From contig OZ360222.1 of assembly GCA_977017645.1 (NCBI GenBank), positions 181,164,001-181,228,000 of the forward strand: a stretch of DNA of 64,000 nucleotides, read 5' to 3'. Below are positions 1-64,000 of this stretch, one piece after another. A program made the translations under genes and the position numbers. This DNA is from Torpedo marmorata (Eukaryota). Under the pieces are notes generated by a model. The model did no database searches. It saw nothing but the letters and a program-made list of their open reading frames with translations, and was not told where the DNA came from. Numbering within the stretch: the first letter of the stretch is position 1; each line of letters begins with the position of its first letter.

Positions 1-350
1 ATGATATCTACAATAGGCGGTGTCTTAAAAAAGCAGCCTCTATCCTCAAAGACCCCCACCACCCAGGCCATGCCCTCTTCACTCTGCTGCCATCGGGAAA
101 AAGGTACAGGAGCCTGAAGACGAGCACTCAGCAGCACAAGGACAGCTTCTTCCCCGCTGCCATCAGATTCCTGAATGAACAATGAACCATAGACACTACC
201 TTACTTCCTTACTTTGTCTTTTTCTTTGTCTTGCATTATTTTAATTTATTTGTACAGTGGTTTATATAAATGTTTGCACTGTGATGCTGCCGCAAAGCAA
301 TGTATTTCGTGACATATTCATGACAATATATTCTGATTCTGATTTTGATC
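1..350 (+). mobile_element. Rex1/Babar-type LINE 3' end
   Basis: Encodes ...[38 protein letters not shown]..., nearly identical to the C-terminus of ORF 50225-51649; ends in a (TTCTGA)n-like tail. Confidence 0.85.
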
Positions 351-1496
351 TGTAGACTTGTGTGTATGAGTTGACTTGCCTGGATAGCACACAAAGCAAA
401 GCTTTTACTGTATCTCAGTGTATGTGATAATAACAATTCAATTCATTTGCTGTTGAAACCCTCCCTGCTCCCTTTGTGACCTCTAGAATTGATTTTTCCT
501 GTGTCTACTTGGAAAGCTTTATTCAATCTATTCCCCACAAACATGAGCTCACTCAGATCTCTGTGTCCTAACTTGTATCAAGCCACCTTCACCCACCTTC
601 TTCTTCTCAGGCAGTCCTGTGGAACTGAGGATGACTTCCTTACACCACGTTCTCCTTGGCTAATGAAACCAATGTGGGAATAGTAGGGCATGGTGACTGA
701 GGGGGAGGACAGGTATGTAATCTGTGACACGGCCTGCTCTTTCCACCCCACACACAGGGCCTTTGTGTTCTCCTGAGGCATGGCTTCAAGGTTCTCACTA
801 CTCTCCTTCTTCACTTTGGGCAGGCAAGGGCAAGACATCCCTAGGGGTTAGTGGGGAGGTTGTTTTTCTTTGAGGAGAACATCCTGGAATATTTTCCTCT
901 ACCCTCCTTATATTTTCCCATGGTAGAATTTGTGATGGAGTGTTAGCTTGCGGAGTCTGGTGCCAGGCATGTAGCTGACTGTGCTCACTTATACTTCCCA
1001 TGAATTTGACGGCAGCATTGGCAGTATTCTTCCTGTGCTTTCAAGTGCCTGCTGTAGGTAGTTCGAGTTTTAGAAGCATAAAGGACAGCAGTGATCATTG
1101 CTGCTCACTAGATCACGAGCTCTTCACTCATCACTCATCACCCCGATCTCACCAAATGACATTAGCTTACCATGAAGCAGCATCTCCATCTTGGAGTTCT
1201 CATTCTTGCTGTAATGCTCCTCAGGGTCTCACCCTTTCCCATCTCTGCAATTGTATAACACTCTGAAATATCCCTACTCTTCCTGGCCACCCAGATTCAG
1301 TCTGCTGGCCATTCCTTAAACTACCAAAGACACAAACTCTGAAATTTCCTCCCCAAATCTCCCTAACACTTTTTAAAATGGCTATAATCTCCTAAAGCAA
1401 CATAGTTTTGCCTTGATAACACTCTCCTGTGATATCTTGGGACTTCTCACAACATAGAAGGGACAATGAGGTGGAATTTACTGCTGCAACAATATC

Positions 1497-2145
1497 ACTT
1501 TGTGGCTTTCTCTACATCAACTTATTTACTGCATCCGGTGCTCCCTTTGTGGCTTTCTCTACATCGGAGAGACCGGTCGTAGACTGGGAGACCGCTTTGC
1601 TGAGCACCTCCTCTCCGTCCGCAACAACAGCGACCTCCCAGTAGCCAACCATTTCAATTCCGGGTCACACTCCCACACTCACATGTCTGTCCATGGCCTT
1701 ATGTACTATCCCACCCAGACTACCCGCAAATTGGAGGAACAACATCTCATTTTCCGTCTCGGCACTCTCCAGCCAGATGGCATTAACATTGACTTTTCTG
1801 CTTTCCACTAAACCTGCTTGTCATTTCCTTCCCCTCCCCCCTCACCTGTCCTTCCTGTTTTTTTCCACCCATCCAGCCATCCCGCCTCCCCCTCTTTGCT
1901 GCTGTCCCCTCCCTCTTTTCTCCACCTATCATCTCCTGCCTTTGCCACCCCCCTTCCCCCCTCACTCTTTTGTTCGGACGCCTGCCGGCATTTTCTCATA
2001 CTTTGATGAAGGGCTCAAGCCCGAAACGTCGGTTATGTATTTCTACCTTTGCTACATAAAAGACACAGTTTGACCTGCTGAGTTTCACCAGCATTTGTGT
2101 TTTTTTCTTCAACCACGGTGTCTACAGATTTTCGTGTTTTACTTC
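1497..2145 (+). mobile_element. Penelope-like element 3' fragment (GIY-YIG endonuclease C-terminus plus tail)
   Basis: ORF 1500-1811 reads LIYCIRCSLCGFLYIGETGRRLGDRFAEHL...HFN...HTHM (GIY-YIG with CxxC insert), followed by a pyrimidine tract and a TTGATGA-hairpin-GAAA tail. Confidence 0.9.
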
Positions 2146-2539
2146 AGATTTAAAGTGTTGTCGCTGCTGCACTGGTGGACAAGCACAGCATGTTTTCACA
2201 GCAAGCTCCCATGTATAGCAATACAATAATGACTGGGATGTCTATCTTAGAGATCTTATTTGAAAGTTAAACATTGGCCAGTACGCTTGGCTGAACTCCT
2301 TTGCTCTACTTTGAGATTTTGCCACAGGTTCTTTGTGGAAATGGACAGGAACTCAGTTTAACTGTAGATTTGAAAGAGCACCCCTGGTTTCTGATCTCAA
2401 GTCTGAGGTCAGGCTTGAACCCTCAGTTTTATTGACTCATTGTAGTTTGTCATATGCTATAATGAAATGGATAATGAACACACTCAGATGGTTTGTAATT
2501 GATTGTAAAGGAACATAAGAACAGGGTAATCTTGAAAGA

Positions 2540-3157
2540 TGAAAACACACAATGCTGGAGAAACTCAGCAGGTCAAACAGTGTCCTTTATATAGCAAAGG
2601 TAAAAATACATAACCGACGTTTCGGGCTTGAGCCCTTCATCAAGGTATGGAAAAATGTCGGCAGGTGTCCGAGCAAAAGAGTAAGGGGGGGGGGAGGTGT
2701 GGTTGCAAAGGCAGGAGGTGATAGGTGGAGAAGGGAGGGAGGGGACAGCAGCGATCAAGGGGAGGAGGGATGGCTAGGTGAAGGGAGGGAGGAGAACTGG
2801 AAAGGGGGAGGGGAGGAGGGAGGGGGAAGAGGAGAGCAGGTTAGCAGAAACCAGAAAAGTCGATGTTAATGCCATCTGGCTGGAGAGTGCCCAGACAGAA
2901 AATCAGGTGTTGTTCCTCCAATTTGCAGGTGGTCTTGGTGGGATAGTACATAAGGCCATGGACAGACATGTGAGTGTGGGAATGTGACACAGAACTGAAA
3001 TGGTTGGCTACTGGGAGGTCTCTGTCACTGTTGCGGAAGGAGTGAAGGTGCTCAGCGAAGCGATATCCCAATCTGCGCCCAGTCTCTCCGATGTAGAGAA
3101 GGCCACAAAGGGAGCACCGGATGCAGTAAATCAGTCCTGCGGATACACAAGTGAAGT
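2540..3157 (-). mobile_element. Penelope-like element 3' fragment, inverted relative to 1497-2145
   Basis: ORFs 2841-3071 and 2573-2758 are near-identical in protein to the + copy. Confidence 0.9.
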
Positions 3158-3950
3158 GTTACCTCGTGTTTTACTAATCTTGAAAGATGATGGAAACGGA
3201 ATGGATATTGTTCCCTAATGTGAAGGCGGGGGGTACCAAGAAATAAAGTGTTACCCAACATTTAATGAAAACTCATTGCACTTTGATATTTTCAGTGTGG
3301 ATATTTTGCTCTATAATTGGTGAGGATGTGTTCAATTCTGTGCACAGAACCTTGGCAGAATATGCCTATGTAGCTCATTGGAAGCAGCTCCCTGTCATTA
3401 GTTCAAAGATCGTTTGGTCCAATTTTCCTGGTAATAACTTCTGGACTGATCATTATCGCATTTCTGTTGTGGCAGCTTGCTGTGCATAAATTGGCTGCCA
3501 CAGATTCCCACAGCATGCTCTTCAATGTTATTTCATAGGCTGTAAAACCCTCAGGAATAACCGGTGGTCAGGGAAGGCGTGATGTGAACACAGTCCAATC
3601 CTTCTTTCACTGGAATTTTCCTGGTAAAGACAAAACTGATCTGGAGTGTTTGCCTGGACTTCTGTGTTCTTCTTTGCAGTGGAACCTGACCTTACAACCT
3701 TCTGAGTCAGTGCTATCCTCTGGCCACATTTGACACCTTATAGCTCTCCGATCAATATATGTTGATGTATATTTTTTCCCCCTCCTCAGCATTGTTATTT
3801 TATTAACAAAACTCACATGTCAGAGGCCTTTCTTTGTGTTGGGTCAGACAGCATGTAAATCACCCAAACAAAGCAACGTGCTTGGTTCAGCTATCAGTGT
3901 GTTCAGATTATTCCACATCACTGCTTGGGAAAAAATACTTTACTGCAATA

Positions 3951-4043
3951 TGTGATGACTAGTAAGTCTGGACAGCAGACTCTGATGAGCTAACAGATCC
4001 ATTGTTTGCTTTCGTTCAAGCTCTGCATTTGCCAGGGTATAAA
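3951..4043 (+). promoter_or_regulatory. crybb1: crybb1 proximal promoter: PL1-like (TGTGATGACT, 3951-3960), PL2-like (CTGATGAGCT, 3982-3991) and TATA box (TATAAA, 4038-4043)
   Basis: Motifs and spacing to the TATA box resemble the Maf-binding PL1/PL2 elements of the chicken betaB1-crystallin promoter (recalled, not aligned). Confidence 0.75.
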
Positions 4044-4064
4044 TTAAACCCCGTGCTCATCAAG

Positions 4065-4115
4065 CATCAAGTTGGACTGGCGATTCACAGGTAGGAGGCT
4101 CAGAGAACGAAAAAG
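4065..4115 (+). other. crybb1: crybb1 non-coding exon 1 (approximate; donor at 4091 or 4116)
   Basis: Lies about 30 bp after the TATA box; candidate donors CAG|gtagga and AAG|gtgaga. BetaB-crystallin genes have a short non-coding first exon. Confidence 0.5.
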
Positions 4116-4758
4116 GTGAGAGCAAGGAAAAGGAAGGTCAGAAAGAGAAAAGGCAGAATAGAAGGAGGGACCAAGTCCAACAAGGAAAAAATAGAGAGCA
4201 CATATTGAATGAAGCTTAATTTAACATTTATGTCATTCTGAGAGATCAGAGTGAAGAAACTTCAGTATTGTGCATCAGAACTTCAATAGGTTTGAAAGGA
4301 ATTGAAGAGAAGATGGAAAAAAATAGTTGGAGTTTTAAAAAGCTCTTGTGTGCAAGGAATATAACAAGTAATTCAAGTTTAATATATTAGGGTCATATAC
4401 CTGAGGGAACAAGTTGTGAATTGTTAAGAATTACAGGATGCTGAGAACACACAGAACTCAAAAGAATGAGATTATTTTTCATTTTGCAGAGAAATGCAGA
4501 ATGGAATAAATGTTCAAATATTTTTGATTATTAATTGGACAAACAGTCTGCCGACTGGAATGGAATTTCGAATATTTGCTCATTCCAATTCAATTTAAAG
4601 GTGTTTGTATTGCAAACTGATGAGCTTGATAAATCATTATTTGGGGCACGAGAGTATTGACTTACTTTTCTTCATTCAGTTTTCAGCTGTGCTACGGTGG
4701 GGCTGGTTTATATTTCTGTCTCCTGTTCTCAGCTTCACATTGTACTTGAGGGTACAAA

Positions 4759-4875
4759 ATGTCCCAGACCTCAAAGAGCACAACCCAGGAAAAGGGCAAC
4801 CCCGGGATTGGCCAGATTTCAACACCAGGTTCCAAGAACCCAAAGGCCAGAGAACCAGGAATGGGCAAATTTAAG
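4759..4875 (+). CDS. crybb1: beta-B1-crystallin coding exon 1 (gene exon 2; N-terminal arm)
   Basis: Acceptor tcctgttctcag ends at 4732; ATG at 4759; MSQTSKSTTQEKGNPGIGQISTPGSKNPKAREPGMGKFK; donor AAG|gtgagt, phase 0. Confidence 0.85.
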
Positions 4876-5069
4876 GTGAGTATAACACAATGCTCAAGCA
4901 ACGCTGAATGAGTCAGCTCTGTTTTAATGTTATATGAATTTAGGAATGGGTGAGTGCATCAGGCTTGTCCCTCTCTTTGTTTAATTCCTTGTCATTATAT
5001 GGCTGTGCCAAATCCTAAGTTCTTAGAGGCAGGACGGAGAGAAAAAATGGGGAATAATGGATGTTATAG

Positions 5070-5450
5070 ATATGATGTGAGAGTTTATTGTCATATATAT
5101 AAAAATGTAATGTATAGATGCACCAAAATTCTTACTATAATGCATTGAGACAGAAAAGAGATAGTAAATATAAAAGAATAGATAAGTAAATATTCACAAT
5201 TGTAGTTCATGAAACAAAATTAATGTTTCAATTGTGCAGACAGATCTTTTGGTGGCTCTGGAGTAGTTTATGGTTAGGGTAGCTCAGGGAGGTTCAAGAC
5301 TTGAACCTAGAGGTGCTGGACTTCAAGCTTCTGTACCTTCTACCTGAAGGCAGCAATGAGAAGAGGTTGTGACCAGGGTGATGGGGGCCCTTTATGATGT
5401 TGGCTGCCTTCTTGAGGCAGCGTCTCACATAGATGTCTTCAATGAACAGA
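5070..5450 (-). mobile_element. Rex1/Babar LINE 3' fragment
   Basis: Reverse strand reads [47 protein letters not shown]. Confidence 0.75.
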
Positions 5451-5464
5451 AGGTGGTTAGCAAG

Positions 5465-5795
5465 AGTCATGGAATCATGCAGTATGGGAACAGGCTCATC
5501 GACCCAACAAGTTCACTCCCACCATTGAAAACCCATTTTATATGAATCCCATGTTATTCTCCCCATTCCCATCAATTCCCCGGATCCCATCACTGCCCTA
5601 CACATTTGGGGCTAATTTACAGTGGCCAATTCTCCTACTGATCCACATGTCTTCGAGATGTGCAAAGAATCTGGAGCATCAAGAGGAAACGCACACAGCC
5701 ACAGGGTGAACATGCAAACTCCTCACAGACAGCACCCAATTTCAGGATTGAACCCAGGTCACTGGAGTTGCGAGGCAGCAACTCTATCAGTTGTG
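5465..5795 (-). mobile_element. tRNA-derived V-SINE (HE1-like), degenerate
   Basis: Reverse strand has a B-box GGTTCAATCC and the V-domain GAGTTTGCATGTTCACCCTGTG. Confidence 0.65.
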
Positions 5796-5869
5796 CAATT
5801 ATGCATGAGAGGCTGGCAAAATGCTCGACTCCAAGGAGTAACAAATTAGAAAATTATATCAAGTAGGAG

Positions 5870-6180
5870 CTAAGATGAAAGAAAAACTGGTTTTGACAAA
5901 TTAAGTAGATGATGTAATGGCCATAATTGATTAAGAGGGGACCAATGGATGCACTCTATTTGGATTTTGAAAAAGGTTTTGATAAAGTACCAAAAATATA
6001 TTTGTTTGCACAGAGGATTTTAAATCTTTGGGTACTCTGCCCCAGAGAGTCTCCTGATACTCAGCTGTGGAGACTGATGGATTTTTTTGATACTGAAGTA
6101 CTTAGGAAACATGAAAAACAGGCATGAAAATAGATTAAAGACATCACATTGATCAGCTTAGCTCAATTAACATTGTGAGA
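5870..6180 (+). mobile_element. CR1 LINE fragments
   Basis: MDALYLDFEKGFDKVP is the CR1 RT motif (DVIYLDFxKAFDKVP). Confidence 0.65.
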
Positions 6181-6243
6181 ATCTTTAGCCTGAAAAGTTA
6201 ATTCATAGATCAACTCTTTTCCAAACTGTAAGATGGATTTTGC

Positions 6244-6527
6244 GAATAAAAAGACAGAAATTCAAGAGGAATTCAGCAGGTCTCGCAGCATCCACAGGAG
6301 GTAAAAATATATTACTGATGTATCGGGCCTGAGCCTTTCTTCAAGAGATGAGTAAAAAGCAGGCAGGCGCCTATATTAAAAGGCTGGCGAAAAAGGAAGA
6401 ATGGGAGGCGGAGAAGTACAGACCAACAGACAAAAGGTATTAGTTGGATATGTTAAGAGGACAGGAGAGAGGAAAGGTGAAAATTGATAGGGGGGTTGTT
6501 TTTGGCTCTGTGAAATGAGACAAAGGG

Positions 6528-6558
<31 letters not shown>

Positions 6559-6911
6559 CAAGATGAATGGAGACATCGGGAAAGATGGAGGGAGTGTGCA
6601 GGGAGGGTTAATGGAAACCAGAGAAGTCGATGTTAATGCCATCTGGTTGGAGGTTGCCCAGACAGAATATGAGGTGTTCATCATCCAATTTGCGGGTAGT
6701 CTCAGTCTGGCAGTGCATGAGACCATGGACAGACATATCGGCAAGGGAATGGGGTGGCGAACTGAAATGGGTGGCCACTGGGAGATCCACCCGAAATATC
6801 GGTTATATATCTTTACCTCCTCTGGACGCTGCGAGACCTGCTAAGTTCCTTCAGCATTTACGTGTTTTACTACAGTACAATCACAGCATCTGCAGACTTT
6901 GGTGTTTCAGT
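6244..6911 (-). mobile_element. Penelope fragment with inverted tail and 10-bp TSD
   Basis: GIY-YIG C-terminus on - (ORF 6608-6790), a + strand tail at about 6790-6910, and TGGATTTTGC duplicated at 6234-6243 and 6912-6921. Confidence 0.8.
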
Positions 6912-8668
6912 TGGATTTTGCTTTCCACTTAAATCCCTTGTGCTTGGAATTATTTTATTTTCAAGCTGTTGACTCAGCACCAATTGATGTTTGCAGAAGG
7001 GAGTTCCAAATTTCCACCAAATTTTGCATGCAGAAGAGTTTCCTAATTATCTTTAGTGAAAGGACAAGTTTGAATTTTTAGGCTATGTCTTGTGGTCCTA
7101 GATTTTCCATTCAATGGAAATAATTTTCCTTTGTCAACCCCTTAATACCTGAACGAGATAGGATCTAACTACCTACCCATGGCTTTATCATTGTTGAGCT
7201 CCCCATCATTAATATCCTGGGGGCCATCATCCACCAGAAAGTCATATGAACAGGCAACATAACTACCATGAGTATAAGAGGCTGGGTATCCTGCAACAAG
7301 TGACTCACCTTCCAAGGGTTTTCCACCACCTGCCAAATCATCTCGTAATGTTTTAAATTCCAGTGAACACAGTCCCAGCTTGTATATTCTATCCTGGTAG
7401 ATAAATATTTGCAACAATCATTAAGATACAGTACTGCTGGCCAGAATTCAAGTGTACTGATCGAGAGACAGGAGCTGAGGATTAAATAAATCTGGAATGA
7501 AATAAAAAAACCAGTCTCAGTAATGGCAAGCACAAAACTGCTGGATGGTTGTAAAAACCCAACTGAATTGCGGAGGCTCTTTGGGGAATGGAATCTACTA
7601 CTCTTACCCAGCCTGACCTATGTGTGACCCGCAGACCAACCATTTACTATCTCCTCAGTTAAGGGCAATTCTGAGTTGGACAACAGTTGCCAGGATTGCC
7701 CATGATGTCCACACCGAATAAATGAACAAAGAAGTCCAATTCATTTGAATGCTCTTTAGCATTAAGAAATAATTAACTTTATTTTCAGGCAAGATTTTAA
7801 ACACATTGTCAGCTATGGAGAAGTGCAGGTAAGCAGATATGTACCATAGAGCCCTCCTACATTTCTGGGAACTGTGGAAACTGGCAATATAACTTGATTT
7901 CCGGTTTAGAACATTAACTGAGTTACCGGGTGGGAACTTGCAGCCAAAATAATATTTAATATTATTATATTAATATATTTAATATTAAACAACATATTGA
8001 GGATTATATCCATTAAAATTTATGAGTCTATTTGAATGGGCCTGGATTCTTTGAGGTTCTGCAGATCGTCCTCAACTGTTGTGATGGAAATGTCAGAGAA
8101 TTGCTGCTCTTAGCCATTTGCATTGCATTTCAGGGTGAATGTCATTGATTTTGTTCCAGCTGAGTGAATAGTCTTTGGTAGTCATTAGAGGAGGATAGAA
8201 CTGCAAAGCATTGGACTATTTAATTTGAGGCACCAGGATTCTGCATCAAAGGCCCAGGCTTCCATATAGTCCAGTCTAAGGAAAGCCCAGACTGGTCCAT
8301 TACAAGTGTTCCCAGTCGGGTAATCTCTGCTACATTCATCCGAGGGAAATTAGTAGCTTAGTGCAAACAATCTTGCTCACAGGATTATGGTTAGGATAAG
8401 GTCTGAACAGAGGATCCAATACAGATTGGGTTGGGACCTGCACTACTCAATTGTTTAACATCTGACGTAAAGTGAATCGTATAACCTTTGTTTACAGATT
8501 GCATGTAATTGAAAGAAGGAGGTAGCTTTGTGCAATTACTTTCAGAGACATTTGACCAAGTTAGGAATATTTGTGTTGAAATAACATTGATTGTAGCAAC
8601 AAAGTTAGCCTCTGAACCACAGACGAGCGCTTTGCTTGTTCACTGATTGACTTCATCCTTTGCTGCAG

Positions 8669-8787
8669 ATCTTTGTTTATGAACAGGAGAACTTCCAAGG
8701 TCGATTCATGGAGTTCTCCAGCGAGTGCGTGAACCTATGTGATCGAAACTTTGACAGAGTGGGCAGTGTCCGCGTGGATTGTGGACC
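8669..8787 (+). CDS. crybb1: beta-B1-crystallin exon 3 (Greek key 1)
   Basis: cag|[40 protein letters not shown]|gtaagt; 119 nt. Confidence 0.95.
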
Positions 8788-9428
8788 GTAAGTTACACTT
8801 CCAAGAGTTGCTGGGCCAGTGGGCAGAGGGACTGAGACACATATGACTCCCCCTTCAATGGTGTGAAGTTATGGCCTTGAGTGGTGGTTCACCCAGCTCC
8901 CACACACAAAAGCCTTTGGTGTGCTTATTGGAATGTTTCTGCGACAGAAAGGTGTAGAGCAGCAGAGGAACAAGAGTAAAATGCAACATTGGAGAGAGAT
9001 TATGCATTAATTCAGACTGCAGACACATGGTTATTCCCCTATGTACTCATGCTATATTAAAAATGTTAAACAAGCATGGTGGAAACCTCTTTGTGTCTTG
9101 CTAAAACACTTGAGCCAACTCGCGATCTCGTGGCTACGAATTGTTGAGTCCTCTTGAGATTAGAACATTGTGACAGATTAGGAAGTGGGAGAAGTGAGAT
9201 ACTAATGGGATTATTCTTCAAAAAGAGCTGGCACAGATGAAATGGGCCAAATAACCTTCTTCTGTTCTCGTCCATTCTGTAATTGTATATAAACTTACCA
9301 ACAGAAAATAAGAAACACTTTGACTTTACAATTATCTTCAATTACTTTGATTCCAAAACAGTTGATAAAAACTTCAATTGTCACCCTTCCCCTTATTTAA
9401 GCTTGGGTTAAACTATTTCATGTTCCAG

Positions 9429-9561
9429 TTGGGTTGCTTACGAGCAGGCGAATTTCCGTGGAGAGATGTTCGTTCTGGAGAAGGGCGAGTACCCGCGCTG
9501 GGATTCCTGGTCCAACAGCTACAGGAGTGACCGTTTCATGTCCTTCCGCCCGATCCATATG
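9429..9561 (+). CDS. crybb1: beta-B1-crystallin exon 4 (Greek key 2)
   Basis: cag|[44 protein letters not shown]|gtaagt; 133 nt. Confidence 0.95.
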
Positions 9562-9879
9562 GTAAGTTGTTCACACCCAAGCACAAAGAGCAGCAATCTG
9601 TCTGAAGCCAAACACACAAGCACATCAGTGGTAAAGTGAAAGGTAGTCTCCATAAGTCTCCTCTGTCAACTCCTTGGATGTGCAGCAATATTCGTGAAGA
9701 AAGTTTCAACCCGCCTCGCGTGATCCTGGGGAGAACTCATCAAACAATAGGACTCCTTCTTGTTTGCAAACCCAAGGTTAATCTTTCTTCTCTTCTCTGT
9801 TATTGGCCAATACCTTTGTCTCTTCTTTCCCTCAAGCTTTGAATATACCCTCCTACAATGTCTTTCATGCTCCTGTAAC

Positions 9880-10470
9880 TTCACTCTGAAGACTCTTTTG
9901 GTGGTTTCACCCTCCTGAGTTTCTAAGCTCCGAGGAATACAGAGCCAAACAGTCTATCTCTTGAAAGGACACCTCTTTCGATCCAGGAATAAGCCTGAAG
10001 AATCTCCTTTGGACTACATTCTATGCTACTATATCCATTTTTAGGTAAGGGGACCAAAACTGTGCTTGGTATTCCAGGCATGGCCTCACCTGTACCCTAT
10101 ACAACTGTAAAAAACCTCCTTATTTTTAAACTCCAACCCATTTACAGCAAAGACCAAGACACTGTTGGCCTGAACTACCTATTGGATCTACCTGCTAACC
10201 TTTTGTGATTCATGCACTGGAACAGCTGAATCCCTCTGAACTTCATTTACAACCTCTCTCCATTTAGATAATAATCAACCTTTGGATTCCACTTCCCGAA
10301 GTGCGTGACCTCACATACGCCCACACTAAATTCCGTTTGCCGGGCTATCCCGCTGCAGAATCACAATGTCCTCATCATAATATGCCCTTCCACCAATTTT
10401 CGTATCATCAGCAGACTTGGAAACCTTACAGTTCGTTCCCTCCTCCGAGCCATTAATGAGGGGCTGCTCC
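9880..10470 (-). mobile_element. CR1 LINE ORF2 fragment, degenerate
   Basis: Reverse strand contains KSADDTKIG (FADDTK RT motif) and CR1-like downstream sequence. Confidence 0.65.
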
Positions 10471-10977
10471 ATTTGTTACAACAGCACCGATTTTCATGTC
10501 ATCTGTTAATTTACTTGAGAGTAGTTACAGATGGGCAATAAATGATGGAATACGCAGACCCACCCCCCCCCCAAAATGAGTGAAAGTAAGACCATTTTGA
10601 CCACGGAAGATATTTCTGAATTGCTGCCTGATCTTCCTATTTCACTCCACTATACAAAGACAGATCCTTTGGTCATGATCACATTGCTTATGACAGCCAT
10701 GGGTAAATTGATTGCCACAGCTCCCACATTTCAACAGGACTTCACCAGCTTTAAAATGCTTTAAGTCATGCTGAGTTTGTGATGGCGCTATTGGAATGCA
10801 ATCCTTTCACCGCACCACTGCTGACATCTCCCACTTGCGCTTTGACCATCCAGGTTTCATTAGCTGAGGTTAGTTGTGAAGCGCCTCATTGGAAATGTTA
10901 CACCTGTGTTAATGGAGGCAGTGGAAAGGGAAATGTTGGATTCTCTAAGAGTTTATTTTTAACTCGCTGATTCATAG

Positions 10978-11120
10978 GATAACCAGGAGCATAAAATCAG
11001 CTTGTATGAAATGGCTGAATTCCAAGGAAACAAGATGGAAATCACGGAGGATGACATTCCCAGTCTGTGGGCCTATGGATTCAGTGACCGTGTGGGCAGT
11101 GTGAGGGTCTACAGTGGCAC
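10978..11120 (+). CDS. crybb1: beta-B1-crystallin exon 5 (Greek key 3)
   Basis: tag|[48 protein letters not shown]|gtgagt; 143 nt. Confidence 0.95.
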
Positions 11121-11189
11121 GTGAGTAACTGCAGTGCAATGCCTACTGTGAACCAATGTTATGGTGAGTTAAGGTAGCTTGTACTTGTT

Positions 11190-12075
11190 ATCTGAATGGT
11201 GATAGATTGGGAAAGGAACAGCTGAAATGAATCCTGGGTACGCAGCAGATGATGAAGGAAAGCATGTAGGTGCAACAGGTGGATAAGAAGACGTATGGTA
11301 TAATGGCTTTCATCGGGAAACAGTTCAGGTATAGGAGCAGGGATGCCTTGCTGAATGGTACAAGGCCATGTAAAGCTAACACCTTGAGTGCAGATTTGTG
11401 AGGAAGGGTGTTCTTGCTACAGAGGGAATTCAGTGAAGGGTCACCAAGCAGATTCCTGACATGGTAGAGCTGATGTATGAAAAGAGATTGGTATACTTTG
11501 GCTTATATTTTACTTAAGAATGAGAGGGGAGCTCATAGAAATATACAAAATTCTAACAGGACTGGACAGATTAGATGCGGTGGAAAGTTTGACAGGTAAA
11601 GGCAAGGGGGGTGGGGCTGGGGAATGAAGTGTCTTATGAAGAAAGGTTGAGCGAACTAGGGCTTTTCTGTTTGGAGCAACAGAGGATGAGAGGAAACTTA
11701 AAGGAGATGCAGAAGATTATGAAAGGCATACATATATATGGTGGACAGCCAGCACCTTCTTACCAGGGCAGCAATGGCCAGTTCCAGAGGACATCCGTTT
11801 AAGGTGAGTGGAGGAAAGTTTAGGGGAGACGTCAGAGGTAGGTTTTTTACTGAGAGAGTGGTGGGTGCCTGGAATGCATTGCCGGGGGTGGTGGTGGAGG
11901 CTGGTACAATAGGGACAATTAAAAGACTCTTAGATAGGCACATAGATGTAAGAAAAATAGTGTTATGGGCTGTGAGGGAGGGAAGGGTTAGATTGTGGTG
12001 GAGTAGGTTTACATGGGTCGGCACAACATCGTGGGCTGAAGGGCCTGTACTGTGCTGTGATATTCCATGTAATAA
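11190..12075 (+). mobile_element. Two CR1 LINE 3' fragments in crybb1 intron 5
   Basis: SYEERLSELGLFCLEQQRMRG and RGHPFKVSGGKFRGDVRGRFFTERVVGAWNALP are CR1 ORF2 C-terminal motifs. Confidence 0.85.
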
Positions 12076-12125
12076 GTGATAAAGGGAAGAGCATCTGACC
12101 GTCTCTCTCCCTCGCATTGTTGCAG

Positions 12126-12297
12126 GTGGGTTGGTTACCAGTATCCTGGATACAGAGGATACCAGTACCTGTTCGAGATGGGAGATTATAAGCATTGGAA
12201 CGAGTGGTGCGCCCAGCAACCCATGATGCAGTCCATCCGCCGTCTCCGGGACATGCAGTGGCATCAGAAGGGCTACTTCCAGGCGGCCACCAAGTGA
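12126..12297 (+). CDS. crybb1: beta-B1-crystallin exon 6 (Greek key 4 and C-terminal arm)
   Basis: cag|[56 protein letters not shown]; the joined CDS is 684 nt (227 aa) with consistent phases. Confidence 0.95.
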
Positions 12298-12463
12298 AGG
12301 AGCTCCTCCTCCCCCCACCCACTGGAGGCTCTCAGTCCTTTCAGGGAATCGGCTAAGTTGAAGTTTCCACTCCCGATTTTTAATCCACCCGGAGCAGATA
12401 ATTCGTCTGCTCTTTACAATGTTAAGCAGGGTTTTCAGAATACAAAATCTACTTTATGATGGA

Positions 12464-12469
12464 AATAAA
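12464..12469 (+). terminator. crybb1: crybb1 polyadenylation signal AATAAA (alternative at 13284-13289)
   Basis: First AATAAA after the stop codon. Confidence 0.55.
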
Positions 12470-12769
12470 GAAAGTGGATGAAAAGTTGGCAGCTTGGTCT
12501 GGTTCATAGGACGGGCAAGCGACTACAGCAGAGGTGAATTGGAGGGATGATGAGACCTGGATCTGAAATTCAGCCTCACTGATTTAGCAGGACTGATTTC
12601 AGAAGCAGAGTTCAACAAACAAACGTTAGGTCTTGTGCTTTGGGCCCATGGGACGTATTCCTGTGTTCTCCTCTTGGGGCAGGGTTCCATGAGTACAGTT
12701 ATTCTCAGTACCATTCATCACGATTGACATGGTGGCCAGTGGTTACTCCTCATCCTCTGTATGTAACAA

Positions 12770-13130
12770 TGGGGACTGGGCACTGTGGAAAATATGGGTC
12801 CAAGAGGCTTTGGTCCCTATGGACACTATGAGCAACGTGAGTGCTGAACACAAAACGTGGGCACTATCGATAATGTGGGCATTGGACAGTGAGCCCTGGG
12901 CATTTTGTACACTTTGGGTACTGGACAGTGGCCCTAGACACTTTGGACACTATGGACACTGGATATCATGGGCACTGGACACAGTGGGCATTGGACATTT
13001 GAATGCAATGGGCACTGGACATAGTGGGTACTCTTGGCACTGGATATTTTGGACACTGGGCACTAGGCACTGTGGACACTATAGGCAGTGGGCATTGTGG
13101 GCACTCTGGGCACTGGACTCTTTGGACACA
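12770..13130. repeat. Degenerate minisatellite, core TGGGCACTGGACACT (about 16-17 bp)
   Basis: Many imperfect copies of gggcactggacac are visible. Confidence 0.75.
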
Positions 13131-13524
13131 ATCGCTCGTGGACCATGCACCAGCCAGTGTGCAAATGCACACCGTTGCTCATCACACCAGATACTGGGTA
13201 CCAACATCGGAGGATCTGCTGCTGATTCAGTGCTGGTGACCAGCAAGCCCAAGTGTTGCAGTGACCAATTGTCAGAGAATTGGAATAAAAGTATTTTGAC
13301 AAAATAATGCCGCTTGCTCAGCAGAATATGAAATTTGCTCTCCCATGAGGTTGGACTCCTGGATTGAGAAATGCCGGTTTAATCTATGTTACTGAGTTCG
13401 ATATTTTATTCCTGTGACTCCAGGTGTGTGTCATGTGTTGGGTGAGTGAGTGGTCTTGCATTGTATAGCCCTAACTTCTGAGCTATATGGCTGCATGTAC
13501 CCTTGCTAAAGCTTCCACCTCCAA

Positions 13525-13830
13525 CCTAGGTGTAGGGGAAGGAGCATGGTAACAAAGGCAGGAGGTAATAGGTGGAGAAGGGAGGGAGGGCACACAGCAG
13601 CAAGCAAGGGGAGGAGGGATTGCTTGGAGAATAGAGAGGGAAGGGGCTGAAGAGCTGAGGTAAAGAAGACAAGGGGAAGGGAAGGGAGAGCAGGTTAGCA
13701 GAAACCGGAAAATTCGATGTTAATGTCATCCGGCTGGAGAGTGCTCAGACGGAAAATCAGGTGTTGTTCCTCCAATTTATGGGTGGTCTTGGTGGGATGG
13801 TACATGAGGCCATGGACAGACATGTGTGTT
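13525..13830 (-). mobile_element. Penelope fragment
   Basis: Same family as 2540-3157 (HMSVHGLMYHPTKTTHKLEEQHLIFRLSTLQPDDINIEF on the - strand). Confidence 0.8.
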
Positions 13831-16584
13831 TCCTCCAATTTACGCCAGGCTGAAGTGCAATTCCTCCCCCAGGCTACTCTGACAGCTCCTCCCTAACCTG
13901 AGACTTCCACACCAAAGGCAGCAGATGCATGGGAGCACTACCACCTGCGGATTCCCCCCAAGCGCCATGCTGACTTTGAAATTTATCGCCGGCCTTTCAT
14001 TGTCGCTGGGTCTAAATTCCAGAACTTCCTCACCCAAACTGTGGGAACACCCTCACCAGAAGGACTTCAGCACTTCATGAAGGAGGCTCACCTTCACCCT
14101 CTCTGAGAGGTGACTGGGGGGGGCAGGGGGTATGGGCATTAAATGCTGGGCCAAATCTGCTGAGAATTGAAATCATAACATGAGAAAAGCAGACACTTTT
14201 TCTGCGGAAGCCTCTCCCAGGAGAGAGTGAACGCAGCAGGTGTGTGCCCTGCTTGGTCTCATCGTGACAGCCACAGCAACTAGTTCACATGACATGTTGC
14301 GAAGAGGGCAGCAACTGCGGGGAGAGCAGCTGGTGGGGAAGGGGGAATGAGGCATCCACACCATCCATTACAACAACTCCTGCTTTGTCATCCAACATCT
14401 CCTGTCGAACAGAAGTCAATCTGGACTTCCATCCAGCGGTGCTAAGCAAGTATCTTACCCCCAAAGCTAAGAAGAATAGCTTTACTGTGTATTATGCTTT
14501 TACAACCAAGCTGAAACCTCACCTCTCCCCTTCACAGGGAATCGGATTGGCTCTCTGTGTGATGGTAGAGCACAGATAGCAGCTGTGTTTCACAATTCCC
14601 TCCTGACTTCTGTTTCTGCTGAAGTCAGAATGAATTCCTGATGGGGAGAGATTTAAAACCTGGTGGCGGACTTTGCTGCTGCCTGCTTTCTCTCATGCAG
14701 AAAGGCTTGTTATTTTTGGGGTACTCTCAATATTGTTGATTTTGCCTGTACAATCAGTAAACCTTTCACATCTTATTATCTTACAAATGAGGCAAAGTTA
14801 TCCTTCTCTTCATTAGACCTGTTTGAAAGGGAAATGTTGTCCTGAACACCAAGATAGTTCCAATGTAGAGCTTTGCACGTCTGATAGCATTGTGGATAAA
14901 CACCTTACCATCTATAGAGTAATCCTTCAGTATACATACTACTAACATGGACAAACCCCAGATTGGAAAAGCACAAGAACTGCAGACGCTGGAATCTTGA
15001 GTGAACATAGTGAAGCTGGGGGTTTCAGTGGGTCAGGCAGCAGCCGTGGAGTGAAGTGGTCAGTTAATGTTTCGGGTCGGGACTAAAGTGGAAGGGGTGA
15101 TAGTATACCTCTCTCTGCTGTTTTATTGCTGACTTCATTCACAACAACTGATACAAGTACACACTTACCTTTTAAGGATCCATTAATATCCTGATAGCTA
15201 TCTTAATTTTCATTGGCATGGTCCTTCTGAATGAGCTCTTCTGAAGAAACAGTTGAGATAAAGATAACTGACTTAGCTACTCTCTTCATGCTGTCAAACC
15301 CAATAAAAACTTTGAATCTTTCTAACATTCAGGACCATTCAAAAACAATTAAAAATCAATCAATTGTATAATTTTAAACATGAAAAAAATAGAACAATTG
15401 AAACATGAAACTAACCTCAATTAGTCAAAATAAGTTAATGACCTCATATTTACCTTGACCCTTCACAGTTGTTCTTCTCAATTCAACAAAATAGTAAGTA
15501 TGAGCATATGGCTTCACTTGGTGCTGGGTCTTTCAGTGAGTCTGTCTCTCTCAGATTTCTGTTTCATTATTTGAAGGGGGAAAACCAGAAAATACTTAAA
15601 AACAGAGGAAAGTAGGTTTGCGGAATAAGTTACCAAAAGATGTGAAGAGCAAGAGATTTTATAAATGATCACTACTTAAGAGAGAGATAGAGGATGAAGA
15701 TATTGTCCACAGCAGGGAATTGGTCACTACAAAAAGGACCTGCTTGCTGCAAATTACTCTCTTTACTCCCAAAAAATGCTTACATTCAAGGCATGTATCA
15801 CTCACCACTTAAAAATAATTAAAATGCTTTATCACTTGTCTGACCTTTCCTAATGGTAAGGTTTGTCACCTAGATAAATGCACATTATGTGTCCATATAA
15901 AATTAATCTTGATTTTTGTCACTTATGCTACTGTGTCACTGGGTCTAATTCTTTTCAATGCCATTCTCAGGGCTCAGAGTGAAGGAATAGCAAATAGTCT
16001 AATGTTATTAAGGGTCGAGGCTATTATAAGATATGATTATTTAGCCATGAATGTTATTTCTTCCAGCCCTGACTTCTCTAGTGTTTAGTTGGTTACAAAT
16101 CAAGAAGGAATTTCTCCAGCTGACATCCTCAATCACCATGCAGCAGTGATATTTTGGGCAGGCGTGTACCAGTGCAGGCCCTGGTTAGCAACCGTTGCCA
16201 AGGGTAGGTGTTCAGTTCAGGAGTTGTAGAAGAGAGGATACTGGGAATGGATAAAATATATCAAACTCAATACAGATTACACAGTATTCAAAAGTTTTTA
16301 TTGCAAAGGTTGTCGTGGTCATCCGATCAACTTTTGTGTGAGCATTTTTCTTTGGGCTTTAGGGTTAGTACAGGTCGGGGTGTTCCATTCATACTTCGCT
16401 GCAGGCTCAGGGGATGCACTCAGGAATTTTCTGGATTTGATCGGGAGTCTGGTAATTGAAGGAATAATTGCAGGGTCTTTAAACTGAGCTCCAGGCAGCC
16501 AAGTCATTTGGAACCATATTTGGTGTGAAGTGCTGATGAAGATGTCAAGGTGGGTCATCTCCAGGCACCCCATGTGACATTCCT

Positions 16585-17590
16585 GTGGATGCAGCAGAAC
16601 TTATGGGACCAAACAATATCCTAGCTGTCGCACTGAAGACCTGCGTTCCAGAATTAGCTCCACCTCTGGACAAGCAGCATGAGTACAGGTACCACACTGA
16701 CATCTACCCGACATGTGGAAAATTGAGAAACACAAAAGCTGGAATCTTCAGCAGACAGAGAATTGCTGGAGGAACTCAGCAGGTCAGATAGCATCAGCGG
16801 GTAGAAATGGTCAGTCAATGTTTCAAATCAAAGCACTTTATCAAGATTTAATAAAGGGTTCAGACCAGAAATGTTGATTGACTGTTTCTACCCCATGGAT
16901 GCTGTTTGACCTTCTGAGTTCCTCAAACAATTCTCTGTGTGTGTGTGTAAGGTTGCCCAGGTACGTCATCGAGTTATAGTTTCACAGCTCAGCTCTGCTG
17001 AACAGGCCCTTCAGCAGAGCTTGTACATACCAATCAAGCAAGTTCCATTTCACTGCTTTTAGCCCACATCCCTCTAAATCTTTCCTATCCATGTATCCGA
17101 TTAAATACTCTATCTTTTAAACATAACAATTGGCCCTGCTTCTATGTAGTTCATCTCAATCCGGTTGCAGTCTTGGATAACCTTCTTCAATGTCCACTAT
17201 ACCATCAATGTTGGTGTAATTCACAAATTTATTAACCATACTAACTGCATTGTCATCCAAGTTATTACTATAGGTGTCAAACAATAATGATCATGAGTTT
17301 ATTGTCATACACATTGTACAATGTATGTATGCACACAATTCTTGTTGCAGTCGAACAGGTACTTATAAAGAAAAACTATAATAGTAAGCTAATTGAATTA
17401 AATTAAAAGAGACAATGAATACATAAGATAGATAATATTCACTGTAATCCAGTGCAAAAAGGTGACTTGGAATAGTGCAGACAGTCCTTTTTGTGGACCC
17501 AGCACTGATCCTAGTGGCACAAAAAACATGGCAGATCCAAGCCAGTTACTTACTGCCCAATTGACCTACTCTCAATCACCAAGCTTATTT
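16585..17590 (+). mobile_element. Old CR1-clade LINE fragment split by nested Penelope tails, a CR1 piece and a Rex1 tail
   Basis: MGPNNILAVALKTCVPELAPPL...IYPT.WK resumes at 16950 (VAQVR) and at about 17520 (KKHGRSKP...PIDLLSIT) after intervening repeats. Confidence 0.6.
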
Positions 17591-17959
17591 CTGCTCTCCA
17601 AAGGGTTTGAGGGAGAGGGGAAATGGCCTTCATGGAGTTAGGTTACAAATCAACCATGAGCTCACAAAACAGGTCAAAGAGGTTCAATGCTGGCCCCTGT
17701 TGCAATATGCTTGGAATCCTTGCTCCTCAGTGATGTTGGTGCGAGACCGTCTGGATCTGAACATGTCTGACAGTTTAGATGTGGTGAAAGAGAAAACAGC
17801 TACCGGTAATTATTTCACAGTGAACAGCAGTTAGCTTATCTCCTTGTCAGCAGGGATGAGTTGGACCAAGGGATCTCTCCATGACTCGAATTCTGAGTAT
17901 CAGGAGTGTACTGGGGATGGTCCACTGTCAGGATGTGGTATTGGTTTTAAAAGGATAAA

Positions 17960-18600
17960 AGTAGAAAATGCTGGGGATGCTCAACAGGTCAGGCAGTGTC
18001 TGTGGAGAGAGAAATATTTCAGGTCCATGACCCTTCATCAGAACTGGGAACAGGTAGACATCAGTGAGATTTTACGCTTCAGATCAAGGAACCAGGAGCA
18101 GAAAGAGTAAAGGGAAGGTCTGTGAGGTGGGGAAGACCAGGAGCGATGAAGTGATGTAAGTTGTGGTGGTGGAGGTTGAGGGAAGGTGGTGGAGGTGTGT
18201 CTGCAGTTGGTGCAAATAGGAGAATAAAGTTTGAAATACTGGAAGAAGTGCAGGAACATTAATCTGAATGCTGCAAGACCAGACTGGCCGATTATCTGAA
18301 ATAGTTGGGGGTTGTAAGATGTCGTCAGAAATTGAGGTGCTGTTCCTCCATCTTATTGGAGATTTGTTGGAGATCAGAGACAGAGGTCGGAGGTGGAGCA
18401 GGATGGAGTGACAAGCAACTGGAAGCTTAAGATCAACTCGGGGAGGTTTTCTACAAAACATTCCTGCAGCCTGTGTTTGGTTTCCTTACTGAAGAGGAGA
18501 GTGCATTGCACGTTCAGTAAACTGGAAGAAGTGCAAGTAAATTGCTGCTTCACCTGGAAGGAGAGTCTGGATCCCTGAACCCTTCCTAGGGGAAAGAGAA
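17960..18600 (-). mobile_element. Diverged Penelope fragment
   Basis: ORF 18374-18694 reads FQVKQQFTCTSSSLL..QCTLLFSKETKHRLQECFVE, a degenerate GIY-YIG; tail contains CTGATGA...GAAA. Confidence 0.7.
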
Positions 18601-18739
18601 TTTCAGGTTCTGTATGCCTGGAAGAGCAGAGTGCTTTGAAGAGAGGACCAGAGCATTGCAGAGGGAGTGGTCCTTTTGCAAAGCTGAGAGGCAATGGGTG
18701 ATGTCAAGTCTAATGTCAACCACTCCGTGGCTTGCAGCA

Positions 18740-19370
18740 TTTCTTTGCAGGAGCTTCCAAGTGTACCATGGAAAGTATAGTGAGTGGTTGCATCGCAGCC
18801 TGGTTTGGAGATTCGAGTGCCCGAGAATGCAGAAGGCTGCAGAAAGTGGCAAACATAGCCAAGTCCATCACAGGCTCTGACCTCCCATCCACTGATGACA
18901 TCTATGTGAGGCACTGCCTCAAGAACATGGATGTATTTGGGCGGCGCAGGCTTGTGGGCTGTGCTGTATCAATAAATTAAAAAATGGCAGCCAACATCAC
19001 GAAGGACCCCCCATTGCCCTGGTCACAATTTCGGGTAGAAGGAGCAGAAGTTCAGCACCTCTTGGTTCAAGAACAATTTTTTATCCAATGGCTATTAGAC
19101 TCTTGAACCTCCTTATTACCTTATACATAAACAACACCAAGACCACCAAAAGTATTGTCTGCACTTTTGAAATAGCACTTTTTTTACACTACTGTAACTG
19201 TGATTATTTATCTCCCTGTCCTTTTATTTATTATCTCTTTAGCCACTGGGTAATTTAATGAATACTATTGTAATTGGTGTATCTTACAAACCTGTGTGGC
19301 TGCAGCACGTAAGAATTTTGACGCATCTGTATGTTGTACTTGTACGTATGATAATAAACTCATTATCATC
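18740..19370 (+). mobile_element. Rex1/Babar LINE 3' fragment
   Basis: KCTMESIVSGCIAAWFGDSSARECRRLQKVANIAKSITGSDLPSTDDIYVRHCLK (DUF1891-region). Confidence 0.8.
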
Positions 19371-20729
19371 TTAACCTCTCCACTGTTAACAGCCATGTCA
19401 TCAGCTCCCAATAGCCTAAGTTCTGGAATTCCCTCAGAGTCTCCATCTCCATCTGTCCTTTTAAGATGTCGCTTGAAGCCTACCTCTTTGACCAAGGTTT
19501 TGACCACAAGCTGGACCTCAATGTTCTGCTCCTTGCCATATTAACAACTACCATCTGTATAATGAAAAAGAGGAAAGGGGTGATTGCTCAATGTCTACTG
19601 AAAACCATCACTTTAAAGAAAGAGTGCTGTTGAAATGTTGAATGTTTGACAATGTACAAAAAATGTAATACTCTGAAACTTAAATAAAGTTGAAAATAAA
19701 CCCTTGCTTAGTTATCAAACACAATTTCCATGAGTAAAAATAGATAAATTATCACCCAGTTGGTGGTGATTAGCATAAGGTGAATGTGAGGTTAACCCAA
19801 TCTTCATCCCCTTTTACCCTTGTCCATTGGCCTGCTTCTCCTTTCTCAACAACTCTCGTCACTAGTCCAGCCTGTGACAGTGATCGGATGCCCAAATCTG
19901 CAACCAAATAGGGTATTTATAGCATAGAGTTCTGTCCAGTCAGCTGCCGACTGCTTTATCACACTTGTGTATGTGTTTGTCTGCTGGTCAATCCTTATCG
20001 CATTTCTCCTGCTCCACGTGTACTGTCTGCCTGCTGGGATCCGTTAGTGGCTGTTTTCAAAGGAAGCTTCCAAGTTCTCCACGATCTAAGTGAAGAGAGT
20101 TGTGAAAGTCTTTCCCTGGAAGGTTTGTTTACAGTTGTGATGTGGAAGGGAATGAACACTTTCTTTCCCAATTGTTTCTCTGTCTCTCTCTCTTCTCAGT
20201 GTGTTCCGTTGGTCTTACATGGGGAGCTTGTGAGAAGGGTTATTTTTAGTCCCTACACGGACAGCTGTTGCTCCAGTACTGGGCTTCTCTCCCCGAGACC
20301 TCGCTGGGTCCATGAAGCTACTCGCTGCAGGAGTAGTCCATGTGCAAACGTTGACAGTGTGTGCGAGTTAGGGGTCAGTGAGTGGCGAGGGACGGGTGGA
20401 CTTGGGGATTACCGTTGATGGAGGGAAGGGATAGAAAAAGAAACGGGATTTAAGAACAATATCCAGTTGCTTTGTTGTGAAGAAGAGGGGTGGTTTGTTT
20501 TTCAGTCACTTTCCCATCAGTGGATGGCAACATCATCTTCTCAGTGGAAACAATAAGTAGGAGATGGGGATTGAGAGACCCCTCACATGTTCACCGATGC
20601 CCCCAATAGGTGGAAATCAGAGGGCATCTCCCTCTAGCCGCAGCCTTTCTAACTCCACAGCCTTCTAATATCCCATTCTCCTCACCTCCAGTCTTACCAC
20701 ACACCTTCCTCGTTTCTTGTTCCCTTCTC

Positions 20730-22680
20730 CCTTCCCATTCCGCCCCACTCCTCTCCCTCCCCCTCTCCTCTGCTCCCTTCCCCTCGCTCTCTCTCTTCCC
20801 TCCCCTCCTCCCCTCCTCCCCTCCCTTTCTTCCTCCCCCTCCCTTTCTTCCTCCCCCTCCCCTTCCTCCCCTCCCCTTCTTCCTCACCCTCCCCTTCTTC
20901 CTCCCCTCCCCTTCTTCCTCCCCTCCCTCCTTTCCTCCCCACCCTCCTTTCCTCCCCCTCCCTCCTTTCCTCAGCCTCCCTCCTTTCCTCCCCTCCCACC
21001 TTCCCCCCTTCCCTCCCATCCCCCTTCCCNNNNNNNNNNNNNNNNNNNNNNNNNNNNNNNNNNNNNNNNNNNNNNNNNNNNNNNNNNNNNNNNNNNNNNN
21101 NNNNNNNNNNNNNNNNNNNNNNNNNNNNNNNNNNNNNNNNNNNNNNNNNNNNNNNNNNNNNNNNNNNNNNNNNNNNNNNNNNNNNNNNNNNNNNNNNNNN
21201 NNNNNNNNNNNNNNNACCCTCCCCCTCCCTCCTTTCCTCCCCTCCCCTCCCTCCTTTCCTCCCCCTCCCCTCACTTCTTTCCTCCCCCTCCCTCCCTCCT
21301 TTCCTTCCCTTCCTCCTTTCCTCCCCTCCCCTCCCTCTTTTCCTCCCCCTCCCTCCTTTCCTCCCTCTCCCCCTCCCTCTTTTTCTCCCCCTCCCCTCCC
21401 TCCTTTCCTCCCCCTCCCCTCACTCCTTTCCTCCCCCTCCCTCCTTTCCTACCCGCCCCCTCCCTCCTTTCCTCCCCTCTCTCCTTTCCTCCCCCTCCCT
21501 CCTTTCCTACCCGCCCCCTCCCTCCTTTCCTCCCCTCTCTCCTTTCCTCCCCCTCCTTCCTTTCCTCCCCTCCCTCCTTTCTTTCCCCTCCCTCCTTTCT
21601 TCCCCCTCCCTTCTTTCCTCCCCTCCCCCACCCTCCTTTCCTCCCCCTCCCTCCTTTCCTCCTCCTCCCCATCTCCTCCTTTCCTCCCCCTCCCTCCCTC
21701 CTTTCCTCCCCCTCCCTCCCTCCCTCCTTTCCTCTCCTTTCTTCCTTTCCTCTCCTTTCTTCCTTTCCTCTNNNNNNNNNNNNNNNNNNNNNNNNNNNNN
21801 NNNNNNNNNNNNNNNNNNNNNNNNNNNNNNNNNNNNNNNNNNNNNNNNNNNNNNNNNNNNNNNNNNNNNNNCTCCCCCTCCCTCCCTCCTTCCTCCCTCC
21901 CCCCTCTCCCCTCCCTCCCACCCTCCTTTCCTACCCCTCCCTCCCCCTTTCCTCTCCTTTCCTCTCCATCCTCACCTTTCCTCTCCTTCTTCCTTTCCTC
22001 CCCTTTCCTCCCCCTCCCTCCCTCCCCTTCCTCCCCCTCCCTCCCTCCCCTTTCCTCCCCTCCCCTATCCTCCCCTCCCTCCTTTCCTCCACTTTCCTCC
22101 CCTCTCTCCCCTCCCCTTCTCCCTCCTCCCTCCCTCCCCTTTCACCCCCTCCCCTCTCCCTCCTTTCTCCCCCTCCCTCCTCCTTTCCTCCCCCTCTCTC
22201 CTTTCCTCCCACTCCCTCCTTTCCTCCCCCTCCCCATCCCTTCTTCCTCCCCCTCCCCTCCCTCATTCCTCCCCTCCCCTCCCTCTTTTCCTCCCCCTCC
22301 CCTCCCTCCTTTCCTCCCCCTCCCCCCTCCCTCCTTTCCTTCCCTCCCCTCTTTCCTCCCCATCCCCCTCCCTCCTTTCCTCCCTTCCCCTCCCTCCTTT
22401 CCTCCCCTTCCCTCCCTCCTTTCCTCCCCCTCCCTCCCTCCCCTTTCCTCCCCCTCCCTCCCCTCCCTCCCTCCCTTTCCTCCCCCTCCCTCCCTGGCCT
22501 TTACTCCCCCTCCCNNNNNNNNNNNNNNNNNNNNNNNNNNNNNNNNNNNNNNNNNNNNNNNNNNNNNNNNNNNNNNNNNNNNNNNNNNNNNNNNNNNNNN
22601 NNNNNNNNNNNNNNNNNNNNNNNNNNNNNNNNNNNNNNNNNNNNNNNNNNNNNNNNNNNNNNNNNNNCTCTCCCCTCCCC
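20730..22680. repeat. About 2-kb polypyrimidine/polypurine low-complexity tract (CCCTCCTTTCCTCC-like units) with three assembly gaps
   Basis: Almost pure C/T on the + strand; N runs at 21030-21215, 21772-21871 and 22515-22667. Confidence 0.95.
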
Positions 22681-22739
22681 TAGTTCTCCTTTCACTGAAC
22701 CCGCTGCACACTCCATCCTCTCTCTCCCTTACCCCAACC

Positions 22740-23190
22740 ACAACCATTCCTACAGTGACATGTCTATCCGGAGCCTTATCCATTGTCAGAGTGAGGCCAA
22801 ATGTGAACTTGAGCAATGACACATCACATTCCTCCTGGACAGTTTAAACCCCAAGGTATGAACATTAAATGTTTTTCTAATATTAGGTAACCCACCCCCA
22901 TCTGGTTCCACTGTTTCCATCTCTTCTTCACCTAATCGTTTAAAATATCCCCTTTCTTTAACTTTTCTCCCCCTCCCCCGCAACGGTCTGTCCCTTGACC
23001 CGTCTCTCCATCTCTCACACCTTCTGTCCTATTACCTCTGTGCCCTCCCAGCTTCTTTCGCTTTACATTTATAATTTTACCCTCTTTAGTCTTGATAAAG
23101 GGTCCAGACTCAGAGTGATGACTGACCATTTCTACCCATGAATGTTGTCTGGCCTGCTGAGTTCCTCCAGCAATTCTTTGTCTGCTCAAC
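22740..23190 (+). mobile_element. Diverged Penelope 3' fragment
   Basis: HSYSDMSIRSLIHCQSEAKCELEQ*HITFLLDSL followed by the family tail. Confidence 0.7.
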
Positions 23191-23673
23191 CTATATATAT
23201 ATATAGTACAGCAGAGAGTGTACGAATTAAATATAGTTTTACAATAAAACTAAAGTGCAGGGTGTGGTGTAACATCAGACAAAAGTGCAGAGCATAATGT
23301 TAAAGAGAAAAATAAAGTTAAAACAGTGCAAGGCATCATCTTATACTGATGGGAGGTCGATTCAACATACTAATAACAGCAAGAAATGAACTGTCCTTGA
23401 ATCTGGCGGTGCGAGTTTTCAAACTCGTGTAACTTCTGCCTGACCCTATGGGGGAGAGGATGCGATGTGTCCTTTAATATTTTGGCTGCTTTCCCAAGGC
23501 AGAAGGGGTTGAAGATAGAGTAAGAATTTTGGTGCATATGTACATTGTACAATAGACATGACAATAAATTCATTATCATTAGAGTCTGTGGAGGGGAGGT
23601 TGGTTTGTGTGATTTGAGCTGAGTACTGATCAGTTGTAGGGTTTGGAGCATTTGAAGTTAGATGATTCAGTGG

Positions 23674-24052
23674 CAGGGGCAATATGCCCCATGCGGTAGG
23701 ATTGAACAGTTCCAACAGGGGCAATATGCCCCATGCGGTAGGATTGAACAGTTCCAACAGGGGCAATATGCCCCATGCGGTAGGATTGAACAGTTCCAAC
23801 AGGGGCAATATGCCCCATGCGGTAGGATTGAACAGTTCCAACAGGGGCAATATGCCCCATGCGGTAGGATTGAACAGTTCCAACAGGGGCAATATGCCCC
23901 ATGCGGTAGGATTGAACAGTTCCAACAGGGGCAATATGCCCCATGCGGTAGGATTGAACAGTTCCAACAGGGGCAATATGCCCCATGCGGTAGGATTGAA
24001 CAGTTCCAACAGGGGCAATATGCCCCATGCGGTAGGATTGAACAGTTCCAAC
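23674..24052. repeat. Perfect minisatellite, 9 x 42 bp (CAGGGGCAATATGCCCCATGCGGTAGGATTGAACAGTTCCAA)
   Basis: Nine identical contiguous units with no spacers. Confidence 0.97.
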
Positions 24053-24301
24053 TGTGCTCACATCTCTCTCCACAGATGCTGGCTGATCTTCTGAGTATTT
24101 CTGGTATTTTCAGTTCTGATTCTAATGGGGAACTTGCCTTGACAGTCAGATGTAACATAGGATCATGGATGCTGGTTGTTCTTCTGGGGATTCTTGGCTA
24201 GAGGTTAGCAGCAAATGGGCAAGTTGGTTTTTCAAATATTTGACATTATTTCTTTTTGTTTTCATGTGCTTTTTTGTCAAATGTATTTTTAAAATATGTT
24301 A

Positions 24302-24521
24302 CAGTAAAACCCCTGGTATCCAGCACCCATGGGGATTGGTAGATGCCGGATAAGTGAATTTTCCAGTTGCTTGAGATTGCGTGTTGCGTGATTGGTGAAC
24401 TAACGGCGAGGCGCTCCAATTTTAAACTTCCGTATTTTTTACTTATTTATTTTCTGCGATTTTTTTGCGGTTGCTAGAGGCTGTCAAGTTGCTTGAATTC
24501 TGGATAACAGGGGTTTTACTG
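24302..24521. mobile_element. Tc1/mariner-pogo/Tigger-type MITE (220 bp)
   Basis: 22-bp TIRs CAGTAAAACCCCTG(G/T)TATCCAG with one mismatch, flanked by TA on both sides. Confidence 0.9.
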
Positions 24522-25039
24522 TACTTTGAAAATTATTTACAGAAATCTTTTGACATTTAAAAATAATGTAAAGTCTCAGAGATGGTTCTCTGACCCCCTT
24601 CGTGTCAAGTCAAAAGCTGTCAAGGTGTTTTGGGGGCGGAGCATCACACGAATGCCCGATGCCTATTTGCTGCTGATGCCTCATTACTCTCCCCAGGGTG
24701 GGGATGGGGGGACATCTTGTTCAGCCCTCTCCCCTGGGTGGGGTATGCAACAAGCATTCATCCCAACAGCACTCCAGAACCTGAAGTGGTGTGAAACACC
24801 TTGAGGTATTCTGTGAAGTGATAAGACACTATATAAATTGGTACCACCTTTCTGAAGCTGTGATCTGCTGTGTATTGGCAGTGACAAAATTTATCACTTA
24901 GGTTAAATATATTATGTGCTAATTTGGTGAACTGATTGCTTGATAAACAGTGTGACTCTTGGTGAGTGTGATCTGATCCACTTGTATCCCTGAGTGCCAT
25001 GGTTAGTTTAGAATGATAATGTTTACGATTTTTAAAAAC

Positions 25040-26113
25040 ATTTAGACATACAGCACGGTAACAGGCCATGAGTCCGTGCCGCCCAATTTACACTCAATTC
25101 ACCTGCACCCCCGGTATGTTTTGAACGGTGGAAGGAAACCGGAGTCCCTGGGGAAAACCCACGCAGACATGGGGAGAATGTACAAACTCCTTACAGACAG
25201 CGCGATTTAATTCAATTCAAAGTAGTTCACAGAGCTCATTACTTGAAATCTTTACTGGCTAAATTTTCATCAAATATATCATCTATGTGTGGTAGATGTC
25301 ATGTTCATGAAGGTACATTATTTGGTTTTGGTTGTGCCCTAAGTTAGTTAGATTTTGGAACAATTTTTTTGTACTCTTTCTTTGGTTTTAGCTACTCAAT
25401 TAGATCCAAATCCATTTATAACAATATTTGGTATAAATGATCCTAGTGATCATGATCTTACTAATAATCAAAAACATGTGATTGCTTTTTCTTCTCTGGT
25501 TGCAAGGCGACAGATCTTGCTAAAATGGAAGGATGGTAATCCTCGTATCTATGAAGATTGGCTATCAAGTTTAATGTCCTACTTAACATTAGAAAAAATT
25601 AGATGTTCAAATATTAAATTAAACCTAAAATTTACTAATATTTGGGGTTCCTTTATTGACTATTATCAGTGTTTATGATTCCTCATGATTTGAAGTTATA
25701 TTATTTCTACAGGTCAGTGCAATTCTGGGGTGGGGGTAGGTGGTAGGCTAGTTTAGATTGCTTTAGCTTTTATAAAAAAATGTATTATGATGAAATTACT
25801 ATATTATCTTTTTTTTGTGGCTTGGTTCTTTTTATACCTATCGGTATTATAATACTAAATTGTAAAGAAAAAAAAATTGATATATATCTGTAATGTATAC
25901 TCTGTTATGGATGGGTTAATGGAACATGTGATAATGCTTTTCTTTGCTTTTTTTTTCTGTAAACGTATATAGTGAATGAACTGTTATATCCATGATTTTA
26001 TGGAATTAATAAAGAGATTTAAAAAAGAAAAAGAAAGACAGCGCGGGATTCGAACCCAGGTTCCGATCGCTGGTGCTGAAATGACATTGCGCTAATCGCT
26101 ACGCCAGCCGTGC
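25040..26113 (-). mobile_element. HE1-like V-SINE split by an L1 insertion
   Basis: SINE body at 25040-25204; the tRNA-like head (GGTTCGAATCC on -) resumes at 26036. Confidence 0.8.
25205..26035 (+). mobile_element. 5'-truncated L1/Tx1-clade LINE with 10-bp TSD
   Basis: ORF2 C-terminus CGRCHVHEGT..WLCPKL...ARRQILLKWK...WGSF, AATAAA plus A-rich tail, and TSD AGACAGCGCG at 25195-25204 and 26036-26045. Confidence 0.85.
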
Positions 26114-26459
26114 AATTAATTACACAGCTGAGAGTGCAGAGTTACAGAGAGATCAGTGTTAAGCGAGGAATGGCAACATTATTTTAAGAGTGTGAGGTTC
26201 GTTCAGGAGTCTGACAACGGCGGGAAAGTTTGTTTGTTTACATTCGTTATCTGTTTACAGTTCTTTTATTTGTTTACATGTTTACGCTGTGTACAGTTTA
26301 TTTTTTGTACTACCAATTAGTGGTAATTCTGCCGTGCCCACAGGAAAAAGGAATCTCAGGGTTGTATGTGATGTCATGTATGTACTCTGACAATAAATCT
26401 GAAAATAAAATAAAATAAATAAAAGTGGGCCAGGGCAAAGAGCTGGGGTGAGAGGTAAA

Positions 26460-26720
26460 CAAGAGAGACTGCAGACACTGGAAAACTGGAGCAACACACA
26501 AAGTGCTGGAGGAACTCAGCGGGTCAGGCAGCGTCCGCGTAAAACAACAGACGGCTGACGTTTAGGACTGAAACCCCTTCATCAGGAATAGCAAGAAATG
26601 GGCAGATGGCCAAATAAAATGTTGGGGGGGGGGCTGGAGGGAGAGGGGGGTGGAGCACAGGTTTGCAAATGATAGATGAATGCAGGTGGGAGGGGGCAAG
26701 GAAGTGAAAAAGAGTGAGAA
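26460..26720 (-). mobile_element. Penelope 3' tail
   Basis: Family tail with CCTGATGAAGGGG...AAACGTC on the - strand. Confidence 0.65.
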
Positions 26721-27059
26721 GCAAGGAGGTGCTAGGAGGAAGAGGCAGAGGGCTGAGGAAGATACACTCTGCGTTGGGGAGGGAGTCGGTTGCTTCTGAA
26801 GTTTGGTGGATCAACAAATCTGAAAGAAACTGTAATATCCAGGCATTGTGTAAATGAGTCGAGTGTTGCTGTCCCCACCATACTTTCACAATGGGCTTCA
26901 GCCACCGCGGCCCTCTGGGTGAAAAGTTCTTTTCTCATTTCCCCTCCAATCATTCCACTAGTGACTTTAAATCCACCTCTCTGCTGTCTGATCCTCTTCT
27001 GAGGAAAATAACCCCTTGCGATTTATGCTGAATTTTAATATAATTTATTTTTTATTTTA

Positions 27060-27315
27060 ATTTAATTTTAATTTAGAGATACAGCACGGTAACAGCCCGC
27101 GCTGCCCAAATACAACCATGTGACCAATTAACCTACTAACCCATATGTCTTTGGAACGTGGGAGGAAACTGGAGCACCCAGAAGAAACCGGAGCACCCGG
27201 AGGAAACCCATGCAGACATGCGAGAACATACAAACTCCTTACAGACAGTGCTGGATTCGAACCAGGGTCGCTGGCACTGTAACAGCATTGTGCTAACCAC
27301 TACACTCACCGTGCT
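27060..27315 (-). mobile_element. HE1-like V-SINE
   Basis: tRNA-like head, V-domain and AT-rich tail. Confidence 0.8.
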
Positions 27316-28344
27316 TTTGCTTCAAGGCTGTAAATCAACTCTGGCCGTTAACATGCTGGGGGAAGTGAGTAAAAGTGACGGAAACAACACTAGAGGCCTC
27401 TTGTGGTTGAGCCAATGCACCCAATTCAATGACAACTGCGAACGTTGACATCTACATGGGCATCAATCACTTCCTCCAAAGAGGCTGGCAGGAACATCCA
27501 CTTTGGACGTAATGCCATCTTTCTCACTGAGGTTGGCAATGATAAAGCAGCAAACAAATAATCAGAAAATCTTTGGCAGAAGTTGTGATGCAATGGAGAG
27601 TAGGGATGGTGGTTATTAGGCAGCATAGTGCATCGTCTAAGGGCTTTAGAGTTACAGAATCATAGAGTAAGGAGAAAGGCCTTTGGCACACCAGGTCAAG
27701 GTAGCTATCTTATGAATGGGTATCTATCAATACTAATCCCATTTAGCAGTACTTAGTGCGTAGCCTACTATGGCTTGGCAATTCAAATGCTTGTCCAGAT
27801 GCTTCTTAAATATTGTGAGGGTGTCTTCCTTCAGAACCTTCTCCAGTGTATGGTTTAAACGCATCCCAATTGACAGTTTTAAAGGCTTTCTCCTGCTTCT
27901 TGTTTGGAGAACCTGACACCATTCTGAATTTGTGTAGCGACGTGAGAAGGGCCTTCATCCTCTTGGGCAAGCGGTGCCTTTCAATTGGATCATAGCTGCT
28001 CTGCACATCCGTACTGTTTCATTACCTTAGCAAGATCGGAAAGGCATGATACTGAAGAACCAGACTGTCTGAACAGGTTAAGGGGGACAGTGGGGAGGAG
28101 AGAGAACAGGTATAGTCAGAGGTGAACTGACCAAAGAAACAAGGTAAACCTCAGTATAAAAGCTGGAGTGTTGGCAGTCTATTGAATTTGAATTTAACTT
28201 ACTGGTTACTTTGGATAAAGCTTTTCTGCAGCATTGTGTTTATTTTTAGTGGTTAAAGCTTGCTTTTTGGTGTTAGATGAACAATTGACTAGATTTGGTT
28301 TTAAAAAAAGACCCTTAAATTATCTCTATAAATAACATAACAAG

Positions 28345-28660
28345 TGGCTGGCTTGGATGTACAGTTAGTTGAGCTGTGTCCTCACAGCACCAGTGACCTG
28401 GTTTCAATCCTGACCTCCAGTGCTGTCTGTGCGGAGTTTGCATGTGTTCCCCCTGTGACCACATGGGTTTACTCCCACATCCCATGGATGGTAGGTTGAT
28501 TGACCACGATAAATTGTTTCTGGTGTGCAGGGGAGTGATAGGAGCTGGTGGGGGAAGTGGTTGAGGTGATGAGAATGAGGGTAGTATAGGAGTGTTGGAA
28601 ATGGGTGGTGGTGGACAGTGCAAACTCATTCAAAGAGCCTGCTACAGTGCTGCGTGTCTC
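28345..28660 (+). mobile_element. V-SINE, degenerate
   Basis: GTTTCAATCC...GGAGTTTGCATGTGTTCCCCTGTGACC. Confidence 0.65.
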
Positions 28661-30944
28661 CGTGACACTTTTAGGCAGGCAGCTTGTGTGTCCATACTGC
28701 AGTATGTGGGAGGGATGGGATTAGATTGGATATCTGTTTTTGTCGATCTTGTCCATATGGATTGAATGGCCTCTTAGTGCACTGTCAACGTCCACATTCC
28801 TCTGATTCGACTTGGTACCTGTGAGGATAGGAATGTTGACGACAGTATCTTGGAGCATGAGGTTGTGGGATGGGTTTTGCTGAATATGCTTTGTTAAAGC
28901 TTTGCACATGAACAGGCAGGGAATGGGGGGATTCGAAACATGTGCTGGTGGATGGGATTACATTGGCATTGTGGTCGATGCAGAAGGGCCTAGTCCTCTT
29001 CTGCACTGTTCTATTTTCTATGTCTTGTGTTCTAAAACTGGGTTTGTTAAGATAGTTTCAGACCAGTCACCATCTCATTGAAAGGTTGGAGTGTCTCAAT
29101 TGATCAAACCTTTGTTCCAACCGTTCTGAATTTCATATCTCTCAATACCCTTTTCAAACAAAAATCTATTCATTACAGTTTCTAAAGCTCCAGAAAGCAT
29201 ATACAGTTCTTTTGGGAGTGTATTGGAGGTGTCTGCTACCTTTTCAGTAAAAATAGTGCTATCTAGTCAGTCTTTAATAACCTTGCAATAATTTAGTGAA
29301 ATATAAACAGAGAATATGGAAATACTCAGCAGATCAGAGAGCATCTGAAGGTGAGAATGGTTAACAATTTAGGTTGATAATTGGTTTTCCCTCTCCATAG
29401 ATGCTGCCTGACCTGCTGATTATTTCCAGTGCTTATTTTGGTTTGAAATTTTGTACATGTATACTCTTATTTCGGATTTCCTTCCCTGGGAAATAGATTC
29501 TCAATTGCTGCGATCATGAATTATCTTAAAAAAATTATATCTATCAGATTGCCTGCAATCTTTTAAGCTACAAAGAAAGCAAAACATGTGCATGCAAGCT
29601 GTCCATATAACACTCTGGGACTCAGTAATATTCTGGTAGGCTTTCATTAATGAGAAAAGTACTGGTGTTCACTCTCATTAGCACAAAGAACTGATGACAG
29701 CTAGAAGTGTCTGCACAGGCACAGTTAAACACAGAAATGTGGAAGATGCTGTCAATTATGCCTGGCCCCAAAGGATGTCAGGCTGCAGTCTCCACAATCT
29801 GTTGCAATCAGTGTGGATTCATGACTCGATGTGAACCTCAAACATTTTTATGCATTGGTTTTGCTGTAAAAGAGAAAAATCATTACTTCTGGTTGAAGGA
29901 GATGCAACTGGGTTTTGATGGCATGGTGCCAGTCAATTGCTCTGGACTCCCCAAAAGATAATTTTGTGTGTGCATGTGTCCGCGTGTGTGTATGCATGTG
30001 TGTGCATGTGTATGTGTGTGTTCATGCTCATGTGAATACTAATTCCCTCACAATAATCGTTTCAATATTTTTAGGAAAATTAATTTAAGCCTTTGTTTAA
30101 AAAAAATTACATTTGCAGCCTTTGCAGATACTTCGATTTTTAAATGTTTAAAATGTTCTAAAAGTTGATGGTTTTCATCATTGTGATTGGCTGCTCAGCC
30201 AGTGTGATGACATCACTATTGCTGGGTGCCACGCGTGCCCTACAGAAGGAGTTTGACATCGCAGAGCCCACTGCAAGTTCCTCTGAGGTCCACTGTTGCT
30301 GTAGGGAAATCTAACCCAATCTACCTCTCCTGAGAAATCATGCCCGCACTAAGCATAACACACCAGACAGGCATGTGGCCAAGGTGCAGCATAACCAAAA
30401 TCTTAATGAGAGTCCCCTGTCCAAACACATGAATCACAGACCCTTAAAGTCAAGCCAGGAGTTGGTATTCATGTACAATCTTGGTCTGAAAGCCACATTT
30501 TGACATGTGTCAAAATATCTTCAGGCTGAGGGGCAGAGGATTGTGCCTTGTTCAAGAACTGTGTCACTGGCGTGTGAGGAATGCTTTATGTCCGAGAACA
30601 TTTATGCACATTAATCAACATCATTAAAACACACAGCATGGCCCAGAGACATGGTATGGGGACTTGTGGGACACTAGTGCTCCACTCTATGCTTTATTAA
30701 ATGAGATACGACTGACTAATTAAAATATGAAGAAATCATGGCCGAGGAGGGAAGAATTGATTTCTTAATTTAATTAATGAAGGATTGATTCAGCTAATGA
30801 CCTGTAAATATATAAGGAAAAAGGCTGAGGAATTAATGTTTCAGTAAATGGTGTTGGTGGGGATGAATGGGGGGAGGGTGCAAGAATTTACCTTTGGTAG
30901 AATGCAAAGGCAATTTCACCAGATCAGTTTCTGGGTTCAGTGTT

Positions 30945-31300
30945 GTACACAAACGTGCTGGAGAAACTCATCAGGTAAAGGGCCTAGGCCCAAATCGTTG
31001 ATTGTGAAACACAAAAGTCGCAGATGCTGTGATTGTAGTAAAAACACAGAAATGCTGTCCATAGGAGGTAAAGATGTATAACCAACGTTTCGGGCCTTAG
31101 CCCTTATTCAAGGCCCGAAATATCGGTATTATATCTTTACCTCCTACGTACGCTGTGAGACCTGTTGAGTTCCTCCAGCATTTCTGTGTTTTTACCAAAT
31201 CGTTGGTTGCCCTTTGCTTCCTATGGACACTGCGTGACCAAATTAGTTTCTCCAGCACATTTGTGTGTTGCTCTTGACCCCAACATCTGTGGAGTGTCTT
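30945..31300. mobile_element. Nested palindromic Penelope-tail elements
   Basis: An inner head-to-head pair at 31001-31194 is flanked by the duplication CCAAATCGTTG inside an older pair. Confidence 0.7.
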
Positions 31301-31589
31301 GTTTAAATGAGTTCAGTGTTGAGTTGGTTGATTTTGATTGAGTGGGAGTTGCATTGGGAAGATGTCCTTGGTCCAGAGGAGGGTGAAAATGAGCCAGAGC
31401 CCCTACCCATGATCCCTTGTTGTGATTTTGTGTCTTAGATGAGCTCATGATTAACCTTATTGAATAACCACAGACTTATTCATGAACTAGTCATGAAAAA
31501 AAATCCAAGGTTTGTCTGATTGTTGCATCACAATAATAGCTCAAATATGACTGTTTGGAAAGCAAAAATAGTGAGACTGTCTAGATATT

Positions 31590-31840
31590 TAAATTATAAA
31601 TGTAGGCATACAGCACGGTAACAGGCCCTTCCAGCCCATGAGCCCATGCTGCCCAAATACACCAATTAACCTACAACCCTCATATGTTTTTGAAGGGTGG
31701 GAGGAAACCAGAGCACCTGGAGGAAACCCATGCAGACAGGGAGAGAACATACAAACACCTTACAGACAGCGCCGGATTCAAACCCGGGTTGCTGGTGCTG
31801 TAATAGCATTGCGCTAACCACTACGCTAACTGTGCTGCCC
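31590..31840 (-). mobile_element. HE1-like V-SINE
   Basis: Similar to 27060-27315. Confidence 0.8.
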
Positions 31841-32364
31841 TACCAATTCTTTCAAGGAACTAGCGACAGACCTGATTTGTTAACTGTTTCTCTTTCCACA
31901 GATGCTGCCTGACTTGCTGAGTAATTTTGGATTTCTGATTTTATTTTAAACCTCAGTGCTGTTCAATGGGTGTTGGTGGTAGAGGTTGTAGATTTGGGAG
32001 ATGTGTCACACTCTCCTTGGTGAGTAACTGCAGGCATTTGGTTGATGTTCCATTCGAGGCAGGAGCTGGATGAATTGAGATTAGTTCTTCACTCTTCAGA
32101 AATTTCAAAGGCCCTCCACAATTTAAAAATCTCTGGCTGGAGTGTGATAAAACACTAGATGTTTCTAGCTTGTGTGGATTCAGCTGCTTGTTGTAACAAA
32201 AGAACTGGAACAAATATGGCTCAGCATTGAACTTATAATGAGTAAGCAAACCATTCAGCTCAACTGCCTTCTGCAGAGCAAGATGACTCCCATTTCTCTC
32301 CACCACCTCTCATCAGTGAACCTTTCTGGACATTTCTCCTGGTTGTTCCCATATCTTGACATTC

Positions 32365-32790
32365 CTCTACTTTCCAAAAAGTCTGAGGAGATTTGGGATG
32401 TTATTGAATACTCTATCAAAATTCTACAGGTGTACTGTGGAAAGAATATTTAATAACATCCCAAATCTCCTCAGACTTTTTGGAAAAGTCACAGCCTTGT
32501 TTGGAAATTTGAGTGCACAAGAATGCGGAAGATTGCAGGAAGTGGCAAACCTAGATCCGTCACAGGCACCAACCTCTTGTCCACTGAAGACATCTATGTG
32601 AGGTGCTCCCTGAACAAGGCAGCCAGCACCATAAAGACCCCCATCACCCCGGTCACAACCTCTTCTCACTACTACCTTGAGGCAGAAGGTACAGAAGTTT
32701 GAAGACCAGCACCTCTATGTTCAAGAACTGTTTTTTTTCCAACAGCTATCAGGCTCTTGAACGCCCCCCATCTATACCAACCATAAACTA
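32365..32790 (+). mobile_element. Rex1/Babar 3' fragment with an internal inverted duplication
   Basis: LYFPKSLRRFGM..TLSKFYRCTVE...TALFGNLSAQECGRLQEVANL. Confidence 0.8.
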
Positions 32791-34039
32791 CTCTGATCAA
32801 TTATTTGCTGACAGGAATGGTAGAATAGTTATATCAATAAAGTAATCTGGATCAGTAATTCACTTGAGGGGAAGTTAGATTCACATAATTCAATAAATCA
32901 CTAATTAAAAAGAGAATATCAGCAAAGATGACCATAAAGCTACCAGATTGTTATAAAACATACAGGAAGTGGCAAATGTTGAGATTGACTGCTGCTGGCA
33001 CACTCTCTTCTCTCTCCTCCTGCCAGGAAGAAGATTCGCAAGCATGAGATCATGCAACGTCAGATTCAAGGACAGTTTCTTCCCGCCTTTATCATTCTCC
33101 TGAATGAGCCTCACACCAATAAAAATAATGTTGCCTTTGTTCTATTCTAACTGATCTCTCTCTGTAACTCTGGGCTGCGTTATTAATTGTGTACTATGTA
33201 TGGGTTGACCTGCTGGACTGCTTGCTAAATGAACTTTCTCACCAGTCCTCGGTACACGTGACAAACTTGAACTTGCATCACAGTCGGCACTGTGTTGGCA
33301 ATGGCTACACAGCAGTTCCAAGAAGGTAAATGGGATTGGGATGGAATGTTTAGAAATAGCAGAATGGGTTCTGAGGAGGGCTTTTCAGCTGTGCAGTTTG
33401 TCGAGGGATGAACTAATCTTGCAAAGCTGAACCCTTGAACAACCAATTGGTATTTTGTTTACTGGCTGTCATCTCCTTCTGGACTCTCTGCTGCAATGGG
33501 CCCCTCTACTGATCTGATTTGACTCCAGTTGTAACAGGTGTCAGGAGTGAAATGGGGAGGCTTAAAGATGAGGTCCAAATGAGATGGCTTGTGGTTCGCT
33601 CAGTCACAAGCATTAGATACTCAGTGAGAAGATCCTCTTCCAGAGTGAGGATCTGTTGATGGCGAAGAACTCGAATTTCAGAAGGGGAGAACTGCATTCG
33701 CTTATGGCTGAAGACAAACTTCAGCCCTTTGGTTTAACTCTGCGTCTGACGCCTCTGCAGTTGTGTGGCTGCCATGGCGATTTACAATAAGAACATGACT
33801 CCCTTCCCTGTCAGAAGGATGGGGTAGCTGTAAACTCTACAGCCACAGGGAGATGTGCAGGGAGAGGTTTTAACAAAGTAAGCAGTGAGCACACCTACCC
33901 TAAAAATCTATTTTTAAGCACAGAAAGTGCTCGAAACACTCAACAAGTCGGACATGTTTTGATGAACAGTCTTTGACCTGAAAAGTTAACTGTTTTTCTC
34001 TTCAGTCTGCTGCCTGTCCTGCTGTGTGTTTCCATATGA

Positions 34040-34522
34040 TGATGAGTTATTGTCATAAACATTATACAATGTACATATGCACCAAAATTCTTACTTGCAG
34101 CCAAACAGGTACATGTAAAGAAAAACTATAATTGTAAACTAAGTAAATTAAATTAAAAGAAACAATAACTTCTGAGATAGATAGTAAATATTCACAGTAA
34201 TTCTAGTGCAAAAAAGTGACACAATGGTGCAGATGGTCCTTTTGTGGTGTCGGAGCAGTCCCTGATCAGTGTAACAAGGGGAGGTTCAAGAGTCTGATAG
34301 CCATTGGAAAGAAACTGTTCTTGAACCTAGAGGTGCTGGTCTTCAGGCTTCTGTACCTTCTGCCCGAAGGTAGCAGTGAGAAGAGATCGTGACCAGGGTG
34401 ATGGGGATCCTTTATAGTACTGGCAGCACCTCTTTGCAATGGATGGAGGTCGGAGCCTGTGATGGACCTGGTGACGTTTGCCACCTTCTGCAGCCTTCTG
34501 TGTTCCTGGGCACTCCAACATG
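34040..34522 (-). mobile_element. Rex1/Babar 3' fragment
   Basis: ORF 34266-34484 reads [37 protein letters not shown]. Confidence 0.8.
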
Positions 34523-34589
34523 ATCAGTTTCTATTTCAGCTTCCCACTGTCTGTAGTTTCTTTGATTTTGAGCTTTTATTAAAGGTAAG

Positions 34590-35175
34590 TGTAAGAGCCG
34601 TAGGCTCGTTAACTTACCGTTGTTGCGGCGCTCCGATGTCTCGGCGGCCCGTTCGGAGCGCTCGCGTTGTCTGTGGGCCGTTCTCGGCCCGTTCTGTGCT
34701 CTGCGCATGCGCTGGAGTGCCGACGGGCGCGTGCGCAGTTTGGAGTGACGTCATTGTGCGCGGTGCAGTCTGGGAGATGTAGTGTGCGCGGTGGACGGTG
34801 CGCAGTGTTATGGGAGCGACGGAGCATGCGCGAATCGGGTAGAGGAGGAAAGGAATAGAATAAAGGAAAGATGGAGATTTAGGAGGGTGAGTGAGATCTC
34901 CATATCTTTATTGACCGTTTTTACAGCGTTTTATAGTGTTTTATAACGTCTTATACATCGTTTTGGAATTGTTTAAAGAATCATTTAAAGAAATTCATCA
35001 TACATCATTTCAAGAACTGTTTATATTGAAGTCATTGAAGATTACTGCAAGTCACGTGTGTAAATAAAGGTTTTAAACATATTGGACTTTCTTGGTAAAT
35101 TAATTAAAACGCGTCAAAGACAAGTATCTCACTTAGCCTCCAGGTGACTATTGTTGGATCGAAGTCACCATAATA
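34590..35175 (+). repeat. 5' LTR
   Basis: TGTAAGAGCC...CACCATAATA; I count about 5 substitutions relative to the 3' LTR. Confidence 0.93.
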
Positions 35176-35622
35176 TAGTCAATAAAGAGGCTGTTTGGAA
35201 CAGAAAATTGAAGGAAAGAAGATAGAATAATCTCTCTGTGCTTTGGACTGATATATAAAATGGTGGCCATCTTGGAGATGCCTCGAGTTGGGGGCAGTTT
35301 GTAATCTACATCCATCTGCCATGAAAAACAGCCAGAGAGGGATTTAAAGCTTCAAATCTTATAATAAAGTGTCCTATAAATACGTTGGAGAAACCATTTT
35401 TGGAAAATCAGTGATATTAGTGATGGATGTTGTGGTTGAAACTCGTTTGTGGATTGCAGCACATTACAGTCATTTGAAGTGGTAGGCATAAGTCTGTGGA
35501 CTCCTTCTGTGTATCTTTAGCAAGTAAGAACACAGATTGGAATTGCTGCCGCTGGTCCATTGGGGACTGTTGTTTGGCTAGTGTTGTGTATGCTTGAAGG
35601 AAAGAGGAACAAGACGAGTAAA

Positions 35623-38600
35623 ATGGCCGCAGCAGCCTCTGATACAGCAGCTACTGATGTATCAGCAGCTGACGCAGCAACCGCTGATGTTGCTGTTGAG
35701 GACCAACGTATTGAAGACATGAAGGTTGCGGATATTAAAGAAGAATTGAAGCGACTGAAAAAGGACATAAGTGGAAATAAAAGGGCTCTTATCGAAAGAT
35801 TAAAGCAGGCAAAGGATGAAGAGGCAGCTTCATTAGTTGAACAAGAAGATAACTTGGAAATGGCTGAAATTGTGTCAACAAATGATGAAGAAATTAAAGT
35901 GGTTGAAGATGCAAAGGATATACAATTTGAATTGGATAAAGAGGTAAGTATGAAGACAGCATATGAACTGCAGGACGAAATACAAGCAAGTGACAGTGTC
36001 TCAAATGCTGAAAGCAGGAGAAGCAAAAGAAGTTCTGGTTCGAGCTCCAGAGTTTCTCGTACTTCAAGTTCTGCATCGTCACGTACAAAGGTTGATGTTA
36101 AATTGGCCGCTCTTCTTGCACAACAAAAAACGCTTAAGGATAAGTATATTTTGGAAGAAGAGGAGGAGCAGCTAAGACAAAAGGAGGAGCAGCTAAAGGA
36201 GCAGCTAAGACAAAAGGGGGAGCAGGTAAAGGAGCAGCTAAGACAAAAGGAGGAGCAGCTAAAGGAGCAGCTAAGACAAAAGGAGGAGCAGCTAAAGGAG
36301 CAGCTGAGACAAAAGGAGGAGCAGGTAAAGGAGCGGCTAAGACAAAAGGAGGAGCAGCTAAGACAAGAGGAGGAGCAGCTGAGACAAAATGAGAAACAGC
36401 TAAAGGAGCAGCTAAGACAAAATGAGAAGCAGCCAATGGAGCAGCTAAGACAAGAGAAGGAGCAGCTAAGGAAGAGAAAAGAACAGCAGGAGCTGGAAGC
36501 AAACATTGCTATTGCCAAGGCAGAAAAGAAAGCAATAGAAGGCTCAATGGTATCTGGTGCTAGCAGTAAATTATCTAAATTGTCTGATAATAAAAGGTCA
36601 TATTTAAAAAAGGAGTCACAGGAAAAGAAACCAACCAAAAGGATAGATATTTTAGAACCAAGGATACAAAACTTACATATACAAGGACAAACCTTTCAAG
36701 AGCATATTGGTATCGAGTCACATGTACCAATAGTAACATCTGAAAGCAAAGCTGCGGCTTGGGTTCGGTCGAACGAAGCAGCATCTTTGTTATATGAGTC
36801 AAGCATCAGAAATATGGAAGAAACTACACCAGTGAGGTTTCCAGATACATTGCATGCAACAAGAGACGGTGAACAGAGCAATGTATTGTCATCCAAGGAA
36901 AGACAGAATGAAACTGCTGCATCATTGTTTCAGTTACAGTCTCTCTCTTCTTTACCCAAGAAAGAGATACAAACTTTTGATGGTGATCCACTTCAATATC
37001 AATCATTTATGAGATCTTTCAAAAGCAATATTGAAGATAAATGTCAAGATCGTGATGAATGTCTTTATTATTTGGAAATGTTCACAAAGGGACATCCAAA
37101 AGAACTGGTAAAGAGTTGTAAACAAATGTCTTCAGAAAGAGGATTAGACAAAGCTAAGGCTTTATTGGAACAATATTTTGGCAACAAGCATCGAATTGCT
37201 TTAGCTTATATGGATAAAGCTCTTAAATGGACATCAATAAAACAAAATGATGTAAAGGCTCTGCAAGAATATACTTTGTTTTTAAGAGGATGTTGTAATG
37301 CTATGGAAGAAATTGATAATATTCGTGAGCTTGAAGTGCATAGTAATATGCGAATCATCTTAGAAAAATTACCTTACAAGTTATGGGATAGATGGAGAGA
37401 TTTGGCTTGTGATTTACAAGTAGATTACGGTCGAAAAATTACCTTAAAGGATTTGGTAAATTTTCTTGAACGACGGGTGTACGTTGAAACGGATCCACTA
37501 TATGGAAATACCAGAGATAATTCGATGGGCAAAGATGTAAGGAAGTCTAACACACAGTCTAGTCCGAAATTAAAAAGGAGTACTTTTGCTACTAATGTGC
37601 AAGTTATAAGTAAAGAAAATGACAAAGTAAATAAGGAAAAGGAAAGTTTGCCAAATGAAAAGAGTTGTTTGTTCTGTAAAGATGGACATGCTTTGGAAAT
37701 GTGTTTACGATTGGAAAAGAAGGAACATAAGGAAAAGATCGCTTTCTTAAAGGAAAATGGAATATGTTTTAGCTGTCTGTGTAAAGGGCACATCAGTAAA
37801 AACTGCGAGAAGCGAATTAATTGTAACATATGCAATTTGAAACATCCTAGAATTTTGCATATCCATAACAGAAACAAGGAATTGGAAATGGAGCAAACAG
37901 AAACAAAGGAAACAACAGAAAATAATGTTATAACCTCGGTTCAGACAAGTGGTCTTACTGGGGCCGGGGTGAATAACTGCAAACTTTCAATAGTGCCTGT
38001 ACAAGTCAAGGCCAAGAAAGGGGATGTAATAGTAAAAACATATGCATTTTTAGACCCAGACAGCACTGCATCTTTTTGCACGGAAGGACTAATGAATAAA
38101 CTTAATATTCAAGGAAAAAGATCAAGAATTATGTTAAAAACCATGGGACAAGAAAAGGTTGTTGAAACTAACATTATAACAGGCTTAGAGGTTGCTGGAT
38201 TGGATGACAAAAAATGTTGTGATCTTCCAAGTGTATATACTCAGAAGACTATGCCTGTGAATGAAGGAAATATTCCTCATCAAAGGGATATCCATCATTT
38301 AGCTTATCTGTGGAAGGTTTATTTACCTGAAATTAATTCTGAGATAGAAATGCTGATTGGTTCAGATGTGCCAAAGATTTTGGTACCAAAAGAAGTAATA
38401 GAAAGTAAAAGGAATGGACCTTATGCTGTTAAAACCATTCTTGGTTGGACAATCAATGGACCAATGGAAAGAAATAATAATATTGCTCAGGAACAGGTAG
38501 CGATAAATATTAATAGAATTTCGGTTGAGAAAGTTGAAGAGTTAAGCGAAGAGCAAAAAACTGTGAATAAGAAAATCACTTTTGAAGAAAAGAAAACAGA

Positions 38601-38655
38601 TCAATGTGAAAATAAATCAATGGTATTTAAAACAACATTGAAGGAATTAATTTAG
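35623..38655 (+). CDS. SAP domain + BEL/Pao Gag (DUF1759 capsid, three Cys/His knuckles) + aspartic protease; 1010 aa from the likely ATG
   Basis: SAP IEDMKVADIKEELKRLKKDISGNKRALIERLKQA; Gag LPKKEIQTFDGDPLQYQSF; knuckles CLFC..H....C, CFSC....H....C, CNIC...H...LH; protease TYAFLDPDSTASFCTE...GPYAVKTILGWTINGP. Confidence 0.9.
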   Translation: MAAAASDTAATDVSAADAATADVAVEDQRIEDMKVADIKEELKRLKKDISGNKRALIERLKQAKDEEAASLVEQEDNLEMAEIVSTNDEEIKVVEDAKDIQFELDKEVSMKTAYELQDEIQASDSVSNAESRRSKRSSGSSSRVSRTSSSASSRTKVDVKLAALLAQQKTLKDKYILEEEEEQLRQKEEQLKEQLRQKGEQVKEQLRQKEEQLKEQLRQKEEQLKEQLRQKEEQVKERLRQKEEQLRQEEEQLRQNEKQLKEQLRQNEKQPMEQLRQEKEQLRKRKEQQELEANIAIAKAEKKAIEGSMVSGASSKLSKLSDNKRSYLKKESQEKKPTKRIDILEPRIQNLHIQGQTFQEHIGIESHVPIVTSESKAAAWVRSNEAASLLYESSIRNMEETTPVRFPDTLHATRDGEQSNVLSSKERQNETAASLFQLQSLSSLPKKEIQTFDGDPLQYQSFMRSFKSNIEDKCQDRDECLYYLEMFTKGHPKELVKSCKQMSSERGLDKAKALLEQYFGNKHRIALAYMDKALKWTSIKQNDVKALQEYTLFLRGCCNAMEEIDNIRELEVHSNMRIILEKLPYKLWDRWRDLACDLQVDYGRKITLKDLVNFLERRVYVETDPLYGNTRDNSMGKDVRKSNTQSSPKLKRSTFATNVQVISKENDKVNKEKESLPNEKSCLFCKDGHALEMCLRLEKKEHKEKIAFLKENGICFSCLCKGHISKNCEKRINCNICNLKHPRILHIHNRNKELEMEQTETKETTENNVITSVQTSGLTGAGVNNCKLSIVPVQVKAKKGDVIVKTYAFLDPDSTASFCTEGLMNKLNIQGKRSRIMLKTMGQEKVVETNIITGLEVAGLDDKKCCDLPSVYTQKTMPVNEGNIPHQRDIHHLAYLWKVYLPEINSEIEMLIGSDVPKILVPKEVIESKRNGPYAVKTILGWTINGPMERNNNIAQEQVAININRISVEKVEELSEEQKTVNKKITFEEKKTDQCENKSMVFKTTLKELI
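36161..36480 (+). repeat. In-frame coding tandem repeat (33/21-nt units, EEQLRQKEEQLK) in Gag
   Basis: About 10 units of GAGCAGCTAAGACAAAAGGAG(GAGCAGCTAAAG). Confidence 0.9.
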
Positions 38656-38899
38656 TCAGAAATGGATGAAAGTGAAGTATTAGAAGATGTTGCAAATAAT
38701 ACTATTGATCATTCATGTGTAATTGAATCAAATACAGGAATAAAACAAGTGACTGAAAACAAATCTGAATGTAGATTTTGTAGTTCAGAGATTACAACAG
38801 ACAAAGCTAATGAAGAAATATTGCAATGTGATGTAAAACTGGAAAACACAGAAAATTGTGCTGATGGAATAAAGAATAATGTGAATGATAATCTAATGC

Positions 38900-39435
38900 A
38901 ATTGAATTCAGAGAACAAAATGTTGAAAGGGGAATTGGAAATATTAGATAATCAAGAAAACAGTAGACAAAAAGATTTAATTGTAAGTAAAACTCGCAAT
39001 GTCAGAAAGCGGAAGAAAAGAATAACTGCTGAAGAAATGAATACAGTTATTGAGGAAAGAGATACAGCATTATCAAAATGTAAAAGGTTGGAGGAAGAAA
39101 TTAATGTTTTGAAAGAGAACAAGTTATTGGTTAATAACACAACAGTTGACTTTAAAAACCAATCAAAAATGTAAATTGAATATTCAACAATTAACAATGC
39201 AGAAAGAATGTGATATTGCATTGCAGAAATGTAACAAACAAGATGAAGAAATTAAAAAATTTCAAGTTTGTCGCAACAGGATTGACAATGGAAATATCAA
39301 CGTATTACATGATATTTTGACTTCAGATCAAATTATTAATTTCTCGGAAAGAACTGAGACCGAATTGAAAGTTGCAAAATTGGATTTAGAATTGCAGGAA
39401 AGAGCCATAGAAACCAGAGTGGTTAAACAGACCTG
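38900..39435 (+). pseudogene. Captured MIPOL1-like coiled-coil fragment inside the LTR element
   Basis: RITAEEMNTVIEERDTALSKCKRLEEEI versus human MIPOL1 as I recall it, RITAEEMSALIEERDAALSKCKRLEQEL; the similarity continues across a frameshift. Confidence 0.7.
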
Positions 39436-39639
39436 TTTAAAATCGAAAGGATCAGATAAATATTCAAATTCTAATTCTAAGAGTTTAAATTCTTCACATG
39501 AAAAGTGGAATACTGAAGAAAGGAATAAAGTGAAACGACATGCTGAAGAAGTGCCTTGTGTTAAATTTAAAAAAAACTGTATCTATTTTGTCTGAGGAAG
39601 ATTTGAGGTTTACTGGTTGACGTTTTAACTCAGATTATG

Positions 39640-39840
39640 AAGATAAAAGAACTTTAAAGAGACATTGTGATTATTATGGATAATTCAACTTCAAGAAACT
39701 CCTGGTTACTTGGAAAAATTATTGAGACTTTTCAAGACAAAGAGGACTTGTGCGTCAAGTGTGAATTAAAACTAAGACTGGTTTTTCGAAACAGACCTAT
39801 TAACAAGGTCTGCCTTTTGTTGGAGACAGAGGAACTTTGA
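39640..39840 (+). pseudogene. BEL/Pao integrase C-terminal (DUF5641-type) remnant
   Basis: DIVIIMDNSTSRNSWLLGKIIETFQDK/GLVRQV*IKTKTG/RPINKVCLLLE, with compensating frameshifts. Confidence 0.8.
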
Positions 39841-40042
39841 TAAATATAAACTGACTTTATTTGTTGTTGTATATTTCACAGGTTACAGACTTTTGTTGAA
39901 TCAGAGTTATGGTAAACTCTAGATTTATGAAGAAGGAAGAAAGAAGATTTGTATTGTTTGAATGTTACGGTTATTGTTATTATAATTTATAGTGTAATTA
40001 TTATTCAAGACATTGCGTCTAATTATAATAATTAGGGGCCGG

Positions 40043-40628
40043 TGTAAGAGCCGTAGGCTCGTTAACTTACCGTTGTTGCGGCGCTCCGATGTCTCGGCGG
40101 CCCGTTCGGAGCGCTCGCGTTGTCTGTGGGCCGTTCTCGGCCCGTTCTGTGCTCTGTGCATGCGCTGGAGTGCCGACGGGCGCGTGCGCAGTTTGGAGTG
40201 ACGTCATTGTGCGCGGTGCAGTCTGGGAGATGTAGTGTGCGCGGTGGAGGGTGCGCAGTGTTATGGGAGCGACGGAGCATGCGCAAATCGGGTAGAGGAG
40301 GAAAGGAATAGAATAAAGGAAAGATGGAGATTTAGGAGGGTGAGTGAGATCTCCATATCTTTATTGACCGTATTTACAGCGTTTTATAGTGTTTTATAAC
40401 GTCTTATACATCGTTTTGGAATTGTTTAAAGAATCATTTAAAGAAATTCATCATACATCATTTCAAGAACTGTTTATATTGAAGTCATTGAAGATTACTG
40501 CAAGTCACGTGTGTAAATAAAGGTTTTAAACATATTGGACTTTCTTGGTAAATTAATTAAAACGCGTCTAAGACAAGTATCTCACTTAGCCTCCAGGTGA
40601 CTATTGTTGGATCGAAGTCACCATAATA
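40043..40628 (+). repeat. 3' LTR
   Basis: Direct repeat of 34590-35175, preceded by the PPT. Confidence 0.93.
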
Positions 40629-42639
40629 GTAAGTTTCAGACCTTTTTTAATTTTGTGGGACTCCCTCCCATAAGGTGGCAGGACCAAAGGCAGCACCCAT
40701 TTAGTTCAAGTTTATTGTCATATATATAAGTACAATGTGCATATGCCCGAATTCTTACTTGCTGCAGCTGAACAGGTGCATAAAATACACCAACTATGCT
40801 AGTATACATTTAGTACACCAAAATCAGGTGAAATCCCATTCCAAGATACATTACATCTGCTGTTGCCACTGAGCGTTTCCAGTTTTTGTGTTGTAATTTC
40901 ACATTTGAATGATCTTCTTTTCTCTTTGGGTCTGGTCGGGGAAGCTGTTAGCCTGGCAGATGATTTGTTCTACCTGAATAGCTGTTTAGGTCACAAACTG
41001 AATAACCAGCCTGAAAGTCACTCATCTTGTTCCCTTTTTTAAAAACTGAGGGTGACCTCCTGCATTTCTACTAAGCAGCAAAGTCCCATCTGAATTCATT
41101 GCTGGGAGCAACTCGGTGGTGATGGAGCCCAGCTCCTTGTTCCCATGACTCGGGAAGCTTTATATAGATGCAAATCAGACAGAACTTAGCTTGGGCTCCC
41201 GATGACAAACGTGCCTGCAAGGCTGATGAGGCAATGATACCTCCCAGAAAGGGCATGGTTCTCATTTAGACAACCAGGTCACATTGTTCATTAGTCCTGA
41301 CTGGTGCACTATTCTTGAAGGGAACCTAGAAAGGGAAGAAACATGACATTTCAACATCAATTCTCAGCTACCGATTACTGCGATATACTTCCAGCTTGGC
41401 TGGTTCAAGGCCAAACATTTTTATTTTGCCTGAGAAACGAGCCTTCAAATCAAACACACCTAAGAAAGTATACCAGGAACTAAAGGCTCCAAGATGAAAA
41501 GTGTGCAGTTGGGTGTAGGTAACTCCAACAATTGTTTAAGAAGAGCCTTCTGGATTTCCCACACCACTTTGGTATGTTAGACGTCTGTGCTGTGGGAATG
41601 GGTGGCAGACAGTTTCTGCACACAAGTAAACAGCATGATGTTGGCCTGATTTCAGGGATCATGATTTAGGGATAAATTGAATTGAATTATTTATTGTCCG
41701 AGATACAATGAATAACTTTATTTTGCATGCTATCCAGGCAACCTCCACATTGTACAGCAAGGGGAGCTATATATATATAATGTAAAAATATAATGTTATA
41801 ATAAAACAGAAGTACCTGGAGTAGAGTTGAAGAGAATTCAGTAAAACACCAGGGAATGTCATAGAGTCATATCTGTAAGGAAACAGGCCCTTCTGCCTAT
41901 CCACACCATGATCACCCTCGTGTACCTATCTCCATTAAGCTGATGTGAATCCTGTTTTATTCTTCCCCACATTCCCATCGTCCTCCCTCCGATTCTATCA
42001 CTCACCTGCATATGAGTGCCAATTTACCGTGGCCAATTAAACTTCCAATCTGCGTGTCGTTGAGATGTGGGAGGACCCTTGTTCTGCCTTGAAGTCAAAC
42101 AATGGCCAGTGAGTGACCAGCTGAGAGAGTGGGCAGGCCTTTCAATACCTCAGTCATAAAGTTGGTTTGGAATGGACTTCCAAGAAGGTGGAAAAGAACA
42201 CCGCTTGTCTCATTTAGGGAGGAATTTTGTGCGACAATACGGAACGTTCTATTCCAGGTGGTAGAATTAAATGAGCTGAATGGATATCCTTATCTGTGAA
42301 TATTAGATTTTGAGGTTGGTTCCTTGAGAGAAAAATAGGTGGAACCATTGATGTGAATGGAGATAGTTGAGAGGCAGTATTTATTGCCCCAGGAGTAGTC
42401 TGTGCTTCCATCAGTAGCACCACTACAAAATGTGGAGTTAGTCCTCGAGTCCACCTGACTCACTGATATACCCCTGGGAGGGAGACTTCCTCTCCTTATC
42501 TGCTCAGATAATGACTCCAGAACTATGAACGTGTTGACTCCTTACTATCTGTGGAAGGGTCGCAGAGTAATGTTGCCCTTACTCTGTTCGAACTGATCTC
42601 TCACTGTAACCCTACTCTCTGTACTATGTTTTACTCTGC

Positions 42640-43085
42640 TCTAAGAACATAAGAATATAAGAAATAGGTGCAGGAGTCGGCCATCTAGCCTGCTCCGCCA
42701 TTCAATAAGGTTATGTCTAATCTGGCCGTGGACTCACTTACCTGCCTTTTCCCCACAACCCTTAATTCCCCTACTGGGCAAAACAATCTATCTCTCCATG
42801 TCTTAGTGTCCTTAATGAGGCAGCCCCTACTGTTTCCTTGGGCAGAGAATTCCACAGATTCACTACCCCCTGGGAAAAGCAGTTCCTTCTCATCTCCATC
42901 CAAATTCTACTCCCCTGAATCTTGGGGGTATGCCCCCTAGATCAGGTTTTGCCTGCCAGTGGAAACAACCTCCCTGCATCTACCTTATTGATTCCTTTGA
43001 TAATTTTACATGTCTCTATAAGATCCCACCCCTCATCTTTATAAAATCCAATGAGTATTGTCCCAGTGCCGCTCAATTTTTCCAA
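42640..43085 (-). mobile_element. CR1 LINE 3' fragment
   Basis: Reverse strand has ORF2 C-terminal sequence (..VVNLWNSLP) and a TTCTTAT-type tail. Confidence 0.75.
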
Positions 43086-44664
43086 TTTTGTAGATAGATG
43101 CAGTTATTAAGAAATATAAGTCAGATTCCCTGCTTTCAGTGCTTTGTCCATGGCACATATTCAGAGCAATTCTTTCGTAAAGAGGCCTTTAATCTGTAAG
43201 CAAATTTCCATTCATGAAGCGAACCTACAGATTTGTGGCAATATCTGACAGTACTGAAGTGCAAGATTTATAGCCTTAAATTAGCATTTGGCCTGGAAAA
43301 GCTGCCAGGTTGGGATGAATTCCTATACCAGCAGACTTGTCTCTGGCACGTTCAACTCATTTTCTGTGATGGGCTTCATCCATTCTCCCATTGTTTGACC
43401 CAGTCGCATGCAGCAAAAATTAATATAGAAGACAAGTAGGTCTTGGATGTTAATCTTTAATTACAATATTGCAGCAGTGAGTACACTTCAAAGTTATTTC
43501 AGCGACCGTGAAGTCCTCTGAGACATTTTGAGGTGATGAAAGGTGATATAATATCCCCTGGTCTTTTATTCTTAATTACTTTATTTTTGTGCTTGCATTC
43601 AATTTTACAGATGTGAGTCTTTTGACATTTATTCTTTCCTTTATTCCCCTGTTATCTGACCCGCTACCATCTCACATTTTAATTTCTCTGTTTTTCCCGT
43701 TTGAAAATTCTTTTTGAAATGAATTTATAGCTGTTCCTCTTCAGTGTATTTTTTTCCTTCTGAAGTGCTGAATTATAGCAACAACTTTTATTTACATTGC
43801 ATCTATTAAAAACAATCTGGGAATGTGTCATATAAAGGAACAAATAACTGTAAGCTGGGTGAAATATGTTAGTCAAAGACTATTTAAAGGACATAAATAT
43901 ACGTAGGACGAGGCTGAATTTGATGGCATATTGGTTAAGTCACTGGATTAGTATTCAGTGCTTGGACTATTGATTTAGAGATACAAATTCAAATCCCATT
44001 CAAGAGATAAAGTCAGTTAATTACATATGGAATTAAAAACCCAAAATATGTGCTGGACACATAAGCCACCATAAGCTTTTATTTAAAACTTTCTCAAATC
44101 CTTGAAGGGAAGAAATATGCACTGATGGTCTTTCAATTGCCTCCTGTCATTTCAGGAAGTAAATGCAAGAACAAAATTTAAAAAAAAACTCCCTCTCGCA
44201 AACTCTGCTGAAAAGACCGGCTGAGTTCCTCCAGCATTTCGGTGTGTGGAGGGGAGACCACCAAGGAACACCAGGTGCTGTAGGTTTCTGTGAGGGGCGC
44301 TGGACAAAATAGCGACCCTCTGTCTGCCTTACAGTAGACAAAAATGAAAGAATTTCATGTATGTTACATTCTAAATGTAGTATTACGTGACAATAATGGA
44401 ACCTTTACCTTTACTAAATGTAGTATTACGTGACAATAATGGAACCTTTACCTTTACTACAATCACAGCATCTGCAGCCTATCGTGTTATTCAATGAGCT
44501 CACTGAGTTGCACTTGATCCACGTTTACATCAACCTCCATGATTTATTGAATACTGTTCACCATCAATGATCAATTAGAAGCCCTACCCTTAGTCAGAGT
44601 TCTACAGCATAGGAACAGGCCATCCAGCCCACCAACAATGCCAACCCATTGCCCATCTATGCTA

Positions 44665-45110
44665 ATTCAAGGTTCCTTTTATAGTCACGTAATAATACAT
44701 TAAAAACGTAACATACATGATATGGTTTAACATTTTCCTGCTGTAAGGGAGATAAAGGGTTTTCGTGTTTTACTACTAGATAAAGGGTTGCCATTAGTTT
44801 CGCTGAGGCACTGCGCCCACAGCCACAGAGACTCCTATTCGATTTATCGGCAACCTGAGCTCCAGATCAAAACCTCTGATCCAATCAGGAAGCTTTCAGC
44901 GCCCGAGGCGCTTTGGGAGCCCTTCTTGCCCTTAGCACCCTCTCGAATCCTGGCTCCATTACCTGGTTCCTGTGAGCCAGTGTCCAGCAGCCCACAACAT
45001 GTGCGGGTCCCCTGACCGCAAGTCGCCCGCAGCCTGTGTGGGTCCTTCAGCCACTGAGCCCCTTGCTGGTCCGCTGACATGGTCACTATCCTGTAGGGTC
45101 GTCTCCCATG
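44665..45110 (-). mobile_element. GC-rich non-autonomous retroposon with Rex1-like 3' tail (family also at 46800-47575 and 52057-52830)
   Basis: Shares blocks such as GCTCCAGATCC.AACCTC, CCTGGTACCCC and GGTCCTTCAGCCAC.GAGCCCC with the other two copies. Confidence 0.6.
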
Positions 45111-45309
45111 CAATTCCATTTGCTTGCTACTTACCATCTAGACTAGTAACATTGGCCCGCATTCAGATGATATCCTTCTATGCCTTGTCTATTTAGGTGT
45201 CTGTCTAAATACTTCTTAAACATAGTAGTTGTATCTGATTTTACCACATCCTCTGGCAATGCTTACCAGATATCAATCACTCTCTGTAAAAACCTCAGAT
45301 CTACTTTCA

Positions 45310-45500
45310 AATTACTAACTTGCATTTTAGATCCACTGCATCCGGTGTTCCCGTTTTGGCCTCCTCTACATCAGAGAGGCTGGACACAGATTGGGAGATT
45401 GTTCCGTTGAGTACCTTCGTTCTGTCCACTGCAATAGCAGGGACTTCCCAGTGACCAACCATTTTAATTCTGCACCCCACTCGCACACTGACATGTTTTT
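45310..45500 (+). mobile_element. Penelope GIY-YIG fragment
   Basis: IHCIRCSRFGLLYIREAGHRLGDCSVEYLRSV...FPVTNHFNSAPHSHTDM. Confidence 0.75.
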
Positions 45501-46739
45501 GATACCCCTTGTTCCTTGCCATACTGAACTGCAATATCAGAGAATCCACAGACACTCCAGTTTTGATCTATTCTTTGGACATCTTCCCTCTCAATACCGA
45601 TAAGCCTCAATTCCCACAATTTCCAAGAATATATCTGGGATAGTAGCAGACAGGGGTCAGAAGGCTGAGATTAGAAAGGTGGCACGGCTTGCGAAGATAG
45701 AAGCACAACTAATTAATAAGACCAGCTAATTCTTACATTATTATCTACATTGGTAACACTTCGTTGGTATTGTAAATTGTGTGCAGTCCTATTTTCGATT
45801 AGAATGGACAAGTAATAGACACTATGGTGAAATAATCGTTCTGGGATCACACTGGATTGGAATGAATCTACTGGTTGAATGAAAATCCTCAGGCCTCTGG
45901 TTGGAGAATTGCAAGTGGCCATCCCCCTTTTCCAAGAGTTTGTGAACCCCTTGTTCCTGTTATTTTTTAATGAAGAATATGAAATTGTCATTTAAATCTA
46001 ATAACTCACAACATATAACTATCTAGGTTTATGATAAAATTGGTGGCTAGGTTTATACTTGACTAGTGAAAATGATTTGGAATTATTTGGATCATTTGAC
46101 TGATTGTTTTAAATGAAACTTACTGAGCCAACAATTTGGCTTTAACAAGTACTTTTGGGGATGTCAATGAGCTGTTGCCAGTAGGTTACTAACAATGCAA
46201 TAATTGGCTAGTTTTATTAATTAGCTGTGTTTCTATTGTTCCATGCTTTGCCACTCCTTAATTCTCACCCTTCTGATCCCCATCTGCTGCGGTTCTGGAT
46301 TAATTACTGCTGGTCTCTGTGCCGCAGACTGCATGCCTCCTGATCTACTTTCTGCAGCTTTTCATCTGCTGGTTCCCCTCCCTAAATCCTTCGCCTTACT
46401 CAGAAGTCATTCTCAAAGTGTTGCCTGAACTCTTTGGCCAATCTCCCATGGGCTTCATGGGCAGTAAGAAACTTGTCCAGTGGTCACCTCTATCCAGTGC
46501 AATCCTGGAAAGCCTACTCTGTCACACTATCTATTATTTTTTGTCCATTCTGAGGGTAAATCAGACGGCTCATAACTTACAGTCCAGAAACACCTTTTGG
46601 TCATGTGATCCAAGCAGATGTTTTTGTTCTACAAGAATTTTTTTCCATGTCTGGTTCATCCTTCACGTCTACCTTCAACAATTCAACCATGATATCTCAC
46701 TGAGGCAGAAACTTTGCAAAGTTTTGTGACCTTTTGAAT

Positions 46740-47962
46740 AAGGGAATGTGACCTATGGGGAGAGATTGAGTAGTCTGGAACTGTACTCGCTGGAATTTAA
46801 AATTCAAGATTCAATTTATTGTCGTTGTAATAAAACAGTGTCATATTACATGAAATTGCTTTTGCCTGCTGAAAGGCAGACAGATTCGCCATCGGCAGAA
46901 ATTGCCTGAACCGCCTCTTACAATCAGAGAAAGAGAAGCAAAAGAGAGTTCCCCCAGAGTCACCAAGTGTCCGTAGATTCGCTTCCAGCACTTCCGCAGC
47001 CTCCACAGCCACACAGAGTCCAGTCCAATCCATTGGCAACCCAAGCTCCAGATCCGAACCTCCGACACGGTCAGGAACCCTCCAGTGCCCGGGGCTCCCC
47101 CTCGCATCCCGGTTCCGATACCTGGTACCCCTCCAGCCAGTTTCGAGCCAGTCTCCAGCAGCCCACAGCCTCCGTGGGTTCCTCGCCTCGAGTCGCCAGC
47201 AGCCCGCCGCATGCACTGGTCCTTCAGCCGCAGAGCCCCCTCACTGCTCCGCCGCCGTGGTCACCGTCCTGTGGGTCGTCTCTTCCGCTTCTCCTTCTCA
47301 GACAGGGGGGTGATCTTCCCGTCCTCTGGTGCCCTGCTCCAGTCCTCCGCTTCCCCGGAGTCTGCAACCCCTCGTGGCTGCTGCCGATAATAGGCGCCGT
47401 CATCTTGGACGCAGACCCCGGGTCGCGGGATCTCAAATAAAACCACCGTCGGCTCCCACAACGGGCCGTTCAGAGCCTGTGCTGAGCTGATGGCAGTCGA
47501 CTGGGCGGCTGGACCCCGCGGGAGTGCTGCATCTCTGTTCCTCGCTCCCCGCGGGTCCGCACCAGCGGCAGCTTATAGAAATCTTATAGAAATGTATAAA
47601 ATTATGAAAGGCATAGATAAGATAGAGGTAGGTAAGTTGTTTCTATTGTGGAGGAGACTAGAACTAAGGGACATAGCCTTAAGATTCAGGGTAGTAGATG
47701 TAGGATGGAGATGAGAAGGAACGGCTTTTCTCAGGGTGGTGAATCTGTGGAATTCGCTGCCCATTGAAGCAGTGGAGGCTACCTCAGTAAATCTATTTAA
47801 GACAAGGTTGGATAGATTTTTACATAGTAAGGGATATGGGGAAAAGGCAGGTTGGTGGAGATGAGCCTATCATCAGATCAGCCACGATCTCATTGAATGG
47901 TGGAGCAGGCTTGACGGGCCGGATGGCCTACTCCTGCTCCTATTTCTTATGTTCTTATGTTC
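46740..47962 (+). mobile_element. CR1 3' fragment interrupted at 46800-47572 by a GC-rich retroposon
   Basis: TYGERLSSLELYSLEF ... LIEMYKIMKGIDKIEVGKLF ... VVNLWNSLP, with a TTCTTATG tail. Confidence 0.8.
46800..47575 (-). mobile_element. GC-rich non-autonomous retroposon with Rex1-like tail
   Basis: CpG-rich body and, on the - strand, a 3' end ACAATAAATTGAATCTTGAATT. Confidence 0.65.
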
Positions 47963-49974
47963 TTGTGTGTCCCCATCTCCGTCTTAAACTAATAACCCTT
48001 ATGAAAGCTGAGTGCAGAAATCCAGGCGGGTTGACCATCTGGAAGAGCTCATGGCCCATGGAGAGAGTTTTGAAAACTCATCTTTCAGATTTCAGATTTC
48101 AGATTTATTGTCAGAGTACATACATGACGTCACATACAACCTTGAGATTATTTTTCCTGCGGGCGCGGCAGAATTCATTTATTAAATGTGTTTATTTCCA
48201 GAAATAAATTCACATTTTCAAATGGGCTTGGTAGGGTTTGAAGCACTGGAGGCTTTTGGACACCTTGTCATGCATCCACCACACAACCACATTGTGTTCG
48301 ATTGAATAAACATTGTCGTAGCTCCCTGTTGGCTGTTCCATAGAACCAGCACAAACAGTGTAGAGATAAACAGTGTTGCAGAATGCCTGCCATTGTATCC
48401 TCCTTGGTCTCGCAGTTTTATGACTGATTCAGTTAGTTTGCATTTATGGTGTTTTTAAATGAATTTTGAGATCACCTGCCAGGCTCAAAATTAAACCTTA
48501 CACAGGGCTTTGGAAGGATTTTTAATGCATGTGAGTGACCAGAACCTGCACCTTAATTTACTTGATTTTGGAAGGTGGGTTTGTGTGATTATTTCTTGCA
48601 CATTGTCAATGGGCTTGATCTCAAGTACATCCATGGGGCACCTTATTTGACTCCAATTCACGCTTCTGCAATTGTGTGAACTGCTAGCAACATAGCATGG
48701 CTATTGTGTTTAAGTTCCGAGGTGGCTGAGGAAGTCAACGTGGAAGCCACAGACTCTCCCTTGGATGGGACAGGTGGTGGCTGAAAGGGGGGAGGTGGTT
48801 TGTGAAGTGAACATTTAAAAAAAAACGCACAGATGCTGGAAATCTAAACTAAAACAAAAACCCTAACATGCTGGAAACACTCAGCATGTCAGGCAGCATC
48901 TGAAGAAAGTGAAACAAAGCAACTGTTTCAGGTTAAAGCTCCTTCATCATCAAGAGGGTTTGTAAAATGGTCTATCTTTCAGCAGCATTTAGATGGCCTC
49001 TGTCTGCAGGTTGAGTTGGTGAAACACCAGAATAGCTTTATCTAACTTAATGTGTACTGTTGTAGTTTTGTTTTTCACGATGTACCTGCTTGGCTGCAGA
49101 AAGGAAGAATTATGGTGCATGTATACATTGTACAATGTATATGACAACAAACTCATTGTCATTTCATTGATTGCACAGCTCACTCCAGAAGACAGCATTC
49201 CTCTTCCACTTTCTCCCTCCAGAAGGTGTACCCGCTGCTCCGTTCATTAAATTCCCATCTCTGCCCTGTCATACTTCATCCAGTGCAGTGATGTTGATGT
49301 CAGAGCATCAGATCGCGTGGGTTTCCTCCGGGTGCTCCAGTTTCTTCCTACCCTCCAAAAACGTACTGAGTTTGCAGATTAATTGGTGTAACTGGGCGGC
49401 ACAGGCTTGTGGGTCAGAAGGTCCTTTTACTGTACTGTATCTCTAAAATTAAAAAATAAAGTTAAAAATTAAAACATTTAAAAAATCTGAGTTCCTGAGC
49501 CATGATGGTGGACAATTCACAAGGTGCACATTGAGTTGTTGTCAAGAGAGATTGAACTCCTAAATCTAAGGAGGTGAGGGAAGGGAGGGGCTTATTATAC
49601 CATCTGTTACAGAAGGGTTAAAACTGTCAGGGCGAGAAAGTAGCTGATGTCCCCTTCACCGTAACCTGGGCCGAGAGCATTGGATTCCACTGTAGTCAAT
49701 TGCATGGAGGCAGGTGCAATTGATGGAAGGACCACGTAATGGTGCTGCTGGTCGAGCCACTGCCTCACAGCTCTGGAGACACGGGTTCAATCCTGACCAC
49801 TGGCTCTGTCCGCGTGGAGTTTGCATATTCTCCCTGTGACCACGTGGGCTTCTACTACATTCTTTAGTTTCCCTCTCCACCATTCTAGATATGTCCTGAT
49901 GCGAGGACATTTTCTTTGACCAATAATGGGTGAATGATAGAATCTCAGGGAGAATTAGTCATAGCGAGATACTG

Positions 49975-50119
49975 AGTGAAACACAAAAGTCTGCAGACGC
50001 TGTGATTGTAGTAAAAACACACCGAAATGCTGGAGGAACTCAGCCTGTCTTTTCAGCATCTATAGGAGACAAAGATATGTTGCTGACGTTTTGGGCCTGA
50101 GTCCTTCTTCAAGGAATAA
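49975..50119 (-). mobile_element. Penelope 3' tail
   Basis: Same tail as at 31001-31110 and 6790-6910. Confidence 0.75.
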
Positions 50120-51815
50120 GAAACAGCCTACAAAGCGAGGGCGAACACTATAGACGGCTGTGATGCTTCACTACCCGATGAGCTGAACACCTTCTATGCC
50201 CGCTTTGAGAAGAGGAACCAAACAGTGCCTACTAGAATCCCTGAAAAGGCTGAGGACCCTGTGATATCTGTCTCTGAGGGCGACGTCAGAACATCATTCA
50301 AGAGGGTGAACCCTCGCAAGGCGTCAGGCCCTGACGGCGTACCTGGCAGGGTATTGAAAATCTGCGCCAACCAACTAGCCGGAGTGTTCACGGACATTTT
50401 CAACCTCTCATTGCGGCAGTCAGAGGTTCCTACCTGCTTCAAAAGGGCATCAATCATCCCGGTACCCAAGAAGAGTAGTGTGAGCTGCCTCAACGACTAC
50501 CGCCCGGTAGCACTAACTTCTACTGTGATGAAATGCTTTGAGAGGCTGGTCATGGCCAGAATTAACACATACCTAAGCAGAGATCTGGACCCACTGCAAT
50601 TCGCCTATCGCCACAATTGCTCCACAGCAGATGCAATATCGCTGGCTCTCCACTCAGGTCTGGATCACCTTGAAAACAGCAATTCATACATACGGTTGCT
50701 CTTCATCGACTACAGCTCGGCCTTCAATACCATTATTCCCTCAGTGCTGGTCGAGAAGCTACAAACTCTAGGCCTCTGTACCCCCCTCTGCAACTGGATC
50801 CTTGACTTTCTCATCGGAAGACCACAGTCAGTACGAATTGGAAACAATGTCTCCTCCTCACTGATTATCAACACAGGCGCACCCCAAGGATGCGTGCTTA
50901 GTCCACTGCTCTACTCGTTATACACTCATGACTGTGTGGCCAGGCACAATTCCAATGCCATATACAAGTTTGCCGATGACACCACAGTTGTCGGCAGAAT
51001 CACAAACGGCAATGAGGAAGCGTACAGGAGGGAGATAGATCAGCTCGTTGAATGGTGTAATGACAACAACCTTGAGCTCAATGTCAGCAAAACCAAGGAG
51101 ATGATTGTGGACTTCCGGAGGAAGTCAGGGGAACACGACCCAGTCCTCATCGATGTCTCAGTCGTGGAGAGGGTCAAGAACTTCAAATTCCTGGGTGTCA
51201 ACATCTCCGAGGATCTGTCCTGGAGCATCCACGTGGATGCAATCACAAAGAAGGCTCGTCAGCGGCTATACTTTGTGAGGTGTTTGCGGAGATTCGGTAT
51301 GTCAGCAAAGACTCTCGTAAACTTCTACAGGTGTACCGTGGAGAGCATTCTGGCTGGTTGCATCACTGCCTGGTATGGTGGCGCCAACTCCCAGGACAAG
51401 AGTAAACTCCAGAAGGTTGTTAACTCGGCCTGTGACATCACAGGCACCAAACTTCACTCCATCGAGGACATCTACATGAGGCGGTGTCTTAAAAAAGCAG
51501 CCGCTATCCTCAAGGATCCCCACCACCCAGGCCATGCCCTCTTCACTCTGCTTCCATCGGGGAAAAGGTACAGGAGCCTAAAGACGAGCACTCAACGGCA
51601 CAAGGACAGCTTCTTCCCCACTGCCATCAGATTCTTGAATAATCAATGAACCAAAGACACTACCTTACTTTTCGTGCACTATTGTTTATAATTTTTTATA
51701 GTAATGTCGTTAGAATGGTTAATATGAATGTTAAATGCACTATGATGCTGCCGCAAAACACCGAATTTCATGACTTGTTCATGACAATAAATTCTGATTC
51801 TGTTTCTGATTCTGA
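50120..51815 (+). mobile_element. 5'-truncated Rex1/Babar-type LINE with an uninterrupted RT frame (open 50120-51649)
   Basis: [50 protein letters not shown] and a DUF1891 C-terminus; tail AATAAATTCTGATTCTG; the endonuclease is absent. Confidence 0.93.
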
Positions 51816-52056
51816 ATGGAGATACTGCATGGAAATGGCTCCCTGCCCCATCGGATCTGTGTTGACCATCAAGAACTCATTTACACTCATCCTACATTCA
51901 TCTCTTTTTTATAATCTCCCCATATTCTCATGAACTCCTCCCCTCCCCTCCCCTGCAGATTCTATCACTGATCTACACACTAGGGACACGTCTTCGGCAT
52001 GAGCGAGGAAACCGGAGCACTTGGAATAAACACTACTGCTCATAGGGGAGAAGATT

Positions 52057-52830
52057 CTAAATTCAGGATTCGAGATTCTTTTATTGTCATGTAATAAAAC
52101 AGATGTAATATTACACGAAAATGCATTTAGTCTGCCATAAGGTAGACTTCAGTCCAAACCATCGGCAACCTAAGCTCCAGATCCAAACCTCCAACACGAT
52201 CAGGAAGCCTTCAACACCCTTGGCACCCTCTCACATCCCTGTTTCCATACCTGGTACCCCTTCAGCTAGTCTCGAGCCGTCTCCAGCAGTCCGTAGCCTG
52301 GTGAGAGACCTTTGACCGTAAACACCAGCAGCCTGCAGCCTGGTGAGAGACCTTTGACCGCAAACACCAGCAGCCCGCAGCCTGGTGAGAGACCTTTGAC
52401 CGCAGACACCAGCAGCCTGCAGTCTGGTGAGAGACCTTTGACCGCAAACACCAGCAGCCTGCAGCCTGCGTGGGTTCCTCGCCTCGAGTCATCAACAGCC
52501 TGCCCCCTTTGGGTCCTTCAGCCACTGAGCCCCTTGCTGGTCCTCCGCCATGGTCACCGTCCCATAGTGTCGTCCCCTCTGCTTCTCCTTCTCATATTGG
52601 GGGGGGGTGGTCTCCCCATTTCCTGATGCCCTGTGCCAGTCGTCTGCTTCTCCGGAGTCTGTAACCCCTCGAGGCTGCTGCTGAACACAGGCACTGCCAT
52701 CTTGGGCCCAGACCCCGCAGTTGCAGTATTTTAAAATAAACCACTCTTGGCTCCTTTAACAAGCTGTTTAAAGTCTGTATGGAGCTATCTGTAGTTGGAC
52801 AGGGTGGTAGAACCCTGTAGAGGAACGCTG
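52057..52830 (-). mobile_element. GC-rich non-autonomous retroposon inserted in a V-SINE
   Basis: Same family as 46800-47575; the host SINE resumes at about 52835. Confidence 0.65.
52284..52467. repeat. Tandem repeat, about 4.4 x 42 bp (CAGCAGCCTGCAGCCTGGTGAGAGACCTTTGACCGCAAACAC)
   Basis: Visible units, and a 14-aa periodicity in the ORF track. Confidence 0.9.
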
Positions 52831-55729
52831 AAGAGCGGAGAATGTGCAAATTCCACACGGACACCTCATGAGGTCAGGATTGAACCCGGATCTCTGGTGT
52901 CATGAGGCAGTGGCTCTACTTGCTGTGTCACTGAATCAAGTTGATCAAATGTGGGTGGGTGGGTGGGGGGAGAGAGAATAGGTTACAGTGAAAAATTAAT
53001 GGGGAAGTAAGATGGCTCTGTGAGCCAGCACAGACAATGGGCCAAACAGATACCTTCTATGTCATAATGTAAGATAGAGAGATGGAAGTAACCTTGAACC
53101 AGTTTAACACCAGTGGTCAATGGTTAACCTCTTCCATGGTTGTGTTCTCTCCTGAATTCCACAGATAGAGGGCCTCATCCTTGTTTGTAACACATAGTGC
53201 AAGGCCACCACAAAAAGGAAGGGCTGGCCTTTGTTCTGTGGTATCTCAGTTAAGAGGTGGGCATTGTCTGTGGCAGGAAACAATATTAATGAAGAGTTGC
53301 CCTTCATTTGATCCATACTTGCATGACAGGTTCCAAATTTGTGAAATACCAGTCATATTTTAATATTGTGCCAAAGATTTTGAGCTTCTTCCGGTCTCTA
53401 TAATTTAACAGGATGAACCTTTATGTCCTTTACAGAAGGCAGATCTTGTAATTAAACATTGGCCTTTGGCAGCAGCCTTTAATGTAAAGAGACAGTAGTT
53501 GATGTCTCAGTACGTGCAAATTGAAAGAGATGGGATTAGCTCTGCACGATTCCACTCCTGTTACAATGTTACAAAAATTCAGTCCTGTGAATTGCCTTTA
53601 GATTGTTTGTGGGATGGCACTGGTCTGATTATATTTTCACTTAAGCTGAAAGATATTGCAAGACTTTGAGCTTCAGGAAGCCTTGAGCTTCTGCTGGGTA
53701 AGAAATGTAGCATTGGTGAGGATGACAATCAACGTTGGCCTTTATTCATTTAGATCTTTATTCTTTTGGAATGCTCCTGTTCCAATGAAGGGAACATTTT
53801 ATTTTCAGACCTGCTTCAGGGTTGGAATGCCTACCGTTAGCAAACACGGTCCCAAGCACTAAATCATTGGGCTGAATATCAATACCATGATTACTCATTG
53901 ATTGCTGGCACTATGGCAGGGCAGAATTTTAATCTGAAGCTAAATAGGTCCAAGCACAGTTGGACCATTAATGGCAAAATTTATTGGTGGGGTGGGATAA
54001 GGGTTTGAGAAGTGTAAGGAATTGTTAAGAGGCATCCTGGTAACAAATGCCCGAGGATTGGGTCGGTCGCTGGAGGTTTGGTTTTGGTCAGTTTGTGAGC
54101 TGAATTCAGCTGATTCTTTACTCTGAGACTCAGGCTCATCACACTGTTCGATCACCTTTAGAATCAGAAAGGTCAATGTGGTCTGCTGGTTAAATTCGAC
54201 TCCTGCATGCCAAACCTAAGTCAGCAAGTTGGGACCATGAAATTAAGTTAATTGATAGAAGGACTAAAGGTTATTGAGAAAAAAAAATAAATTTACTCAA
54301 TGAGTGATAGGGGTGTAGACCTTGCCATTTCAAACATTGGTGGATCCTCTTTCCCTCCCAAGGACCCCCTTCCCTATTCTTGCCACCTTCCACTTCCCGC
54401 ATCGACTATACACTGCCCCTGGAATTTCTCTCTGACGTCCTTCTGCTTGGCAATGCTTCATTGTACAATGTCTCTTTCAAAAGCTCTTCCACTTCATCTC
54501 ACCCCATTTCACTCTCCGTTAAAGCCACAGTATGCCAGTGTTGTTGCTGTGTATATTGATTTGGTCTTTAAGTGTTAATCCGGTTGTGGTTATTGTGGGG
54601 GTTTCCGGCATCAAACGTGAGTAACACACACGTAGAGCCAAGGCCCAAAGAAACAGGAGGGAACGCAAACCAAGATGGTGATGGTGAGTTTGGGATTTCA
54701 AAGGATGTGGATGGCACCAACTAAACTGAAGGAGCTTCTAATTCTAGTCGAGAAGCTATTGATTGGTGCAGGGCTGTGGGTGAAATAGGACAGTAAGATT
54801 TAAGGTGAGAGAGGAAGGCGGTGGCTTGAGGGGCTGAGAGAATGGTCAACAGGGGCTCAGGGTGTGACAGAGTGGTGGGGAGGTGGAGAGAATGGTGGGG
54901 TGGTGGTGCAGGGCTGGAGTTATGAGATGACGGGTTTGGGATGAAGAGAAAGGTGGGGTTTGAGGGGGGTGATGGATGGTGGTAGGGGTCAGGATGGAGA
55001 GAATGGTGAGGGTGTGATGGAATGGTTGGAAGCTGGAGGGGGGTGAGAGAATAATGGGGGGCTGGAGAATAAGAGAATGGGAGACACAGGCGAAAGTGTA
55101 AGGTGATGTGTCTGACAGGGAGGAGAGCAAAATACATAAAATTAGGAGGGACCTAGACAAAGAAAGAACCTATTTCCCTGGCAGAGTGGTAATAATCAGA
55201 GAGGATCGAGTTATATTAATTAATGGAAGGGTTAGAGCTAGGAAGAAATAGTTTCATTCAATGAGAGTTGGGGTCTGGAACCCACCAATGGAAGAGCAGA
55301 TAAACAGTACACAGATGAGCACTTGAAGTGTCACCTGCGGGGATGCTGACCAGACTGGGAAGTGGAATGAATGTATGACCTAGTATAGAAAAAATGGGCC
55401 GAATGGCGTCCTCTTGTGCCATTCCATGCAATGATTCCTCCTCTGATTCTCCATGCGAAGGAGACATGAAGGAAAAAGTGAATAATTGTGACGCTGAGAG
55501 GAATTACAAGCTAGAAATGTGTAATTGTCTACAGGGTAACCTTGCTCTGCATTCTTCCTAAAGGGGAGGTGCGTTAAGTAATTCTAGCATGAATTGGCTA
55601 TTGCCACATGAAGTATCCCAAGTGGCCAGATAGTGCAACGGTTCCATAATGACTGAAGCCATTATTTCCATGATAGACTGAAATAAAGTAAAATACAAAA
55701 GGTGCAATATCATATTTTTGTATGTACGC

Positions 55730-55744
55730 ATGTATATATATATA

Positions 55745-55780
<36 letters not shown>
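55730..55780. repeat. (TA)n microsatellite
   Basis: Seen directly. Confidence 0.9.
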
Positions 55781-57899
55781 GCAAACATTCCAGGGTAAAA
55801 AAAAATCCAGTGTGCTGTGTCTCACTCTCAGCTCAATTGAATTGGAATGACACTTGGACTTTCAACTCATCATCAGTGATAAATGAGTTTAGTTAATGCT
55901 GAAAGTCAGTAAAATGTAGAGCTGCAAACTGTCTTCATCTCATCTCATCCAATCGATGTTTTCAAGAGAGGGAATGGCATTGTTTTATGTATGGCATTTT
56001 TCCTATGTGCATTCATGGTCTAATCGTTGTTTCCTCACTGCCCTTTCTCTCTTCCCTCTCACTGCTTTTATGTCTGTGGGAAAATTCTGTATCATCTCTT
56101 CACCCGCCATTAGCTTGATGTCTCCATACTCTTCAAGTCATCTAAACACGGAGTCCGATCCTGTGACGCACCTCGATTAGAGAAGGATGGCTGTGTCAGC
56201 ACGCCTAGCATTATGGGAAGAAAAGGAAAGTTACCCTTCCTGTGTCACAGGTTTACTTACTGCATGTGCCAGAGAGGATGAATTGTATTGGCTTTTAGAG
56301 GTGTGCAAAAGCTTCTCCGAACGTGTCACCTGATGCTCCTACAGAATGGTTTGGGTTAGACACCCAGGTTTCAGAAATTCAGGCACTTTCAGTAATATCC
56401 CTCTTTCTATCAATACTGGGAATTCTATCAAAATCTCAAAGCCCTTGAATCTGTGATAACAATTGTGATCTCACTCAGGGAAGTTGGAAAACTGTCACTT
56501 AAAGTGAAATTGGGATCAAACATAAAAGGTTCCAGCAGCATTACAAAACAGTTTGGCTTGGTAGCTGGTTTTGAAAGTATCTTTTGTTTGTAACATCACA
56601 CATCTTTAATATTCAGTCATCAGTTTATTCTCTCTGTATTGAGTTGTGTTCTGGAGATTATGAAGATGTTGCCCTCTCTCTTGCTCTCTCACTCTCTCCA
56701 TTGTTCTCTCTCTCTCTCTCTCTCTTTCACCCTGCCCCCACCCCCACAGTTCCCAACCCCTCTCAGCATATGTAGACGATTCCCTGCATGGCAACCACGA
56801 ATCAGTGAAGTTACCAGCATGCCATTAAGCTGCTTCCTTTCATCAAAGATTTTACATCTGGAAGAAGCTCCAGTCTCAGGAGATTCTCTTCCCCCCTTAG
56901 CTTAGCATTACCATCCCTGCCTCTTGGGTATTCTGTCCCTTTACCCAATCCAATCAATGTGTTGATCTGGTAGGTTGTCCAATCTCTCATTGATCTTCAC
57001 TTTGGCAAGTCCTGATGATTGGACTCCCTCTATTTGCCATGTTAACTCTTCCCATCTCTGTCCATTTCTTTACACTTGAATGTTCAACCTTACAGCCTTT
57101 CCAATACTTGACAACCATTAGTAGAGAGCAGGACAATTAGTTTTCCACACATGGTGACATGCCACTTGGCTGACCCACAGTAACTTAATGTACCCAAGTG
57201 AGGAGGCAGTTCAATCAACAATGACCCTATGGGAGAAATATTAATCGCACCGTTAGATACTGTTGTTATTCTTCAGCAGGTCTGATTGGATACAGTGAAT
57301 AGATTTATATACACCAGATAGCATTCATGTACCAAGAAGTAATCCCTGATATTCATAAATAGTCATGATGATGCAAAGTAATACTTTGGCATTGTTACAA
57401 ACTTCTGGTGAATTCTAATTTTAATTTATTTGTTCTCTGAAGCTTGGGTCACCAATTCCAATTGTATGTCTTCATTCATTCATTAATTTACTTCCATCTT
57501 CCATATTGTGCCATCACACTCTTCCTATCCATTTCCCTGCCTTGACATTAGCTTTGCTTTCAGAAGAGTGAGTACCATTGCTCAGAGAGGCTTCAGCAGA
57601 GGAGATTTCAGAGACCAGCAGAGCAGCAGAGAATGGAAACCAACTGTTGTCTATTCCTACTCTGGGCAGGGTCAGACATTGGGGCTGAGAATGGTGGACT
57701 CTGCCCTCCTGACTCTGTGAAAGCCAAGACAATGGGAGAAAGTCCAGAATCAGAGTTGCGGCTCAGTCGGAGTCCGCTGAGCAACTGGAGTTTCCGAGAA
57801 GTTATCCCATCAGTTCCACTTTCCCACTCTCCTTCCCACTTGCCCTTCTGAAGAGCCTCTCCAAGCCCACACTGAAAATCTTGAATCATCACCCCTTCA

Positions 57900-58330
57900 C
57901 ACACTAAAATCCAGATCCTAACTACTTTCTGCGAATAAAGCCCCTCAAATTCTCCATGTTTATTTGCCCATCACTTTGAATCCATGCCCTCTCAGTCTTT
58001 GAATCAACTGCTCATGAATGGAGCTTCTTTCAATTTGCCTGACCTAAGCCCATTACAATCTTTCCTGCCTCTAAGATGTTTTCCCTCAGATCTTGCTTTG
58101 AGGAGAACCACTCCAACTTCTCCAATCTCTTGTCCCTGTAAACCTCTTCTGCACCCTGTCGAGGACCTCCATATCCTTCCTGCCGTGCTGGAAGCATTGC
58201 TGCTGGTGTGGTCTAGCCATTGTTTCACCATAACCTTCCTGACAGCAAAGTACTCCCTTTGGATGTACTTGGATCAGTTGCTTTTCCTGCCAAACATTAG
58301 GACACAGCATACTATTGCAAAACCAGCGTG
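57900..58330 (-). mobile_element. CR1 ORF2 fragment
   Basis: GRKDMEVLDRVQKRFT motif on the - strand. Confidence 0.65.
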
Positions 58331-61300
58331 TATAACCTCACCAGTGTATCAACCCAAGGCACGACGGCGAGCCTGGATCCGTGATGTCCTGTGTTTCCAA
58401 GTGGACCACCTGTTTCTGCTTGCTTGGGCTGTTTCAAAGTTAAATTCCCCATTCCCAATGATTTTGAACAAACATTTTGTAATTAACCTGATTGTGGCAT
58501 CTTCTGTCATGAATGCTTAGTTTCTGTAAACCCGCTCAGACAGTTGAATGCACAAACCTTGGAATTGTTTAAAATTAGTACAATTTCAGGAGTTCTTTAC
58601 ATAAAATGTCAAATTAATAAATTGTTTAATTTTATATTCCTAGTTCCTGATGTTTTCCCCCACTCTTAACCCTGTTGGCCCATGACTTTTCCTTTCAAAT
58701 AAATAAATGAGAACATAACAAATAGAAGCAGGAGCAGGCCATTGGGACCCTCAAGTTTTCTCCACCACTCATCAGTCACGGCCGCCCTTCTACCTCAACC
58801 ATCACTTTCCTGTCTTATCTGCTTGTCCTGTGATTCCTTACATTTCCAGAAATCTATCTGTCTTTGATTGCAACCAGAGAGTGAGCTTCTGCAGCTCTCT
58901 AAGGTGGACAATTCCAGAGAGTTACCATCCAATGAGTGAAAATATTTCTCTCATTCAGTCGTGATCGGCCTGGCCTAGCCAAGATAAACATTCTCTCTCC
59001 ATCCATCCTGTTCAATCAACGAATAATTTTGTATATTCTTCTGACTCCTTGAGGGTATTTCACATGTATAGTTTGTTTTAATAGATCTCGGACATGCCAG
59101 GATCACAGGCTGAACCAGTGATCTTCAGGTTAATCTCCCTACCTGGTTGATGTAGCTGTAAGGGTTCATTTCTGAGGCTGAGAATCGTTGAAGCAGCTGT
59201 GTGTCCTAACCTGATCTGGGATACTTGACACTAACAATGTGGCCACCGGTGGATTTATTGGGGTACAATATGACTTAGGTCACTGGTACTGAGGTATGGT
59301 ATTAGCCGGTGTTTTACACCCATGTATGGTTGCAAGGGGTGCAGTGGTGTGAAATGGAGTACATGGGGCAGTAAACACCTCAGCACCCAGCAATTATGCT
59401 CAACCCCAATTATGCTTTGCATCAGTTTACTTTTGAAAGAGGAAAGGGTTGGAGATTTAAGTTGATGGCCGTCTCTTGCCCACCTCTCCATATCCACTTC
59501 GGGGCTCCGCTTTCCTTCTTAGATTGCATACACTGTGTTAAATAGAATCTTCACAACCTCTGGGTGTTTGAACGGTCCAACATCTCTTCCCAACCGTTGT
59601 GAACAATCAGTGGGGAGTTGAAATAGTTCGAGGGAGGTATTGCACACCTTTGGTTTTATGTAAAGATCTCGGACGTGACAGGGCCATGTCTGGCCATTTT
59701 AAAGGCAAATCCAGGCCATAACACTAAGTGCTAACAATATAAAAGTGTGGCCACAACTCCATCTCTGCTTTGTTCACACCAGTCGTGAAGCTGAAGTTTT
59801 ATAGATTTTATAGATGTTTTCTTGTGTTGCATCTTGTGCATGTTTGATTGGTAAATTAGTCGATTCATTAAACATCCTTATGCAGAGTAATGCTGCTTAT
59901 CTTAAATGCAATTAATCATGATTCCTGTTCCCTCGGCATGACTATATTTCTGGTCACATACAGGGATGTTTAGTGCGATTCCAATTCCATCATAGTCTTG
60001 TTAATCGTGAGCATGGCTTGCAAACCATTCCTGTTGTGTAGCACCATTGCTATTGTCATTTCTGATTCACGTGAATGATAAGACTATAAGATGTAGGTCA
60101 TTTGGCCCATCGGGTCTTCTCCCACCATTCAATCATGGTTGATGTATTATATTTTTCCTGTCAATCCTATTCTCCTGCCTTCTCACTGTGACCTTTGACA
60201 CCCTTACTAATTTGCTTTATGACTTGACGTACATTTAGGGCAGAGATTATTGGCTTGAAAATCAGGGACAACCAACTGGGTAATTGCTTTTACAGCTGTA
60301 GTTGACCATTATTTGGGAGCGCGGAATAAATTGATTGATAAAGTAAATCAAATCACACGGGAGAGGGCTTACACAGTGGATAGACATAGTATAGAATTTT
60401 TGAAGCAAGTTGCTGCTTTGTTGAAAATCATTTGCAAAAGAAGATGAGTAAGAGAATCTAGAAAGAAGCATGTGACCTCTCATTCAGGTCATGCCTAAAC
60501 CTATGCCTCAAGATCACTTTCTTGTCCAATCCAATCGTTCCTTAAATAAGGGGACCCCGACTCTAGAAAGCGGTCTCACCAATACCGTGAACAGTTAGAG
60601 ATCAGATGAGCCTCATCGAAAATGGAACATTAAAATATAATTTGTTTGGCAAATGATTATTTGAATACTCTTGTTGTTATTAGCAATTCCTTTGAACCAA
60701 TGAAGTCTAGCCTCTACATGCATATACCATATGTAGAACACCATTCCGTTTTACATTTTCTACTTCCAACCCTATGTCCTGTTACATGAGAATTCTTAAA
60801 GTGGATCCAAGATGGTTACTGTAGGGTATTCTGAGAAGGAACACTGGGGCTCTGTGATAATCTGAGGCTGCGAGGTGCATTCTAGATGCTTTTGTCAATG
60901 GCCGTATTATTTTCTGGCTGCACCAGAGATTATATGCAAAATAAAAGAAGTGATTTCACACATGTGTTTCTGCATTGTCAGTCAAAAGTCCTACTGACCC
61001 TGTTACAGTGCGGTCTGTGGTATGCCTGAGGTACTGAGGGTTGGTATTTCCCCAATTGGAACAGTATGTGGCCATGACTTGTGACACACCTGTGATTGGA
61101 TTGTCAGTGGAAGCACACTGTCTACTAAAATTCTCTGGCACAGAAAATAAGGTTTGGGTAATGCACCAGGCAACCTGTACATCTTCACTTCAAATACCTG
61201 TCCCTTCGAGATATAAAGGTCTGATTGGCTTTGGGAAGCAGTTATCGTTGTAAATCATTGCACTTGCCTTGGGTCCCACTCTGACTCTGAATTTTAGATT

Positions 61301-62749
61301 TATTCAGGGTTGGAATTTGACAAGAGTTCTGCAGATTCCCCAGGGCACAGGTTGACCATATGTCACCTTTCCCCAGCTCATCCAAATCATTAAATTCTAG
61401 GCAGGGTTCGGTTCTGCTCAAAAACAGGAAGGATTCTGTTCCTACCACTCAGTGAACTCATGGCTGATATGTTACCTAATTCCATAACCTGCCTTTTCGT
61501 CATATCCCTCAATAACCTTGGCCAGGAAAAATCAACCAATGCCAGATTTAAACTTAATGAATGACTACAGCTACTTTCCGTATGAAGCAAAGACTCCTCC
61601 AACACTCAGGATGTAGAAGTGCACTGCTACTTCACACTAAATTCCCAGCTATAGTTTTTAGACTCTGCTCCCTCGAAATCCATTGATATATATGGCTGCT
61701 AAATGTGCTAAGTCATAGTAGCTGTGGGTTCTAATATGTTTCTGAAATTTGGCTCCATTGAAGTCAGGGTTGGCAGTTCAAGTCAAATCAAGTCAAGTTT
61801 ATTGTCATCTGATTGCACAAGTACAACCCAACGAAACAGTGTTCTCCGGTCCTCGGTGCAAAACACGCAGACACACAACCAGACATAACACACATACAGA
61901 CAGACAAGACATATGCAAGACAAGTATTCATATATACAAATAAATAAATAAATAAATATTTATTCCAGTTCTAGTTCCTAGCAAGTTCCCCCAATATCCT
62001 GATCCATCCTTCAGCCTAAATTCCAAGGATGAATGATCTCCCTTGGGTTGAGAAGGATGCCAGGTGATCTGGTCATCCAATGACTAAATAGCTTATTTGA
62101 ACATTTCCACAAGTCTTGTGGTCATTTGGTGAAGCTTCACTGGGAAGATGCCAATTGGAAAGGCGTGGAAGGTGATGCTTTGGGAATGGAGGGAAGGCAT
62201 GTATATCAAAATGCAACCGGTTTCTCGCTGGAGCTATGCTTTGTTTATCAGTCGAAGCCCAGTGCATTGGCAGGAGGGAAGGTCAGGAGACAGGACACTG
62301 TCCATCTAAAGTGGCTCTTGGTCAATTTGTGTGCTATAATAGATCAAGCAGGAGGAGCATCCTTCTCCCCCCGTGTCGCCAGTCTCCCCTGTAGCCACTG
62401 CAGGATTCATTAAACAGCTTGTCCGGCAGACGGAGAAGGAAGCAAAAGAGGGTCGTCAGCAGGGGAAGGAGCGGAGAATTGAGCAGCAGGTGAGACCTTT
62501 GGAATCAGACACTGTTTTAAAGAAGCATAGGCTATATTCTTGCTATTCCATTAGGAGTGAAGGTGCCATCCCTGCCCCTCACAGTCCATTCCACAACCTG
62601 TTTCTCTATTGCCATCTCCCTAACTTCCTTCAATCCTCTGAGATCCTTCCTTCAATTCCCAACACCAATCGCTGCACCTTTCACAACCGTGCCTCCAGCT
62701 GCCAAGGAGCTCTCTGACCTCTGCTTCTCTAAATTTTCATTTTTAATTT

Positions 62750-63720
62750 TAGACATAAATTTAAATTTAGTCATACAGCACGGTAACAGGCCATTTCGGT
62801 CCATGAGTCTGTGCCGCCCAATTTACACCCAATTAACCTACACCCCAGGTACGTTTCGAACGCTGGGAGGAAACCAGAGAACCCGGGGAAAACCCACGCA
62901 GACACGGTTGTGATGTTTCTTTTATTGTAATAAAGAAACTTGGGTTCTTTTAAAACAACTATACTTTATTAGCAATAGAACTCATTCACGACTGTGTGGA
63001 GGCATCCATCTTGAATCCAATTGAAGCTGCAACCGACTAGTCTCCAACTCCCTCTAGTGGTCAGGAGGATCACTAGCACTCTATCATTACATCCCCTTTC
63101 CTTGAGATGTTTAATCTAACAACATGACACACTAATACAGTATTCATTTCAATTTAAAGTTCAACACAAACGTAAACACAACATCAGCAGCACAAACTTT
63201 TAAGTGTGCAGTTCTTTTTCTTTTAGAGATTCAGCCTGTCAGGTGCTTTGATAACACGTGTGGATCACCTTAACACAGGTGCTTGTGTCGGCTCTGCTGG
63301 TCCACTACTGTCTAGCACTGGTGGTGTTTCCTCTGTTGCTGTGCAGGCTGAATCTTCTGCATCTGTCTGTTCCTGCAGTGTTTCTTGCATTTTCAGCAAG
63401 CTCTTTTGATTCCTCCTCAGTATTTGACCATCCTCTGTTCTGACAGTGTAGGATCTTGGATTTACTTCCTCCAGAACAGTAGCTTTTTTGTCCCAAGTGT
63501 TGGAATCTCTGAGTCTCACTGTGTCATGTTGTGCCAGTGGCCCTAAGCTTCTTGCTGACTTGTCATAGTTTGCTTTTTGTCTCCATTGCAGACGCTTTTG
63601 TTTCCGTTCGACATCTTCGACATCTCTGTTCTTGTTAGGGTCTGCAGTGTGATTCCAACCCCGGTCCCGATCGCTGGCGCTGTAAAGGCGTTGCGCTAAC
63701 CGCTACGTCAACCATGCCGC
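62750..63720 (-). mobile_element. HE1-like V-SINE split by a Gypsy fragment
   Basis: SINE tail and body at 62750-62906; tRNA-like head at 63650-63720. Confidence 0.75.
62911..63650 (-). mobile_element. Gypsy/Ty3 LTR element 3' end (integrase C-terminus, PPT, about 181-bp 3' LTR)
   Basis: RQKANYDKSARSLGPL...WDKKATVLEEVNPRSYTVRTEDGQILRRNQKSL; purine tract AAGGAAAGGGGA precedes TGTAATG...AAACATCA (LTR 63091-62911). Confidence 0.8.
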
Positions 63721-64000
63721 CACTTTTTAACCCTGAACATCCCTGAGAACGCCTCTTTCCTGCCTCTTTTTAACCCTGAACATCCCTGAGAACCTCCCAT
63801 CTTGAGCAAGCTTCTGGCCTTCTAAGCTAAGGTTCTGTATTTTGACACTTTTATGTGAAGTGCTGTGGGATGCTTTTTATTGTACTAAAGTGCTGTATAA
63901 TTTCAAGTTGCTGTTATATTCATGTACTGTAGGATGGGATTGGTTCAATGTTACACCTAGCACTGATTCTGCCCAATCCCACACCTAACCCCACCCAAAC

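Follow-up and report, generated by a model that had tools for sequence, protein, structure and literature searches.

A pol-less BEL/Pao element at the locus

The window, a 64,000-nucleotide stretch of Torpedo marmorata contig OZ360222.1, contains an LTR retrotransposon at 34590-40628 (Table 1). An identical 5-bp target-site duplication (TSD) lies on both flanks, and the two 586-bp LTRs differ at exactly 5 positions. A preliminary description of this DNA had reported these features, together with a 1010-aa frame, which runs from 35623 to a stop at 38653-38655. No tRNA genes were found in the window. In BEL/Pao elements, Gag has three Cys-His motifs and is followed by the protease, and a single ORF normally encodes Gag, protease, RT, RNase H and integrase. 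Two LTRs, the 5-bp TSD, a polypurine tract and a three-Cys-His Gag followed by a protease place the window element in this group. The RT, RNase H and integrase core of autonomous one-frame relatives are not present in it, and it is thus a non-autonomous derivative. Its LTRs end in TG...TA rather than TG...CA, as do those of the pol-bearing relatives (helpers) described below.

Identity to pol-bearing relatives ends at 38556 and restarts at 39659, within ~20 bp of the limits of BEL similarity given earlier (38545 and 39640), so that 1,102 bp stand in place of ~3,190 bp of pol. Pfam searches of the element detected a SAP domain at residues 30-63 of the frame and DUF5641 in the tail. In this analysis the 1.1-kb insert, hereafter the cargo, was also considered as degraded pol, and its upstream piece as Elongin A or as older MIPOL1 (from feature matches with low shared-feature counts). 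All three readings were rejected, the upstream piece being BRCA1.

Gag-protease had been called intact in this copy. The window copy instead contains the stop at 38653-38655, frameshifts near 39140 and 39571 relative to 5/5 siblings compared, and a deviating protease catalytic motif near 38053, which is canonical in all 37 sibling motif matches; the family frame continues through the cargo. The window copy is a broken member of its family.

Table 1. Features of the element, in window coordinates
Feature	Position	Strand	Basis or remark
Left 5-bp TSD	34585..34589	.	Identical to right TSD
5' LTR, 586 bp, TG...TA ends	34590..35175	+	First 41 nt match each of four helpers exactly or with one mismatch
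SAP domain and start context from SLTM (host exon 1 joined by splicing to beginning of exon 2)	35612..35826	+	Also in helpers; 3' limit is a protein-based estimate
1010-aa frame of this copy	35623..38655	+	Truncated version of the ~1,300-aa family Gag-protease-cargo frame
Tandem coiled-coil repeat, 33/42-nt unit, variable length	36131..36525	+	Also in helpers
Gag core and three Cys-His motifs	36952..37865	+	Motifs read off sequence; DUF1759 weak, in a helper
Aspartic protease region	37984..38551	+	Catalytic motif near 38053 non-canonical in this copy
Captured BRCA1 mRNA, short exon spliced to start of large exon	38552..38980	+	8.7-kb intron missing; 70% and 78.5% identity to host exons
Captured MIPOL1 exons g (3' part), h and i, spliced	38973..39276	+	Exon letters are labels of this analysis
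Back-splice-type junction, exon i end / upstream exon c start	39276..39277	+	Exact in 40/40 older locus records
Captured MIPOL1 exons c (5' part) and d	39277..39432	+	Reduced by in-frame family deletion
Captured Elongin A (ELOA) mRNA, large-exon end and later exon	39421..39632	+	78.6% and 89.3% identity to host exons
Family-frame stop position in ELOA piece	39618-39620	+	End of the family frame
Integrase C-terminal remnant (DUF5641), out of frame	39659..39840	+	Pfam; identity to pol-bearing relatives
Polypurine-tract-like stretch preceding 3' LTR	40033..40042	+	Same in a helper
3' LTR, 586 bp	40043..40628	+	5 differences from 5' LTR
Right 5-bp TSD	40629..40633	.	Identical to left TSD

An abundant family and its pol-bearing helpers

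Cargo-bearing motif sites number at least 15,706 genome-wide against 2,538 pol sites (~6 to 1), with 0 for the controls. The best 30 protease matches all carry cargo, and at least 14 distinct perfect TSDs were found among 23 two-LTR loci. The chimeric interior is therefore multicopy with differing TSDs, as had been anticipated, and further rounds of transposition are evident from copy number and distinct TSDs.

The expected autonomous partner was also found: helpers with frames of 2,018-2,134 aa share LTR ends, polypurine tract, SAP, Gag and protease with the cargo elements, and the segment at 38545-39640 is lacking in these autonomous relatives. One helper's 2,050-aa frame contains Peptidase_A17, RVT_1, rve and DUF5641 by Pfam, with weak matches to DUF1759 and DUF1758 in one helper and one older copy. 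No env family was seen, and the helper frame stops ~200 nt short of the 3' LTR. It is likely that the pol-less family is mobilised in trans by these pol-bearing helpers. Overall, the earlier proposal of a recently mobile, non-autonomous, gene-capturing family is supported, with corrections on intactness, the SAP domain and the fusion of captured sequence to the frame.

In the spliced-RNA run X5, from another organism, contigs cover 30/30 bins of the stretch from protease through cargo to tail. Short contigs in other runs cover the cargo too, in 30/30 bins (X2), 29/30 (X6) and, at shallow depth, 24/30 (X4). Since intronic read-through or DNA is possible at such copy number, the X5 coverage was not used as evidence of expression.

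Host donors of the cargo

Host-derived sequence had been proposed at both ends of Gag-protease, and its donors can now be named, for the cargo pieces and the SAP domain alike, with the individual exons of each located in this genome. There are four donors in the window copy and five across the family, the fifth being IARS1, in a sister lineage. When compared with 1.84 billion proteins, the BRCA1 piece gave 4 matches, and the 3 looked up were all BRCA1; its host exons lie on contig G000:C61. The ELOA assignment is supported by 76/76 matches, with host exons on contig G000:C41, and for MIPOL1, 120/120 among the matches listed carry its Pfam domain. Older copies are ~90-100% identical to host exons (SLTM exon 1 is treated below) and are missing the introns. 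Every captured cargo piece is sense-oriented and in the host frame. Such intronless, partial host mRNA within a discontinuous LTR element characterises LTR-mediated retrocopies.

Where examined, capture junctions other than that between MIPOL1 exons i and c fall within exons. They display microhomology of only 2-4 nt or are blurred by ~10 unassigned bases. A Pfam search of young copies detected no cargo piece, and none of the RING, BRCT or Elongin A domains.

An SLTM-derived SAP domain shared with helpers

All 39 matches to the SAP region are SLTM/SAFB. Identity to host SLTM exon 1 is 82-89% in 8/8 older copies, which also match the start of exon 2 at 100%; window positions 35715-35774 are 73% identical to the host. 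These exon comparisons indicate that the SAP domain and start codon are spliced SLTM mRNA, captured before the cargo and common to the pol-bearing helpers. The host domain first described is thus indeed captured, but it is not specific to the cargo element. With dN/dS between host and young copies at 0.13-0.20, the SAP domain has since been maintained under purifying selection. The SAFB family, to which SLTM belongs, is reported, in the available part of one source, to suppress L1 and LTR elements (PMC10901741), and a conserved SAP domain from a transposon-suppressing host family suggests a captured defence part. No published report of SAP in a BEL Gag was found in literature other than subscription papers and Repbase.

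A back-splice-type junction in the MIPOL1 piece

Within the cargo, the MIPOL1 exons do not follow their host order: exon i runs, with exact ends on both sides, straight into the beginning of exon c, which lies upstream of it in the host gene. Of exons e and f, the elements contain no more than ~19 nt of e. This junction is found within 1 mismatch at 433 genome sites. Host exons c-i total 780 nt with a stop-free frame, and only ~590 nt of these were captured. MIPOL1 exons outside c-i (aa 25-210 and aa 469-567) match only the host locus; the aa 25-210 search used a stricter first look, and its result is a floor. A non-colinear junction at exact splice sites, combined with only in-circle exons, is the pattern of a circRNA-derived pseudogene. 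Because an exact out-of-order junction of this kind is a signature of circular RNA, the MIPOL1 piece was likely taken from one. Tandem 405-bp MIPOL1 repeats at locus L232 were considered as evidence of rolling-circle copying and rejected, as the repeats are without exons d-f.

Non-colinear junctions have other routes, according to Dong et al. (PMC4897178), and the i/c junction could stem from linear RNA through trans-splicing or exon repetition, from a host tandem duplication since lost, or from a chance template switch. The capture of just ~590 of 780 nt, less than one complete circuit, would fit these routes, as would the 3 nt of microhomology that linear MIPOL1 mRNA has at both points. We nevertheless consider them unlikely. 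That a chance switch should hit a donor as well as an acceptor upstream is improbable (by rough estimate, of order 1e-4), and the remaining junctions examined sit inside exons. In addition, exon c is present once in the 330-kb host MIPOL1 interval, with no second exon c seen there, and MIPOL1 circRNAs have been catalogued in mouse and human in the accessible portions of three sources (exon content unchecked; PMC9888537, PMC8176118, PMC8783515).

An open frame with weak protein constraint

In siblings, a single frame of ~1,300 codons spans Gag, protease and cargo (1,312 and 1,278 aa in two of them), and this family frame extends to MIPOL1 exon d in 18/37 sibling loci. Captured host sequence, as described earlier, is present, but it is fused in frame and not merely carried. 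Of 69 copies not selected for an open frame, 66 were scored. The cargo of these young copies is 18.6% diverged from host exons and has 0.39 stops per copy, compared with 10.6 expected from an analytic one-step estimate using pooled base-change rates. At no cargo site ahead of the terminal stop do more than 3 of the 66 have a stop codon. Approximately 540 of 1,614 nt of cargo have been lost by deletion, and the family-level deletions are all (7/7) multiples of 3. As the 66 copies share ancestry, this test concerns one lineage.

The dN/dS comparison across copies suggested earlier gave 0.63-0.72 for cargo against older copies; against the host, values were 0.71-0.93 for MIPOL1 and ~0.5 for ELOA, and A/T-ward drift biases all of these estimates. 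Elsewhere dN/dS is ~0.2 in the Cys-His region and ~0.25-0.4 in Gag and protease. Taken together, the captured protein shows a dN/dS of 0.5-0.93 and progressive deletion. Cargo amino acids are weakly constrained, and some protein-level constraint is possible with dN/dS below 1.

A protease-released BRCA1-MIPOL1-ELOA piece, comprising a coiled coil and a basic stretch, might be a working accessory protein of gag-onc type. Retention of the open frame across 18.6% divergence would be expected of such a protein, and the dN/dS below 1, the ~6 to 1 excess of cargo over pol sites and the common sense and frame of all pieces are in keeping with it. We find this doubtful, since constraint is far weaker than in SAP, the Cys-His region or Gag and protease, ~540 nt have been deleted, and no known functional domain of any donor is whole, RING, BRCT and Elongin A domains being missing from young copies. 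The cargo could also be camouflage, such that small-RNA silencing would strike essential host genes too and the element would escape. The donors are important genes, and the idea has been described for plant elements (PMC13317346, in the portion available). Camouflage does not predict an open frame, and likeness to the host is lowest in the commonest copies (18.6% diverged, with the exact junction at 433 sites versus 15,706 in total), so we give it very little credence.

Sequence exchange between lineages

An AU test rejects a single cargo clade (p 0.00056 and 2e-66), and BEL 3' sequence restarts ~150 nt earlier in 10/11 mid-age and young copies than in 10/10 old copies. These results indicate that protease has been exchanged between the cargo and helper lineages. 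A further argument for a backbone swap, from dS (0.7-1.0 in Gag versus ~0.3 in cargo), was rejected: change rates per base at four-fold sites differ little between Gag, protease and cargo, and the dS gap reflects A/T drift. With that argument gone, the trees and the 3' breakpoint carry the claim of exchange.

Proposed origin and significance

We think it probable that the window element is a damaged member of a pol-less BEL/Pao family of very high copy number, in which spliced host RNA pieces (from BRCA1, from Elongin A and, back-spliced, from MIPOL1) took the place of pol as an in-frame mosaic. The pieces were likely acquired via RT template switching, the MIPOL1 one likely from circRNA, and helpers likely mobilise the family in trans. 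An autonomous BEL would first have acquired SLTM exon 1, with its start codon and SAP domain, and a derivative would next have lost pol through serial host-RNA captures. A sister lineage may have gained a 5' ELOA piece and IARS1. The young lineage would have trimmed its cargo in frame, and swaps between it and the helpers would have involved Gag, protease and 3' sequence. Selection may have acted mostly to keep the frame open. An open frame would shift the stop from ~1.5 kb to ~0.4 kb ahead of the 3' LTR, which could shield the RNA from long-3'-UTR decay while the element makes its own Gag. Decay avoidance leaves unaccounted for the retention, rather than deletion, of ~1.1 kb of cargo.

A bolder and improbable extension is that this lineage builds its parts from host RNA, including circular RNA, with the SLTM SAP domain acting as a chromatin tether or counter-defence and the BRCA1-circMIPOL1-Elongin A mosaic as a protease-released accessory protein of a parasite that would outnumber its helper six to one and make up as much as ~1.5% of the genome.

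The family provides a stepwise fossil record, within a single genome, of RNA capture by an LTR element, with five donors, nested captures and copies whose identity to the host grades from ~95% down to 81%. The route by which circRNAs enter genomes was not settled by Dong et al. (PMC4897178); a back-spliced piece lying between LTRs and ordinary mRNA pieces supports packaging and template switching as such a route. In this natural element, selection on an open frame is separable from selection on protein, and decay avoidance can therefore be put to the test on the thousands of copies in which stops have arisen naturally. Finally, anyone annotating genes, mapping reads or calling circRNAs in these rays will face ~15,700 confounding fragments that resemble BRCA1, MIPOL1 and ELOA.

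Comparison with known systems

Acutely transforming retroviruses such as E26, with its gag-myb-ets, fuse gag to two host genes. The likeness drawn to them earlier holds for architecture, as Gag is in frame with several host genes that replace pol and a helper is needed. It does not extend further: no env was seen, the element is germline, there is no sign of oncogenic selection, and the weakly constrained cargo drifts and shrinks.

Outside subscription papers and Repbase, we found no report of this element family or of MIPOL1 capture, and none of its combination, scale or frame retention. The claim that nothing comparable had been reported in BEL/Pao holds for these last three properties but not for capture itself, which has been reported once, in mosquito (PMC5131818, as far as the available text goes). 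Each ingredient has precedent, in maize Bs1, LTR retrocopies and mouse circRFWD2.

According to the accessible parts of two sources, Bs1 is an LTR element with segments from three host genes in a chimeric reading frame (PMC13317346, PMC5131818). It resembles our element in having transduced host segments as a chimeric frame; it comes, however, from a plant and has been discussed as a new gene of its host, whereas ours is a vertebrate BEL/Pao element with 15,706 sites and four or five donors, one of them back-spliced. Tan et al. (2016) described animal LTR-mediated retrocopies, including mosquito BEL18_AG and a mouse four-gene 'Super' retrocopy, at few loci per species and with loss-of-function changes in 14/21 older ones (PMC5131818, available part). 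These also comprise partial, intronless, sense host pieces from several parents in repeatedly copied LTR elements. Here, in contrast to what that text describes, the mosaic is fused to Gag-protease, is still open after 18.6% divergence and exceeds pol-bearing relatives in number by ~6 to 1. Crocodilian ERVs with KIT-ligand or nectin3, at 6-9 copies and under purifying selection in the portion of PMC4299795 available, are likewise vertebrate LTR elements that took and amplified host mRNA, but each carries one host gene and is retroviral rather than BEL. The MIPOL1 piece has a counterpart in mouse circRFWD2 pseudogenes, with 33 high-confidence copies and a mechanism left open (Dong et al., 2016, PMC4897178). 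There too an exact back-splice junction is present in DNA at many loci, adjoining the LTR-element internal sequence MMERVK10C-int. No in-frame fusion is described for circRFWD2, whereas the piece reported here lies among other captured mRNAs, between two LTRs and within a Gag frame.

Structure of the element and its family

The element is flanked by identical 5-bp target site duplications (TSDs), its two 586-bp LTRs differ at five sites, and the expected 1010-aa frame is open, all as proposed in the preliminary description. The Gag-protease was also called intact; this copy is broken, with a stop, two frameshifts and a non-canonical protease motif (canonical in all 37 sibling matches). Apart from a DUF5641 tail, Pfam detected only a SAP domain (aa 30-63). 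Within the LTR, the 5' part is rich in GC and CpG (CpG observed/expected 1.45 across the LTR) and far more variable among copies than the element interior. Elsewhere in the window are simple and tandem repeats and a LINE-type frame, a relative of which adjoins the element.

Features of the window
Feature	Position	Strand	Remark
C/T-rich simple repeat	20700-22800		extended; broken by three N runs
42-bp tandem repeat	23590-24136		six identical registers
LINE-type fragment	~34266-34530		related to the 50120-51646 frame
Element	34590-40628		
GC/CpG-rich LTR parts	34610-34830, 40063-40283		
1010-aa frame, start	35623		
Protease	37984-38517		
Match to helpers ends	38556		
Stop	38653-38655		
Frameshifts	~39140, ~39571		
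MIPOL1 exon i/exon c junction	39276/39277		window copy
Match to helpers restarts	39659		
LINE-type reverse transcriptase frame	50120-51646	+	509 aa; Pfam ALKBH8_N
42-bp tandem repeat, distinct	52283-52492		

A 26-nt cargo motif matched 15,706 sites at ≤1 mismatch in the 6.2-Gb genome assembly (control, 0); this count includes truncated copies and tandem arrays and is a floor because the motif is missing from some family loci (carried by 37/39 and 27/30, and by 3/6 intermediate loci). At a mean length of 5.9 kb, cargo copies would occupy ~90 Mb, or 1.5% of the assembly, as an upper estimate. Two LTRs were present in 23/39 cargo loci (median pair identity 97.7%), and at least 14 of these 23 had distinct perfect TSDs, establishing that the chimeric interior is multicopy. 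Loci L034 and L037 (contig C45, 62.48 Mb) are head-to-tail copies with one LTR in common; on C1 (1.498-1.518 Mb), five motif matches are arrayed at 4,964-bp spacing.

A pol motif (carried by 41/46 pol loci) matched 2,538 sites, and cargo was present in all of the best 30 protease matches. The 11 pol-bearing elements retrieved, presumed helpers, have single frames of 2,018-2,134 aa, LTR pairs 97-100% identical, and likewise a SAP domain and coiled-coil repeat. Their Gag-protease is 86-95% identical to the window copy, and similarity is lost and regained within about 20 nt of the breakpoints first suggested (~38545 and ~39640). The anticipated autonomous partner was also found: the four helpers shown have the same LTR ends, and one shown has the same polypurine tract.

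Origin of the captured sequences

A sibling insert matched MIPOL1 (the 120 listed of 186 matches all have the MIPOL1 Pfam domain; best Pristis, E 5e-24). The piece 3' of it is Elongin A (ELOA) in 76/76 matches, and the piece 5' of it gave four matches among 1.84 billion proteins, the three identified all being BRCA1. The donor genes were placed on contigs C40, C41 and C61 and their exons mapped; the host ELOA exon is 90% identical to a Narcine bancroftii protein, pointing to a ray, probably an electric ray, as the host. Older copies carry donor exons spliced together at ~90-100% identity to host, and the window cargo retains 70-78.5% (BRCA1), 73-89% (MIPOL1) and 79-89% (ELOA). Host-derived sequence thus replaces pol, as had been suspected.

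An ELOA exon (aa 474-513) occurs in some copies and is missing from others and from the window. In older copies (L153, L160, L200, L203, L248, L249), two more BRCA1 exons are spliced in and there is a short RT tip. Four cargo copies (L166, L172, L180, L181; C40, 64.34-64.50 Mb) lie in host MIPOL1 introns, three on the sense strand, and another (L223) ~40 kb beyond the last ELOA exon found.

A sister lineage has a further ELOA piece (aa 95-170) ahead of these captures and, after them, ~165 aa from cytoplasmic isoleucyl-tRNA synthetase (IARS1; E 1.8e-69), with the frame unchanged, scattered stops aside. Its members L226 (C60, 14.62 Mb) and L227 (C50, 16.86 Mb) have Gag-protease and a short RT tip, then five pieces: ELOA 5' piece, BRCA1, MIPOL1, ELOA and IARS1. 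Since the BRCA1-MIPOL1 and MIPOL1-ELOA junctions are common to both lineages, we infer that the cargo core arose once and was later added to.

The claim of a host-derived domain at the 5' end was also borne out. The SAP region of an older copy matched SLTM or SAFB in 39/39 cases, and all eight best-matching copies hold the SLTM 5' UTR end with the start codon and the rest of exon 1 (82-89%), to which ~20 bases from the beginning of exon 2 are spliced. MIPOL1 was found in none of their retrieved stretches (0/8); RT or RNase H is matched in six, and one has the integrase tail alone; for these reasons we assign the SLTM capture to the autonomous lineage, and it likely preceded the cargo captures. 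SAP dN/dS between host and young copies was 0.13-0.20 (35 codons, dS saturated). As reported in PMC10901741, SAFB proteins, among them SLTM, suppress both L1 and LTR elements, in mouse as well as fly cells.

A back-splice-type junction in MIPOL1

With exons lettered in host order, the element carries g(3' part)-h-i-c-d-e(first ~19 nt). In 40/40 older locus records holding both ends (~30 distinct places), exon i runs to its final base, next to which the host has GT, and continues directly with the initial base of exon c, before which the host has AG; no base is gained or lost. A 25-mer spanning this junction was counted at 433 genome sites. Exons c-i sum to 780 nt, and a circle of them has one stop-free frame; the captured piece is less than one turn of that circle. 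MIPOL1 exons beyond c-i matched at the host locus alone, and the remaining capture junctions examined lie within exons. MIPOL1 circular RNAs are listed for mouse and human in PMC9888537, PMC8176118 and PMC8783515. Judged from its sequence, the MIPOL1 piece carries a circular-RNA signature. Trans-splicing or a since-lost duplication may instead have produced the junction; the host MIPOL1 interval yielded a single exon c and no second copy. One copy (L232; C42, 9.56 Mb) contains 405-bp tandem repeats of MIPOL1 g-h-i-c pieces.

Exchange with helpers

In a protease tree of 31 rows (three loci with too-short matches omitted), the old pol-bearing copies are scattered among old cargo copies, and the young pol-bearing ones nest within young cargo copies, with 100/100 support on the long branch. 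A single cargo clade was rejected by the AU test (p 2e-66, protease; p 0.00056, longer region, 34 rows). Base drift could group the young rows, yet cannot yield 93-97% identity. BEL 3' sequence restarts at helper position ~7,195-7,222 in 10/10 old copies and at ~7,052 in 10/11 later ones; this earlier restart suggests that the cargo lineage likely regained 3' sequence from a pol-bearing element. A dS-based case for a backbone swap was dropped when its control failed.

An open frame in drifting sequence

One frame continues through the insert in two siblings (1,312 and 1,278 aa), 23/150 protease matches lie within 1,255-1,382-aa frames with none near 2,000 (judged by eye), and in 18/37 loci the frame stays open across the interval between the end of the protease and MIPOL1 exon d. 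Among 69 young copies not picked for an open frame, the 66 scorable show 18.6% divergence from the host exons and 0.39 stops per copy versus ~10.6 expected. No pre-terminal site is a stop in more than three copies, and the terminal stop is common to 62/65. The length of each of seven family-level deletions relative to older copies (24, 120, 81, 195, 3, 3 and 111 nt, read across five alignments, single copies varying by 1-2 nt) is divisible by three. The main base changes are G→A, C→T and C→A. Cargo dN/dS is 0.63-0.72 versus older copies, with ~0.2-0.4 for the Cys-His region, Gag and protease; versus host it is 0.71-0.93 (MIPOL1) and ~0.5 (ELOA). When one young cargo copy is compared with helpers, dN/dS is 0.55-1.13 for protease and 0.23-0.47 for Gag core; the protease may have become relaxed or divergent once pol was lost.

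Decay triggered by long 3' UTRs is an established mechanism. The stop lies 423 nt from the 3' LTR with the frame open versus ~1,490 nt otherwise, and by moving it nearer, an open cargo frame would shield the RNA from such decay. We favor this putative protection as the reason for the open frame, with confidence about evenly divided; the main competing explanation is that the cargo acts as an accessory protein.

Comparison with known systems

The architecture had been considered unreported in BEL/Pao. Within the openly searchable literature (Repbase and subscription papers outside it), we found no report of this family or of this feature combination; capture by BEL as such is known from one case, in PMC5131818, which also describes multi-gene capture in the mouse 'Super' retrocopy. 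Multi-gene capture is likewise known in maize Bs1 (PMC13317346), as are vertebrate ERVs with captured host sequence (PMC4299795) and mouse circRNA-derived copies beside an ERV (PMC4897178). The element is at once a non-autonomous derivative of BEL/Pao and an LTR-mediated retrocopy. The suggested likeness to acutely transforming retroviruses holds for architecture, which works like that of a defective transducing retrovirus, but the element itself is not a retrovirus of that kind.

Follow-up and report, generated by a model that had tools for sequence, protein, structure and literature searches.

The 5' end of host sltm mRNA as the N-terminus of Gag in a BEL/Pao-type retrotransposon of Torpedo marmorata

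The Gag protein of an LTR retrotransposon of the BEL/Pao type in Torpedo marmorata begins with a SAP domain that was captured from the 5' end of the host's own sltm mRNA, an origin that we regard as practically certain. The element was studied in a window of 64,000 nucleotides (assembly GCA_977017645.1, contig OZ360222.1, positions 181,164,001 to 181,228,000 of the forward strand; coordinates given here count from the first letter of this stretch) and in its sister copies, grouped as subfamilies A, B, and C, in the 6.2-Gb host genome.

The window copy lies on the plus strand between the two copies of a 5-bp target-site duplication (34585..34589 and 40629-40633). Its LTRs, each of 586 nt (34590..35175 and 40043..40628), are 99.1% identical, and a polypurine tract (40029..40042) stands before the 3' LTR, which is 2 nt shorter than in most sister copies. 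The LTR termini of subfamily A have TA instead of CA (35175-35177; L031-L050, L089-L098), and TACA occurs in a B copy. A single frame that joins SAP, Gag, and protease is open from 35623 up to a stop at 38653-38655. The BEL Gag and protease (35971..38576, plus strand) include a conserved DEIQxxDSVSN motif, 33-nt coiled-coil repeats, a DUF1759 core, and three Cys/His knuckles; the repeats (36131-36525), which encode the Gag coiled coil, differ in number among copies. A segment at 38577..39660 on the same strand substitutes for reverse transcriptase (RT), RNase H, and integrase. It is disrupted in the window copy by the stop at 38653-38655 and by a frameshift near 39140-39175. Many sister copies keep it open and in frame, with ORFs of 1,250-1,370 residues.

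The window element measures 6.0 kb, and copies range from 5.3 to 8.1 kb; element and LTR sizes fall inside the ranges given for Belpaoviridae (LTRs of 0.2-1.2 kb, genomes of 4.2-10 kb; ICTV profile PMC8742986). Sister copies of ~8 kb have a single ORF of ~2,000 residues with SAP, DUF1759, RVT_1, Peptidase_A17, integrase, and DUF5641, and in these pol-bearing copies the Pao-type order of Gag, protease, RT, RNase H, and integrase is present. Copies of ~6 kb, the type found in the window, have no RT, RNase H, or integrase and a 1.1-kb replacement instead. Among the best 120 of 215 protein matches, all 120 have Peptidase_A17, DUF1759, or DUF5641, and they are 42-61% identical to the element in Gag-protease. 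Judged by these protein features, the element is a BEL/Pao LTR retrotransposon.

A 60-residue SAP query returned 31,437 first-look candidates, which are not copy numbers, and all 150 of the 150 that were scored are 97-100% identical. The share of DNA covered by the element is 37 of 540 kb in one host stretch and <1% in three others. LTR pairs of subfamily A are mostly 97-100% identical (one 95%, one 93%), and this near-identity points to recent movement. A target-site duplication of 5 bp was called in 18 of 30 copies examined; some copies adjoin, stand head-to-head with, or are nested in others of the same family (L036, L042, L047, L097, L104). The element also occurs in contigs of other organisms, where 13 of 14 listed runs contain part of the stretch; one contig covers the SAP part with 6 differences, and none of those listed bridges B-type junctions by 31 nt on both sides. 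Elsewhere in the window there is an ordinary reverse-transcriptase ORF of 373 codons (50528-51649), presumably of LINE type, as well as a minisatellite of 42 nt (23590-24136) and a simple repeat, skewed toward purines, that includes an N stretch (20733-22777).

A first-pass annotation of this DNA had read a peptide from 35623, in frame with Gag, as a SAP domain related to those of SLTM and SAFB. The peptide does belong to the same ORF as DUF1759, the Cys/His knuckles, and the protease motif, and a Pfam scan places the SAP domain (PF02037) at residues 30-63, with 37.5 bits over 52 aa, above the curated cut-off of 23.9 bits, and an E value of 1.1e-8 over 130 aa. The captured segment opens, on the plus strand, with what is left, in decayed form, of the sltm 5' UTR and the context of its start codon (35592..35622), 14 nt shorter than in subfamily B. 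The host-derived start codon and Ala-rich leader follow (35623..35709), the leader being lengthened by short repeats in C and A, and then the SAP domain itself (35710..35824), made of sltm exon 1 and the first 16 nt of exon 2, with the splice joint at 35808/35809. The template included the 5' UTR and the Ala leader. The likeness claimed between DNLEMAEIVST and the DNIEL segment of SLTM is not homology: the captured piece stops 16 nt into exon 2 in 14/14 B copies, and NLEMAE lies in an acidic linker (35825..35970) that is non-sltm and indel-prone, with a dN/dS of 0.5-0.9 between B and A. In most B copies NLEMAE sits 25 codons past AIEEE; a 45-nt deletion in subfamily A drew it near, so the resemblance is coincidental. 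An antisense ORF of 329 codons (minus strand, 35517-36506) covers the SAP and coil region; it is open for 200-370 codons in many copies and is probably a by-product of codon use.

As to the donor, the window copy alone is ambiguous: over 33 residues its identity is 61% both with SLTM and with one SAFB. A search of representative proteins gave 39 matches, none of them a BEL protein, in which the top seven were multi-SAP proteins and SLTM-type proteins (two so named) made up 8 of the 12 single-SAP matches; subfamily B was then revealed by a search of the genome with marsupial SLTM. Residues 1-110 gave no match in a word-index protein search, and a PDB search, which ranked the MKL1 SAP first and listed no SLTM or SAFB chain, cannot name the donor. 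With an RRM query, the host genome yielded one sltm gene (C68) and two safb genes (C54); these paralogues, at C54:18,175,2xx and C54:17,097,0xx, are ~1 Mb apart on the same strand.

Over 189 nt, UTR included, subfamily B shares 88-90% identity with exon 1 of host sltm, against 72-74% with one safb gene (blastn) and 62-72% with both over 99 nt. The match begins ~38 nt 5' of the ATG, directly after a GC box, and runs on into exon 2, the intervening 1,184-nt intron being absent. Since the exons are joined without this intron, what was captured is the 5' end of a spliced mRNA. The ~38 nt of UTR are found in 13 of 14 B copies, the remaining one having an indel there, and this 5' edge probably lies near the mRNA cap. 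In a SAP tree, all 15 element rows (15/15) group with sltm, not safb, at 100/100. Thus the capture of sltm or safb 5' exons put forward in the first-pass annotation is borne out, both by the nucleotide alignment to host sltm that it suggested, in which subfamily B matches from the UTR through exon 1, and by the tree, and the donor is narrowed to sltm. The spliced, sharp-edged insert suggests that reverse transcriptase switched templates onto co-packaged sltm mRNA and stopped at or near the cap.

The three subfamilies form a graded series. Identity of the SAP core to host sltm is 91-96% in B, 74-77% in C, and 66-71% in A, with two intermediate copies at 88% and 72%; as it declines from B to A, the A content of the core climbs from 32% to 45%, and the GC content of the captured piece has drifted from 47% to 37%. 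Pfam SAP scores are 46.6 for the host, 49.3 for B, 49.5 for C, and 37.5 for A. A Gag tree, from which three short copies were left out, places B beside SAP-less outgroups and unites C and A in a clade at 100/100. LTR identity (91-96% in B, 88-93% in C) does not give the order of B before C, and the order B, C, A follows instead from the trees and from the distance to sltm. One could also suppose that SAP is old in the BEL lineage and that homology let subfamily B re-copy it from sltm mRNA: at two residues A and C agree with safb and generic SAP domains and not with sltm (a loop Asn in both, a Glu in A). However, A and C have shortened remnants of the sltm UTR, with a start context and junctions that in the alignment are identical in kind to those of B; they are nearer to sltm than to either safb (0.66 vs 0.48-0.59 and 0.75 vs 0.54-0.65, respectively); and they nest with sltm at 100/100, with B as the basal branch. 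Re-copying is therefore largely refuted, and we find it scarcely credible.

What the captured piece displaced can be read from the relatives. The first-pass annotation had noted that ancient and widespread SAP-Gag fusions would speak against a capture, and had described a PHD finger as the usual N-terminal accessory domain of BEL Gag. Among the best 120 of 215 matches, SAP occurs in 0/120 by Pfam lists and phmmer, so that an old and common fusion is absent from the closest listed relatives, and PHD likewise occurs in 0/120, which gives no support to a PHD finger as the domain displaced in this lineage. The N-termini of 36 of 45 relatives share another domain of ~120 residues, which appears helical from its sequence, and the remaining 9 are truncated or do not have it; similarity to the relatives mostly begins near residues 105-118 of the window protein. 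By this comparison SAP replaced the relatives' N-terminal domain, and the sltm 5' end took its place through an in-frame fusion. A SAP-less parent did not emerge among the 55 candidates from a single query with the P0004 N-terminal domain, a result that does not imply absence.

Across 53 distinct copies (56 rows, 3 of them repeated) the 38-codon SAP core is free of indels, whereas the UTR, leader, and linker took several. Nine of its positions are invariant, including a loop Gly and the Lys that opens helix 2, and surface Lys/Arg positions are kept; a single-sequence structure model of the domain is one long helix and uninformative. We equate the Gly and Lys, as a likely correspondence, with residues of the SLX4 SAP, in which, according to the available part of PMC13171448, such a Gly is conserved and such a Lys binds DNA. 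In three B-vs-A pairs, dN/dS is 0.08-0.19 for SAP, 0.5-1.3 for three flanking linkers, and 0.29-0.35 for the Gag core, and SAP compared with the host gives 0.12-0.26. When the same 37 base changes were placed at random, at least 23 of 38 residues were kept in 3 of 1000 draws (mean 17.6); a profile-based null gave 0/1000 and is biased, its profile having been built from proteins found with the same query. The low SAP dN/dS is in part a product of high dS, inflated by composition drift, and pN is equal in SAP (0.21-0.27) and the next linker (0.24-0.26). Within subfamily A, pN/pS is 0.41 for SAP, the same as for the next linker, and 0.18 for the Gag core; the A-copy SAP has a net charge of only +1 and a Pfam score 9 bits under the host's. 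Taken together, these comparisons of sequences make it very probable that purifying selection keeps SAP at the protein level, with a function there.

Some of these measures would also suit a SAP domain that binds nothing useful and is carried as a passenger, supplying a strong start codon and, in place of the lost domain, a small folded cap. The host start-codon context is retained in A, B, and C, the pN of SAP is not below that of the next linker, and an insertion bias was not seen. Yet a passenger would hardly account for a core free of indels, for the kept surface Lys/Arg positions, or for the 3/1000 of the residue-retention null, and we consider it unlikely. The protein-level record bears also on anti-silencing at the RNA level, in which small RNAs from the element would target sltm mRNA, as in Drosophila TART with nxf2. 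Perfect 25-nt matches to sltm exons 1-2 exist in 2/2 B copies tested, and captured pieces of 140-235 nt work in this way in flies (PMC13534243, passages available). However, A and C copies match just 19-21 of 25 nt (3/3 tested), the same passages of PMC13534243 report ~80% identity as insufficient for targeting, and in the element residues were kept while synonymous sites drifted freely; targeting by small RNAs is thus quite improbable.

We lean, with modest confidence, toward a grip on nucleic acid: the Gag-borne SAP would bind DNA and so keep the particle, or the pre-integration complex, attached to chromatin or to its own cDNA. Small Gag or integrase modules proposed to hold an element on chromatin are found in MLV p12, foamy-virus Gag, and chromovirus chromodomains; to our knowledge none of these tethers is a SAP domain. 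A grip of this kind would go without a strong choice of AT-rich sites. The AT-rich scaffold or matrix DNA to which the first-pass annotation had pointed is not reflected in the insertion flanks (AT 0.599 vs a background of 0.599, p 0.85, in 18 of 30 copies examined), which leaves matrix-attachment targeting without support. SAP domains bind varied kinds of DNA and sometimes proteins, as described in the available part of PMC13171448.

A decoy is another use that a captured SAP might have: the Gag SAP would compete with SLTM/SAFB for DNA sites or partners and weaken SAFB-type suppression of A-rich transposon RNA. Through A-rich RNA, the SAFB family suppresses L1 as well as LTR elements, the latter in mouse and fly (available text of PMC10901741), the element ORF is itself A-rich (45% A in the SAP core), and silencing genes have been captured by other transposons (PMC13534243, same passages). 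However, SAP alone was captured, without the RRM and ER-rich parts; it retains the general features of SAP domains but has drifted to 61% identity with SLTM, which a specific mimic should not do; and in the HeLa assay reported in that text of PMC10901741, L1 retrotransposition changed little or not at all when SLTM alone was lost. Ranked by our own judgment, the nucleic-acid grip comes first, followed by the passenger, then by the decoy, which we think somewhat less likely than the passenger, and, well below these, by small-RNA targeting and re-copying.

The tail of the window element contains a second capture. At 38973..39430 (plus strand) are five intron-free host exon pieces, likely of mipol1, in the permuted order D-E-F-A-B, with a back-splice-type joint at 39276/39277. 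The ESM Atlas put MIPOL1 clusters first for the tail (0.95; recognition 1627, weak), and the donor was found by synteny, in a 540-kb part of C40 that lies between a FoxA and a Pax gene. The FoxA gene has HNF3-alpha as its best PDB match, and we take it to be FoxA1 partly from its residues; the name mipol1 is likewise our assumption, drawn from the Atlas match together with human synteny and sequence. Host exons with AG/GT ends lie at C40:64,385,7xx-64,591,9xx on the minus strand, and five of them align with the tail of the window element at 69-88%. In the genome the exons run A-B-(C)-D-E-F. In the element the donor of exon F is joined exactly, and in frame, to the acceptor of exon A, and the jump from A to B occurs at a short shared word. 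The F-to-A pattern was seen in 18 copies, and one C-type copy already has the joint. Non-colinear exons with an exact back-splice joint mark a circular-RNA template, other routes being possible (PMC4897178, part available); this joint therefore points to such a template, and the mipol1 tail was likely copied from circular RNA. The subfamily with this tail is non-autonomous and very large (46,589 first-look candidates; 123 scored at 95-100%). The first ~130 and last ~60 residues of the tail had no match in pol or in the 540 kb searched, and the corresponding parts (38577-38972 and 39431-39660) possibly come from a third captured source.

Priming is a further peculiarity. The primer-binding site (35178..35188, plus strand), which does not appear tRNA-like, pairs with an 11-nt stretch of the LTR (34905..34915) that is complementary to it and is likely a self-primer. 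The pairing extends over 10-15 nt, and its two sides co-vary among A, B, and C; in 69 rows (some copies repeated) it was at least 10 nt in 51 and 7-9 nt in 5, and the wrong site was picked in 13. Belpaovirids use a tRNA primer, with an 18-nt site for tRNA-Arg or tRNA-Gly (ICTV profile PMC8742986). The primer site would thus depart from BEL/Pao tRNA priming, while the protein evidence still places the element in BEL/Pao, and Tf1-type self-priming in a BEL element is the likely reading. The available part of PMC6317226 reports self-priming in Tf1/Sushi elements (Ty3/gypsy) and in some lineages of copia; the Tf1/Sushi primer site, like that of the window element, is complementary to the element's own LTR and not to a tRNA, and the difference is that the window element belongs to BEL/Pao.

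Host-mRNA capture by LTR elements is already known (PMC4299795, PMC13534243), as is SAP in other transposons (PMC8557442), to go by the available passages of these papers. CrocERV29 with KIT-ligand, CrocERV31 with nectin3, and RSV with src likewise hold intron-free host mRNA in an LTR element under purifying selection, and the retrovirus and ERV transductions likewise include one capture with autonomy kept and one that cost coding domains (excerpt of PMC4299795). Unlike the captures in that excerpt, the present one is in BEL/Pao, and the host piece forms the in-frame N-terminus of Gag, gives UTR and start codon, and replaces a domain. Drosophila telomeric transposons with pieces of nxf2, piwi, or aub similarly have ~200 nt of a transposon-suppressing gene in an active element, but act via small RNAs (PMC13534243, in part), whereas in the sltm piece the protein is conserved and the nucleotide sequence is not. 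SAP is also an accessory domain of Zisupton DNA transposons and of Chlamys-1_pPol Penelope-like elements, which are of other classes and have it at other positions, with no host donor named in the passage available (PMC8557442). A mouse circRFWD2 pseudogene, LTR-flanked, also has non-colinear exons with an exact back-splice joint (PMC4897178, in part); unlike it, the permuted exons described here belong to a large subfamily and share the reading frame of Gag-protease. The available portions of PMC3118150 and of the Atlas capsid preprint (10.64898/2026.03.22.711591) do not mention SAP. In the literature searched we found no SAP-Gag BEL element, no sltm capture, and no BEL/Pao self-priming; Repbase and Dfam may already contain these families as consensus sequences.

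Tentatively, and as a possibility to which we give less than even weight, a vertebrate BEL/Pao lineage may repeatedly build proteins from host RNAs: the SAP of a suppressor family as the N-terminus of Gag, to grip chromatin or to blunt SAFB-type defence, and then a very large non-autonomous subfamily in which a coiled coil from circular RNA ends Gag-protease, with reverse transcription in the lineage primed by the element itself. The element offers a stepwise record of domain gain from a host: a single genome contains the donor gene, the two junctions with the intron absent, and the intermediate subfamilies. As the SAFB family of the donor restrains transposons, a conflict between host and transposon becomes testable at the protein level. 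The replication of BEL/Pao elements is poorly understood (ICTV profile PMC8742986), and the replaced Gag N-terminus, the likely self-priming, and the coding capture from a likely circular RNA give handles on it.
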